DNA of 63,032 nt, the filler included, from Lenisia limosa (Eukaryota; Protista; Breviatea), in the NCBI GenBank assembly GCA_001655205.1. It is 17 parts of 17 records of this genome, joined end to end, with 100 filler letters (N's around TTAATTAATTAA, not from the genome) between each part and the next. Parts side by side here need not be neighbours in the genome. Positions count along the whole stretch, not along the records: positions 1 to 7,013 come from LPNZ01003265.1; 16 more parts are not named here. The stretch is one strand, 5' to 3'. Under the pieces are notes generated by a model, which was not told the origin of the DNA, did not search any database, and was given only the letters and a program-made list of their open reading frames with translations. A program made the translations under genes and the position numbers. Below are positions 1 to 63,032 of this stretch, one piece after another. How positions within the stretch are numbered: position 1 is the stretch's first letter; the number at the start of each line of letters is the position of its first letter.

Positions 1-222
1 GGGGAGAGGGGCGAAGAGAACTGTGGGGTATTAGATCTGTGATCTATTGCCCTTTGTTTTCTATTCTTTACATTCTCTCAAGCCCCGCGCGCCTCTTCTC
101 ATACCGTTTGATATTTTGTTGTTGCTGTGACTTAGTCTTTCAATTTTGATACTGCAGAGTTAATTTTGCTTTTTTTTTTATTATTATTATTATTGTTTGT
201 TTCAATCTTGTTCCATTTTTAC

Positions 223-279
223 CTTTGATTCTGGGGTTTTTTTGTTTCATAAATTTTCCTCGCTTTACCCCCCCCCCAG
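223..279 (+). repeat. Family B 3' tail acting as splice acceptor
   Basis: TTGATTCTGGGGTTTTT.GTTTCATAAATTTTCC..TTTACCCCCCCCCCAG, immediately followed by a PIPK exon. Confidence 0.8.
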
Positions 280-1315
280 ACTGGACTGACGCGGAGTAAT
301 GTGTCACTCCATGCCGGGCTATGTCTTTTGACCGAGGCTGGTGACTCAGCGTTCTGCGAAAACGAAAAACGTGGGGGGGGGGATAATTTATATCTATGCA
401 ACAGTTTTCTATTAACTGTTAAATGTTTTCTGTCTACTTCCTACTTCCCATAATGTAACTCGCAATAAATAGTCACTCACTACACCCATGATATTGACAC
501 TATAGTGGATCCTGAGGAAGCAGATTCGCATACTTGGCAACCCAGTATCTCAAGAGTGGTTTCCAGCGCTGACGGCATGACCAGATACCATCTTGGCCTT
601 ATTGACTTGCTACAAGTGGGGGGGGGGGGACGCGGNNNNNNNNNNNNNNNNNNNNNNNNNNNNNNNNNNNNNNNNNNNNNNNNNNNNNNNNNNNNNNNNN
701 NNNNNNNNNNNNGTATTGCTAGCCAACAGAATTGTTTTTGGCTTCTTTTTTTATTTGTTTCATAATTTCCAATTTTACTCCCCTAGCGATATACGGTACA
801 AAAGAAGGTGGAAAGATTCCTCAAGAAGGGCCTTTTACGGGAGGTTTGCAGCCATATTGTCAATATTGCTTAATCTATCGATAATATTCTGTATTTTTGG
901 GGGTTATTGCTCTTTGTTGCTACATTTCTCTGGTTATTGCTCTTTGTTGTTACATTTCTCTGGTTATTGCTCTTTGTTGTTACATTTCTCTGGTTTATGC
1001 TCTTTGTTACTACATTTCTCTGGTTATTGCTCTTTGTTGCTACATTTCTCAGCTTTTACTTCCATGCATCTTTTGATAATAATGCCAAAATACAATTCAT
1101 TTCTATTATTCTGATCTTTCTTCGTTCTCCATCCAGCATTCCAATCTATTCAAGCCTTGCCGCCTCGTCACTACCAACAATCATTTATATAACACCCCAT
1201 CCATCGTTTACATGACCCGCAGGCCGAAACAACATCAACTTCACCGGACCAATACGCTGCCCGATTTCTGCGGTTTGTGGACGAGGTCGTGGTGGAAGCC
1301 GAGGCAACAGTGTAG
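280..1315 (+). CDS. Phosphatidylinositol phosphate kinase (PIP5K/PIPK family), C-terminal exons; 5' part outside window
   Basis: Exons 280-370, 506-615, 787-843 and 1223-1315 join in frame via GT-AG introns to ...YHLGLIDLLQ|RYTVQKKVERFLKKGLLRE|AETTSTSPDQYAARFLRFVDEVV...*. This matches the PIPK motifs YxxGIIDxLQxY, KKxExxxK and SxxxPxxYAxRF. Confidence 0.85.
616..786 (+). mobile_element. Family B copy apparently forming a whole intron of the PIP-kinase gene
   Basis: GT-G-run-GGGACGCGG (B head), an N run, then GCCAACAGAATTG...TTTCATAATTTCCAATTTTACTCCCCTAG. The flanking exons join in frame (LQ|RY). Confidence 0.7.
902..1050. repeat. 30-bp intronic minisatellite, 5 copies
   Basis: Unit GGTTATTGCTCTTTGTTGCTACATTTCTCT, within the last PIPK intron. 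Confidence 0.9.
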
Positions 1316-1600
1316 ATTGCTGTCGGATTTGTCATTCGGCCGCAGTTGGATATGGTTTCTTATTCTGATTTTATGGTTAATGTAACATTATATTTAATTT
1401 TTCAATTTGAGGGTGACCAAAAAGGGGGGGTGCAGCTTGTTTGAGATTGTATGGTATTGTTGTTCGAGCTCGCCCTTGTTCCATTTTGAAAACAACCTCA
1501 TATCTAATAACGGGTAAATCGCAGGGGAAACGATGAATCAAGGAAGAGAAATAAGACAAGAAACAAAGCCCTATCTTAATGAGGGCTTCTCACCATAATA

Positions 1601-4600
1601 CTAAAACACAGTGTCGAAATCGAAGGTGTTCGAAGATGCTGCGGTTGGCTCAGTAAACTCAATGTCTCCAAAAGCATCGTTCTGAGACTGGGTGAGGAGG
1701 ACATCGAAATGTGTAACACTCTAATCTTCTCTCCAGAAAGACAATATGATATGATAATATCTTTTGTAATAAGTAATTCACATCATATAACCCACCAAAA
1801 CCCTAAGATATACTTCCCCCCCCCCCTAATGACAAACACAAATCNNNNNNNNNNNNNNNNNNNNNNNNNNNNNNNNNNNNNNNCCATCATTATTCATCCC
1901 TAATGAAATACTCCCCATTCACCTGTTCAGCTTTCTGCTGGTTGCAATTGGGAGAGTCCGAAGAAGTGGGGGCCTGATGTATGAGACGGAAGAAGAGTGC
2001 AATATATGGACAAGGAAGAATTTCACAGTAAAGACGTACTTATGTCACACAATGAATAAAGAGAAGAAAAAGGAGCAAATGTCAGCAGCAATTTCAATCA
2101 AAGATAAACAAAAAAAAAAAAGAATAAACCTGCAAAAAGCAAACCAGCAAATCTCCAAAGCCAGAAAACATGTCAACGCTCGATTTGGAAACTTCCTCTT
2201 TCGTCCCGAAGATATCCAGGTCCTGTGTGGCATAATCAAACGCAACGGGCGCGGCCGGGGTGGATGGCGAAAAGGTGATGTCTTCAAAGAGGTTGTTCGG
2301 ATCTTTTGGTGCGGCGGCAACAACAGGGGGTTCTGGGGGGCTCATTACTGCGGGCTGGGCGAAAACAGTAAATGTATCCAGGGGTCCCGGGGCGATAGCC
2401 TGGCTCGGAATTTGTGTTTCAGCTGGGGTTTGGAAGGGGTCTGAGGATTGCTGGGTGAAAATATCGGCAGAGTTGGGTGGGGGGATGGATGAAGATTGGG
2501 GATGGAAGGAAGGAGGGTGGGAGGGGACTGAAAACGGAGCCTTCACATCGACTTCGGAGAATATATTCCTGGGGGTCTGAGGTTTCGGCACAAACAAATC
2601 TGCGGATGGCTCGGAAAAAAGGTTCGTTACTGGGTCCGGATGTGCCTCTTTTTGAGCTGAAAACAGGTCCGAACCTTCGGCCTGACCAATGGGGGGTGTG
2701 ATGGCTGATGATGGCGATTCTGGCTTGGTGAGTGAGAAACAGCTGAAAGCTCCGGGGGATTCTGGGGTAATAGAGGAGGAAACATTGTCACTCAGAGCTG
2801 TGGGGAAAAGGTCCTGTTTCTCCTCCGTTTTGGCTGTTTTTGGAGCGAAAAGGTCGTTGAAAGAGTCTTTGGAGAGATCTGGTGATCCAGTGGGCACTAC
2901 GGGCGAGGAAAACAAATCCTCGTCACTAGCCACCTCGGGAGCCGCCGAGGTTGACTCCTTTTCAGGAAGGGGAAAGAAGGAGTTCAGATCCGCGGCCGAA
3001 ACCTCCAGCCCGACTTGCTCAGCTGACGTTGAGGGCTCCGTGGCGGCTTGGTTTAATGAGTTGGAACTGCCATTTTGGGTGGCGGTTTGGCTGGTGTCGG
3101 TAATGTCAGAACTGTGGATCGTGTCGGAACTTTGAGGCTGGCTGAAGAGGGCAACCGGTGTGGCCTCGGTGGAGGATGAGAACATGTCTGTTGTTGACTG
3201 CTCGGATGAAGACTTCGGAACTGCATCGTAGTCAAAATCTTCCGGACTGAGGTCGGAATGCTTCACGCAAGGCTTGGCAAAATCAGTGAAATCATCACTT
3301 GGTGATGATGAGGGTTGGGCGAGTGACTGCGTGGTGTCCGTCTTTGCGAAGAGGTCATCAAACGATCCGATCGGAGTGTCCGAAAGGGAGGCTGAGAAAA
3401 ACATGTTGGGTGACTCGATGGAGGATAAGACCTCCTGCGAAGCGAAAAGACCGTCAAAGCTAGTTTCGGGACTGGTGGGAGAGAAAAGGTCCTTTTTACC
3501 ACCTTGAGGCTGCGTAGCGAAGGGATCCTCAGAGTGAGCGGGTGGAGCGGATTGGGATGAGATTTCGCCTTTGTTAATATCTTCTTGGGAGGAAGCAGGC
3601 TCGGATTGAATAGGGCTGGGGGGGTCAAAATGAATTTCCTGAATAGTATCTCAAATATCAATGTTCCGACTCGCACGTTTATAGAGATATTATTATAGTA
3701 CAATTGATACATACAAATATAAGTAAATTAATATGTTAGATTTCACAAGGGTTATACATCAGAATCCAAGCCCCTCAAACACTATTGAATCATCATTAAT
3801 GTCTTCAACAGGAGCATCACCGCTGGAGGTCTGAAACATCAAGGCTAATAAAGTATGTACTGTATGCGAAACGACAAAAAATAAAAACAATTCTCATATG
3901 ATATTTCTGGTTGGAAAACCAATACGTGAAATATATACAACCATGCCTACAGGAACAGACGCAAATGAACCGTCAGTAACGTTGTCAGAAATACCGGAGC
4001 CGAATACGGCAAAAGGATCAGTGTGATTGTCAAGGGGTGTGGGCTCGGACTGGGGTGTGGGTTTGGAAGGAACAAGGGTGGTTTTGAAGGCCGATGATGG
4101 CGAAGGGACTATCGGTATGTCAGCTGAGGAAGACGGACGTTCGGAGGATTGGACAGAGAACAGTTCGGAAGCCTTCGGAACTGTCGGTTCGGAAGTGAAT
4201 AAATCAGACTCAGGCGGCGACGATGAGGCTTTGTTTGCAGCTAATAGGAGGGTTACATTGAACTGAAAGGAATCTTCAGTATTTTTAGGCAAAAAGATAT
4301 CCGGAGATTTATTCAAACCTGAGGATGCAGGAGCTGCAGCTGTGGAGAGGGCTTCTTGTTTTGATTCTTCCACAGGTGAGGATGTTTCATCGTCTTCAAA
4401 AAGAGAAATATCTTGTTTCCGAGAGGAGAAGAGATCATCTTGTTTATCTTGAGAAGGGGAGAAGAGATCACCTTGTTTCTCTGGAGAGAATATATCATCT
4501 TCTTGCTGTTTCTCTGAAGAGAAGATGTCCTCCTGTTGATCTTGAGAAGGGGAGAAGAGATCACCTTGTTTCTCTGGAGAGAATATATCATCTTCTTGCT

Positions 4601-5840
4601 GTTTCTCAGTTGAGAAGATGTCCTCTTGTTGATCTTGGGAAGGAGAAAAAAGATCACCTTGTTTCTCTGTAGAGAACTTATCATCTTCTTGCTGTGTCTC
4701 TGTAGAGAAGAGATCACCTTGTTTCTCTGTAGAAGGGGAGAAGAAATCTTGTTGATCTTGAGAGGAAGGGAAGAGATCTTGCTGCTCTATTGAAGGGGGG
4801 ATGGCATCGGTAAAGGAAGTTTCATCAAATGGGCTTGCCTCCTTGCTAAACAAATCAGGCCCCTGATCAGCCTCTTTTACAGCGAAAACACCTGGCATTT
4901 CCTCTTGGGAGGCAGCAAATACGTCTTCGTGACTGGCGAATAAATCATGCGAATTTTTTTGCTGGAACAAATCAGCAGCATCATCACCCTCGGTTAACAA
5001 GTTGGAGTCCTTCGACGGCGAAGTGGAGCCGGAGTGGTAGTTGTTCGGGGCTGTGGAGAAGGGATCCCCGGAAGCATCGGGGGAGAACGGGTCAATATTC
5101 TCGTTGGAAGTGGAAAAGAAGTCTTGGTCCTTCTCGGGAACTGAGGAAAATGGATCTTGGGCGGGAGTGTCAGAAAAAGGGTCAATTTGGGGTGCGGGGC
5201 TGTCAGAAAAAGGGTCAACATTATCCACTTCCTCGGGAGTTTTGGACAGGCCGAATGTTGATTCCGGGGACCCGGCAGACTCCGGCGAGGCAAACTGCAG
5301 GTCCATGCTGGATGCGGATGGGATGTCGAGGTTTGACGCTCCAGCAGAGTCAACCGGCATGAGAATGGAGGTCAAGTCAAACGGCAGTGTCGAAGACGGC
5401 GGCGTGGGTGAGGAGGCTGGGAGTGGATCACTTTGCATGAGGTCAATTAGACAACTTTGATCTTGTGATCCAGTTTGGGGGGTAGAAATCGAGGGGAGCG
5501 CCTCTCCGAAGCCCGCAAAGGGGTTTTCGATATCCATCGGGTCAGCCTGGATGGATGGTGTTTCAATTTCAACGTTCTTCAAGGGGGATTCCAAAACAGT
5601 CACCTGTTGCTTGGGGGGCTCTTGAACGGATTTGGAACCTTCCTCTTTTGGAAGTTCCGTTTTAGGCATTGAAGGCACCTCCTGAATGGAAGGGACGCTT
5701 AATGGACTGGGTGTTGGCCGTGCCGGGAACTGGACTGGAACAAACGAGGGTGTTGGCGACCTTTGCGGCCTTTGCGTGCATGAATTGCGTCGTGCAGCTG
5801 GGGGGTGAGGGCGACATATTTTAATATTTGTACATATCAT
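1601..5840 (-). CDS. Very large acidic Ser/Pro-rich low-complexity protein with dozens of DPF/DLF/DIF/FxxF motifs (endocytic accessory/adaptor-binding-like); multi-exon
   Basis: ORFs 3894-5840 and 2094-3404 plus linking exons (about 3405-3620, 1915-1975, 1601-1710; stop TAG at 1601-1603). Repeated DPFS, DLFS, DIFS and DFF motifs in a disordered background. Confidence 0.75.
4400..4740 (-). repeat. 93-bp (31-aa) coding tandem repeat
   Basis: EKQGDLFSPSQDQQEDIFS(S/T)EKQQEDDIFSP, about 3 copies. Confidence 0.85.
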
Positions 5841-6049
5841 ATCTCATCATAAAAATAACTAAAAAAAGGCGCGAAGTCCTTCCTCGTATTTCTCCCATTT
5901 CACATCTCCACTTTATATAACCAAAATATGTTCTAGTGTGCCCTTCCTCCCACTACCCCCCTCATTTGACATGCCCTTCCTCCCACCAGCACCCCCCTCA
6001 CATAGTAAATGAATGATTACGTATCAAACATAGCCCACATACACACATT

Positions 6050-6505
6050 CATCAAACACCAAACCCACCAGCGTCTCTGAGGACAGAGCGAGTCGGCTGG
6101 TAAGGTACGAGGTTGGACAGGACAGCCTTGGCCTCGCTTGAGGGGATCGTCTCTGAGTAGACGTTCTCATTATTCCTGGAGGCGGCGGATAAACATTTCC
6201 ATTCTGACTGGGTGGGGAAAATGGAAAATAAATGAAACAAAAAAACACAAAACACCCACGGGTTTGAAAACAACAACAAATCCTTGGTCAACTTTCAGGT
6301 CAAAACACTATTAATTATATTTTGGGAGGGAGGGGGAAGTGTTAGCACAATATTTCCAATATTTAGGAACATCCTCCCAACAATCCCTCAAAGTTTCCTC
6401 TATACCCACATAAGGAACCCGCAGGATATGCAGCGATTGATGCTTTCAGGTGAGCAACAGCTACAATTCGGACAAGTGACCACTTTTGCGTTCCTGAGGA
6501 TATGA
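6050..6505 (-). CDS. Exons probably upstream of the DPF-rich gene, including a Cys-rich zinc-ribbon-like segment
   Basis: Acceptor ...ccccacccAG at 6208-6209 precedes ENVYSETIPSSEAKAVLSNLVPYQPTRSVLRD. 6410-6500 reads ILRNAKVVTCPNCSCCSPESINRCISCGF (CxxC...CxxC). Linkage to the DPF gene is inferred. Confidence 0.45.
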
Positions 6506-7013
6506 GAGGCTTTGTCATACAGTGGTTATGCTGAATGTAATAACTTCGGAGCCCGATGAAAAGCGTATTTATTGAGAAAAGAATTGCAAGATTCATGGCC
6601 ACAGCCAGATATAAACTATTTCACATTATATTTATTTTCACATCAAACAAGAAATGGATTCAGCCGATTAATAGGCGCTATTTGATACGTGATGTATGCC
6701 AGTCAATTGATATGATAAGTAATAAATAGGCGACGGTTAACATTTGATGTGGAGAGATAGAAAAAATTTATTTGTCATTTGATAGGTAATAGTCAATTTT
6801 AGGGTTCTCACTTAAAGTTATTTGCCGAAGTCATCCACTGTCTTCTTCCAATAGACTTCAGCTCTGCAAGTGTCAGAATATGGAAAAGTTACAGTATGTC
6901 AAGGATAATGTGTTGATATGATCAAATACTGTATATGAAACATTTTATGTGTCAAAGATATGATGGTAACAGGGCAGTTAAGTTGAAGTTGAGAGGTGTG
7001 GGGGGGGGGGGGG

Positions 7014-7113
7014 NNNNNNNNNNNNNNNNNNNNNNNNNNNNNNNNNNNNNNNNNNNNTTAATTAATTAANNNNNNNNNNNNNNNNNNNNNNNNNNNNNNN
7101 NNNNNNNNNNNNN
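7014..7113. other. Artificial assembly spacer 44N-TTAATTAATTAA-44N (first of 16)
   Basis: Identical 100-nt structure with the linker starting at 7058, 9746, 11302, 14122, 23753, 25616, 36121, 38559, 40922, 45631, 47118, 54962, 56329, 58401, 59706 and 61324. The linker has stops in all six frames. Confidence 0.95.
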
Positions 7114-7161
7114 TTGGGCTTTTTTTTGTTTCATAAATTCCAATTTTACCCCCCCCCCCAG
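7114..7161 (+). repeat. Family B 3' tail/acceptor
   Basis: TTGGGCTTTTT.GTTTCATAAATTCCAATTTTACCCCCCCCCCCAG. Confidence 0.8.
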
Positions 7162-7257
7162 GAATGCTATCATCAGTCAAGGTCCTCTTGCCGATCACAG
7201 CCAATCGGGTCAGAAGCCGTAGTTTTGCAGCGTATCGCCCCGTGACGTCAAGAAGGT
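7162..7257 (+). CDS. Isolated exon, unknown protein
   Basis: Follows a family-B acceptor (poly-C AG at 7160-7161), has an open frame MLSSVKVLLPITANRVRSRS..., and ends at a GT donor. Confidence 0.35.
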
Positions 7258-8043
7258 CAGCTTTTTACATCTCATCTTAATATCTCTTGTAAACGTGATG
7301 CTTTAGGATAATACCTTTTCTCAAAAACTCGGTATATTACTACCAGTGACAAGTACCAGTGTCGCACCCATAGTATCCCTTATTCCCCTTTCTTAAATCA
7401 AGCTATTTCACCGCTACTGATATCATTTTTCCAAGCTATTTCACCGCTACTGACATCCATTCAGTCGGTCGTCAACTCTGGGTATACAGCCTCCCACTCC
7501 AGACCTCAGAATCCGTGCACAACCATCAACTATCAACAACAGAGGTGGGAGGGGANNNNNNNNNNNNNNNNNNNNNNNNNNNNNNNNNNNNNNNNNNNNN
7601 NNNNNNNNNNNNNNNNNNNNNNNNNNNNNNNNNNNNNNNNNNNNNNNNNNNNNNNNNNNNNNNNNNNNNNNNNNNNNNNNNNNNNNNNNNNNNNNNNNNN
7701 NNNNNNNNNNNNNNNNNNNNNNNNNNNNNNNNNNNNNNNNNNNNNNNNNNNNNNNNNNNNNNNNNNNNNNNNNNNNNNNNNNNNNNNNNNNNNNNNNNNN
7801 NNNNNNNNNNNNNNNNNNNNNNNNNNNNNNNNNATTATTTACGGTCGCGACGTGGTATTATACATATAGTATATGAAGGGAAATAAAGAAAAAAATAATG
7901 CTAAGCATTGGGAAAAGAGGCCTATTCCTACCAAGTGAATCACTATGGCTGACAACCCAGAACAAAGATAATACTAATAACCCTCACCTTCAACTAGGGA
8001 AGTGAACCGCAATTTTTCCAGATATATTGCTAACACAGTTCAG

Positions 8044-9494
8044 ACTCCGGCTGGACCCCCCTTCATGCCGCCTCCGTTGCAGGCCATAAACGGACGTGTC
8101 TGGTGCTACTGGACAAGGGGCATCCCATCAACGCCATCGATATCACCGTAGGCTGTTTTGCTGGAAGGGTTCACTGAAAAATGTAACAGATATCAATGAT
8201 ATATGGAGATACTCCGATTGTATTGGCAGCGGAAATAAGGCGATCTAACTTATAGGGTCAAACCGCACTACACACCGCAAGTGCGAATGGAAGAGACAGC
8301 TTGACTGCCGCTTTACTCCAGCGAGGAGCCAGGCCGGATATCAAGGTGGGGGGTATGCGGATAATGTGGTATCAATATTTTGTCTTTTCTCACAAAAAAA
8401 ATAGTAAAACTGTCATATTATTTTCCTCGAAGCGTCCACTCAATGCAATCAGGATAATGAAGGAAAAACCCCCCTGCATCTTGGAGGTGAATGGGGGCAC
8501 CCTGTCCTCTCCCGTTCCCTCGTAGCCAAGGGCGCCAATGTCGATGGACTTGATAACAATGTTGGAGGAGTACACTGTTGATGACCTCGATAGTGCTTTG
8601 TTTTTTGGAGCAAGAGAAATAATATGATATATACATTAGAAACCTAGTGTTTATCATACAGTGTAAGCTCTCGAGGGCAGAACGTAATGCTTCTTTCCTA
8701 GTTTTGCCTTAATATTTTGGGCTTTTTTTGATCACATCCAATCCTGACTTCCTAGTCCTGCACTCCCCTGCTCCTCGCAGCCAAACTTCGCCACCCTGAC
8801 ACAGTCATTGCCCTCCTCAAACAGGTGAGCCAAATATACTGTAACCTCGTGGCTGACTTTTTTGTCCTTACATCGCTATTGTAGCCATCTGATACTCTAG
8901 TCGTATATTTTTATTGCTTAATACAGCATCTCAATCCGAAGCCTTACATTCCCATTCTCATGAGCAGGGTGCACAGACCAACATTCGAGATTCGACTGGC
9001 GCCACCGCTCTGCACTATGCGGCGCAGTCGTGTGTGGCGGCAGCATGTCGTANNNNNNNNNNNNNNNNNNNNNNNNNNNNNNNNNNNNNNNNNNNNNNNN
9101 NNNNNNNNNNNNNNNNNNNNNNNNNNNNNNNNNNNNNNNNNNNNNNNNNNNNNNNNNNNNGAATGCTATGTTCAATACAAATGTGGAGAATTGAGAATTG
9201 TGTACAAGGAGGTTACGATGCAAATAATTGATGAAAATACGGTGGCCGTGGGCAGTCTTGACAGATTTTTCTGAGGAGAAACTGTTTCAATCGGTCAAAA
9301 CTTCTCTCGGTCAAATATCATTCTCATCAAGACCCTCTGGCCAGGCACAAGGCTTGGTTTTATCATCCTTATCAAGAGCTGTGTCCAGGCTCTGAGACTT
9401 GACCGCTGCAGTTGCGCTTGTGAAGGCTGGTTCGGATGTCAGTCTCAAGGACTCTGAAGGCGCTACTGCCCTCCATCTCGCGGCATTGAGGGGT
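8044..9494 (+). CDS. Ankyrin-repeat protein (multi-exon, partial)
   Basis: Exons translate to GWTPLHAASVAGH, GQTALHTASANG..LLQRGARPDIK, CTPLLLAAKLRH, GAQTNIRDSTGATALHYAA and GSDVSLKDSEGATALHLAALRG, which are canonical ankyrin consensus segments. Confidence 0.87.
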
Positions 9495-9627
9495 TAGGGG
9501 GTCGTCTTGTGTGTCCCTCCCCCCCCTTTTTTTTTTATTTTTTTTTTTACTGCTTACAGACATATTCTTCTATTACTATTCGCATCGATAGCTATCAAAT
9601 CTACCCCAAGATTCCCAGATAATACCT

Positions 9628-9701
9628 CAGTGTTATCAGCCAACAGAGTTGATTTGGGCTTCTTTGTTTCATAAATTATCCAATTTTACCCCCCCCCCCC
9701 C
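9628..9701 (+). repeat. Family B 3' half
   Basis: GTTATCAGCCAACAGAGTTGATTTGGGCTTC..GTTTCATAAATTATCCAATTTTACCCCCCC. Confidence 0.8.
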
Positions 9702-9801
9702 NNNNNNNNNNNNNNNNNNNNNNNNNNNNNNNNNNNNNNNNNNNNTTAATTAATTAANNNNNNNNNNNNNNNNNNNNNNNNNNNNNNNNNNNNNNNNNNN
9801 N

Positions 9802-11065
9802 CAGCGACCATACAAACGGACACTACTCCGGGCCTGAATGCGCGTCCTGTTCATCGTGGGGGGGTGGGGGGGTTATAGGAGGAAGTTGAGAAAAGGTTGA
9901 GGTATTATTGTGGCTTTTTGTGGGGGAGGGGAGGGAGAAATGCTGTGCAGAAGGCGTTGGCAAGAAGAACAAGACATTTTATTATATAGGAAAATTGGTC
10001 AAGACTTATCCTGGTCACTGTATTTGTAATGACTGTACATGTTGCACCTTATTCTCCAGAAACGATAATAAAGATTCTGATCAATAAAAAAGACAATATC
10101 TTATTCAATAATTCATTGTAATTTATACCCCTTATGCCAATGATAAAGCAGTGCTCAAGGTTCTAACAGGACCATAATAATAGATTATATGACCTCCACG
10201 ATGATTAAAATTCAAAACATTCAAGATCTAATTCCCACAAAGCCAATATCTGACACGCCAGAAACGATGAAGATTTTGATCCCGATAAAATCAAGACAAT
10301 ATCTCAAACCACAGAAACATTAATGAAGATTTTCCAACATGACCAAGAAAACGTCAAAACCTCCCAGAAACGATGAAGATTCACAATATATAACACCCCA
10401 GAAAAGATCTTACACCCCCAGAAACGACGACGACGGTTATTGGAAGGGAGACACCTGCACTGAATGCCACGACAGCTTCAGTATGCCCGACTGTAAGTCC
10501 TGCACCAACGATGCTGAAAGCGGCCATTTTACAGGCGCTTTTTGCTCGTCGTGTGTTGACTCCGATGAGGTGGGGTTGGAGCTGTCCACAACATCACGAT
10601 TCTAAGATATATTGGATTATGGTATCAGGCTGAAGCCGTCCACACCATCACTCTTCTGAGATATTTTGGATTATTGTAGAAAATGCTAATTCACACGGTT
10701 CTTTTATGTATCTTTTTTATATGATATGGTGGATGTGTCAATGCTTATTGATACCACTTTTTCACCCCTCTTTTGAAAGCAAAGAGTATTTAATATACCT
10801 GGGGGTGAATCCTTGCGATCACATTCAAAAAAACCAAATGCCCCGACTGGCCCGGTCTTTGTCTGTTTTGTTGCTATCAACAATAGAGTTGATTTGGGCT
10901 TTTTGTTCCATAAATTTTCCAGTTTTACCCCCCCCCCCCGAGAGTCACGTGTTCAGGATGGCCATTTCGAGTTACCTGGGTGCAGGACCTGCGCCCCTGG
11001 GTTTGAAGCTCCCGAATGCACCACTTGCTCCCCCGGGTACCAGGGCTCCTCCTGTTCTCCAGTGG
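9802..11065 (+). CDS. Cys-rich repeat (laminin-EGF/furin-like) extracellular or surface protein, partial
   Basis: Exons 9802-9855, 10422-10569 and 10945-11065 join in frame: GHYSGPECASCSS|NDDDGYWKGDTCTECHDSFSMPDCKSC...GHFTGAFCSSC|...GHFELPGCRTCAPGFEAPECTTCSPGYQGSSCS (repeated G[YWF]xGxxCxxC). Confidence 0.75.
10845..10944 (+). repeat. Family B copy/acceptor of Cys-rich gene exon
   Basis: GACTGGCCCGGTCTTTG...AGAGTTGATTTGGGCTTTTTGTTCCATAAATTTTCCAGTTTTACCCCCCCCCCCCGAGAG. Confidence 0.8.
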
Positions 11066-11476
11066 TGAGGGGATTTTTATGTACAAAATTAAAAAGGGTT
11101 ATTTTTTGCAACTAGCAACGTTTTTTTAAAGAGCCATTTTTAGACAAGGATTCCCTAGTTTTTGTCGGTGATGAGGAGGGTTTAGAGGGTTGGGTTTGTT
11201 TGGAGTTTTGGACTATTAGGTTCGTGATAAGTAACTTTACACCCATATTCTTCATCGNNNNNNNNNNNNNNNNNNNNNNNNNNNNNNNNNNNNNNNNNNN
11301 NTTAATTAATTAANNNNNNNNNNNNNNNNNNNNNNNNNNNNNNNNNNNNNNNNNNNNGATAAGTCTTGACTGACTTGCTCTATTTCAAAGAAAAGGTCAA
11401 GACTTATCCTGGTCAGTGTACGTACATATAGTATAATGAATACACTTCCTGACTCATGATGTTGATTTTATTTAGA

Positions 11477-13671
11477 ACCTTGGAACCCGAGTTACGGTCG
11501 CTATAATGGTGAGTGACCACATCGCTTCTTTAACCCTTGAATAATTCTCAAGGAAGTCCTCCTTTAACCGCTCTTATGTGTGTCAGATGCCAAAAGAGTT
11601 GATTTTTTTGAGGCTTTTTGGTTTTGACAATTTTCCATTTTCCTTGATGTATAGGAGGACTTCACTTTGGTTTGAAAGAAGATTAAATTTCTCGATATAT
11701 CCTCGAAAACTATTGATATTTTACCTGTTTTTTTTTTCGAAACGAAGTGAAGCCCTAATTCAGTCTTTTTTCGAACCGAAGTGAAGCCCTACTGATTTAT
11801 CAATTGCGGAGAGTCTAACAGTGTTCCAGGTTTTATAGTATATACTATATCAGATATATATATGATATCTATGTATTTTTGTATCTATTCTATAGCTTCT
11901 CGAATGTTTGGCCATCAGAGTTAATTTTTATTATGATAAATTTCCACTGTCAACCCCCTCCCCTCCCTCCAATAATTTTCCAATTTTAACGAATGCTGGA
12001 GTGATGAGATGCGGTGCTGCNNNNNNNNNNNNNNNNNNNNNNNNNNNNNNNNNNNNNNNNNNNNNNNNNNNNNNNNNNNNNNNNNNNNNNNNNNNNNNNN
12101 NNNNNNNNNNNNNNNNNNNNNNNNNNNNNNNNNNNNNNNNNNNNNNNNNNNNNNNNNNNNNNNNNNNNNNNNNNNNCACTACACATGTAGGCGTCGGCTT
12201 AATTTCAGAATAATATCACGCTGTACCCTCCAGGGGTCTTGAGAACGATAAAAGGCTGGGTTAGAAAAGACTTAAGTTTTCGATAAATCCTCTAAAACTA
12301 TCGATATTTCCTGAACTTGAAGCCTTAATAGCAATGTTTTAGGAGTTTTATCAAATTGCCTTTACTTCTCTTTCACCAAAGTTAAATAGAATTTTATGAA
12401 ACATAAATTCCGCTTGACATTATTTACCCTCCCCCCCTTAGACCGACCATAGTGTCAAGGTTTTCAGCGCAGCCTTCACCGATAGGACAGATACCTCCCT
12501 CTCTATGACGTTTATCGACTATAATGTGGGGTTCTTCCATGACGTTTATCGACTATAATATGGGGCTCTTCCATGACGTTTATCGACTATAATGTGGGGT
12601 TCTGGGGAGGCATGCAGAAAGCTGTGTGTACAGAGTTTTAAGGCAAATGGTTGGTGAAATAATATTATGCTATAATTCAATATCTCGTAAAAGCGTGATG
12701 GTGTGGACGGCTTCGGTCAGATACAACCTTATTTTTTATTTCATAATGTGAGATGGAAAGACTGAATTCTTGATAAATATCGATATTTTTTTTGCGTGTC
12801 TTTCGGAACCGAAAGTGACGCCCATACATCCATTTCCAGGCTCAGGACAGCCTTATCACTTGAGTTGTATCTGTCATATAGAGAAAATGGACAGAGGAAA
12901 TGGGCCTCACGTCAGTACCATGTTTTGACCTCTCAGGAGGTTGCGGCTACCCCCGACCGGGTGTCTTTGTTCACTTTCGAGCAACCGACTCAGTGGTCTT
13001 CCAAGCTGAATGTTGGATAGTAGTGTTTTTGTAAAAGTTGGGGTAACGTAGTATCGATACGTCTAGGATATTTGATGAAACAAATAAAAAACAAGTGCTA
13101 AACCAATTAAAAACACTGAACCACCCTAGTTTTACAACAGATCCAGTGCTGCAGAAGCCACTAGCCTCAACGTTTATTTTTTTATTTTGTTGTTCTCAAC
13201 TACTCTTGTGTGTTGAAAGCCAACAGAGTTGATTTTGGGCTTTTTTTTTTGTTTTTTAATTTTCCAATTTCACCCACCCCCTTCAAAGGCTGGCTGGCTG
13301 GCTGGCTTGGTCTTGTTTGTTGTTTTTTTTGTTGTTTTTTGTGTGTTTTTGTGTGTTTTTGTCATCTAGTTTTTTGTCTAGTTTTAGCGTTGGTTGCTCG
13401 TGTTTGTTATTGCTTGTTTTTTTTTGTTTTNNNNNNNNNNNNNNNNNNNNNNNNNNNNNNNNNNNNNNNNNNNNNNNNNNNNNNNNNNNNNNNNNNNNNN
13501 NNNNNNNNNNNNNNNNNNNNNNNNNNNNNNNNNNNNNNNNNNNNNNNNNNNNNNNNNNNNNNNNNNNNNNNNNNNNNNNNCGGACACGTGGGTGGAGTAT
13601 GACCTTGACGAGGCCCCCATCTTGTTTGCCATGCCTGAACGCTTTTCTAGTGGCCAACAAATTGACGCAGT
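11477..13671 (+). CDS. Multi-exon gene of unknown function
   Basis: Short AG/GT-bounded open segments such as TDHSVKVFSAAFTDRTDTSLSMTFIDYN (12441-12525) and DTWVEYDLDEAPILFAMPERFSSGQQIDA (13581-13671). No recognisable domain. Confidence 0.4.
11657..11789. mobile_element. Family A1 MITE with duplicated right end
   Basis: CTTCACTTTGGTTTGAAAGAAG...CGAAACGAAGTGAAGCCCTAATTCAGTCTTTTTTCGAACCGAAGTGAAGCCCTA. Confidence 0.75.
11905..12020 (+). repeat. Family B tail followed head-to-tail by a B head
   Basis: ...AATTTTCCAATTTTAACGAATGCTGGAGTGATGAGATGCGGTGCTGC. Confidence 0.7.
12505..12603 (+). repeat. 34-bp unit in 3 copies spanning a probable exon-intron junction
   Basis: ATGACGTTTATCGACTATAATGTGGGGTTCTTCC at 12505, 12539 and 12573. 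Confidence 0.85.
12598..12745 (+). repeat. Family C intronic repeat (about 150 bp), most complete copy
   Basis: CTGGGGAGGCATGCAGAAAGCTGTGTGTACAGAG...GCGTGATGGTGTGGACGGCTTCGGTCAGATACAACCTTATTTTTTATTTC. Related copies at 34882-34988, 36027-36076, 37396-37432, and reversed at about 10625, 38790, 55230, 61560 and 62540. Confidence 0.75.
13200..13285 (+). repeat. Family B 3' half
   Basis: GCCAACAGAGTTGATTTTGGGCTTTTT...AATTTTCCAATTTCACCCACCCC. Confidence 0.75.
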
Positions 13672-14039
13672 GGGGGGGATGAGTATATACAAATTAGTTA
13701 AAACTTAGTGGTATCTTACCTCCATCTTGCTTTTCAGAGATATGGATTATGATATATAATACTTCGCGTTCACCTGTACTTCATTCTAAGCTAGGATTTG
13801 TTTCATTGCCTCAGATGTGGTGTCCTAGAATACCTTCGTCAAAAACAGTTCGTTTACGTGGCTACTCCTCTGGGGGTACTAGGTGGGGGATCGGTACCAG
13901 GCGGGTGAATGCGGGGAACATGATAGTTAATTGAAATACCAAATTGATGAGATGTGTTGGTTTCGTCTGAGAGTACAATATCCTTTTGAATGTATCACCC
14001 ACCGCCACCCCGCGTGCGCCTATTTTACTCCTTCATTTA

Positions 14040-14077
14040 TACGCTGGAGTGATGAGATGCGGTGCTGCAGAAGCGAC
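14040..14077 (+). repeat. Family B head
   Basis: TACGCTGGAGTGATGAGATGCGGTGCTGCAGAAGCGAC, truncated by a gap. Confidence 0.75.
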
Positions 14078-15129
14078 NNNNNNNNNNNNNNNNNNNNNNN
14101 NNNNNNNNNNNNNNNNNNNNNTTAATTAATTAANNNNNNNNNNNNNNNNNNNNNNNNNNNNNNNNNNNNNNNNNNNNTTTGATGTGTCCGGGAATTTTGA
14201 ATGATGTCCGGAGCTTTGACTATACATATATCATATAGTATACTATATATATACATTTTTTAGCTATATCTGACAAATTACAAAACCTTTAAATTTGTAT
14301 AAATGGGATAAAAAAAACAGATGTCAGTCAAAATTATAACGCTATGTTTCTATATTCATAATATTGAAGTAGTACACTTGCAATTGCGTTAATAATAACA
14401 TACTAACCCCTCACCCTCTAAGCAGCACTTCACCACTTACATTCTTCAAGCTCATGACCTCTGCTACAACCTTCAATGTTGTCAATCCCAGCAGAAATCT
14501 AAAGGATCAACCCCATTTTAATATGACAAAATTTGGTGTATATGTGGATTCACAGAACAAACAAGCCCCAAACCTTAACTAAACTCATCTCCGTGATAGT
14601 CGGAAGACGGACCATTCGAACCATCTGTCCGTCACAACATAAAAATGCAGACTCTGAGGGATGGGCTGTGACGGTGACGCGTCGACGCTGCTTGCCTTTT
14701 ATGGTTAGTTGTTGTCTAATACAGAAACAGTGATTTCACGCTAGTTTGATATATATGCGATTAATCTACAGACAACTCCGTGATAAAAGAAGCTGGTGTC
14801 ATTTCCCATTCCTACCTTCAACAACAGGAGGGTCGTGGAGGGGTTGGAAGGGCCGAGGAGGGGAGTCTTTCAGGTTCTAATTGATTACACTATCAAAGAG
14901 AGAAAAAGGATCATCAAAGTAGCTTGCTGTCAAAAATGATTATATGGGGACGAAGGAAAGAAGCTGTTCAAGAAGACTTCTCCAATATCACCAACACAGT
15001 AAAAATGTATTCGCCTATGCTTTTATGAAGTCCCAATACCCACTTGAACAGCATTGGATGACCCTCCGTGAAGATCAAGAAAGACTAAAGTTGGATAAAA
15101 AATAAGTGAAAAGGAAAATCTCTGTCACG

Positions 15130-16490
15130 TATCTTCAAAACCCCGAAACCCACCAGGGGCACCAAGACGAGGGCAGATGCAGACTTCCCCACGGTTTGTG
15201 GAGAGCACCATGAAGTGACTATCCGGAAGCCATGCCTAATACATAAAAAAATGCAATACACGGATGGCGAAGGGAGAGGGTGTTTCCGTGATAACCTCTC
15301 ACGGCGTCTGTAAACTCCGGGGTTTGTCTTGTCGACACTTGTGTTGCCTTCCTAGATATGTTATTCAAAATACTGTAGAGGAACGTGATGCAACTATACC
15401 AGTCAACCTAACAATTAGATCCCCCCCCCACCATTGCCTGAAGTACTCTGCCCCTAAATCCAGAGCCGCAACAGGACGACCAGATCCCGGCCTTAAATAC
15501 GCCAGAACCACAGTTTCCGAGGGGCGGTTCGACGAAGTGGGCTGCGAGGTTGGTGCAGCATTCATTATCACGGCCAATAAGTCAGCATTGCGATCTAAAA
15601 GATCAAACACTCTTATCCAAAAAAATTAAGCTGTCAAAATCCACCATCCCTCCCAAGCACACCCCATTTCAGAACAAACGGAGAAAGCCCGCCTTCTTCC
15701 ACAAACGTTGGGCTTGGAAACTGATGACCTGTTGTGTTAAATACCAAAATACTAACATTTCTCAATTATATTGAGCCTGACCTGTAGCACAGAACTTTTT
15801 GAGTGGAATAACGGAAGACAAAAGATGGGAGGCAAACGGATGGGGAAGTTCAGACTGAGGATCTGTTGATACTGAGTGGGTGGTGAGAGCAGGCGGAACA
15901 TCTATCATGTGATATCAAAAAAAAGCCTAATGTCTCAGAAAGACTTTTAACCTCCCACTGTCTTTGGAAAACGAAATGGAAAGGTCTGAAACGTGAAGAT
16001 GCTCATTGTAGCGCACAACTCTCGTAACATGCACAACATTTCCATCAATCTAAAATGGTTACATTGGACTAGAACTACACCTATCGATAGTTCTTCACAC
16101 CATCCCTTTTCAGAGGATAGTTAGCACCCCTCACAGGATTATTAGCAAATGCGGCAGTCAAACATGCAGCTGTTCCAATGAAGTTCGCCGACTTTCCACG
16201 GTCTTCAATAACAAGGTCTGTCGAGGGCAAAAGAAACCACTGTCCATCTTCTACATTTGTTAGTTTCCTATTTGACATTACAATCACTAATACTGCGATG
16301 CAAACCCAGAATATTACACTACAAAAAAACAGCCAACATGGGGTACAAGACCAATAATTACCCCCCCCCCCTCTAACGCCGTGAATGGTCTGAAGCCGCT
16401 GACACCCATATTTTCGCCGTGACGCTGACATAGACCACATGGCACCCATCATTGCTGACAAACAGTCTTCGTGGACCCCGATCTGCAGAG
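15130..16490 (-). CDS. Multi-exon gene of unknown function (some beta-propeller-like segments)
   Basis: Open exon-like segments RLFVSNDGCHVVYVS, GQWFLLPSTDLVIEDRG, IDVPPALTTHSVSTDPQ, TVVLAYLRPGSGRPVAALDLGAEYF and SHFMVLSTNRGEVCIC, several with GT/AG borders. Confidence 0.4.
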
Positions 16491-18280
16491 ATGAGAATAT
16501 CCATATGTGTATTATATATGCATATGAAAGATATACATGTATAAGTATGATATCATATAGCGATATAAAAAATATATAACTATATATATTCATCATATGA
16601 TATATACTATAGAGAGATGAGAAATAAAATAAAATTGTATCGCCCAAAGAGTATAGTGTCATATATATTACTGAAACAATATATCATATACACATCCGAT
16701 ATAATACATAGTATATATCATATTGAGTATATCATATGATGATATGTCAGAATGAAAAGAGGATTCCTCTTGAGAAGCTCTTCGGTAGAAAGAGTGTCGG
16801 AATCGAGAAAGAAATTCAAAAAAATTCTCAAGAAAATGATAAAAATGCACAAGGTATTGGTCACAACCCACCATCAGATTTATCAGGTACGGGAAGGTCA
16901 ACAACGGCATTTTCGATGTTATTGGCAACTCCAAACTTCTGAAGCCTGGAAAGTAAGCTCCAACTATAACGGAAGCTAAAAGAGTAAGCTTAAGACATAC
17001 CCCTTAGCAGCTTGAATCAGATGAATCTGTTCCTCCGGCGCTGTGATGGACGACACCAATCCCGACCTTCTGTCCCAAACCAGAACCTCTCCGGTCGGCA
17101 GACCTCCAGCAACAAAGAATCCTGGGAATTGATAACCCCATAACCTTCAACAAAAAGATTGTAAATGCTGATTTCAATAAATCGTTATTATATCCGTTTT
17201 AAAAAAATATTTCGAAATAAGTCATTGCAATATTTTATTATACTCTATCATAAGTGCTTGCACTTTCCATCACTTCTCCTATTGGTGATATGATGCCTGA
17301 AACTATTCCAGAATTGGTGATCAAATAAAGAGTTGTCTAACTGCCTTACCGTTTTCTGAAATGGCAATGTGTGAGAACCTTCTTCCGAACTTTTTAAGGC
17401 CAGATGAAACCTTTGGGGCCTTGGAAAGGTCAAAAGAGGAAGAACTTTAATTGGTGAATCATACATTTCCAGCCATAAGAAGTTCTGTAATGCTTTTCTC
17501 GTCATTTACAAGTAAAGAAAAGTCATAAGTGGACGATTTCTAAGGAATAAGCGCATAGAACGTAGACTAACTTCAACATGAACCCATGAACAACGCCCCC
17601 ATGGCTTCTTGCGTTTGACAGGAATCGAGTCCACCTCACTTATAGAGACCAACATGCTTGAAACCCCTTCTTTACATAAGGAGCACAGGAATTTTTTTCA
17701 CCATTTTCACCAAACTGGTTTGGACCAGTGTTCATTTATCTGAAAAAACAAAAACGCCCACCATCTCTGCCCACCCTCTTATGCTTATATATACACCCCT
17801 ATACACCACCAATTAACCAAGCGTGTCAAAACGGGAAAACGCGAACTCAAAAACAAACTCACTTGACAAAACCCAAACCCAGCCTTCTGAACCGGCTGTC
17901 TCATCAAACCAAAATGAGGGAATTAATTGGCCTATTCTTCTTGGTTGTATACGCTTCAGCTTTTATTAGGTCTGCCTTCTTATTTTCTTCGTCAGTATCA
18001 GTGCTCCTCTCACCAGTAATAGTCTCTCATCATCTAACTCATCACTGGAATTTCCTGGCTCCATAGTCGTCAAGGACGTCAACATTGGTGGGGGGGGGGG
18101 GGGTTTNNNNNNNNNNNNNNNNNNNNNNNNNNNNNNNNNNNNNNNNNNNNNNNNNNNNNNNNNNNNNNNNNNNNNNNNNNNNNNNNNNNNNNNGAAATTT
18201 CATAACAACAACTAGTTTTTCAAGAAGAAAATTTGTTCTGATGTACAAGGTGATTATTTTGATGATATGTTATCTCCGCA

Positions 18281-20033
18281 GGGCCTGGCGCCCAGTCTTT
18301 GTTGGCACGACTTGAAGCTCTTCAAGCAGAAATTGGCACCAAAGATCAAATCCCAAGTAAGCCACAAGGGGCTAAGTTCGATTTTATTTTTTATTGTTAT
18401 TCAGAGTCAATATTGCTTCATTTGTATCGCCTTCGGGGCGTTTGACCATTTCAGCTGTCGAGTCATGTGCTGGTCTTGGTGAATCGGTTGGCCGACAGCA
18501 AGTTATTATATTTCACAATTACGAGGAACAAGGAATACTCTTATTCAATAGCAATTAATATTGTCCGAGTATTACCCTGTCAGAAGAAAGTACTGCTAAT
18601 AATGACAACTGGATTGGTTCCAGCCTATTGCCTGCACTTTATGAACGAAGACTGGCTTGTCATTGCCAAGGCAACCAGCAAGTACCCTCCAATTGAATGG
18701 CTCTCAAAGACTTATGGAGATGTGTGCTGCAATATAAAGTTACCGAATTAGGTTTTGAAAAGAAATATTATTATTATTATGATATAATTGTTTCCAATGG
18801 GATGATGCCGTGTTGACATTCTAGGACTTCATTAAATTTGTTAACATCTTGGTGGCTTTTCCTTGTCTCATTTCCTTTTACATCCCAGGCAAGTGAGGGC
18901 ATTGCGGCCGCTGAAGAGTTCAGTATTTCAACCAAGAAAATCAAGTATATTGTGGTACCTGTTTATTCCGCTTCCTAACTTGTTTTTTTCATTGTTAGAT
19001 TATTTAATTTAAAAATAACGCTCAAGGTTTACCCCTGTTGAAATGCTTGGAGGAACAGAAGCGGATCTTTTGGAGGTTTTTGGCATGAAAGTGAGGGGTT
19101 GTGCGTGGGACTTAAGCAGATTCTGGATAATGGAAACGAGTTATTCATAACTCAAAAATATCGACACCACATCTTGTTCCAAACTCTCTAAGCTGGTGTT
19201 ACTTTTTAATGTCGGTAGGTTCCAGCAACGTTTACTCAGTCCTCTGCCTTTACAAGCAGTTCTGGTGAGAAGGACCACAGGTTTCATGTTGGAATACTAT
19301 ACTCGTAACATTTGTATTACAGTTCAAATTGCGCTCTTGGTGATATTGAGTGAGGTAAAGTACATTGTATTACCTTTCTGTTAACTCTTCAGCTACTGAC
19401 GGGTCTTGCGTCATAACCGACTGCTTTTTCGCCCCTGATGTAAGAGGAACAGCTCTTTCAAGGGGTTTGACGATGTGTACACACTAACCTATAGTCCTAA
19501 TTCTCTAGTATGTTACTGATGGTATTCGCTACGGCTACCAATGCGCCACTTTCGAATCTCTTATTTCGGCGAGAAACCCAACAACCGCTGCAGGAGGTTG
19601 GTAAAACAAGTATACTGCGCCTCAATTTGATTTTAAATTTTGAAAGACAGCAAAGTCATGTGTCATACAGAGAGAGAGGGGGTGTCATCTCGATACACTC
19701 TCCTTCTGCAACTCCAAACCCTACCCTGACATTCAAGGCGTTTCCTTCTCAGCCGACTCATCGTGTGCTGGAACAGGCAGAGCATTGGACGTCTTCCGTG
19801 AAAATGATAGCCATGGATGCTGCACTGGCTACTGTGACGTGTACCTTGCTTGTGAAATGAAGTTCGTTGGGGAATTTTTGCCCTATATACTCCTTCGCTA
19901 ATACATCAGGGAACGCATTACAAATTTTGGGCTGAACCAGTTCTCCTCGGTGTACCCTGAGCACAATTTTGCTGATGGTCCTGATCCTGTCCGAAGTGGG
20001 ATGAAAAGTGTCTGGCTTGCCTTGAGATAGTTC
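18281..20033 (+). CDS. Compact multi-exon gene, conserved-looking but unidentified
   Basis: Exons separated by short introns read SLLARLEALQAEIG, DNWIGSSLLPALYERRL, FTPVEMLGGTEADLLEVFGMK, GIRYGYQCATFESLI and ALDVFRENDSHGCCTGYCDVYLACEM. Confidence 0.55.
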
Positions 20034-20689
20034 TGGTTTACTATTTATGAAACCTTCAAGATATAATTTTGACTCCCCCCCCCCCCCNNNNNNNNNNNNN
20101 NNNNNNNNNNNNNNNNNNNNNNNNNNNNNNNNNNNNNNNNNNNNNNNNNNNNNNNNNNNNNNNNNNNNNNNNNAATTCACATAATTTGACATACCTTGTG
20201 ACAGATTTAACTTTCCTGCGTTACAACAATGTAGGAGTTGTAGACATGAGGGAAAGGAATAGATACATTATTATCCCATCAACATTATCATCCCATCAAC
20301 CATGGGGGAAAACCAAGTAAAGCAAAAGAAGTACAAAACACACACACAAAAAGGGAAAATATCTTTCAAAACTTAGGAAACAGGGGAAGGGGATGCAGAG
20401 GGGGCAAGTTGGGTCATTTCTTGGGATTCAGACTAGGATTAGTTAGACAAAGTTGAGGGTTAGGGATGTACCTTTCAACAAAGTTCCCATAATACAGTAA
20501 CCTTTTCACAAAACCAACCTCAGCTAATTGGGAGGGGCGCGGTTGGTTGTATCGACCATGTACTTTGGGGTAAACAAGCTGGCCAAGTGCAAGCTAGTTT
20601 GTTAATACTGTATTCAGGAAGGAGACAGCTTTCTACAGCAAATGAACAGAATATCACCAAATGACAAAATTAGATTAAGATACCCACCA

Positions 20690-21790
20690 AACCGGTGGTA
20701 AGAGGTCTTCATCATCATCCATCATATCGCCAAGGAGTTTGAGAGCAGCTTCTCGCGCTGCCGCGCCTTCCAAAGCCGCTTGAACAAAACCTTCGGATTT
20801 GCCAAATATGGGGTTGTCATTGGGAGTACCATCTTGAAGGTGAAAAAAATACTTCGGAACACTATCAGCGCACACAAAGGTGCGCATTCGAAAAAAAAAA
20901 AACAACAAATCAAAAATAAAAAAAACCCNNNNNNNNNNNNNNNNNNNNNNNNNNNNNNNNNNNNNNNNNNNNNNNNNNNNNNNNNNNNNNNNNNNNNNNN
21001 NNNNNNNNNNNNNNNNNNNNNNNNNNNNNNNNNNNNNNNNNNNNTACATCAGAATTGGGAGAAGAAACAGGCAGGGGGGAGTTGAAAGGGGATACCAGCG
21101 GAGGAATAGCAGAAACAACTGGGCGGGCTTGGGATGGTTGAGGAGAGACAAGGGAGGCAGGGTCATCAGCTACAATGGCACCTGAGTTGTAAGGTATTAG
21201 CCAATATTACGGATTCCTAGAGTTGTGTTATTATAGTTGATTATATAAAATGATGTAAGGGAGATGAGTTTCATGAAAGTAGTGAAGAAAAGAACAAGCG
21301 GTTTTACTTTTTCATACCTGATTGTACCAGCCCTCCAGTCGCAATCTCTTCTGACGACAAAGAAGGACTCAGCCGTCGCGGACTAATGGCAGGTGATGAG
21401 TAAGCCGTGCTGCACTCTGACGGCTCAATATCCGGGCTCATGGCCGTGGCTGTGTAGTTGTCTGGGTCCAACGGGTTAATGTCTGGTCCTCCGCCGCCAT
21501 CTTCAGAGTCTGAGTCTGAAGTCTCCGGTCGTTCGCCAGTACCTGGGAACTGGAAGAGGACAAATACGGACTTTCGCAGCGCATTTTGTTTTCGTTCGCG
21601 TTGGCGCTAAAGGCGTGAAACATTTATAAAGTCTCGCGTTACGTAGATGTGACAGGGTTACTGTTGAGCGAGGTGAACAAAAGGCAAAAACTTGATTGTT
21701 GCTAACCTGAGCTTGTCGGAGTGCTCGGGTGGGGGCTTGGTGGTTGGGGTTGTTCTGTTCAGTAGGCAAAAGAGTGAACTCGTTGTTCAC
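20690..21790 (-). CDS. Multi-exon gene of unknown function
   Basis: Open segments GFVQAALEGAAAREAALKLLGDMMDDDEDLLPP, GAIVADDPASLVSPQPSQARP and LANDRRLQTQTLKMAAEDQ. Confidence 0.4.
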
Positions 21791-22044
21791 CATTGGTGAC
21801 GGTTGTAACTGGGATTTGAGAGAAGTAAAATATTGGATAGTTGGAAAACTGACGAAGAACTGAGAAAAGAGCGACAGTTGAAACGGCAGACTCCTATTCA
21901 GTTTTAACTTAAGTGAAAGTGCGAGGCAATATCTTCTCGCCTTAGTTCAAACTCAGAGGCAGCTTTATCAGTACCTCCCCATTGCGAGAACATTTAACCA
22001 AAATCATATTTTATGTATCATGTTTAACCCATTTATTTCCAGCA

Positions 22045-23708
22045 CACCTGGTCTTCCGACTCCAGTCGTCGTGGTGGGTGGAGTAGAATTTCACCCCGCT
22101 TTGCCTTAGGGAGTGCGGGGACAAGGGCTTTGGGCGTGGAAAAGAACTCAAAAGAGGTGAAGGGCGGGTGTAGAATGATTGTCTAGAAAGTGAGTGGAGT
22201 ACTATGAATTTGCGGTATTATTATAATACTTCACATGGACCTTTACACCNNNNNNNNNNNNNNNNNNNNNNNNNNNNNNNNNNNNNNNNNNNNNNNNNNN
22301 NNNNNNNNNNNNNNNNNNNNNNNNNCACGTTGAATGCGCTGTCGTCGCCGGAGCTTCATGACAATGATAAAGGCGTACATCACAAAGATGGGGGCAAAGA
22401 AGAAGGCCAGAAACAAGAGAAGGCCGCTGAAGACGCTGAATTGCGGCGCATCATCTAGAAATTAGAACGGAAAGAGATATAACTTCAGTTGCCACGGCCG
22501 TCCGAAGCATCCTCTTCTCACCATCTTTGGCAATGTAGGCTAGAATCTTGAATGTTGTTGGAGCGTAGCCGTAAATGCCGATATGATACGAACCCTAAGG
22601 TGTTAGAACTGGCAGTGAAAGCGGAAATTTTCGAATGGACTGAACCGCGAATTAATATACCCCCCCACTTCAGCGAAATCATCATTGTAGAAAATCACTT
22701 CAATAACCTACAGTTATTAGACCTGAAAAGAGAAAGAAGCAAGTGGGAAAGCGCAGGTGTTTTGATAGAAGTGTACAAATAACACTCTTTGTCTACAGGG
22801 ACTATCTGATCAGCATGAAGGTGCACTGTTTTATTGATGGTGGTTTCAACTATAACATAGGCAAAAAAAAAAAAGAAGAGTAAACATACTATGACAAATG
22901 CAGCACTGACCTTATCTCCAGGAGAAGTTGCTTGCCAAGTGGACATACCAAGGTTGGGGCTAGGGTGGGCGACGGTTTGGCTGATAAACATTCCGACATC
23001 CTAAATAATCATAACACGTGGCCATTTGTTTTAAAAGAACCATTACAGGGTAAAATTCATTTTTCTCTCAATATATTTCTTTTGTTTAAGGGTATCATTA
23101 CATGGTAAGTATGGGTAGATATCCTTATCGTGAAGCAAACCTGGATATCCTTCAACCCTTTTCCTTCCTCTGCCTTCAACGAAGGCCCATTGGAGTAAAC
23201 AGATGGAGACATTGTTGCGTTATTGAAGGTGCTGGTCCAAGTATCTCCTGAAATATGAGCTGAAAGTAGAATCATCAAACATTTTTTATGATTCAAAAAC
23301 CAATATGAAGCAAGAAAGCAATCCGCTTCATTAAAACATCTGCTCGTCTTATTTGGGAAGGGAGTATATATACTACAAAACAACGATACAATAAGCTGTC
23401 CCACTCGAAGTTTGCATTTCTTTGATTGTGATACTGACACTAAAAGCGGAAGTTGAGTACACCGCAAAGTAGAGCCATTGGTCTTTTTGGATGAACGTTG
23501 TCGTACCCGTGATAGGCAAAGGCTAATGGATAAGGCCCAAAAAATGACAACCAAATGTGACTTTATTGTGAAATAAGTACCATCTTAGCCTTGTGACAAT
23601 AGCATTCCTTCCACCCACAACAACGTCATTGATGTAGCAAGAAGACGCCTCCCATTGTCGACAGGTCACTTCTGAAGGTCCTGCCAGGCCACCCCCAAAA
23701 CATCCCGA
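22045..23708 (-). CDS. Probable single-pass membrane protein with beta-rich extracellular region (partial)
   Basis: Exon 22326-22455 encodes FSVFSGLLLFLAFFFAPIFVMYAFIIVMKLRRRQR (a transmembrane helix plus basic stop-transfer). Upstream exons read QWLYFAVYSTSAFSVSITI and HISGDTWTSTFNNATMSP. Confidence 0.55.
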
Positions 23709-23977
23709 NNNNNNNNNNNNNNNNNNNNNNNNNNNNNNNNNNNNNNNNNNNNTTAATTAATTAANNNNNNNNNNNNNNNNNNNNNNNNNNNNNNNNNNNN
23801 NNNNNNNNCTAATCCCCCCCCATCATACGTTCTCAGAATTATCTTATCCACATATCCCATCAAGTTCCTGTCACGCTTCTCATCTAACACCCTCCAGCAT
23901 GTGGTATCACAGAGAAGGAAGTTAGAAGATTTTTCAAAAAGGTTCAATTCTTTATTTGATTTTTTTGGGGGGGGGGG

Positions 23978-24346
23978 AAGTGTGGTATGTAATTAAAATG
24001 AGCCGTCGGGATAATTTCGCAGGGTAGTTTTTCGTATAAAACAGCCCTGACATGGAAATTCTAAAAATGGGTGAAAATTGCCTGGAATGTGCCTAACAGA
24101 CGCTATATGAGGCGAATACTCCAATATATCGATGATGAGTAGGTGTTGGTTTTGCGTAGTCACTTATATTATTCAAATTCCTCAAATATCTTGTTTAAAC
24201 CCCAAAAAGGTGGGGGGGGGGGAAGCGAAGCCCAAAAACATCTAAAATTGAAACAAATTTTTACGTTGTTCTAGACGCTATTTCATACAAAAAAAATTAC
24301 CCTGCGGAATTATCCCGAAGGGTCTTTTTAATTACTTACCACACTT
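23978..24346. mobile_element. About 370-bp MITE-like element with about 65-bp imperfect TIRs (family E)
   Basis: Left AAGTGTGGTATGTAATTAAAATGAGCCGTCGGGATAATTTCGCAGGGTAG versus right TTACCCTGCGGAATTATCCCGAAGGGTCTTTTTAATTACTTACCACACTT. Confidence 0.7.
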
Positions 24347-24585
24347 TTATTACTCTTTCCAAAATCAAAAAAAGGACAAGTGATATTATCATATGACCGG
24401 CTTTCAAGTCGAAATGATGAACGAAGATAACCCCAGGGTTCATCCGGAGTGTATCAGAGTATCATATACCCTCGGGGAAATGAGAAAGTCATATTTTTCG
24501 TTTTGGGGTGATTTTTTCCGTGAAAAATCATATTTTTCGCTCTGATCGAATTATTAGAAGCATAAAACATCATTTACGGGACAAT

Positions 24586-25424
24586 AGGGATAAAAGGGTG
24601 GGACACGTCATCGGAATGTCATATAGTCATATGATATGAATATGATGAAAAAATGTGACCTTTACTCTTCTCTTCTTTATTGTTCAATTGCTCTCAACTT
24701 CCTCCTCAACTGATAGATCACGCTGAAGATGTACTTTGGGGAGCATCATGAATGGGGTTTTAGAATGAATTGAAGTCGATTTTGTATGAGAAATTGGGGT
24801 TTATGAACAATTCTGTCTGCCGGAACAAAGAAGATATGACTTCTGTCAGAAGTTTCCCTGAGATCTTAGCACTGTCCCGGTTGAAGTGTTACTTGAAGAT
24901 TGGGGTGAAATTTGACCATCATTGGTCATTTAATGTGCTGAGAAAACATGGCTTTGTTGAGTCTGCGGTGACTCATGATCATAACTATTCCAGAAAGAAG
25001 AATTGTATGTAAACACCAATGCTAAGGGGTGAATCTCCTCGTCCCTCTGCATCGCTGATGTTTTAAAGTCCAGAAGACAGCCAAGTTGCTTTTGCGCTCT
25101 TTGCTGGTGGAAATAATTGTTGGTTTCTTTTTACCCATTTTGTGTATATTTTCCATTTTATAACGTATTTTTTTTAAAAAAAATTCTTCACTGACTTTTT
25201 GTTACTGGAATTGTTATGATTTTGGGCTGTATTTTACACTGAACAACGCAAAATATGACTTCTCAAAACAAGTGGGGAACAATGAGTCAGTCAGTATATA
25301 TCATATATCCTATTTCTGCGTGTAAAAAATATGATATTAATGTCATATTTTTTAAAATCATATTCATCATATTATATATCATATATGACATTCCAATGAC
25401 GTGTCCCACTCTTCTTACCCTTAG
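24586..25424. repeat. Inverted repeat pair about 75 bp long, about 700 bp apart (possible non-autonomous TIR element)
   Basis: GGGTGGGACACGTCATCGGAATGTCATAT (24597) versus ATATGACATTCCAATGACGTGTCCCACTC (25383). Confidence 0.6.
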
Positions 25425-26526
25425 TTTTTTCTCATTCTCACTGGGCTTTGATTGTTTTGTCATCAACCCTCATGTGTTAACAACCAACATGGTTGATTTT
25501 GTTTCATAAATTTTCCAATTTTTCTCACTCTTCCCCCGCCCCCTTCAGAATACACACTCACTCACACACAANNNNNNNNNNNNNNNNNNNNNNNNNNNNN
25601 NNNNNNNNNNNNNNNTTAATTAATTAANNNNNNNNNNNNNNNNNNNNNNNNNNNNNNNNNNNNNNNNNNNNTTTTTGGGTGGTCACCTATATACATATTG
25701 ATATATGTATCTGACAATAAATTTTTTTGTTGTATCATACTTATTTTGACAATATCAAGTAATATTGAAAAAATTAGAAAAAAAAAGGGCCGATGTTCAC
25801 GGCCAGGTTATGTTCAAGGTCAGGTTAGTGTTCACGGTCAGGTGACGTACCTTATATATTTGACGGCCACCCTTACCTCTCTGGAAAATTAGCACAACCC
25901 TGTTCCTAGCTTAACGTGAATAGGTGCTACAGTTCTTCAAAACGTCCAAGAAGTTGACCACTATTCCCAAGATTAACACCGTGGACGTCATCACAGATTT
26001 CGCACGGTTTTTCTTCAGAAATCATCATATGATTGAGACTGTATGGGGGGGGAGATCTGTGTATTGTTTGAAAGCGGGTATGTATGTACATAGTATAGAT
26101 ATGAAAGATGATTATGTAGTTATCAATATTTACGATAATATTTTTCAATACAGCCTTTGATGTCTGTCTGCTCTTCTAACTCACTGGCTCCTTAATCTGT
26201 GGCATAAGACGGATTAGGAGGGCCTACCTGGNNNNNNNNNNNNNNNNNNNNNNNNNNNNNNNNNNNNNNNNNNNNNNNNNNNNNNNNNNNNNNNNNNNNN
26301 NNNNNNNNNNNNNNNNNNNNNNNNNNNNNNNNNNNAATATATGATAGTATAGTATATTTCATATAAATTCATATGTAGTATTAAATGATATGATATAATC
26401 TTGGGGAACCAATAAACACAGGCTCCGCTTGGCTAAACCGGTAAAATAACGAGGATTATTCGACATTTAGTCTTTTTGTTTCACAGTAGACATTCTCGAG
26501 TTTATTCAATATTATAATAGCTCATT

Positions 26527-26610
26527 ATTTTGCCTCTCTTATTTTGCCTATTATTGTGCCTATTATTTTGCCTCTCTTATTTTGCCTATCCTTTTGCCTA
26601 TTCTTTTGCC
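26527..26610. repeat. About 12-bp tandem repeat
   Basis: (TTATTTTGCCTA/CTC)n. Confidence 0.8.
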
Positions 26611-27854
26611 TACTCTATTAAACTATCTAACCGCAACCAGTCCACCAGCGTTTTCGATTTACTAGAGAACTACCCTTTGTCGAATGCTCAGTCGCGCGTT
26701 GACCAGAGTGATTTCTGGAACNNNNNNNNNNNNNNNNNNNNNNNNNNNNNNNNNNNNNNNNNNNNNNNNNNNNNNNNNNNNNNNNNNNNNNNNNNNNNNN
26801 NNNNNNNNNNNNNNNNNNNNNNNNNNNNNNNNNNNNNNNNNNNNNNNNNNNNNNNNNNNNNNNNNNNNNNNNNNNNNNNNNNNNNNNNNNNNNNNNNNNN
26901 NNNNNNNNNNNNNNNNNNNNNNNNNNNNNNNNNNNNNNNNNNNNNNNNNNNNNNNNNNNNNNNNNNAACTATCATTTTCCACACAGGAATTTGATACCGC
27001 ATGATAATTGACTGACAAGTCTCAATGATACTCCGACACACTCGGGATGAACCCTCGTGTTATCTTCGGTCATATGATCAAATCACTAGTGGATATGGGT
27101 TAAAATATACAGTCAAATGATGATATTTCTTTCTGTCTCTGAAGCTGTTTAAACCATTTTAAATTTCAAAAAGGGATTTTGAAGCTGATTTACCTTGTTT
27201 TCTGATTTTGCTAAATAATGGGTAGAAAAAGTTCAGTTCAATATAACCAAACACCAGGGGTGTACAACTCCCGTCCTTCCCGCTATTCTGTGGGATGGTC
27301 AGTTCGGCTCTGCGGCGCCAGAAGAACGCGCACGTTTTTTCACAGGTGAGAGAGGGGAGTCTAAGGGGGTTCATGTTGTGTATTGATTTTGGGCTGGTGT
27401 GAGGGTAGAAAATGTAAGGTCAATTTTAGTAACTACAGACGTTTTTTAAATATTTCATCCCATTATTGTGAGAAACTTTTGCTTTTACCCCCTCGTGACT
27501 GTTTTAGCTGAAACAGGTGATTTCAGATCAGCAGAAGGATCTCTGTGAGAATGAACACACTCAATTCTGTCTGTCTCTTCTGAAGGATTCGGGTGGGTTA
27601 CGAAACCATATTATATCACGTTATATATACATGTATAATAAATAAATATACTATAATGAATATTCGATATTCAAAGCACATTGAATGAATATGATTTTAT
27701 ATTATAATTGGTATATTACATACTAGTTTATTATCATTGTATATATGATATTTTTACACAGTATACTTCATGTCATAGAGATAATACACATGTAGTGCAT
27801 CTATTAACGATAATACATATAGTATGATAATCTACTCTATAATTAAAATATTTT

Positions 27855-28470
27855 TATTTCTCAGGCGAGATGCACAGTTTCAATGAGATCAGTTTCCGCT
27901 CCTTTGCAAAGTTCTTTGCACCGCCCGTCACAAAGTCGCGGAAAAGAAGGCAAAAATCGAAGTGTGTCGTTGAAGCTATTGACGCACTCAAAATGGTGGC
28001 ACATTGGACGGTTGGAGGAGGGTGAAGGAAGTAAAAGGAAATTTCGATGAAGAACATAAGCGGAGAGGTATCAATTACTACCCGAGGAGAGGGGAGTGGA
28101 AGTTAAGTGGTTTGGTCAACTTTTGCTTGTTTTTGACGTGAGGTGGTCATAATTGGGGCTTCTCTTCTCGAGATTTCTCGAACGTCTATGTTATTGCCCT
28201 CATTGTTGACGCTCAAAAAAGGGGGTGGTTGATTCGCTACTTTTCCGTGTGCAATTGAAGTACTGTATATTTATCACATCTCCTAACGGCGAGCTCGTCT
28301 ACTCGTGAGCGGACTTGATTGTTAAAATTCGTGCGATCCCAGCGTGCTTTCGCTGAAACAAAAACAAAATTGTAATTGATTTTTTCAGCCTGAGGTTAGG
28401 TCCCATGCCATTATCGCAATGAAGCGTCACGCTCTTTTCGTGCAACAATACAAGGCTTCTGATAACCATG
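27855..28470 (-). CDS. Small multi-exon gene, unknown
   Basis: Open segments MVIRSLVLLHEKSVTLHCDNG, KARWDRTNFNNQVRSRVDEL and CHHFECVNSFNDTLRFLPSFPRLCDGRCKELC. Confidence 0.33.
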
Positions 28471-28689
28471 GTGGGTGTGGGTGTTGTTTTGTTTCACCAA
28501 TGCCTATTACGGGTGGGTTTCTTCCCAACAACTTTTCTTAGTCATGGTTTCGCTTCGGTTCAACAAGAAAAACATTAAGATGAATGAAGAAACTCAATCT
28601 GGCCTCTTAGGCTGTTATCTGTAAAATAGGGCAAATAAAACTGGTTTTCAATTTATGATAAGATATGTTTTGTATCTTCTGATTTCTCA

Positions 28690-30810
28690 CCCTTCAGCCA
28701 ACCCAGGCCTTTTAGAGAGTCTCATTATGAGTTCGGTAACTAATGCTGGTGGGCTGAGTGAGGATACAGTGAGTGCAATATGTCCTGATACGGATATTGA
28801 GTATCTCATAATCATTATCTTTTCATCATCATCATTATCATCATCATTATTACCATCATCATCATCATCATCACCATTACCATCAACAACAACAACAACA
28901 ACATCATCATCATCATCATTACCATTATCATCATTACCATCATCATCGCTAATCTAACTCGCCAGAGGATATGGTCTTTGAGATTCATGATTTGAGTCCG
29001 TACACCGAGGAGAGTATCAAGGAATTGTGGGTTTTGGAATATATATCACACCGTTCAATCTGTGAATTTTCTCTATCTATGAAAACAAGCCAGATGAACA
29101 TTTTCCTTGATAAAAAAAGTTGAGTATCACAGTAGATTTGCTATGTGATATCTGTCAAGACTTATCCTGGTCACTGTATATTTAGGAGAATGGTGAAGAT
29201 TTGTAGTTTTTCGGGAGGTTTTTAGAATGTGTGGGGGTGACGATAGTCTCAAGGAGTTATGAAAATGGGGAGGCGGGGTGGTAGAATAGGGGGTTTATTT
29301 CAGTGTGTCAAGGAATAACTTTTGTTCGAAAAAAGACTGAATGTCTCGATAAATCCTTGAAAAACTATCGATATTTTCCCGAATTTTTTCGAACCGAAGT
29401 AAAGCCCTTGTTGAGGAATATGCAACATCTTATAGTATTTATTATAAGGCCACTAAAGGGTAGATTTTATTATCTTTTTAGCATTTTGGCGATCCTTGGT
29501 ACCCTATCAACTATTGAGTGCAAAATGCTAGAGGCTGCGGGGGCCTTGAGTTGTCATGCTTTGGGTGAGAGTGGAGTAAAACGAGGGAAATTCGATGAAT
29601 ATTGACCTAACCCTCCCCNNNNNNNNNNNNNNNNNNNNNNNNNNNNNNNNNNNNNNNNNNNNNNNNNNNNNNNNNNNNNNNNNNNNNNNCCTCTCACTGG
29701 TTTATATCTGCTTAGTACTTTGTGTTATCTCAGAGCTTTGTTGATTCAGAAACAGTTTTTTACTGGTTATTGTGCCCAGATAGATTTTATCTAACCTCTG
29801 CAGGTACGCTGGAGTAATGGGATGCGGTGCTGCAGAAGCGGCTGGCCTGGGCTTTGTTTGTTTTTTAACCATCGTGTGTTGTCAGCCAACAGAGTTGATT
29901 CTGGGCTTTTTTTTTTGTTTCATAAATTTTCCAATTTTACCCCCCCCCCNNNNNNNNNNNNNNNNNNNNNNNNNNNNNNNNNNNNNNNNNNNNNNNNNNN
30001 NNNNNNNNNNNNNNNNNNNNNNNNNNNNNNNNNNNNNNNNNNNNNNNNNNNNNNNNNNNNNNNNNNNNNNNNNNNNNNNNACAAATTCCCTGCTCTTTTA
30101 GACGCGCATTTGACTGAAGACGTGATTGCCCATGTTATTGAACATGATATTAGCAAATGTGAGGAGGGGGATTTCTTGTTCAATCTTTGTTTTTTTGGCT
30201 TTATACCACCGTTTTTCTTTGATCCACCCCCCTTTTTTTTTTCTCTCTTTCTTTGCCTCTCTCTCTTTTCTGTTTTTATCTTTATTGAGCGTGATTCTGT
30301 CTAATTGAGTATTCATTTACAGAAACAAGTAGTAGAAGAAGACCAAGCAGTATCTTACGATAAAGCGATAAAGCGAAAAAGTTAGTTGACATTTTCTAAA
30401 TCATTCTGAATCTGAGTGTCCTAATAACAGCCGAATTAGGCATGAATAGGAACATGGGCTAAAAACAACAACAACATCATTAACAACATGTCCCTTCCTT
30501 CGACCATTTTTTTAAAAAAACCTCTACTCAAATTTTGAATTGTGTTCAAGCCGAGAAGGGGGGGGGGGATCTCCAAAACTCGCTTCTTACTCTCTCTCCA
30601 TCAACAGCACGAATTGGGGTGACAAACTCTACGAGTAGTTCAAAGAGCTCGGCTGATTGGCAGAGGAACAGGTACCATGGCTTGCAGAACTTCTATGTTG
30701 TCAAAATAATAATTCTTGTGCTGAAGACGAAGCGGGTTACAAATCATCAGTCGTGGGTACTTTCCCGCAGTGAGGGTGAGGCCACGACAGCACCTCTGAG
30801 CTGTAGTTAA
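28690..30810 (+). CDS. Multi-exon gene of unknown function
   Basis: Exons such as EDMVFEIHDLSPYTEESIKEL, KFPALLDAHLTEDVIAHVIEHDISKCEE and KQVVEEDQAVSYDKAIKRK, with GT/AG borders. Confidence 0.4.
28820..28948. repeat. (CAT)n/(CAA)n microsatellite
   Basis: Direct reading; it produces a spurious poly-Ser/Thr ORF. Confidence 0.85.
29320..29408. mobile_element. Family A1 MITE
   Basis: GTTCGAAAAAAGACTGAATGTCTCGATAAATCC...TATCGATATT...TTCGAACCGAAGTAAAGCCC. Confidence 0.75.
29804..29949 (+). mobile_element. Family B candidate introner, most complete copy (starts at GT donor, ends in poly-C before an N run)
   Basis: cag|GTACGCTGGAGTAATGGGATGCGGTGCTGCAGAAGCGGCTGGCCTGGGCTTTG...GTGTTGTCAGCCAACAGAGTTGATTCTGGGCTTTTT..GTTTCATAAATTTTCCAATTTTACCCCCCCCC. 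Confidence 0.85.
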
Positions 30811-31296
30811 ACGACGACGAGTTCTAGTTCATTGCACATTCAAAATCGAATAGTAACAAACTAGACTACATGCTGCTTCTTGAGCATGAAGTAGAAAGTG
30901 TTGTATTCGGTGAACGCACCGAAGTCAATCCACTAACATTTTTAATTTATCCTCTTTGTAGTTTAATGACCTTCCAATTAAGTCGGCTGAGGGCACCAAC
31001 TGGATCTTTCATCCTAAATGTGACCCCCGAATCCTTTGGCCATGAATTACTATAACTACTTGATAAATAATTTTGTTACTTCATATTGTAGAATCAAAAG
31101 TCAGCTTTACGATAATTCCTGCAATGCTGCAACCACATTGGCAATACATGACCCTAGGCTTGCTGGAGAGCTTTTGCTCAACACTGAAGAAGTAATAACA
31201 ATTTTACTATTTTAACATGAGCATATCCACGCTCTGGATTTTTGTTAGGAAGAGATGATAAACTGAAGTAACTATGCAAGGAATTGATTCAAAAGT

Positions 31297-31530
31297 CTAA
31301 ATTTTAAAGTTGACCGAGATTGGCTTATTAGTGTCGCCAGGATCGAAATCTTCGTCACCCTCACCCTCGGAGTCAGTTTTGCTCAAATTCGTATCAGAGT
31401 TGCAAAAAGCTTCATCATCAGTCGTGACAGCCTCATCAACAGCTGCTAACAAAACCTTGAGTGAGTGTGAAGATTTTGGTGTGACTGTATGCAAAATGGA
31501 ATTCGCACCGCCGAGTTCCTGATAAATACG
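31297..31530 (-). CDS. Probable terminal exon, acidic tail
   Basis: ORF ...SLKVLLAAVDEAVTTDDEAFCNSDTNLSKTDSEGEGDEDFDPGD...*. Confidence 0.35.
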   Translation of the reverse strand, partial: RIYQELGGANSILHTVTPKSSHSLKVLLAAVDEAVTTDDEAFCNSDTNLSKTDSEGEGDEDFDPGDTNKPISVNFKI

Positions 31531-31720
31531 ATAACAGGAACAGGGGCTGACCTCCCAACAGTGTATCTATCTACGAATCCATCAAGCAGAATGACTTTGT
31601 CTGCCTTTTTCTTCTGCTTATGATAGTGATAAACTTCCCTGACCTAACTTTTCGTTTATGTTTTGAAAAAAAAATATTAAAAATCTGCATGCTGTTTAAA
31701 ATACCGATGTTATATTTCAC

Positions 31721-32125
31721 TATCACACCGTCCATAGATCTGTGAATTTTCCTCTATCTGTGAATTTATTTGAGGTATTCGAAAAAATTTGCTAAAAATA
31801 TGACATTAACAAAGAAAATTGTCGTAACACTCTTGTTGCTAACAAAAATGACAAAAACTTTTATTTGTTGATGACAACATTTTTATTTTGGCGAGATTNN
31901 NNNNNNNNNNNNNNNNNNNNNNNNNNNNNNNNNNNNNNNNNNNNNNNNNNNNNNNNNNNNNNNTCGTACATGTTCTTTGGTTGTTTTTAATTGAAGTAAA
32001 TTCTGAAGATGATCCTCAAAAAATGCAATGAATTAACTTATATATACTGTAATACTCAACCTATTCTATCAAGTAAATGTTCATTTGGCTTGTTTTCACA
32101 GATAGAGGAAAATTCACAGATAGGT
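31721..32125. mobile_element. About 400-bp MITE-like element (family G)
   Basis: ATCTGTGAATTTTCCTCTATCTGTGAA at about 31738 is inverted as TTCACAGATAGAGGAAAATTCACAGAT at about 32095. A further left-arm copy lies at 29043-29104. Confidence 0.65.
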
Positions 32126-32479
32126 GACCACACATAACCGTACCCACTTTCATAAAAAGGTCAATTTTTTAAAGAAAGTCAACAATTTCTGTTATGGAAA
32201 ACCACAATGTTTTCGGATAACAGTTATACGCTTTCATAAAATGCATTAGACATAATTAATTGAGGTAATTTAAGGTATTAGAAGATTATAGACCGTTTGC
32301 CTTGGTTTTTTGCGATGCTTCTCTTAATACAGTCAACAAAACTTAGAAAACACCATACGTTTTATCATTTGATTACGAGCTTCATCTTTTCCAATGCTTT
32401 TTTGCCCTTTTCAATTCTAAACAGTGAAGAATATGTGATGATACCAACTGTCTTGTCGTGCAATTTCATATTTCTTCTT

Positions 32480-32776
32480 TTCCAAGAGGCGTTTTGACCA
32501 GTGGTCTTCTGTATGAGGTACAATTGAGACCCTCTTTCCTTTACCAGGCTCAAAAGCAAGATTGTCATCTTTTCCAATGACTGGATTACCTTGCCAAGGA
32601 AGTTGTTCAGGGTGCTCAGTGTAATGGTCCATTTCAGCTTCAGTCAATTCATCTCGTAAGTCGGCAATTCTGGTCCATGCATATTTGGATTCAAGAGTAG
32701 TAGATGAACAACTCTGAGCAATTTCAATTTCCTGAATAAGTTCGGGAGTGTTCAGCACACAGGAGTAGACGGCCGT
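32480..32776 (-). CDS. Exon of unknown protein
   Basis: Open frame PELIQEIEIAQSC...WTRIADLRDELTEAEMDHYTEHPEQLPWQGNPVIG with normal protein composition. Confidence 0.4.
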
Positions 32777-33045
32777 NNNNNNNNNNNNNNNNNNNNNNNN
32801 NNNNNNNNNNNNNNNNNNNNNNNNNNNNNNNNNNNNNNNNNNNNNNNNNNNNNNNNNNNNNNNNNNNNNNNNNNNNNNNNNNNNNNNNNNNNNNNNNNNN
32901 NNNNNNNNNNNNNNNNNNNNNNNNNNNNNNNNNNNNNNNNNNNNNNNNNNNNNNNNNNNNNNNNNNNNNNNNNNNNNNNNNNNNNNNNNNNNNNNNNNNN
33001 NNNNNNNNNNNNNNNNNNNNNNNNNNNNNNNNNNNNNNNNNNNNN

Positions 33046-33640
33046 TTTTATTAATGATGTTTTCATAGCACCAAAAGTGACAAGGTCCAATGGCTGTGTA
33101 CATTGATATGTGTGCGACGGAAGGAGAAACAGCAGAATTTTATGTTGCTGAATAGTTTCCAGCATAATTGCAGAATATCGAGAAGTATGTCCATTAGTAA
33201 TGAAGAGTGTCCAAACATCTTTGGCCAATCCAAGCCTTTTCCTATCTTCTTCAATTTTTAAGATAAAAGTGCCAATGACATATTCATTCATCGAATCAAC
33301 ATTCTAGATAGTCAATCTATCAAATCACGTAGCAAACCTTCCATCCATTTGGTGCTTTGATCATAATAGCTCCATACTCTTCCAATATTTCATTTTCAAA
33401 TTTAGAGGTCTTTTGCCCACCACATTGAAGATATCTAAATCATCAATGTTTACCCTAATTCTCTTTTATTAGTTCCTCATGTTCTTTTAAAGCTTGGTCA
33501 TGCTCCTTAAGAGCTATCTCAAGTGCAATATCGAAATCTACAAAACTGCTATTTTCAAATCTTTTAATCTCACCTAGGGGATCCTGTGATGTGAGATTGA
33601 TGCCTTCTAATTTGAGTTTAGTTCCTCTATGATTTGAATT
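33046..33640 (-). pseudogene. Degenerate pogo/Tc1-mariner-superfamily (DDE_1) transposase remnant
   Basis: FITNGHTSRY...ILLFLLPSHTYQCTQPLDLVTFGAMKTSL matches the DDE_1 consensus LxxDGHxSH...LxxLPxHTTHxLQPLD..F..LK. Upstream KAPNGW motif is frameshifted, stops are present, and the catalytic D reads N. Confidence 0.78.
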
Positions 33641-33664
33641 TGACAGATCTCATTCTGTTCCTTT

Positions 33665-33865
33665 TTGGATTGATTCTTTTTTCTTCTTTTTTTGGATTCT
33701 TTTTCTCTTTTTTGGATGATTGTTTTTTGGATTCTTTTTCTCTTTTTTGGATGATTGTTTTTTGGATTCTTTTTCTCTATTTTGGATGATTGTTTTTTGG
33801 ATGATTGTTTTTTGGATGATTGTTTTTTGTATGATTGTTTTTTGGATGATGATTGTTTTTTGGAG
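33665..33865. repeat. 15-bp/about 30-bp tandem repeats
   Basis: (TTTTTGGATGATTGT)n and (TTTTTTGGATTCTTTTTTCTC)n. Confidence 0.8.
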
Positions 33866-34289
33866 GGGTGGGAGGGGTGTTTGATTACCTATGGATTGAA
33901 AGCAGCAGGTTCTGCGAACAAAGACCAGATGTGTTGGTTTGTCTATTACATATGTGCGTATGTCTATTTGTGGGTGTGATATGGGTTGGTGAATAATGTG
34001 GTGTATGTGTAGGAGGTGGGGGTAATTGAGCATCTGGTTTGGTTAAACAGCAACTATTTCATTCTCCGTTTTTACTGTTAAGATGAAGCATTCTCTCTCC
34101 TCTCTCATGTGCTCAAAGTTTGTTGAGGGTAAATTATAGTAGAGCCAGATTTCCTTCATTCCACCTTGGGAAGCGGAGGGTGTATTTTGGGTGTATTTTG
34201 TAAAAATTGAGTAAAAAGAGTTGATCTGTCTCATTAAATTTTCCTTTTTACCCTACACACACACCCACATAACTTTCCTTCGTTTTACC

Positions 34290-34420
34290 TATGCGGTGCT
34301 GCAGAAGAGACTGGCTTGGGCTTTGTTTGTTTTGTTTATCAACACTCGTGTGGTGTCCGCCAACAGAGTTGATTTTGGGCTTCTTTTTTGTTACAAATTA
34401 CCTTCGTTTATTCCCCCCAA
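34290..34420 (+). repeat. Family B near-full copy
   Basis: ATGCGGTGCTGCAGAAGAGACTGGCTTGGGCTTTGTTTG...GCCAACAGAGTTGATTTTGGGCTTC. Confidence 0.8.
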
Positions 34421-34444
34421 CTCTCGGTCTAACGTTGTTTTCAG

Positions 34445-35930
34445 CTCATTTCAACTCAATCGGCTGCCGATGTCATTTCCACCCTGGCTACTGTAGGGCG
34501 GCGGAGGGGATTTTACCTTGAAAATAAATATTGTTCATTGAAATTTCCTTCGTTTCTCTACCCCTCCCCAACATTAGTAACATTAGTATCACACCAGCTA
34601 ACGTGGGGGGTTTAGATCGAAAAAGAGCTTGTAGAAGCCTTGCTCGCGCGCCACCGCAGCAACTGCGAATCGGAGGGGACGGAAGTTGACGATTTCGATG
34701 GCGATCTGCACTTCAGTCGTTTCGGTTTTGGCTCTTTCCTCCAGTCGGGGGGGTGTGGGTGGTATTGCTATAAGTAGGGCTTCCCTACGGTCCGAAAAAG
34801 ACAATTTAAATATCGATATTTATCGAGGATTTATCGAGAGTTTCGGTCTTTTTTGGGGCTATAGGGAACCCCTAGGTATAGGTATGCTGGGAGGCACGCA
34901 GACAACTGTGCGCAGAGTTGTCAGGCAAATATTTGGGTGAATTAGTGTAATACTATCATTCAGTGTTTCTTATAAGCGTGATGGTGTGNNNNNNNNNNNN
35001 NNNNNNNNNNNNNNNNNNNNNNNNNNNNNNNNNNNNNNNNNNNNNNNNNNNNNNNNNNNNNNNNNNNNNNNNNNNNNNNNNNNNNNNNNTAAGCAGCTTA
35101 AATCAAGCAATTGTTTTTCTGGAGTGATGGGATGCGGTACTGCGAAAGCGACTGGCCCAGGTTTTGTTTTGTGGTGACGTTGTCAGCCAAAAAAGTTGAT
35201 TTAGGCTGTGTTTCATCAATCAGCTTCTGGCAACAGGCGGTTGNNNNNNNNNNNNNNNNNNNNNNNNNNNNNNNNNNNNNNNNNNNNNNNNNNNNNNNNN
35301 NNNNNNNNNNNNNNNNNNNNNNNNNAAGTCCGGATTTGGTATGTGGTTTCTATATTTGGCATGTGGTGCTAATTCATTTCCATTTTTGGAAAGTGGTGCT
35401 TGAAGATTTTTTTTTTATTTGGTGTGTTGTTCAAACAACAGATTAAAAACAACCACCAATCGTCACCTTTCCCCCAGGATTTGAGGAGGAAAGCTTGCAT
35501 GACGTTGTGTCGAAGGTCGTCAACAAGGCAACTGCTAGTCTGCTTCAGGACGACAGTTACGAAAGCCTGCAATTACGAAGCAGACAAGTGGACATTTCAA
35601 GTGGGAGGAGGGGGGGGGGGGTAAAGTATACATGTAGATGTTTCTGAAACAAACGAAATAACAGTCGAGGATTTCTTGAGGTTTATCTCTACTAATGAGG
35701 ATTATCAAGTATAATCGAGGATTTATTGAGTATTTTGACTATTTTAAGTATTTAGCTATCAGTCAGCTGCCTACAGACACCAAAATATGACCCCCTCCCC
35801 CAGAGCACCTTGTACTCGAGTTCTTCGGGACGCACGCAAGTGAAATTCCGATGGATATTCTTGATTCGTCCATCCACGCCGCCTGTGAGAAAATCCAGGA
35901 CCAGGGACTCCCCGGCTGCTCCTCTGCTGT
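34445..35930 (+). CDS. Multi-exon gene of unknown function
   Basis: Exons IEKELVEALLARHRSNCESEG, GFEEESLHDVVSKVVNKATASLLQDD and EHLVLEFFGTHASEIPMDILDSSIHAACEKI, with poly-C AG acceptors and GT-G-run donors. Confidence 0.5.
34776..34872. mobile_element. Family A2 MITE (variant TIR GGGCTTCCCTACGGTCC)
   Basis: TA|GGGCTTCCCTACGGTCCGAAAAAGAC...AATATCGATATTTATCGAGGATTTATCGAG...GTCTTTTTTGGGGCTATAGGGAACCCC|TA. Related copies near 55698-55790, 61590-61665 and 62449-62510. Confidence 0.78.
35115..35215 (+). repeat. Family B copy
   Basis: CTGGAGTGATGGGATGCGGTACTGCGAAAGCGACTGGCCCAGG...GTCAGCCAAAAAAGTTGATTTAGGC. Confidence 0.75.
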
Positions 35931-37395
35931 GGGGGGTTGTATTTATTATATACTAGCTAGATGTGTATGATATAAGGAAAGCTGGACCCTTCTTTGTTTT
36001 GTTTTTTTACTATATTCTCTCTATAGAGACGCAGAAAGCTCTGTGCACATAGTTCTTAGGCAATTGTTTGGGTGAANNNNNNNNNNNNNNNNNNNNNNNN
36101 NNNNNNNNNNNNNNNNNNNNTTAATTAATTAANNNNNNNNNNNNNNNNNNNNNNNNNNNNNNNNNNNNNNNNNNNNGCCGAAATTTGAAGGCATTTATGG
36201 AAATCCCAAGTCGATGAGTGATTTATGAACCACATACCTTGGGAATAGTACCGTTTTTTACAGCGACTGAGAAGTCTAAGGAAGCTTTTAGCCTTCTTGA
36301 GGAGAGAGAAGGCTGACGCTGGTTTGCTGGGAGGGGGGTAAGAAAGTGGAAATTTAATGAAAATGCCCCCTCACCCTAATCATAACCCAAAAAAAGGAGA
36401 TCAGATAATCATATACTACGAATGTACCATGTGATCATCTGATCTAATCACCCCGCCCCCTACCCCAGTCCGCAGCCTCAACAGCAGCTTCCAAGGCCCG
36501 ATCCGCCTTAAGCACAAAAGTGGCGTCAGCGTTGCCAATTGTTGCGTTGCGTAAATGAAGCACATCAGCGCGACTGTGGAGTGAGGCGTGTGTTTGATAG
36601 TCAAATTGATTTATGATAATATGAAATCAGAAAAAAAACAATAGGTTATATTTCTATTTCATCACAAAAACAAATAAAATAACAAAAGGTGATGAATTAA
36701 CAAAAGATGGTGGGAAAGGTGTTGTAATCAACCCATTTTTACATAACTCTTTTCTAATTTCCAAGGAAAATCCATTCAGCGAGAGAATGTCTCCATCTTG
36801 TCGATGTGTCAAAAGTAACATCGACTTGGCAAAAAATACCCACCCCATCATCATTTAAGACTTTTACCTAACTGGCTTTTAAACCCTTTGTAAGAGGATT
36901 CCAGCCCTTTCTAAACCGCCTGCCCACCAAGTAAAAGACATTCCACTATTTTGAAACATATTGTAAAAGGTGTCTTGAACGGGCAACTCAGACTTTACGG
37001 TCGATTATGTTCTCAACCGAGACACTTCTCCTACAACGCTGCTCGTCTCATCCGAACCCTCAATACTAATGGAAATATCTTGCATTCCTCAAGAAATTAA
37101 CGATATCGTTCATCTTCAAAATCAAGTTTGCATTTATGACACCCATCGAACAAAACTGAGAGCGCTTCTCTGAAGCAACCTCACTAGCCTCATAGACTAG
37201 GGGATCTCCACTTGAGACCTAGTCCTACTATTGAGCCACTTATAATCTGTTCTCCTTTGAGGACGTTATCAATACTTACGATAATGTTATTCTATAAAGC
37301 CTTTGATGTCTGCAATTCTAACTCTCTGGCACCTCCTGGATCCTGGGTTATTATACAGGGGCTATTGTCCTTATTCATGAATCTAATCCTTGAAG

Positions 37396-37432
37396 GTATG
37401 CTGGGGAGGCACGCAGAAAGCTGTGTGCACAA
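37396..37432 (+). repeat. Family C head beginning at a GT donor
   Basis: An open 37-nt segment 37359-37395 (GLLSLFMNLILE) between AG and GTATGCTGGGGAGGCACGCAGAAAGCTG. Confidence 0.6.
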
Positions 37433-38684
37433 AAACGCGAGCGCTTTTTGAAAATACTGGTTTTTATTAGTTTTCCTTAATAAAAAAACTCAAAATATAA
37501 CCCTGTGAAAGAGAGAAATACGTTAAAAATGTAAAATGCGACAATTTGCGTGGATTCCTCTGTAGGGTAGAGAGTTTCTTGTCCTGTCTCAATAAATATC
37601 TTCATCCGCTCACGCATTTCATAACAAAGCAACTTCAACTCGAAATATGTTGAAATGACATATAACATATCTAGATATAGTACATAATGCATATATTTTT
37701 ATTTAAAGGATAAAAAATCAAANNNNNNNNNNNNNNNNNNNNNNNNNNNNNNNNNNNNNNNNNNNNNNNNNNNNNNNNNNNNNNNNNNNNNNNNNNNNNN
37801 NNNNNNNNNNNNNNNNNNNNNNNNNNNNNNNNNNNNNNNNNNNNNNNNNNNNNNACTATCGAGGAGAATGTCGAGAGTGTTGAGGGCCTCGGGCCTTGAA
37901 GGTATGAGTCAGGGGTTAGAAAAATCACATAAATAAGTCACTTATTCAAATTATGTATAAAAACAAAACTCTCACTTTAGTATGTTAATTGAAAATAAAA
38001 ACCAAAACACATCGGGTTCAGTCCTCCCACCACATTCCTCTCAAAGCTAGCACATCGCTTCGTATAAGAGCAAACTCCTGGTTGAGAGCACCGCCGATAA
38101 TATCCCCAATTGCCTGGCCTAACGGAGGTTAATATTGCTGTGAAAATGCAAAATAATAAAGGCCGACGAAAGCGAAATAATAAAGGGCATGTTTGGTGGT
38201 GGAAGGTGTCTTGACTGGAGAAAGAGTATAGATCACTGAATAGTATAATTACATACATGCGCACCGAGCTAAAATACCCCCTATACACACACTCACGGTA
38301 TCTGCCTACATTATACATTATATCTAATTCTTCCATACTACACCAAAAATGACGGAATTGTTTGAAACATGCCTCTTTTAGTAGCCCCGAACCTTGGCCG
38401 CTATAATGTTGCGCCTCCTTCAAGCACCCCCTCAATGCAGCTACTTCAGCCATACAGCGACAAGCAGCGCTCATCTGACGCAAGGCTGGCCAATGTGAGG
38501 CCTGTGGGGGTTAANNNNNNNNNNNNNNNNNNNNNNNNNNNNNNNNNNNNNNNNNNNNTTAATTAATTAANNNNNNNNNNNNNNNNNNNNNNNNNNNNNN
38601 NNNNNNNNNNNNNNCAAATTTGAGCTAAAGCGGTTAAAAAACAAATCACGGTGATAAAAATGTGATAAGACACGCAAGTTTCGC

Positions 38685-38782
38685 AAGCTTCACTTCGGTT
38701 CGAAAAATACCAGTAAAATATCGATAATTTTCGATAATTTTCGAAGTATCGAGAAATCTTTTTTCAAGCCGAAGTGAAGCCC
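38685..38782. mobile_element. Family A1 MITE
   Basis: GCTTCACTTCGGTTCGAAAAATACC...GCCGAAGTGAAGCCCTA. Confidence 0.78.
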
Positions 38783-38949
38783 TAAGAATATCTAGCCGAA
38801 GCCGTCCAAACCATATCGCTGAAAAGAGGTACTGGATTATGATGGAAGACAAAAAAGAAAAAAAGGGGGTAGGTTTTTAAGACAGTTCCCCCAATATATC
38901 ACCCAAATCAAAAAAAGGTCATGAGGGTTCAAAACTCACAACAAAATGA

Positions 38950-39432
38950 ATTCGGTGAAATAGTCCCTCTGGTCCTCTAAAGCGAGTTCTCAGAACTCTC
39001 CCTTCAACCATCATGCACTCCCTGTTTGCTCACCTTCTTAACCTCCTTGGCAACAACATCGCAGATTCTATCATCGTACTGACGGGTCAGACGTTGGACG
39101 GCGTTGTAGACGCGATCAAGGGTGTAGTAGCAAGATGAGCGACAGAACTGCTTGCATGCGTTCTATCCTCGTTAGTTGATTCAATAATTTCCAAAAGCAA
39201 GGGGGAAGAGCTTTGGTAAGAGTATCAAAGGAACATCCTAACCTCAGAATCTTCAAAAGAGTCCTCATCAAGCTTGAACTCCCATCCATCATACTCTAAA
39301 GTCATTATAAGCTTCCTACATTCCTATCCGCAAACACATTAATCAACTCACCACATTCATCACCAAAGTAATGGGCAATCTTTTCCTGGCACTTCTCCAC
39401 ACCAGACTCAAATTTCTCCTTAAGAGTATCCA
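38950..39432 (-). CDS. Small gene divergent from SEC13, unknown
   Basis: Segments MDTLKEKFESGVEKCQEKIAHYF, LEYDGWEFKLDEDSFEDSE and LDRVYNAVQRLTRQYDDRICDVVAKE. I could not fully reconcile the splice phases. Confidence 0.33.
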
Positions 39433-39717
39433 TTGTACTTTCTGGAACAATAAAAGTCAGAAGATTTTGAGGAAAGATTAAGGTAGAATATCATGAAAGC
39501 CTCGCACTATCCTAACTTACTTAAACAGAAAAAGGGTCGTTTTTCAATTTATTTCAGTGAAAAGGAAAACACTGGTCCAATTTTATTCTTGCCTTTTCAA
39601 TAGAAAAAATTCCGGAAATCAGCCTGTTTAGTTATTATAAGTGTGGTGGTTGTTTATAGTTATTGTTATTCATAAAGGAAGTATTCTCTCAATTGACCTC
39701 TCTTCGGCTTCTCAACA

Positions 39718-40877
39718 ATGGTAGTCCCCCTTTTCTGTTGATAGTAACCCTTTAGACTACAAAGGTTACATCTTTTGATACTGGCCACCATGAGATGATT
39801 GTAAGCGCCTCCCCTTGCTCGCCACTTTACTCACTTTTTAGCATGATGCCCAGTGGGACTACTACGCAAAACGAGTAGCCACAGCGTCATCAGACGGCGT
39901 TGTCAAGGTTTTTGAAAGCGACGAACAGACCCTCATTACAGAAATCAAAGGGTGAGCTGGTGATCTTCGAACTGCTCCCTCCTTCTATTGACGTCATCAT
40001 TCTTTCGACTGAGGGACATGAAATGGATGAAGATGAACGCCAAGAGGGCTGTAAGGATATAAGCTTCGCTAAGTCCATTAAGAGTTATTATTGAAAGGGT
40101 ACTGTTTTTGAGTGTTTCCCTTTGTATTACTCCCTGCTTTAAGGTTAATTCTTCATACCACTTCATTTAACCCGTTTCTTTCGCAATATATAGTCCTCGA
40201 TCAATATTAGGGGTATCATAAAATCACACGCTCCTTGTCTCATATATAAATATGAAATCCTCGAAATATCAAACCTGGCTGTGTTTGAACTGGCGGCAGT
40301 ATCATAAAGGATGGGATTACCCCCATTCATATATTGTCTTTGTTTTTTAACATGAAATAATACCATTGAAAATCCAGAAACAAATATATATACAAGGAAC
40401 AATAAAAACAAATTACCATACTTCCGCGCTTTTGCCTGCTTTTCATACATAAAGGTTGAAATCTAAGCTCAATCCTCGTGAGACACATATCCTCGATAAA
40501 TATCGTAATTTTGAATAATTTTGGTATATCTGAGACAAATTCATTAGCCCTCTCCTGGGCTACAGGATTTGAACTGGCCTGGGCTTTGTTCATTTTCAGT
40601 TCCCCCCTTATGTTTGTCAAATGCCTAGTTGACAGAGTTGATTTTGGGTTGAGTTTGGGCTGTTTTTGTGTCATTAATTAGTCCAACCCTAAATGTCGAC
40701 ATTCCACCAGAATTAAACCCCTCCCTCCCTCTCCCAGACACGAAGGTCCCATTTGGCAGTGCGCATGGTCACATCCGAAGTTTGGATCACTGATCGCCAC
40801 GTGCTCCTTCGACCGCACAGTGTGCATCTGGTCACTTGCTGACAGCAAGCCCCAGCAGGTCTTCAAGCATGACAAAC
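39718..40877 (+). CDS. SEC13: Sec13 WD40 protein (COPII coat/nucleoporin), N-terminal exons; runs into gap
   Basis: Exons 39718-39720, 39756-39800, 39842-39951 and 40738-40877 join in frame: M|TTKVTSFDTGHHEMI|HDAQWDYYAKRVATASSDGVVKVF...IKG|HEGPIWQCAWSHPKFGSLIATCSFDRTVCIW, the Sec13 signature. Confidence 0.95.
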
Positions 40878-41019
40878 NNNNNNNNNNNNNNNNNNNNNNN
40901 NNNNNNNNNNNNNNNNNNNNNTTAATTAATTAANNNNNNNNNNNNNNNNNNNNNNNNNNNNNNNNNNNNNNNNNNNNATGTATATATACTATATTTTATA
41001 CTTTTGAAAAATACAAATC

Positions 41020-44000
41020 AACCTACTTGGCTGGGGTAGAAGGTAACGTTTTATCACCAGGAGAGCTTCCTTCTGGCCTTGAAAAAGAAAAACTACCACC
41101 TTTATCTGAGTATAAGTCAAAAAAGGGGGTGTATCAAATAGCCGGAGCTTAACTAAATGGGCAACGGAAAGGGTTACTCAAATACATACAGTAATATATG
41201 ATATATATATACATATTTTGACCCCCCCCCCNNNNNNNNNNNNNNNNNNNNNNNNNNNNNNNNNNNNNNNNNNNNNNNNNNNNNNNNNNNNNNNNNNNNN
41301 NNNNNNNNNNNNNNNNNNNNNNNNNNNNNNNNNNNNNNNNNNNNNNNNNNNNNNNNNNNNNNNNNNNNNNNNNNNTTGAATCTTGGTTACAGCCTGTCCG
41401 AATCATTGTCGTTGGCTCTTACCCGTGTATATGATTGATATATACTATGTTATCAGACGTATGCATATCGATATGTAATAAATTTATATGGATATCAAGA
41501 ATAATAGATATGGTATATATTACATATCTCTGTTTCTGTACAATTCGCTAACTTTGGTCAACCCAGCTATCAAGGTTAATGACATTCATTTCTACATCAT
41601 CAAATGCGGTGTATGAACCGTGTCGGTAGAACTGAATTGTCTACAATATCAGTATCCGATAGCTTAAAGAGAGAAAAATGAGTCTTCGAATCCCAACGAG
41701 AGACATTTCCTCCAAACCTGGGCATTGTAATTACCAAAGAGTCCGCGACCTTAATGGGTTAAAAAGATATCGCAAAATGACAACGAGACAGATGGTGACA
41801 CATACTCAATGAATGGGCATAAGTATGAGAGTTGTCCGTGAATTCGGTTCCCCACTAAAACAGTGAATTGTTTATCAAGTGTGGTAATAAATGATTAAAA
41901 AAAGGAAGAACGAGATACGAAACACTCGCAATTTATATTAGTATAGTGGGGCTATGTTATTGAACCGTTTTTGTAGGACATCCAACCATTCGATGTTCAT
42001 AGTCCTATGATGATTTAAATAATACCATTTTTTTTGATAATTTGGGTGCAGTTCACTTTTCTCTTCACCATGCTTTGGAACTATTGCTCACAGAATTCAT
42101 TACAAGGCGTGAGAGAAGGCGGCCTGCTGGACCCCTAATGTGTTATTTAAGGGAGAGTCAAAACTACAATTGTTATCTTAGAATAGAAGATCAATACTCT
42201 AACGTACCGTGTAGTTAATCCGATAAACGCGTAGCCAGTAGTAAGAAGACCGACATTATTGTCGCTACCTTGACCGATAGCATGATCTGTGCCTAAGCTA
42301 AATAGATGAGCAGTGGTCGACGTGCAAACAGACAACAAAATCCTATTCTTCAGCTAATATGTGAGAGGCGAAATGTTTTAGCTGATCTTCTTTATCCCTT
42401 TCCCACATAGTTGGCTCAGCAGGCATATTCATAAGCCGATAAGTACCGCTTCCTGCAGGATCGTCTGTGATCTTGGCTGCGACGACGGTATCAGGGGAAA
42501 TACTTCAATGGTCAGAAATAAGTAATATCGTATCACTTTTTGGATCATTTTCATACGTGTAAACTATCATTTTTCAAGTAGTTATATGATACCTCATATC
42601 CCCCAGGAATCCTGTATTGTATCAAAAATAATCGTATACTATGAACTGGCAACATTCAAATAGTGATAGAAGCACCATTACTCCCCCAGTCCTTCAGCTT
42701 TTCCCCTCAGACCTAGCACTTGGAGAAGGTCTCAGCCAAATGACATTAAATTCAACCTAATGGAATTAATGAAATCAAATAAACGGAGGAATGTCAGCCA
42801 AAATCACAAATTAATTACCATTTGTGGGCAAATGGACGCGCAGAGAACTTGAAACGTTCTCTCAGCCTTGGACGCTCCCTCAAGAATTTCTACAATCTAA
42901 TCCGTTAGGGGTCTCTCAGCACTTCAAGCAATCAGCTTTACTCCTTTGATCATAAATGATTGTCAAAATCAACCACACCACTTACTCCAGAAACAAAGGC
43001 AGTTTCGCGGTTTGTCTGCACAGTGAACTGCAGGAATGGGGACGCAGATACTGTATTTCCCACACGGAGGAAGAGTTCAACAGAGTCTGACGACCTGGTG
43101 GTCAGCAGCAGGCATCAGAGGGTAAAAGCAACTTAATAAAAGCAGATCCCCAAAAGAGGTATTATGCTCATTGTATCTTTAGACACGAGCGGATAATCGG
43201 GTTTTTAATCGCGAAACCAAATTTATCGATATTTAAATGCATAAATTCAAGATATAATGATATAAAATGACAAAATATGAACTTTGTTTTTAATAAAATT
43301 TGATGGGAGTTGCGTGCGTATTCAACCCACACGACATGCTCAACAGTAGTAGTCACCAAATACAGTCCCGGAGTATTGACAACAATACGCGAACCAGAAA
43401 TATCAACGTTTCTTTCCATCAGTACACCAGCTCTAAGTAGTCAGTTTTGTTAACAAGAGCATCGATCACACTTCGTCAAAATGTACACTTCTTCTCACCT
43501 GTTTTCTGTCCATTCGGTATAGGCATTGTATGTTCCAGTTTTAATGGTAGCGTAGGAGGATCCTGCAAATCGAGATGGTTGTTCTACGATAACGTCAAAT
43601 TTTCAGTATGGAGTAAAGGTTTCAATAATACAAAATAATTCGATCACGAAATTTAAATCACTGAACAAGAGGCTCAAAAATATTGAAAAGAAAAGAATAA
43701 AGAGAAAAATAAAAGAAGGGGTCGCCATCCTACCATCCTCTTCAACAATCGGTCTCCATTTGGAGTTGAAGCAAAGAACAGTATTGCCGGTTTCATTAAT
43801 CGTCCTGGAGGTGGGGTAGAATTACAGAAGTGATTTCAATCTGAGTATAACTTATCATTCGTGAAAAAAGACCAATTCAAAGGGTAACCATTCTTTTTTA
43901 TCCTCTTCCAACCTGAATTGGCCATTTGTTATCGTATCACAAGTGGGCAGTGAAGCCTCAGGAACTGCCTTTAACGACAGCTGCCCAGCCTCAATCGCCT

Positions 44001-44460
44001 GTGTTTATGATGACAATACGAATGGATGATAGAGGAATTATAATGTGGCTATATCTATTACTTCAGGTTGATATTTGGAGAAATCTGGAATCTGAATATT
44101 TGCATCTTATCCGCCTTATGTTTGATTACAGGTATTCTCCAATATGTTGTATTCCAGATTTCTCATATCCATTTTCCAGATACCTTCTAGATTCTAGATT
44201 CCAGATTTCCCCTCCACCCCTGGCAAATGATGATTGGATTTTTGAGGAAGACTGGTNNNNNNNNNNNNNNNNNNNNNNNNNNNNNNNNNNNNNNNNNNNN
44301 NNNNNNNNNNNNNNNNNNNNNNNNNNNNNNNNNNNNNNNNNNNNNNNNNNNNNNNNNATAGTCTCCTTGAATTTTAATTCATTACTGGACTCAAGAAGGA
44401 CACAGTAGATGGTTGGCAAGAGTATGAGCAGCAGCCTATGTAATTTAAGTAGTAAATCAA
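41020..44460 (-). CDS. Large multi-exon, probably secreted or surface protein, unknown family
   Basis: Hydrophobic N-terminal-like segment LLLILLPTIYCVLLES, followed by beta-rich exons (DSVELFLRVGN..FLQFTVQT, LTIEVFPDTVVAAKITDD, NTPGLYLVTTTV). Confidence 0.42.
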
Positions 44461-45384
44461 TCAACAACTCGACTTACGTGAAAACAAGTGGATTTTTCGG
44501 CATTATTATTATTTATTAATTATTTTAATAATAACAACAACAATGCGCAACTATACAGATGGCCTCTTAGCAAGTATTGTGAGAATTCATATTTCATGGG
44601 GGTTGTTATCATTCCTACTTTTTACTTTGTGCCCTTAACAAATATGAAGTTTCCAAAACAGAATGATAAAAACCAAAAAAACTATGTTTTCACCACACTA
44701 TATGCTATATTTATGAGAGCCGCCTTGAATGATATCGATGAGAGGAGCCGCGCAAAACGCGCATAAAATATAACAAGACAGGACAATTCAATGTTGTCCG
44801 TAAAAACCGCGAATGGAGTCAATCACCGCGAAAACCCCTCACGAAAGTGATTTTTATTTGGTGGAGTAAAATAGTTCAGCAAAAACAGCAAAACAAGGCG
44901 ACCCAAAATCAAACGAATTCTCGATATTCAAGTCTTCGATACTCAAAAGAGAAGCTCTTGGCAAACAGCAAAATATATTGATCATGCATACATAAATAAA
45001 GTCAACAGAACTCTAGAGATCCGGTTCAATCATCCAAAACCGGATGTATCCGGTTGAGAGTCCATTACAGCCAACAAAGGCTTGGAGAGAGGGGTTGATG
45101 TTCATTGACGCTCTAAATGCGTAAGTATGATCAGGGGACTGATGCTTTGATGATTGTGGTGCTATGACGTCATGCGAGGACTGAAATGGATGGTTGTAGA
45201 TTTTGGCGATTATGATGGTTGGTTTGGGGCGTTTGATGCTGTTATGATGATTATGATGTAAATAAGGACTGTAATGATGGTATGATGATAATGACTGTTA
45301 TGATGAATATGCTAATTATGATGGGTGGTATTAAGAAGCCCACACCAAAAGAAGAATATAGCCCGCCCAAACACTCCCAAGAGA

Positions 45385-45436
45385 GCACCAGAGAGCCCCA
45401 AAGAGAGCCCCAAAGAGAGCCCCAAAGAGAGCCCCA
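45385..45436. repeat. About 13-bp tandem repeat
   Basis: (GAGAGCCCCAAA)n, about 4 copies. Confidence 0.75.
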
Positions 45437-45880
45437 ATGATCACTCGATCAACCCAAAGATCCTACCGGTGATTGGTCCAGTCTGACCCGGATCCAACTC
45501 CACTGCACATTGCAATCCCTGTGACCTTGAAGCCTCCATCATCCTGAGGGATGTGGTAAATAAGGCCCGTCGGGTGGTGAGGGGTTNNNNNNNNNNNNNN
45601 NNNNNNNNNNNNNNNNNNNNNNNNNNNNNNTTAATTAATTAANNNNNNNNNNNNNNNNNNNNNNNNNNNNNNNNNNNNNNNNNNNNTGAAATTGGAAAAT
45701 TTATGAAACAAGAAAGCCCAAATCAACTCGTGAATAATGTAAGGGGAGAGGGGATAAACTGGTCCTGAACTCAGGGAAAATTTCGAATGTGACACAAAGA
45801 ATGTGACAAAATATGAACAAACATTGTGGTAGCGAGTGATCCAGGATGTTGAAACAAATGATAAGATGTAACCAGCCCAC

Positions 45881-47059
45881 TGTTCACTGTATGACGGGAC
45901 GATTCCAGTTGGCCTATCGGCGGTGTAGGCCGCAACAACAGCAGAAGATTCGTCCTAAGAAGTTAGGGGGAATGTTCAGGAGACAGTACAATAACACATT
46001 GTAGTTATACATGTATACATGAAGGCAGGTAGAAAGATATGGGGGTTCTATGGGGGTCAACTCATATCACCAGAGAAAAGGGAGTATGAACCCGAAGCCG
46101 TGAAAACCATCTTGTTAAAGGAGAATATTGAAGCCCATTTACTCCATGTGTAGAGAGTATACAATATTATGACCCAAACATCCACAATACTAACACAAAT
46201 AATAAGAAAAACAAGCCAATAACCCCCCAACCTGAGCCATGATTTCGTATTTGGCATGAAGATCTCCTTCATTGACAACCTCAAGAACTTTCTCGTATCT
46301 GGGGGGGGGGGGGNNNNNNNNNNNNNNNNNNNNNNNNNNNNNNNNNNNNNNNNNNNNNNNNNNNNNNNNNNNNNNNNNNNNNNNNNNNNNNNNNNNNNNN
46401 NNNNNNNNNNNNNNNNNNNNNACTGACACATGGATTTTTCCATATCATACATGTACAGTATATCCAAAACCAGACCTGTATCTGAGGAAACACTCGCCAT
46501 AGTCAAGGGCAAGGGTATTGACTGATATCTTTGGCACCACGCACCTGCAGCATTAGAGGGGTAAAATTAGAAAATTTATGAAATAAAAAGCCCAAAATCA
46601 GCTCTGTTGGCTGACAACACACAAGGGTTGAGAACAACAAAACAAAGCCCAGGCCAGNNNNNNNNNNNNNNNNNNNNNNNNNNNNNNNNNNNNNNNNNNN
46701 NNNNNNNNNNNNNNNNNNNNNNNNNNNNNNNNNNNNNNNNNNNNNNNNNNNNNNNNNNAAGGTGTAGGGGTGTTTGCGGATGACAGAAGATTTCACAAAT
46801 AAGCTATATTGGGGGGAGGGGGACAATTCAAAGCTAATCTGGAGTAATGAATTATATTTCCCCTCCCTCCAAATAAAGGTTACAATTCATAGCTTACCCC
46901 CCAGGTAAGGCTTTAATGTCCTGTCCGACACCGTCAACATCTACAACCACTCCCTCACTCGGCCCTCAAGGGTAAGGCTTTAATGTCCTGTCCGACACCG
47001 TCAACATCTACAACCAAAGCGGTGTCGTATTTGCCAACTGACGTTGCAACGAAGTCAAC
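45881..47059 (-). CDS. HYDIN: HYDIN axonemal central-pair protein, internal exons
   Basis: Exons 47059-46959, 46544-46476, 46298-46232 and 45954-45881 join in phase: VDFVATSVGKYDTALVVDVDGVGQDIKALPLRAECVVPKISVNTLALDYGECFLRYRYEKVLEVVNEGDLHAKYEIMAQDESSAV... This matches the HYDIN segment I recall as KYxxALVVDVxGxG...CVVP...DFGxCFLxYPYEK. Confidence 0.85.
46545..46657 (-). repeat. Family B copy/acceptor in HYDIN intron
   Basis: Reverse strand CTGGCCTGGGCTTTG...GTCAGCCAACAGAGCTGATTTTGGGC..TTTCATAAATTTTCTAATTTTACCCCTCTAATGCTGCAG, followed by an exon. Confidence 0.8.
46904..47016 (-). repeat. 46-bp direct duplication of HYDIN exon sequence into the following intron
   Basis: GGTAAGGCTTTAATGTCCTGTCCGACACCGTCAACATCTACAACCA at 46904 and 46971. 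Confidence 0.9.
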
Positions 47060-47291
47060 CTGGGGGGGGGGGGNNNNNNNNNNNNNNNNNNNNNNNNNNN
47101 NNNNNNNNNNNNNNNNNTTAATTAATTAANNNNNNNNNNNNNNNNNNNNNNNNNNNNNNNNNNNNNNNNNNNNTTGGTTCTATACTGAGAGTTATATACT
47201 TGACTTACATTATGTTTGGTTCTATACTGAGAGGAGAGGGTTAAGTTGCTGTTTGTATGTATATGTGTGCCTGTGTGATCCCCCCATCCCC

Positions 47292-50200
47292 ACGTTTTTG
47301 GGTTTCTCACAAACAGCTGTTGCGGCGGCGATAGAGACCGTAGATGGGATGAGCCGCGTCANNNNNNNNNNNNNNNNNNNNNNNNNNNNNNNNNNNNNNN
47401 NNNNNNNNNNNNNNNNNNNNNNNNNNNNNNNNNNNNNNNNNNNNNNNNNNNNNNNNNNNNNNNNNNNNNNNNNNNNNNNNNNNNNNNNNNNNNNNNNNNN
47501 NNNNNNNNNNNNNNNNNNNNNNNNNNNNNNNNNNNNNNNNTGTTGCCTGACAACACACGAGGGCTGATAAAACCAACAAAGCCCCGGCCAGTGCAGCACC
47601 AGTATTGTAAGGGATTCTCTACTTTCCGAAAAAGAAAAGTCAAATATCGATATTTATCAAGGATTTCTCTAGAAATTCAGTTTTTTTCAAATATCTAAAT
47701 ATTCCCCCGTACCTGAGTGTCGAGAGCGTCTGCGGGGCCATTGTTCACTACTGACAGGTAGTACTGCGGGGGTAAGAAATATGTATGGGAAAAAAAAAAA
47801 AAAAANNNNNNNNNNNNNNNNNNNNNNNNNNNNNNNNNNNNNNNNNNNNNNNNNNNNNNNNNNNNNNNNNNNNNNNNNNNNNNNNNNNNNNNNNNNNNNN
47901 NNNNNNNNNNNNNNNNNNNNNNNNNNNNNNNNCAGCTGGCCGCCTGCAGCGACGGTGGCGGGAGAGGACTTGACCTTAATGCTGACGTCAGCATCACGAC
48001 GGAGCGTAGTGGAGCCCTCGGCTCGGTTGTTGGTCTGGGGTATTATTAAGGCTTCAATTCTTCGAAAAAAAGACTGAATTACTTGATAAATCCTCGAAAA
48101 CTTTCGATATTTTACCGGTCTTTTTCGTACCATAGTGAAGCCCTGGGTAATAGATATAAAGTGAAGGAAGGTGTTGTTATATACGTCTTGACCAATTGTC
48201 CTTGGGAATCAGATAGCAAATCGGTCAAGACTTATCCCGGTCAGTGGGTGGATGGTTGTTAGTCAGTAGTTTGATAATCTTCCCCCCCCCATTAGATCCT
48301 AAAACGATTTTTTTTTCTCTCCCCAAATTAGAGATTTAAAGATTCTTTTTTCTCAAACTCTCAAAGCCTTGCTAAAAACCCTTGCTCAAACGCTTGCTTA
48401 ACCAACCATTCTATTATCAAGGGTGTCGGAAGCGACTGAGACGTTTCCGAAGACCGTAGATCCGGCCAGATCAGCGGCGGCGGGGGAGACCGTTCTGTGG
48501 ATTTGCATCACGTGACCGGTTGATGACGGCTGAAAAAAGTGAGAAAAAGTGATCTTTAGATCTATAATTGGGGGGTGTGTGTGTGTGTATGTGACAAAGT
48601 GATTAGAGAAATTAACTTTGAAATCTGTCAGCTATGGGGATCCCCCCTCCCCCACACTAGAGCCTCATTTCAAAAAAGAAGCAATTTCCCGATAAATCTT
48701 CGAAAATTATCGATATTTTTTTCGGTATTTTTCGAACCAAAGTGAAGCCCTACAAATCAACATATTAAAACACCCTCCCCGCCGTCCTTATTTTCACCCC
48801 CCAAACAGGCATAGTACCCAATTGGCACGTCAGCACCTCGTCGACCGTAAAGGCACAGGTTGGGGCAGGGTCCATGGAAGTGCTCACTGAGGAGAAGGAT
48901 GTTGGGAACTGCACGGGGGTGGGGGTAAAATTGGAAAAATTATGAAACAAAACAAAACAAACATAAACATAGGGGGGGAAGAGAGAGAGAGATAAATTGA
49001 AAAATTTATGTAATAAAAAAAGCCCAAAATTGCTGGCTACCAACTGATATGTGCGATAATTGTTATAACTAAGGCTTCACTTCAAAAACAAGACTGAATT
49101 TCAGATAAATCCTCGATAAATATCGATATTATATCAGTCTGTTTGGAACCAAAGTGAAGCCCCAGTTATAATTAAGGATGATATGATCTCCCCCTAAACA
49201 TCAAAAAAACAAAAAACAAAAACAACAACAACAAAAAAACCAAATAACTCCCCCATTCATATACGCTAGTATTCTTCATCGAAATTTCCTTCGTTTTACT
49301 CCCCATCAATTTTCCATTTCTACTCCACAGGCATCCAAATCCGAGTCCCCCCCCCCCCCCNNNNNNNNNNNNNNNNNNNNNNNNNNNNNNNNNNNNNNNN
49401 NNNNNNNNNNNNNNNNNNNNNNNNNNNNNNNNNNNNNNNNNNNNNNNNNNNNNNNNNNNNNNNNNNNNNNNNNNNNNNNNNNNNNNNNNNNNNNNNNNNN
49501 NNNNNNNNNNNNNNNNNNNNNNNNNNNNNNNNNNNNNNNNNNNNNNNNNNGTTTATACCTCCATATTATATGCATTATTATACCCCCCACTTGGACCAGT
49601 GGGCGGCCTGCTGCGGTGTATTGAGAAGCCAGCACTCCCACGGTGACGTCAGCGGATTCATCAATCTGGGAGGTTATGTATATCTGGGGGTGCATCGTAA
49701 TAATAAGGAAAGCAGAATAATATTATTCACCTCACACATATTGTAGACACTTGGCCATAATACCCTCTCCGCCCGTACCAGTGAAACGACGGAAGCGTCG
49801 TTGTTAGACTCAACATTATCAGAACAAGAAGAGACAAGAGAGAAGGACGCGGAAACACTCGACATTGTAAGTTTGTCGTAGGTCGCAATTTTGACATTCC
49901 ATCTCAGACGAAGCTAGGGGGGGGGGTGACAATTGGATAATTTTTGAAACAAAAAAAGCCCAAAGAGGAGCGAAGGGGCGGAGTAAAAAGAATGTTAAAT
50001 GCAGTAGTGTTAAATGATAGTTATATTTCAGTTAAAAGGAGACGCAAACAATGATAGCAACATAGTTATCCATTTGTAATTTCGTAAATACGTCAAGACT
50101 AAGTTCAGTTAATCTGATATTTAAGACAAAAATTGCATAACAAATCCTCTTTTGAAGTAATTTATAGCTTTTAACCGAAGTGAAGCCCTAAAAACAAGCA

Positions 50201-51872
50201 ATAATTAAGACAACCAACAAACGTTAAAATTTGAGGGACATTCATTTTATCCAATAATAATAAGAAAAAAATCCAACCTCCGTGTCGGGAGCGATAGTGT
50301 CGGTTACGGTACAGGCCGGACCACTACAGTTCCATTTCGCNNNNNNNNNNNNNNNNNNNNNNNNNNNNNNNNNNNNNNNNNNNNNNNNNNNNNNNNNNNN
50401 NNNNNNNNNNNNNNNNNNNNNNNNNNNNNNNNNNNNNNNNNNNNNNNNNNNNNNNNNNNNNNNNNNNNNNNNNNNNNNATAATCGGTGAACAAGATAAAT
50501 AATACTACAGTAGAAATCTAGGGAGACAAATGAGTTTTTACATGTACATATGAGGGGTATAATGTATAATTGGAAAATTTATTGACAACATTATACATCA
50601 AAAAAAGCCAAAATCAACTCTGTTGGCTGGCAACACAAAATTGATAACAACAAAACAAACAAAGTCCAGTCCAGTCGCTTCCGCAGCGCCGCATCCCATC
50701 AAAAATTGATAACTTTATAAAACAAAAAAAAAAAANNNNNNNNNNNNNNNNNNNNNNNNNNNNNNNNNNNNNNNNNNNNNNNNNNNNNNNNNNNCAAGAC
50801 ATGCCCTTTTGCATACCACCAGAGTAACTTCCGGGGGGAGAGTAGCAGTCAGGGTAAATTGGTTACAATTTGAGGGACCGCGAGAGGTGACGTGTGCAGT
50901 GTACGCCGCAGTAGAGGAGGCTTGGAAGACGCTAGAGGGGGTGTAAAATGGAAATTTTAAGAAAAAAACAAACAAAACAAAAAAAAAGCCCAAAATCAAC
51001 TCTTAGCTGACAACACAAGAGGATTGATAACAAAAAACACAAACTCACGATTTAGCTGCACAAGTGTGGTTTACATCGCTTTTATTCGTGATATGGAACA
51101 ACAAATAGAACAAACAACCTCGGTTGTCAATGTCTCAATTCCTCCTTATTACGTACTAAGGGGGAGAGAAAATGACACCCACAAACAAAGAACAATCATA
51201 TCCAATAAAAAAATGGTTATGATCAGCTGACCATATTCTATCATAATTCAACTAGATTCAATCAGGATTCTATGAAGAATTAGAGAGACTATTTTCAGTC
51301 ACTTGTATTTAAGTGAAACCCCCTTTTTACATAAAACCTCTAAACCCATTGTCGGCACCTTACCACAGTATCACATAGAAGGAAGTGAATATTCGTGTGA
51401 AGAAGAACTTCAAAAGGAGAGTGAATTTGAAAACAATTCTCGAAAACTATCGATACAACCGAAGTGAAGTCCTTGTTACCAGTTCCACAAAAATTCCCAC
51501 TGGCATACGCTGGTGCAGCGAACGCGAAAACTGATAGGTCGGTAAGGGACACAATTGGAGTGACGATGTCGGAAGGAGAGTTATTGGCAATGTTCGGGTC
51601 TGTAATGCCGACTGCGGGGGGGGGGGGGNNNNNNNNNNNNNTCATCAAATATAAGGGTTGATAACAACAAAACAACAAATCTGCAGCCCTGCATCCCATC
51701 ACTGTTAAAGTTGGAGAATTTATGAAACAAGGGTGGGGTGGGAGAAGGGTCCCCCAAACCTGCCGATGAAGTAGCAGAGAAAACCAAGTCCGCTGCACTG
51801 ATAGCCAGTGGAACGTCAATGGGGATTGTGAGGGGAACCGAGGACCCTGGTTGCAGGGCCGACACCGTGCAC
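47292..51872 (-). CDS. DUF11-like (conserved repeat, Ig-fold) repeat surface protein, multi-exon, partial
   Basis: Exons encode DADVSIKVKSSPATVAAGGQL-YYLSVVNNGPADA, YTAHVTSRGPSNC..LTATLPPEVT, TDPNIANNS...TDLSV, VLTCQLGTM and DNVESNNDAS. These match the DUF11 motifs ADLSxxK, YxIxVxNxGP, LP and DP...NN. Confidence 0.72.
48049..48143. mobile_element. Family A1 MITE
   Basis: GGCTTCAATTCTTCGAAAAAAAGACTG...GGTCTTTTTCGTACCATAGTGAAGCCC. Confidence 0.72.
48910..49045 (-). repeat. Tandem family B tails/acceptor in DUF11-like gene
   Basis: Reverse strand ...GTTTCATAATTTTTCCAATTTTACCCCCACCCCCGTGCAG, followed by exon FPTSFSSV. Confidence 0.75.
49071..49162. mobile_element. Family A1 MITE
   Basis: GGCTTCACTTCAAAAACAAGACTGAATTTCAGATAAATCCTCGATAAATATCGAT...GGAACCAAAGTGAAGCCC. 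Confidence 0.75.
50565..50735 (-). repeat. Family B head-to-tail copies
   Basis: Reverse strand GATGGGATGCGGCGCTGCGGAAGCGACTGGACTGG...GCCAACAGAGTTGATTTTGGC...AATTTTCCAATT. Confidence 0.78.
50932..51045 (-). repeat. Family B copy/acceptor in DUF11-like gene
   Basis: Reverse strand GTTATCAATCCTCTTGTGTTGTCAGCTAAGAGTTGATTTTGGGC...AATTTCCATTTTACACCCCCTCTAG, followed by an exon. Confidence 0.78.
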
Positions 51873-52589
51873 CTGGAGTTTAATTGAGAATTTAATAGGG
51901 AAATTATCCTTTTATGGACCACAGGACCATATTGGTCCAGTTTTTAACATGAGAGGTATTACCGAAAATAGAAGCCCTTTTCCGTCATTTTGAAAAAAAC
52001 GGTCTAGAGATTGACTCCCCAGGAACAATATATTAACCATACCCAAATTTCAAAACCGTTTTCTTTTCCTTTCAAGAACCTGTTTTTAGTCTCAAGTGTT
52101 AGGTTTTATTGGTTAGTTATATCTTTGATGGCGGAGAAGGTTTGTAGCGTAGAAGGTTTGTAGCACTCTGTTTTGAAGTTTTTCATTTTCTTCAGACGGG
52201 TCAGAGAGCTCGTTAGCTCAGTTAGAGAGCGCAAGACAAAGACTCAGGGCCTCTTAAGTCAAATACCGACTTGCTTGGCCCCAACTTCGGAGCGTATTGC
52301 CCTCCTTCGGCAAATTGAGCCTGTTGGTATGAGGGTTAAACATAAAAGAGAGCTATTGAAGCTGGTTGTCTTCTTCTGAAGAAGATAACTTTTTGTTAAG
52401 TTCCCCTTCTCCTCCTTCTACCCTTTCTTAGACCGCATTTTCAGTAAAAATAACTTCTCTTGACTTCCTCTGAAATCCCATAATCCACCTCGTTCCTAAG
52501 GCTGATCTTGGAAGCATCACTTAACATCCTTTTGATTCATGCTCTGATAAACCTTTCAGACTTGCCTATGGTATGTGATTAATTTTATA

Positions 52590-54860
52590 GATACTGAGTC
52601 TTCTGATGACAGTGATGTTGACTTTAATGTTGGAACAATCGCTATTCAAAGACCAGCATCTGGTGAAGCTTCCTCTTCCGATGATGAATGATGATTCAAT
52701 GGACTATGAAGTTAATGCGATTGCCCGTGCTCCTCCGACCCCGACGTTCTTTGCTCCCAAAAAAGGTTCAGTAGCCACACAGTTCCGTAACAGAAAGAAG
52801 TTTGAAAAGACTTCCAGCGGAATTCACACAACCACTTGAACAAACAAGCCCAAGAAAATTGGAGAAATTCCTTTCAGCGATTCCAACCATGTCGGACCCT
52901 CCTGTACAACGACTTCCCCTCTTGAGGTTTGCTTTTTTAATATTATGTGGGGTTTTCTTTTCTTTTCTACATTTATTAGGCCTTTCACATCATGATGCCC
53001 ACGGCCCTTCTCAGTAAGGTATCAACATGGTCAAATCTGAACCTAGAATAGTACGTTGGGTAGTTTGATTTTTTGAAGCCAAGCATCGTTATTTGTTCAT
53101 CATTGCTTTTTCATTTATTCCATTTTTTCATTTTTATTTTTTCATAATTATCCGCAAAAATCTCTTGTATTGTTAACCTCCATCAGTCTCCGAGATCCAT
53201 CTACCACTCTTCCCACCTATCTACGCTACACCAAGGAGTCTCTGGCTGACATTGCGTTTGTTTCGACCTCTGATAAGCGGTACTTCGGCTTCGTCATTGG
53301 TAATGATGTTTGCCCTAGGTCCAACATCAAGGATATCTGGTCCCAGGACAACTGGGTCACCTATTGCCCATTCCTGTCGCCCATCTTCTCGCGGACTCGA
53401 TTCTTTGAGATCAACCGTGTTCTCCATTTCGCTGCCAGGTNNNNNNNNNNAGAGATGTCTATCGACGATCCCATAACCAAGATCCGTCCCTTCCTCACCG
53501 CCGTCACTGCCGCGGCGCGATGCGTACGACCCCCCCACGCCATCTTGTCATTGATGAGCAGATGATTGCTACGAAATCGAAGTACGTCACGTTCAAGGTT
53601 GGTTAAGTGTATTTTTATTTGTATTCGTGGGGGTGGGAGATTCTTTTTTGGAGTTACGCTTGGTTATTTTTGGTGATTCACTCCATCAGGTCACCGGTCA
53701 GAAGAAGCCAATATCATCGGGCATCAGGGTCTACGCTATCGCAGGAGAAGGCGGTTACGTCTTTGACACCTCTTTCCACCTAGCCGACGGTACCAAGATC
53801 AGCGAACACGTCTTTAAGCTCGTCAAGACCTTCACTGCTGAAGGCCACATCATTGCTCTTGACAACCTGTTTACTTCAACTACGCCCTTCAAGACCCTCA
53901 AGACTCAAGGCATTAACGTATGTGGCACGAACCGCAAAGGAAGAGGCACCCCCTACACCAAGGAAGAAGCCAGCTCATTCCTCGATAAGAAAGGTGACAA
54001 CATCGAGATGTGGTCTGATGATATCCGCTGGAGCTGCTGGTTGGATGGTAGGCCCGCAACCATGATGACCATCTTTGGTGATGACATCCGCCCCACATCT
54101 GTCAAGCGTCGCGAGCCTGGCTGTCATGACCGAGTGGTATGAGGGATGATAGTGAACAATTCAATGATTATGGCTTGGTTCATATTTCATTGTTTTAGAC
54201 AGTTTCCTGTCCCGCTGTTGTGCATTGGTACAACCTCATCATGGTGTACGTTGATCTCACCGATGCTCTTCTAATTGACCAGTCCATGATCAATGCTCAC
54301 ATTGCGTACTCTGACTTCCTCTCCTCTGCCGGACGCCCATCTATTGACCGCAAGAGCTTCCACATGCGCGTTACCGAGGCCCTTGTCGACATGTCCCCCT
54401 TCTCAACCACGTATCCCCTCACCCATGAAGGTAAGAACTGGTTCCTGATGCTAAAATAGTGTGATTAATTTCACATCATTTTGATAAAACTATTATTATT
54501 TTAATTGATTTCATTTGAAATAGTATTACTTTGATTCAAGCAAAGCCCCGATAAACTATCGTCAATTTTAGGTCTTTTGTCTGTCTTTTTAGGGTCAAAT
54601 GAACAAGTACCAAAATTTATGACTTCTAAAATTTTAACGATACTGTGAATGTGTCTTTTGATTCAATTACTTGATCGTATATATTCACTTGTCTTGCCAT
54701 TTCAACATCTCATCTCACCCCTCCCAGACAGCAGTACTCCATCAACCCCCTTAAATTCGTGAGCACTTCCGGAAAGTTGGCCACCAAGAAAACCCGCACC
54801 AATCTGTTCTGTGAGAGTTGTGGTGTTTTCCTTTGCCCGTCTTGCTCTTACAGTGTGTAA
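52590..54860 (+). mobile_element. piggyBac-like (DDE_Tnp_1_7/PGBD) transposase gene with five spliceosomal introns; frameshifted or internally deleted copy
   Basis: Motifs IKDIW..PIFSRTRFFEINRVLHF, KIRPFL, LVIDEQM, KKPISSGIRVY, IALDNLFTS..GINVCGTNRKGR, WLD, YNLIMVYVDLTD, and a C-terminal CESCGVFLC. Introns at 52927-52979, 53014-53186, 53598-53689, 54137-about 54200 and 54431-54727. Confidence 0.9.
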
Positions 54861-55821
54861 TGTTCAAGGCTTGATGTGGTTTATGTTTATGTATTTGATG
54901 TGATTAACTTTTGAGTTNNNNNNNNNNNNNNNNNNNNNNNNNNNNNNNNNNNNNNNNNNNNTTAATTAATTAANNNNNNNNNNNNNNNNNNNNNNNNNNN
55001 NNNNNNNNNNNNNNNNNATTATACCAGCATCGTCATTTTTTTGATCGTGTTTTAATCATACAAAGTGTCTCTTGATGTTTACATTCACAGGAGCTCCACC
55101 GATATCTTAGAAGTAGAATCTGCGGAGTGGTGCGCTTCTTCAATGTAAGGGGCAGTGGGTATGCTTCTGGTTTATGGTGTATTATATGATATACATATGA
55201 TATATATAGCAATGAGAAATATAAATAAATAAGGTAGTATCTGACCGAAGCCGTCCACCATGCTTAGAAGAGATATTGGATTATAGTATAGCATATTGTA
55301 TAATTATATTATTGGGTGAATTGAGGGGGATTTGATGGTGTGGTATTTTTTTCTCTTAGAATTCAGTTTAATCAGAATTCTGTCATAATTGTTTATATTA
55401 TCTGACCCAATCCCCAGTTTTCAAATGTCATGTTTACCTCTGCACAGCTATTTGCTCGATATGTTCAATATCGTGACGAACACTCTCACTGCTCAGTTCG
55501 GGTTCTAAAGTCATGGTGAACAATAGGAGGCCACTCGATACTCCTCAAATCCGCCAAACCCCCTATCCCCAAGACAGCCCAGCGGTGTCGTTTACTCCAC
55601 AACCCCCCACACCAAATCCACCAACCACGCAAATGTTGGTTTTGTGAAATAAGTCCTATTCAGTGGTATTATAAATATTCGGCAATATATAATATTCAGG
55701 GCTTCCCTATGGTCCAAAAAACCATTTAAATATCGATATTTATCGAGGATTTATCGAAAAAAAAAATATCTCTCTATTTGGGACCGTGGTGATGTCCTTA
55801 GTATCCACTCTAACTTTCCAG

Positions 55822-55912
55822 GTCACAGCACTCAAGTGACGCTTCGGACATTTTCGACATCAAAATGCCCTCTGACGCACCCCCTCCCGAGGAACTCGGC
55901 ATTGATACCCAA
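55822..55912 (+). CDS. Isolated exon, unknown
   Basis: After tttccAG there is an open frame SQHSSDASDIFDIKMPSDAPPPEELGIDTQ. Confidence 0.3.
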
Positions 55913-56067
55913 GATGATCCGTTTTTCTTTGGTTGGGAGTGGAGGTGTTTTTGGCTTCAGCTGGACCTCAATAAGACTGTATTATACCCACGATTAACGA
56001 GTTCGTACGTTTTTTTTATTATTGCGGATTTGTCGAGTTTTTCAATCTTTTTTGGGGTTCCAACCTA

Positions 56068-56162
56068 GGGCTTCACTTCGGTTCCAAAAACCTCGCGATA
56101 CTATCGTAGTTTTTGAAGATTTATCGAGAAATTCAGTCTTTTTTCGAACCGAAGTGAAGCCC
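56068..56162. mobile_element. Family A1 hairpin MITE (about 95 bp, about 25-bp TIRs, TA flanks), best copy
   Basis: TA|GGGCTTCACTTCGGTTCCAAAAA...TATCG..GATTTATCGAGAAATTCAGTCTTTTTTCGAACCGAAGTGAAGCCC|TA. Confidence 0.85.
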
Positions 56163-56398
56163 TATTCCAACTCCATCCCCGTTTATTTCTGACAAACAAA
56201 TATATTTGCTGATATATTATAGGCCGGCTCGATGACACAGTTGAAGAAAGTAAACAACCTGTGAGCGAGTGTGAGAACTTTTTGNNNNNNNNNNNNNNNN
56301 NNNNNNNNNNNNNNNNNNNNNNNNNNNNTTAATTAATTAANNNNNNNNNNNNNNNNNNNNNNNNNNNNNNNNNNNNNNNNNNNNCCCCCCCCCCCAGC

Positions 56399-58178
56399 TT
56401 TCCCGTGCTGACGGAAGTCGAGCCATGACCGGTGTGTCAGCTGACTTGGTAACTACCAGTCTCCCACCCACAGGTAAATGGGGCTTGATTTATTTCAACA
56501 GGTCTCCGACCCCAAATCCATGAATTTTGGTCAAAAGTAGTCAAAAGCTGTACCCCAAATCTATTGGAAATCCTTACGCTCCGAGGCTTCATTCTGGATA
56601 AGCGACTCGCTTTAAACAGCAGAACAATTTTTATAATAGAACATCAAGAACTATAAACACACCTCTTCTAGCCTTCCTAACACGGTATCGTTTGATTAGC
56701 TAGGGCTTTACTTCGGTTCGAAAATGACTGGTTGAATATCGGTAGTTTTCGAGGATTTATCGTGAAATTCGAACCAAAGTTAAGCCACTGGGAACTTAAA
56801 TTGGGGTTTCAAAACCCCCTAATTTCCTTGTTNNNNNNNNNNNNNNNNNNNNNNNNNNNNNNNNNNNNNNNNNNNNNNNNNNNNNNNNNNNNNNNNNNNN
56901 NNNNNNNNNNNNNNNNNNNNNNNNNNNNNNNNNNNNNNNNNNNNNNNNNNNNNNNNNNNNNNNNNNNNNNNNNNNNNNTGGACTAATTTTTGGTTCATAA
57001 GTTTCCAATTCACACCCCCACACCCCGTCCGTTCCTCTATTAGAACTAAGGCTTCACTTCGGTTCGAATAAAGATGGAATTTATCAATAGAACCTCGAAA
57101 ACTGTCGATGTTACTGGTCTTTTTCGAACCGAAGTGAAGACCTAAATAGAACGTCTAGTCATCTGATCGCCATAATAGAATGGCGAAGACTACATCAATC
57201 TTTGCCCCTTCCCTCCACAAGTAGATTATTGTCGTTTTAGTCACCATTTTACCGCCCTTCTCTGAATGATGTGACTCTTGTACTGATAATAAACATATTC
57301 AATTCTCTTGTACCGCTATAGTAGATCATTGTCGTTTTAATTCCACCCTATAGAGCGGCCAAGAATACACGATCGTTGTGACTGTGCGTAACTCCGGTGG
57401 TTCCGAGAGCACCTCAATTACGGCAGCTACTGTAGCTCCTTCACCCGTGCCTGGTTGGGAGGGTATTTTGTAGCTGCTTTTGGGGTATTTAGTAGTTACA
57501 CGTTGCTCTTAATCAGGAATTCATTCTTGTAGGAAAACAGACAAAAAAATCGACAGTTTTCGAGAGTTTATCGACGCTAACTTTTTAGTTCTTTTCCTCG
57601 CGAGCCCGAACGGATATGTTGACCTCATTTTTGACGTCGCCACTTCCAAGCCTGAAATTGGTGTCTCGTGCAGTTTCGGGATTCCGGCTTTTTGGCACAA
57701 TAGCAGGTGAGTGGGGTGTTGCTTTGCGTGAAGAGAGTAAAATTATTGGGCTTCACTTCGGTTCGAAAAAGACCAGTAAAACATCGAGGATTTATCGAGA
57801 AATTCAGTCTTTTTTTGAACCGAAGTGAAGCGCTAAAAATTTATGAAACAAAAAAGCCCAAATCTACATTGTGGGGTGATCATTGGAAGTGAGGGTAGGG
57901 GTGATCATTCAGGGCAATAGGTTCAATTGCTTTATCAATGAGTATTTTATTTGACTTGTTTATTTCGAACAATCCCTTTGCAGTTTCCGTTCATACCATC
58001 ATGGCCCTTTATTGAGCAATTTGAACATTAATTAGACCCTTTATTGAGCATTTTGACCATTTTTAGAACAATTCGCTTTCCTTATACCGTTCCCATCAAC
58101 ACCAATATAACCATGGCCGGAAGTAGCTGCGTTGTTGTGTCCAAGGTGTTTGCTGCTGTCGACTCTCTTCGTATGCGT
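56399..58178 (+). CDS. Multi-exon beta-rich (Ig/CARDB/DUF11-like) extracellular protein, partial
   Basis: Exons SGQEYTIVVTVRNSGGSESTSITAATV, GYVDLIFDVATSKPEIGVSCSFG (GTGAGT donor near 57706) and PINTNITMAGSSCVVVSKVF. Confidence 0.5.
57049..57142. mobile_element. Family A1 MITE
   Basis: GGCTTCACTTCGGTTCGAATAAAGA...GGTCTTTTTCGAACCGAAGTGAAGACC|TA. Confidence 0.8.
57748..57833. mobile_element. Family A1 MITE
   Basis: GGGCTTCACTTCGGTTCGAAAAAGACC...GTCTTTTTTTGAACCGAAGTGAAGCGC|TA. Confidence 0.8.
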
Positions 58179-58456
58179 TGGCATCCAATAATTAGGGCTT
58201 CAATCCGATCCGAAAAATTACTGATTTTTGGATAAATCCTCGATATATTTCGATAATTGACCGATGGTAGTTACATTAATCCTTAAGTCATTTTTTTTCT
58301 GATCTGGTCATCCAATAAATAAATATCATATGATATATAGATAGATATATACGAACNNNNNNNNNNNNNNNNNNNNNNNNNNNNNNNNNNNNNNNNNNNN
58401 TTAATTAATTAANNNNNNNNNNNNNNNNNNNNNNNNNNNNNNNNNNNNNNNNNNNN

Positions 58457-58550
58457 CATTCCACTGGTCCATAGCACGCCCATAGTCGAAGATGGGCGGT
58501 TCCACCTCCCTGTTCAGCAGATGCCTTTTGGAGTCGAGAGTGATGCTGCC
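58457..58550 (-). CDS. Isolated exon, unknown
   Basis: Downstream of a family-B copy and an AG; open frame GSITLDSKRHLLNREVEPPIFDYGRAMDQWN. Confidence 0.35.
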
Positions 58551-58717
58551 TGGTGGGTAGGGGTGATTTTGAGTATTTTATTTGAGGTGTGGGGGAGTGA
58601 AATTGGAAAATCATGGGAAAAGCTCAAAATCAACTTGGCTAAAAACACACTAAGTTGATAACAATAATACAAACAAAGCCCAGGCTAGTCGCTTCGGAAG
58701 TACCGCATCCAATCGGG
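58548..58717 (-). repeat. Family B copy upstream of an acceptor
   Basis: Reverse strand GGATGCGGTACTTCCGAAGCGACTAGCCTGGGCTTTG...GTTGATTTTGAGC..ATTTTCCAATTTCACTCCCCC. Confidence 0.75.
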
Positions 58718-59044
58718 GGGGGGGGGGGNNNNNNNNNNNNNNNNNNNNNNNNNGTGGGTGTTTCAAGTGTTTTGTTTAGGATTGAATTGAAGGGTAGGAA
58801 TGTGAAGGAATTTAGTAGCAGATATTACAAAAATTGCTTTGCCATCTTTACATTCCCAGGAAAATGCTCAATAAAACTCTTGGTGTTTCCGTATCCACTG
58901 CAGATGTGGCGTATTACAAGGTTGGTTACTTCATACTCTTGTTTTAGTTGTTCATAAATTTCCCATTTCATCTCCGCCCTCCAACGTTATCCCCCCCCCC
59001 CCCNNNNNNNNNNNNNNNNNNNNNNNNNNNNNNNNNNNNNNNNN

Positions 59045-59419
59045 TTTCTCTGGTCGTGCGCCCTTCCCGGAACACTTCACGTTTAGGTTGGTTGTGTGTT
59101 GTTGGAATAATTAAAGCACTGACAGAGGGGGGAGTCAACATGTAAAACAACAACAAAAGCTGATCTTTATCAGAATGTTGCAAAGCGCTTTTCACCATGA
59201 TAAGTCCTGACATGATTGACTAAAGATAAAGCTCAATATTTATGTTAGGACTTATCGCGGTCAGTGTATGATGTGATTAATTTTCCAATTTTACTTCCCC
59301 TCAGAACAGCCACACACCCTATCACGCTGGCTACCTCCAAAACCACCTCGATTGTGACACTTGACTCACCCTTCCCACGCATTGTTGACGCCTTCGTGTC
59401 GTCTATGGGCGACGAAGAC
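59045..59419 (+). CDS. Two exons, unknown protein
   Basis: FSGRAPFPEHFTF, then TATHPITLATSKTTSIVTLDSPFPRIVDAFVSSMGDED. The second lies between a B-type acceptor (59303-59304) and a GTGGGGGG donor. Confidence 0.4.
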
Positions 59420-59437
59420 GTGGGGGGTTAGGGAATA

Positions 59438-59500
59438 CAGTGACCGGGATAAGTCTTGACCGATTTGCTCTATGATTTCCCAAGGATAATCGGTCAGGAT
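59438..59500. mobile_element. Family D Tc1/mariner-type hairpin MITE (about 80 bp, CAGTG...CACTG termini, TA flanks)
   Basis: TA|CAGTGACCGGGATAAGTCTTGACCGATTTGCTCTAT. Right ends GTCAAGACTTATCCTGGTCACTG|TA at 10020 and 29176. Other copies at 11358-11418, 48185-48246 and 59197-59268. Confidence 0.78.
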
Positions 59501-59761
59501 TTTTCCGGATATATCGAGAAGTTTCTGGATCAGATGAACGCCACTCATTAATCCGTCTTAGTCAAACGCCTCAATAACCCCCTTTAGTTGGACTCCCTGA
59601 AGGTGTCGGAAGTTAGTAGAAGCATCTTTCGAGTTGGCCTCTCGACAACTTCCGCCAATATNNNNNNNNNNNNNNNNNNNNNNNNNNNNNNNNNNNNNNN
59701 NNNNNTTAATTAATTAANNNNNNNNNNNNNNNNNNNNNNNNNNNNNNNNNNNNNNNNNNNN

Positions 59762-61279
59762 CAGGGGCGGCACTCTACGGCAGAGGGCAATGAGCAGCAT
59801 AGGTCGGGCGGGGAGGTCGTGGGCTAGAAAATTATGAAACAAAAAAAGCCCAAATCAACAAAACGAAGAAAAATTCGATGAAAAATATAGAGATATGTGC
59901 GTGAAGAATGGCGGCGAGGTCGTGAGCTTCTTCGTTAGCGGAGAGAGAGAGAGNNNNNNNNNNNNNNNNNNNNNNNNNNNNNNNNNNNNNNNNNNNNNNN
60001 NNNNNNNNNNNNNNNNNNNNNNNNNNNNNNNNNNNNNNNNNNNNNNNNNNNNNNNNNNNNNNNNNNNNNNNNNNNNNNNNNNNNNNNNNNNNNNNNNNNN
60101 GTGTGCGCGTGTGTGAGAGAGAACATGCATAAAAAAGTAAAACCTCAACAATATTGAAAAAAAAGAAAATAAAAGCCATAATAGAACTCCCTTTATTAAT
60201 CAAAAATAATTTAAAACATCCTGGGGCATACTGAGGTAGTCAGGCCAGATCAGGCCATCTGGTGATGCGGGAGGCCATTCGCGGACCGTGGTGACGTGGC
60301 GGCCAGCCTGGGCTTCCTAAATTCATGCATGAAGAGCAATGAGCAGATTCGTACCTGATTTTCTTGCAGCGGCACGAGCAACTTAGCCCAGGAAAAGCGG
60401 GGATCTAAGAGGGTGAGAAGAAGCGATCGAATGCTGGCGATCCAATGGCCATGTCGGCAGTCCTACCTTCTTCGGGGGCAGGAGGGACAAAGTTGGACTT
60501 GAAGTTGACACTAGACGGGTAAACAGGGCAAAAACAGCATCGGGAGGGAAGGAGGCTTACTCCAGTGGAGCGGGGTGGCACATAAGGCCAGCGGAGCGAC
60601 ACGCAAACGCCACAATAGCAGGCCTTAACATGGGAATCGTCAGGAGCTCCTCAGTCAGAATACGGATGGCAGCAGAGCGCAGAATGGCGTTTCTAAGAAA
60701 TAAGAACGGACAACAACAGGGGCCCAACCTGTGGAGAGTGAAGAAGAGGAGAAGGTAGAACGGTTCGTTGACAGCGGGAGCGCGGCTCTTGCAAACGGAA
60801 AGGAGGACATTTAGGGCAACGTCACGCTCCACGGCCTAATAACGTCAAAATAAAAGGCCGCTTATAATAAAATTATCTACAGTTAATCATATGATAGGCA
60901 AGTAAGACTCTAAAAGATGGTGAAACCAGTATCAAATGACCCCCCTCACTTCACACGCGGCGTCAGTGTCGGACAGGGTGGTATCCGGGCCGTCGGCGCA
61001 TCTTCCTTCGGCCCATCGCCGGAGATTGTTCCAAAAGTGGCCGGTGAGGATCGGAAGCTTCGGAAGGAAGATCGGGCAAGTCTCACCTGTGGAGTGAGTA
61101 GCTGCACAACTTCATAAAACGGGATATAAAATAGTTTACGGATACTCTGCCCTTCCTATGACCAATAGAGCCAAGCTGCAGCGTACCAACATCACTTGCG
61201 ACGTATTTGGTGCCGCCGGCAGTGGCCGCAGTTGATACATCAGTTAGGAGGGACCGCGAGAGCAGCGGGCGCAGCGACG
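59762..61279 (-). CDS. Multi-exon gene of unknown function (GC-rich exons)
   Basis: Open segments SSLRPLLSRSLLTDVSTAATAGG, VALNVLLSVCKSRAPAVNEPFYLLLF, DPRFSWAKLLVPLQENQ and LSANEEAHDLAAILHAH. Confidence 0.45.
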
Positions 61280-61723
61280 ACATCAGTGAGCTGAGGAGGN
61301 NNNNNNNNNNNNNNNNNNNNNNNNNNNNNNNNNNNNNNNNNNNTTAATTAATTAANNNNNNNNNNNNNNNNNNNNNNNNNNNNNNNNNNNNNNNNNNNNC
61401 CCCCCCCCCGCCCCATCATACACTATAAGTATTCAAGTACTTCAACAGAGGCCCATACTTCTCTGGACTGAAAATGCATTTCTGAAACTTTTAAAACAAA
61501 ACAAAAAAAACAGTCTTATCTATATAATACTACTATATGTATGTAGAGATGAGGAATAAAAGAAGGCGGTATTTGACCGAAGCCGTATACAATTCCCTAC
61601 GGTCTGAAAAAGACCGTTAAAATATCGATATTTATCGAAAATTTTTGGGACTGTGGGGGAGCCCTAATAATGACATAATACACTGAGTCTTAGTTTCAAA
61701 GAAACGAGAAGCATTCAAAGATA

Positions 61724-62210
61724 CCTCTTTGGTTGGCAGATTTGTGGATCCTAATGGGTCATGCAGATAGACTAGAACCTGGCTTTTGAACTCACTGTCA
61801 ATCTGTGCGGGGGTGGGTGGGTAAAGTAGGAAATTTATGAAACAAAAAAAGCCCCAAATCAAATCTGTTGGCTGACAACACAAAAGGGTTGATAACAACA
61901 AAACAAACAAGCCCAGGCCAGTCGCCTCTGCAGCACCACAACCCATCACTCGCGGGGTAAAATTGGAAAATTTATGAAAATAAAAAGCCCTCAATGCTTG
62001 AGGGGGGGGGGAGAGGTAATCGAAAAATTGAGATACTTTAAGGAGCAGAGTTAAGCCCTCGGTGACACGACACTCACCGTTTGCATCAATAGATTAGTGT
62101 CTGAGTAATAGGCCTCCGATATGCAGGGATTGGGACTGTCAATCAGCTGGATTGTAAGGGAATTGGTCAGAGAAGTGGTAAGTTTGGGGTTACAGCAGTT
62201 GCCCGTTTCC
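61724..62210 (-). CDS. Exons of unknown protein
   Basis: PLSETGNCCNPKLTTSLTNSLTIQLIDSPNPCISEAYYSDTNLLMQT|GTGAGT and, after a B acceptor, IDSEFKSQVLVYLHDPLGSTNLPTKE|GT. Confidence 0.45.
61803..61990 (-). repeat. Family B tail plus full copy in tandem, supplying an acceptor
   Basis: Reverse strand GGGCTTTTT..CATAAATTTTCCAATTTTACCCCGCGAGTGATGGGTTGTGGTGCTGCAGAGGCGACTGGCC...CCCCCGCACAG, followed by an exon. Confidence 0.82.
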
Positions 62211-63032
62211 GACAATGGATTTTTTTTTTTTAGAAGAAATATCTTCAAAAATAATATATAAATATCTTTAAATATCTTCGATTAATGGACCCAACAAAGA
62301 GCACAAAAGCAATGGCAAATATCCATTATTCCAGAGCCCAAATTGTGGCCAATGTCAAGAGGCCCTCCTCACGCTATCAGAAGACTTCATCCACCCCGGA
62401 AGACTCCTTAGTTGTTAGTAATTTGGTAAGAAGGACAGTTACGACTAGGGCTTCCCAACAGTCCAAAAAAGACCGGACAAATATCAATATTTATCGAGGA
62501 TTTATCGATTTAATAAAGCTATAGTATATAATGATAGAAATAAAAAATAAGCTTGTATCTGGCCGAAGCCGNNNNNNNNNNNNNNNNNNNNNNNNNNNNN
62601 NNNNNNNNNNNNNNNNNAAGTCCTGCATAAATGCTGCCTTCTGTTTCCTTCAAAGTCTAAAACTGTAAGCAAAAAAAAGTAATAGAATTATATATGGCAA
62701 TACAATAGGAATGATTAAAGTGGGGCACATTGTTTTATAAGAGATTGGCAGTATTCTTTCGTCTTTGTCAAGATATTTGACCCAGGAAGTGCAGAAGGAA
62801 CAACAAGAAAGCTCTTGACACGAGACAAATGGGGTCAAAACTCCAAAGAAAACAGAAGACTCGGCAGCAACCGAGCCTCTGCAGATCTTTTTTCCCTTGC
62901 TTCATGAAATTAACACAAGAACCCCCACCCCATCCTTCTTCTTTCATCATCCCTTCATTATCTTAAAGAACCCCCCTCCAACTTCAGCAACATATCTCCG
63001 AGCCTTCCGCCTCACCCCAAAGGCAAGAACTC

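Follow-up and report, generated by a model that had tools for sequence, protein, structure and literature searches.

Introners are transposons that generate introns, and they are known from Micromonas, Aureococcus, dinoflagellates, fungi and other lineages (Gozashti et al. 2022, 10.1101/2022.06.06.494994; PMC12130899). They are recognised by a similarity between introns that sets in close to both ends, no more than 10 intronic or 5 exonic bases from the 3′ boundary and no more than 10 intronic bases from the 5′ one, and a family comprises at least four introns in non-paralogous genes; secondary insertion into an older intron is named as the main false positive (Gozashti et al. 2022, 10.1101/2022.06.06.494994). 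Many introner families possess neither target-site duplications nor terminal inverted repeats. The introner-like elements of Dothideomycetes, attributed to van der Burgt et al. in 2012, are reportedly multi-copy introns that decay fast into introns of ordinary appearance. MITEs and SINEs can enter introns as secondary insertions, and elements of the Alu type donate a pyrimidine tract plus AG. The G triplets of short vertebrate introns are G-run enhancers, and in teleost introns (GT)n and (AC)n stretches mediate pairing of the intron ends.

The intron considered here, at positions 616-786, interrupts a gene of the breviate Lenisia limosa (assembly GCA_001655205.1). The window, that is the whole stretch of DNA that was analysed, comprises 63,032 nucleotides in 17 joined parts, the first of which (LPNZ01003265.1, positions 1 to 7,013) contains the gene; all positions are counted along the window. 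The stretch is found in two sequencing runs of one public study: a DNA-like run (X1), where 98% of its sampled words are present, and a poly-A metatranscriptome run (X2), which contains 55% of them. Contigs of both runs were placed on positions 1-4400. The X1 run may be the source data of the window, in which case its contigs represent a second assembly and not an independent sample.

The last four coding exons of the gene lie on the plus strand at 280-370, 506-615, 787-843 and 1223-1315. The exon at 280-370, which is open in frame 0, would encode the variable loop ahead of the IDLLQ motif, and X2 record 9 spans it (279-370) and runs on directly from 370 to 506. The exon at 506-615, present as a piece of an RNA contig, ends in translation with ..YHLGLIDLLQ (..GMTRYHLGLIDLLQ); the exon at 787-843 (RYTVQKKVERFLKKGLLRE), also seen in an RNA contig, opens with RYTVQKK..; and the last coding exon, at 1223-1315 (AETTSTSPDQYAARFLRFVDEVVVEAEATV), is followed by a stop. 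This last exon matches positions 269-287 of 288 of the Pfam profile PF01504 (PIP5K) with an E value of 0.13 and 12 bits, against a cut-off of 27, and its top three matches in the PDB are all C-termini of PI5P4K gamma, with E values of about 1.7. Searched singly as short queries in Pfam, PDB and Atlas, exons 506-615 and 787-843 gave no match, and with the 36-aa exon as query an exhaustive HMMER search brought up four repeat proteins, all unrelated. In collections from which this genome seems to be absent, word searches with a minus-strand exon and with the ORF 505-633 gave no match, and exact look-up of three ORFs found no record.

A motif G-(I/L)-I-D-(I/L)-L-x-x-Y...KK just before the C-terminus, here IDLLQ.Y...KK.E, is a hallmark of PIP kinases. 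Judged from this motif and the weak matches of the last exon, the host would be a phosphatidylinositol-phosphate kinase resembling types I and II, seen here near its C-terminus. The exon at 787-843 places 19 residues between IDLLQ and AETTST; in human PI5P4K gamma there are 20 between IIDILT and AEISTV, the AEISTV stretch having been seen in the PDB match. On this reading the exon would bridge the motif and the C-terminal block with the gain or loss of at most one residue, and the protein would have gained nothing. The gene is dense in introns, with four of them within its last ~130 codons; the literature on PIP5K intron positions and the IIDIL motif yielded no residue-level map of PIP-kinase introns. 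The intron that follows the exon at 787-843 (844-1222, GT..AG, with an RNA joint recorded as 841>1221 with a cut at +2) includes at 902-1050 a tandem repeat whose 30-nt unit is present five times (93% matches by TRF), and the DNA contigs break there.

The intron at 616-786 is genuine: it lies in phase 0, is spliced out and measures about 142 nt, against a written length of 171. The original prediction had described an intron with 77 N and a CCCCTAG end that splits IDLLQ/RY cleanly in phase 0, and direct reading bears this out. The donor GT (616-617) is followed by a G run of 12 letters (618-629), which had been counted as 14, and by ACGCGG (630-635), so that the head at 616-635 reads GT + G12 + ACGCGG; the 77 N occupy 636-712, and the visible tail ends AATTTTACTCCCCTAG with the acceptor AG at 785-786. 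In the translated frame, codon CAA (613-615) closes at 615 and codon CGA opens at 787-789, and removal of the intron keeps the frame ..IDLLQ/RYTVQ.., as is the case for a spliceosomal U2-type GT-AG intron. X2 record 9, a poly-A RNA contig of 568 nt, joins 370 to 506, 615 to 787 and 843 to 1223, each time with GT..AG, with zero extra letters between and with 55-92 nt on the shorter side. The joint 615>787, which the original prediction had proposed to confirm by RNA, skips 171 positions, is unambiguous and has 55 nt on its shorter side. Because the RNA joins 615 to 787 with nothing between, the intron is spliced and the gap conceals no exon.

The assembly gap at 636-712 does no harm and overstates the length by about 29 nt. 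X1 record 1, a DNA contig of 2,081 nt, is collinear with 1-783, and its sole difference is 29 letters fewer within the N run (recorded as '684 left out 29'). Since this spanning contig is 29 letters shorter, the two sides of the gap are continuous, the hidden part amounts to about 48 nt and the intron to about 142 nt. The contigs resolve the N run, as had been suggested at the outset, in its length and continuity.

The visible 3′ 74 nt of the intron (713-786), which form its 3′ half, are a copy of a multi-copy repeat of this genome, with the core TTTTTTTATTTGTTTCATAATTTCCAATTTTACTCCCC followed by TAG. Evidence for the repeat comes from the read contigs, the similarity among the tails of the window being marginal when taken alone (they score 18-19.5, where shuffled sequences average 14.9 and reach at most 18). 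Of 59 X1 contigs placed, 34 lie only partly on the stretch, a count elsewhere given as about 50. Their summed depth is 17.6-42 over most of 1-4400 and peaks at 1,017 in the bin 148-294 and at 270 in the bin 736-882. The value at place 765 is 1,055, and the 5 contigs that contribute 713 of this have one extra T. Hybrid contigs switch between 225-279 and 732-786: some match the window as far as 738-750 and then pass to 236-242, others match it as far as 251-259 and then pass to 746-766. Other loci therefore have the tail unit, together with sequence leftward of 738. The core is near-identical over ~40 nt in many contigs, the other genomic copies diverge upstream of it (loose ends before 237 agree only to 0.53), and three contigs run from the C run (783) into AAAACCAAACAC.. 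rather than into AG.

The unit occurs four times in the window, at 713/727-786, at 225-279, as an inner unit at 155-224 and on the minus strand at 6208-6262, and the copies have in common the core TTTTTTTGTTTCAT(A/T)(A/T)ATTTTCC..TTT(A/C)C, after which comes a C run. The 3′ part of the upstream intron (155-279, depth 1,017) is made of two units in tandem, the inner one and a terminal one, and ends in C10+AG. As this intron has two tail units and is more than 279 nt long, units and introns need not correspond one to one. Its donor and the exon before it lie beyond the left edge of the piece, which itself begins GGGGAGAGGGG; the inner unit includes an (ATT)n stretch, and within the piece the summed DNA depth is highest at 155-279. 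The third terminal copy, at 6208-6262 on the minus strand, ends CCCCACCCAG, at an acceptor predicted by the reading frame of exon 6069-6207 on that strand; the RNA check covered positions 1-4400. Scans with Rfam and for tRNAs gave no match, and the tail is therefore not a known RNA gene. A scan of metagenomes with the tail core returned 15 matches, all at bacterial gene starts and all dismissed as chance; scans of viral contigs with the tail and with the head gave one chance match and none, respectively.

All three terminal tail copies are flush at an intron acceptor (279 and 786, both RNA-confirmed, and 6208, predicted), and all three are in the sense direction, across two unrelated genes on opposite strands; the endings are C10+AG at 279, CCCCTAG at 786 and CCCCACCCAG at 6208. 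The acceptor at 278-279 is confirmed because X2 record 9 starts at 279/280 with 176 nt of an upstream exon that is absent from the piece, the RNA contig continuing from that exon into 279/280. Homopolymers are placed in a similar way: among the four G or C runs of at least 10 letters within 1-4400, three stand against a splice site confirmed by RNA and have the polarity that fits it, namely C10 before AG 278-279, G10 after GT 371-372 and G12 after GT 616-617. Three of four would arise by chance with a probability of about 2e-8 (the authors' arithmetic, from ~7-8 fitting places per 4,400 and ~1.7e-3 per run).

One of these runs belongs to the neighbouring intron at 371-505 (phase 1, RNA joint 370>506, GT..AG), which opens with GT+G10 (373-382) and ends CACTATAG. 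This intron has no repeat tail, is single copy with a flat DNA depth of 17.6, and its sequence diverges from that of 616-786 after the GT+G run, so the GT+G run is not tied to the tail. The exon flanks of the two G-run introns, AAC/TGG and CAA/CGA, are unlike proto-splice sites (AG/G); given such flanks, the splice signals reside in the intron. Weaker forms of the same ends occur elsewhere in the window, as donors in GTGAATGGGG and GTTTGAGGGGC and as acceptors in C7AG at 3616, CACCCCCCAG at 5798 and CTCACCCAGTCTCAG at 1682, and in three of the seven complete introns the ends are ordinary (GTTTGC.. or GTAGGC..). When the N letters are held unpaired, the predicted fold of 616-786 pairs G 617-624 with CUCCCCUA at 778-785. 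In fold energy the complete introns are no different from shuffled sequences, and for this reason end-pairing is an idea and not a result.

A large convergent gene lies at 1520-5797 on the minus strand, with RNA-confirmed exons at 1520-1681, 1923-1973, 2145-3615, 3781-3830 and 3951-4400+. Its product would be long, of low complexity, acidic and rich in S and P, with many DLF, DPF, DIF and NLF motifs that recall, as an impression only, the clathrin/AP-2-binding motifs of endocytic adaptors; it matched no Pfam family, and a homologue search gave no match. The gene contains 3.5 copies of a 93-nt (31-aa) repeat at 4426-4748. Two minus-strand introns, at 3616-3780 and 5798-6068, end in C runs before AG, the former in C7AG (RNA-confirmed) and the latter in CACCCCCCAG (inferred); that at 5798-6068 also includes a 33-nt direct repeat at 5939-5994. 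The minus-strand intron at 1682-1922 holds the second gap (1846-1883), which is 21 nt too long by the DNA contig, and inside it 11 consecutive C at 1816-1826, which are G on the coding strand, precede TAATGACAAACACAAATC, a sequence loosely like the one (CCCCCCCAAAACCAAACACAAGG) into which the C run passes in tail copies elsewhere in the genome. An open stretch at 6400-6500 on the minus strand (..VVTCPNCSCCSPESINRCISCG.., CxxC-x10-CxxC) resembles a small zinc ribbon, gave no Pfam match and may be an upstream exon of the minus-strand gene. The piece itself ends in G14 (7000-7013) directly before the next gap, and all three right-side gaps or edges of its contig stretches adjoin G or C runs, so that the runs or the repeat probably broke the assembly.

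The intron at 616-786 is a fair candidate for an intron made by a transposon. An introner-type origin is the best single reading of it and is given about an even chance of being right. The repeat makes up the 3′ half of the intron and possibly all of it. The original prediction, that the intron appears to consist entirely of one element, is supported for the visible 3′ 74 nt, where depth, hybrid contigs and the flush acceptor identify the repeat; it is conjectural for the hidden ~48 nt and for the head, which shares only its G run with other sequence, and shares it with the tail-less intron 371-505. No second copy of the head beyond the homopolymer was found in the window, where only the GT+G run recurs, at 371-382.

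The repeat carries a YTNAY-like branch site (TTCAT or TTTAC), a stretch rich in T and C, and at its end a C run directly before AG, and with all of these inside it the repeat supplies the 3′ splice signals. In the proposed mechanism the most likely origin would be a gain of the introner type, in which an element bounded by GT plus a G run and by a C run plus AG inserted into continuous coding sequence. The head and the hidden middle would belong to the same element as the tail, this element would have made the intron, and its G run and C-rich tail may pair and draw both splice sites together. The fullest version of this scheme is an introner family with homopolymer ends, GT+G(n) and C(n)+AG, whose inserts bring both splice sites, pair them by a G:C clamp and split a conserved kinase motif with neither a proto-splice site nor a target-site duplication, the Q/R intron being a recent case; taken as a whole, this version is doubtful. 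A search for target-site duplications at the joints 370>506 and 615>787 found none ('both' = 0 at each, and the sequence was read).

That the G run and the gap are an artefact of assembly or sequencing, which has brought together two sides that are not truly adjacent, is the least probable account and is rejected here. The idea draws on three gaps or piece ends that adjoin G or C runs (636, 1846, 7014) and on the chance that the DNA run is the same data as the source of the window. A separate contig build nevertheless traverses both gaps collinearly, the RNA joint uses precisely GT 616 and AG 786, and the runs at 268 and 373 stand in gap-free sequence, flush with confirmed splice sites; the RNA joints together with the DNA contig that spans the gap are the grounds for its rejection.

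Two further readings accept the intron and its repeat and differ over how they came together. The intron may be old, a short mobile or duplicating repeat of a MITE/SINE-like or minisatellite-like kind having entered later or replaced its 3′ part, as a passenger and not as its maker. Such a history is possible, if somewhat unlikely, and would suit the tandem tail units inside the long intron that ends at 279, the heterogeneous flanks of other copies, some without AG after the C run, and the lack of a detected target-site duplication; in a gene whose last ~130 codons are interrupted by four introns, no single intron position is remarkable, and secondary insertion is the main source of false introners according to Gozashti et al. 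A passenger would nevertheless be expected at random depth and in either direction, whereas each of the three terminal copies sits right at its AG in sense orientation, and a strong new acceptor arising inside an old intron would mis-splice the conserved kinase motif. The other reading takes G-rich 5′ ends and C-rich 3′ ends to be a property of introns throughout the organism, due to its splice signals or to homopolymer slippage, and supposes that the duplication of introns, gene conversion or reverse splicing, and not a DNA transposon, distributed the shared tail as a common 3′ module. The weaker G and C forms at the donors and acceptors of several other introns in the window agree with this, as does the failure to find a target-site duplication. 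It is nonetheless improbable, as three of the seven complete introns have the ordinary ends GTTTGC.. or GTAGGC.., and a loose signal would not yield a core of ~40 nt that is near-identical in many contigs. Introner-type gain keeps the preference given to it above.

If the whole intron were one element and orthologues lacked it, the locus would offer a clean case of a transposon-created intron within a motif conserved across eukaryotes, and homopolymer ends flush with both splice sites, if true, would provide an element with splice signals of its own in an uncommon manner. What is secure goes less far: a real intron, a harmless overlong gap and a 3′ half that is a genome repeat.

Set against the definition of introners, the 3′ side of the locus agrees, as the tails at 225-279, at 732-786 and at 6208-6262 on the minus strand align up to the C run before AG. 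At the 5′ boundary, 616-786 and 371-505 have only GT+G10/12 in common and then diverge; of the other two tail-bearing introns, the heads fall beyond the piece or lack a defined position. The window contains three tail-bearing introns in two unrelated genes, and many further tail copies, which may or may not be introns, are present in the DNA contigs. The hallmark of DNA-transposon-type introners is not seen, the only feature resembling an inverted repeat being G12 against CCCC or C10; because many introner families lack both target-site duplications and inverted repeats, membership remains compatible with this. The literature on poly-G introners yielded nothing usable.

Like introners, the element at this locus is a short repeat that reaches a splice site in the sense direction, in unrelated genes and in a short intron, with splice signals inside the element and exon flanks that do not form a proto-splice site; unlike them, the likeness seen here covers the 3′ part plus a 5′ homopolymer, and no target-site duplication was found. 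The Dothideomycete elements are reportedly also multi-copy, have neither target-site duplications nor inverted repeats and have a predicted structure; they are said to be similar over their full length when young, and in contrast to them no excess fold stability is seen here. The T/C-rich end of the repeat, able to act as a 3′ splice signal, and the tandem or nested copies in the longer intron (155-279) recall MITE, SINE and Alu insertions, but a flush position at the acceptor in three of three cases (279 and 786 RNA-confirmed, 6208 predicted) is unexpected for such insertions. As in introns with end-pairing or G runs, the donor-side G run and the complementary C-rich stretch on the acceptor side could bridge the splice sites; unlike the vertebrate and teleost cases, the homopolymers of 10-12 letters here stand directly after GT or before AG, where their function is putative.

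Follow-up and report, generated by a model that had tools for sequence, protein, structure and literature searches.

The piece of the Lenisia limosa genome analysed in this work contains, in the middle of a gene, a repeat of about 150 nucleotides (family B) that begins with GT and ends with AG. This raises the question of whether the repeat creates introns or settles in introns that already exist. Large-scale, episodic intron gain has its best-supported source in introners, whose mechanisms of insertion and splice-site recruitment are still debated. The window (the whole stretch of DNA analysed, 63,032 nucleotides in 17 joined parts) includes the locus on the piece at 25672-36076 (LPNZ01010038.1), a gap-rich eukaryotic scaffold of approximately 37% G+C with a multi-exon gene on the + strand. 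Family B behaves as an introner family in the sense of Worden 2009, Huff 2016 and Gozashti 2022 and is, with good confidence, a non-autonomous mobile element built as an intron. The family has a defined anatomy, one copy (copy A) makes up a whole intron, the copies are in the sense orientation only, and the tail is the acceptor in most of them. The original prediction, a splice-site-bearing repeat forming introns in unrelated genes, was borne out by the whole-intron copy A, by 13/15 acceptors and by 18/18 sense copies, but most of the sampled copies were composite and their own GTAYG was not the donor.

Family B copies and other repeats in the window

Two ORFs of the window were used as exact keys to obtain gap-free contigs of the same genome from ENA assembly ERZ3820729 (L003, 6,639 nt; L004, 9,440 nt, the latter extending 6.7 kb past the piece). 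Every window segment was 100% identical to these contigs. The repeat was found where it had been predicted, and the piece harboured three family B copies, all on the + strand (Table 1). Family B core motifs occurred twice in the piece vs. 0.00 expected from dinucleotide shuffles.

Table 1. Family B copies, adjoining exons and related introns (positions along the window unless a contig is named)
Feature	Position	Strand	Remarks
Family B copy A, full-length	29804..29949	+	whole 151-nt intron; last 5 nt (TCCAG) in the following N gap
Exon 5' of copy A	29734..29803	+	ends ...SFVDSETVFYWLLCPDRFYLTSA, CAG before the element GT
Exon 3' of copy A, visible part	30081..30158	+	first 79 nt inside gap 29950-30080
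Family B copy B	34291..34419	+	without first 18 nt; profile positions 19-146, E=3e-33
Family B copy C	35117..35223	+	tail shortened to ...GTTTCATCAATCAG; profile positions 4-127, E=6e-28
Exon after copy C, start	35224..35243	+	runs through N gap to ~35338; L004r 1813-1889
Neighbouring intron	35339..35477	+	ends in short B-like C-run tail CACCTTTCCCCCAG
Sibling intron, inverted-repeat ends	35601..35803	+	G-run head GTGGGAGGAGG-G10-TAAAG; C-run tail CCCCCTCCCCCAG

Copy A matched the family profile from position 2 to 151 (nhmmer, E=4e-45), and its distances from head to donor and from tail to acceptor were both 0. On the contig it spans L003r 4295-4445, from GTACGC to C10-TCCAG. The 5' junction reads ...CTGCAG/GTACGC (slashes mark junctions), while the 3' end consists of TTTTAC, C10 and TCCAG, reaches 5 nt into the gap and is followed directly by an in-frame exon. 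This exon (L003r 4446-4601) starts right behind the element AG, reads VGQDFAALLTTMPHLVAPLANVLLNPGKFPALLDAHLTEDVIAHVIEHDISK and opens VGQDFAALLTTMPHLVAPLANVLL...DISK; once copy A is removed, it is in phase with the upstream exon (...FYLTSA). The chain from the exon before copy A onward extends over approximately 330 codons with no stop. As the gap-free contig contains the donor GT, the C-run with TCCAG and the in-phase exon, copy A is a complete 151-nt intron formed by the element alone. The end of copy A was invisible in the original prediction because its C-run enters the N gap (stated as 131 N at 29950-30080; true length 84 nt in L003). The N gaps at 29950-30080 and 35244-35325 adjoin homopolymer runs, have wrong stated sizes and conceal 79 coding nt of one exon as well as the central part of a second. 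The family B repeat and the homopolymer runs account for the fragmentation of the assembly and for the exon sequence lost in the gaps. Family B was seen in three independent assemblies (the window scaffold, the ENA SPAdes contigs and the Logan contigs).

Copy B is fused to the truncated tail of another element (junction TTTTACCT/ATGCGG). It occupies the 3' end of a 3.25-kb intron, which contains transposon remnants as well. The first AG after the C-run of copy B is the acceptor at 34443-34444, 25 nt downstream, and the exon that follows (34445-34492) is in phase. Copy C has TTTTT in place of GTAYG, and a composite intron of 424 nt has the last AG of this copy as acceptor; the next exon (FWQQAVEHNPELTKYLPVSEQKSGF), partly in an N gap, is in phase with both neighbours.

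Other repeats were also observed. The 3.25-kb intron harbours a pogo-like DDE_1 transposase remnant on the - strand (32417-33291, Pfam E=0.005), with possible element ends at 31736-31749 and 33637-33650 and short inverted ends AGATCTGTGAATTT. The remnant is multi-copy (depth ~495 vs. 28), and similar copies were present in polyA RNA contigs. This transposase was considered as the autonomous partner of family B and rejected, as the termini AGATCTGTGAATTT are unrelated to those of B. A MITE of ~380 nt (31738-32121), with perfect 27-nt inverted repeats ATCTGTGAATTTTCCTCTATCTGTGAA and a bin depth of ~16,000, probably derives from the pogo-like element, and an inverted arm related to it was found at 29067-29103. 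An open frame of 89 codons with an acidic stretch (31300-31566, - strand) showed ~4x single-copy depth; the 3-nt indels in its other copies suggest a coding fragment of another repeated element in the big intron. Intronic simple repeats (28807-28960 and 33650-33860) are made of CAT/CAA triplets and of a 15-nt unit, TTGGATGATTGTTTT, which draws unrelated T-rich RNA contigs from runs of other organisms.

A very abundant repeat, ATCGATATTTATCGAGGATTTATCGAGAGTTTCGGTC (bin depth ~78,000), is located at 34775-34860 and 35703-35735, with an inverted copy at 29329-29364; in many other contigs it adjoins family B tails in either orientation. Another family of ~150 nt (GTATGCTGGGAGGCACGCAGA ... GGCAAAT.TTTGGGTGAA ... 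TATAAGCGTGATGGTGTGGACGGCTTCGGCCAGATACA) was present in the window (34879-34988 and 36020-36076) and on the contigs (L003 5860-6000; L004 1420-1530 and 6740-6860; L006 1-45). Its first nine bases, GTATGCTGG, match the family B head, a hint that the two families share their mobilisation or a donor module. Long inverted termini (TTCATCGAAATTTCCTTCGTTTTAC and a C-run) characterise a further family, located at 28011-28070 and 29576-29618 in the window and at 1830-1870 and 3815-3852 in L006. Its forward form ends introns, its inverted form (GT..GGAG.GTAAAA.GA.GGAAATTCGATGAA) starts introns, and GTAAAAC itself seems to serve as donor in one case.

Splice sites, orientation and abundance

One frame of the ORF that runs through the repeat had no protein homologues; the second frame matched three short ORFs, and these led to further contigs of the same assembly (L005-L007). 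A family B profile was built from 7 copies and run with nhmmer (cut-off E<0.05) on five contigs (37.6 kb), three of which had been picked because they carry family B. The search gave 19 matches, all on one strand and none antisense; 16 significant matches, distributed over the five contigs, lay in other genes outside the copies of the piece. The strand of family B was the coding strand in all 18 matches with a readable host gene. As had been claimed, the host genes are unrelated: 18/19 matches were in introns of four unrelated genes with dissimilar flanking exons, namely a NO VEIN/sacsin-like HATPase protein, a Grx5-like glutaredoxin with a long Ser/Pro-rich extension, a protein reading like the VPS13 C-terminal region and a small membrane protein with an acidic tail. 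A full-length copy in L005 (GT...AG) had no recognisable coding exons around it. Host exon chains were assembled by hand and checked by phase, and none had an internal stop.

The host gene in the piece and its continuation (L003/L004) encode the NO VEIN/sacsin-like HATPase protein and are extremely dense in introns. In the annotated parts, exons between introns are just 45-156 nt long and there are approximately 10 introns per kb of coding sequence, suggesting massive intron gain. Single exons of this gene gave nothing useful in Pfam, and the ESM Atlas was uninformative for one exon. A V-ATPase c subunit was ~70% identical to proteins from many eukaryotic groups, the best named match being Pygsuia (74%). 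A degenerate pattern of the family B core gave only two chance matches in the JGI metagenomes, both in GC-rich bacterial genes; head and tail patterns had no match in IMG/VR viral contigs, and Rfam and tRNA scans of the element had none either.

The claim that the element ends at the AG used before the next exon was confirmed: in 13 of the 15 tail-bearing copies (copy C included), the first AG after the C-run was a phase-consistent acceptor. In one of the two exceptions the tail lies 66 nt upstream of its acceptor; the other is a copy that has lost its C-run, close to the 5' end of a 301-nt intron. These boundaries were also checked against homologues. A 36-residue exon of the HATPase domain retrieved 560 relatives, and the spliced protein was 51% identical to P0136 over 172 aa, with all five exon junctions of the stretch free of gaps. 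Three of those introns have B sequence at the 3' end: L004r 7667-8237 and 8315-8543 end directly in a B tail, and the acceptor of 8904-9155 is 31 nt past the B match. The ungapped alignment indicates that the three B-carrying introns must be removed exactly at the inferred boundaries. Three introns of the window gene that consist of unique sequence had no C-run tail; the module therefore marks introns derived from elements and is not a splicing signal used throughout the organism.

The corresponding claim for the 5' end, that the element starts at a cag/GT donor, held for copy A (and possibly for the L005 copy) but not in general. Five other family B heads were located 33-444 nt inside longer introns, and their own GTAYG was not the donor. 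Such internal heads usually lie directly behind the truncated tail of another element, with the internal AG/GT junction deleted, as in L006 (TTTTACCCTC/ACGCTGGAG). Several short introns, such as L004r 5971-6064 and L006 3367-3469, join a G-rich head to the 3' half of B. Most sampled copies are the 3' part of composite introns and not whole introns, and these composite introns, using only the 3' module of B, are the main departure from the picture first proposed.

Abundance was analysed in the DNA contigs of run X1, which contain 91% of the words of the window. When aligned to positions 29700-35699 at 80% likeness, 16,523 of the 195,906 contigs matched. Summed depth over B reached 664,503 at position 29841, vs. 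27-30 (about 28) in single-copy contigs, and was similar in the head and the tail. Summed depth is not a copy number, so only an order of magnitude was taken from it, which suggests thousands to ~10^4 copies of family B. At 29841, A is the base in most other copies, in agreement with the consensus first proposed. Approximately 6,000 of the aligned contigs were at least 95% identical to the stretch (some of them matching its other repeats), suggesting that many copies are young. In many X1 contigs, B tails were joined to B heads or to a second repeat family in either orientation.

The RNA runs searched for the host gene did not contain it, and the polyA metatranscriptome of the same study (X2) had no coverage of the host exons. 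X2 contains repeat-carrying contigs, which say nothing decisive on splicing. RNA runs reached via a related protein matched only the T-rich tandem repeat at 33670-33750.

Termini, mode of spread and rival explanations

In copy A, the CTGGAG that follows GTACG is the exact inverted repeat of the terminal CTCCAG (6 nt). Other B copies keep CTGG/CCAG, the inverted repeat within B being short (4-6 nt). The B tail recurs in inverted form at the start of other introns, where GTGGGAGG-G8-TAAAATGATG aligns with CTGGAGG-G8-TAAAATTGG (the reverse complement of the tail), and the head of the sibling intron in Table 1 aligns with the reverse complement of family B tails. Among the 35 annotated introns, the first 25 nt had a G-run in 13 and a C-run in none, and the last 25 nt had a C-run in 15 and a G-run in one; such G/C-runs are low-complexity sequence. 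The inverted tail at the start of other introns, together with the polarised G/C-run ends, favours a TIR-type, MITE-like DNA element. This favours in turn a terminus that would act as acceptor when forward and as donor when inverted, with G for C at the first base. Transposition of family B would then be DNA-based and MITE-like, with CTGGAG...CTCCAG as termini. A SINE was rejected, given that there is no tRNA or Rfam relation, the tail is a C-run followed by AG and all copies are sense.

An introner could also spread through RNA, the route proposed for fungal introner-like elements: the excised intron would reverse-splice into a transcript, and reverse transcription and recombination would follow. 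We consider this route unlikely for family B, although several features agree with it: the orientation is strictly sense, the unit is a whole intron, 3' ends are intact while 5' truncation is variable, and no clear TSD was seen (the two whole copies with both flanks each read CAG/GT...CAG/, indistinguishable from the splice consensus). Moreover, the inverted termini CTGGAG...CTCCAG leave GTAYG outside, which suggests that what moves is the intron itself. However, RNA copying does not predict the tail recurring inverted at the 5' ends of other introns, and the tail-to-head stacking and the adjacency to another repeat in both orientations, seen in many contigs, also argue against it. Nor is the fold of the element more stable than that of shuffled sequences (MFE -32.9 kcal/mol vs. 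a shuffle mean of -37.1, z = +1.16).

Alternatively, family B could be an ordinary high-copy MITE- or SINE-like repeat located in pre-existing introns, having created none. The acceptor link and the sense bias would then reflect survivorship, where only insertions without a harmful cryptic acceptor would persist. The composite introns are what this explanation has in its favour: most sampled copies lie within longer introns holding other repeat families, and the five internal heads are where those of an intron-colonising repeat are expected. The L005 copy, full-length and without recognisable coding exons around it, and the presence of repeat-bearing contigs in polyA RNA also agree with it. 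By contrast, copy A fills its intron precisely from donor to acceptor and leaves no room for other sequence, and a repeat inserted at random into introns of 100-570 nt would seldom have its last AG exactly at the acceptor, as seen in 13/15 copies. The absence of antisense copies (0 of 19) also speaks against survivorship in old introns, and the short exons and high intron density suggest massive gain. Colonisation of old introns as a general explanation is therefore weakened and looks improbable; it remains a candidate for the composite cases. A last explanation, an assembly artefact or paralogous introns from recently duplicated gene segments, has only the fragmentary state of the scaffold in its favour and can be dismissed, as the flanking exons are unrelated in sequence and function, which refutes duplication, and the repeat is present in three independent assemblies.

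From this evidence we infer that the B copies arose by insertion, that is, by intron gain, and not by colonisation of old introns. Family B would be a mobile element of ~150 nt built as an intron, with a GTAYG 5' splice site, an internal spacer and a 3' module. The 3' module would comprise TTTTAC followed by 6-13 C, a putative branch point and pyrimidine tract, and CAG as the 3' splice site. After sense insertion into an exon, the spliceosome would remove exactly the element, and the gene would survive and gain an intron, with copy A as the example. Copies may also insert at or beside introns already present, many of which derive from elements. In such cases B, with its strong 3' module, would supply the acceptor of a composite intron and its GT would become internal, the junction with the previous element often being deleted.

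More tentatively, the terminal module (TTTTAC, C-run and CAG) may be shared by several repeat families. In forward orientation it would provide branch point, pyrimidine tract and acceptor, and when inverted a G-rich donor (GTGGGAGG-Gn-TAAAAT), so that one inverted-repeat terminus would give both splice sites. New copies would stack preferentially on the ends of element-derived introns, and these families might have made more than half of the introns of the host. If this possibility were true, with ~10^4 copies of B alone, the expansion would be among the largest known for introners.

Comparison with known introners

Family B is a very abundant and apparently young population (many contigs are 95-99% identical) with a clear anatomy. 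If a census and RNA data confirm this reading, the family would show a transposon terminus doubling as both splice sites as well as introner stacking, and would add a lineage with extreme intron density.

The fungal introner-like elements of van der Burgt et al. 2012 reportedly lack TIRs and are said to be predicted to fold stably. Family B resembles them in its whole-intron unit, sense orientation and lack of a clear TSD, and in the rapid decay of its non-functional parts, through which older copies resemble ordinary introns. Unlike them, family B bears short inverted termini, and its fold is no more stable than that of shuffled sequences.

For the introners of Micromonas pusilla and Aureococcus anophagefferens, PMC9860276 summarises the MITE model of Huff, Zilberman and Roy 2016, in which the element brings one splice site and recruits the other from a TSD of 3-9 bp. 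Both these introners and family B are short, non-autonomous, DNA-transposon-like elements associated with intron creation at genome scale. However, family B appears to carry both splice sites, and no locus-specific TSD was seen in its two whole copies.

Gozashti et al. 2022 catalogued 548 introner families in 175 genomes, with strong enrichment in aquatic organisms, including many TARA Oceans genomes (PMC9860276). Some of these families have TIRs but no TSD (for example, family 4 of the Acanthoeca sp. TARA MAG), and some carry both splice sites (PMC9860276). The element sequence of B was not found in the full-text literature searched or in the supplements of PMC9860276, which come without consensus sequences, and family B may already be catalogued. 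The phenomenon is known already, and family B fits the known introner kind, the class being assigned by description and not by sequence. Like the introners of marine protists (PMC9860276), it is high-copy and non-autonomous, forms similar introns in unrelated genes, has its 3' end (and in copy A also its 5' end) at intron-exon boundaries, appears to carry both splice sites and shares its genome with several other families. Its TIR-like termini liken it, again by description rather than by sequence, to the class with TIRs and without TSD (PMC9860276). Family B differs from marine-protist introners in that its head is often not the donor, and the ~10^4 copies suggested by depth exceed the 1,000-3,500 per genome in the counts taken from PMC9860276.
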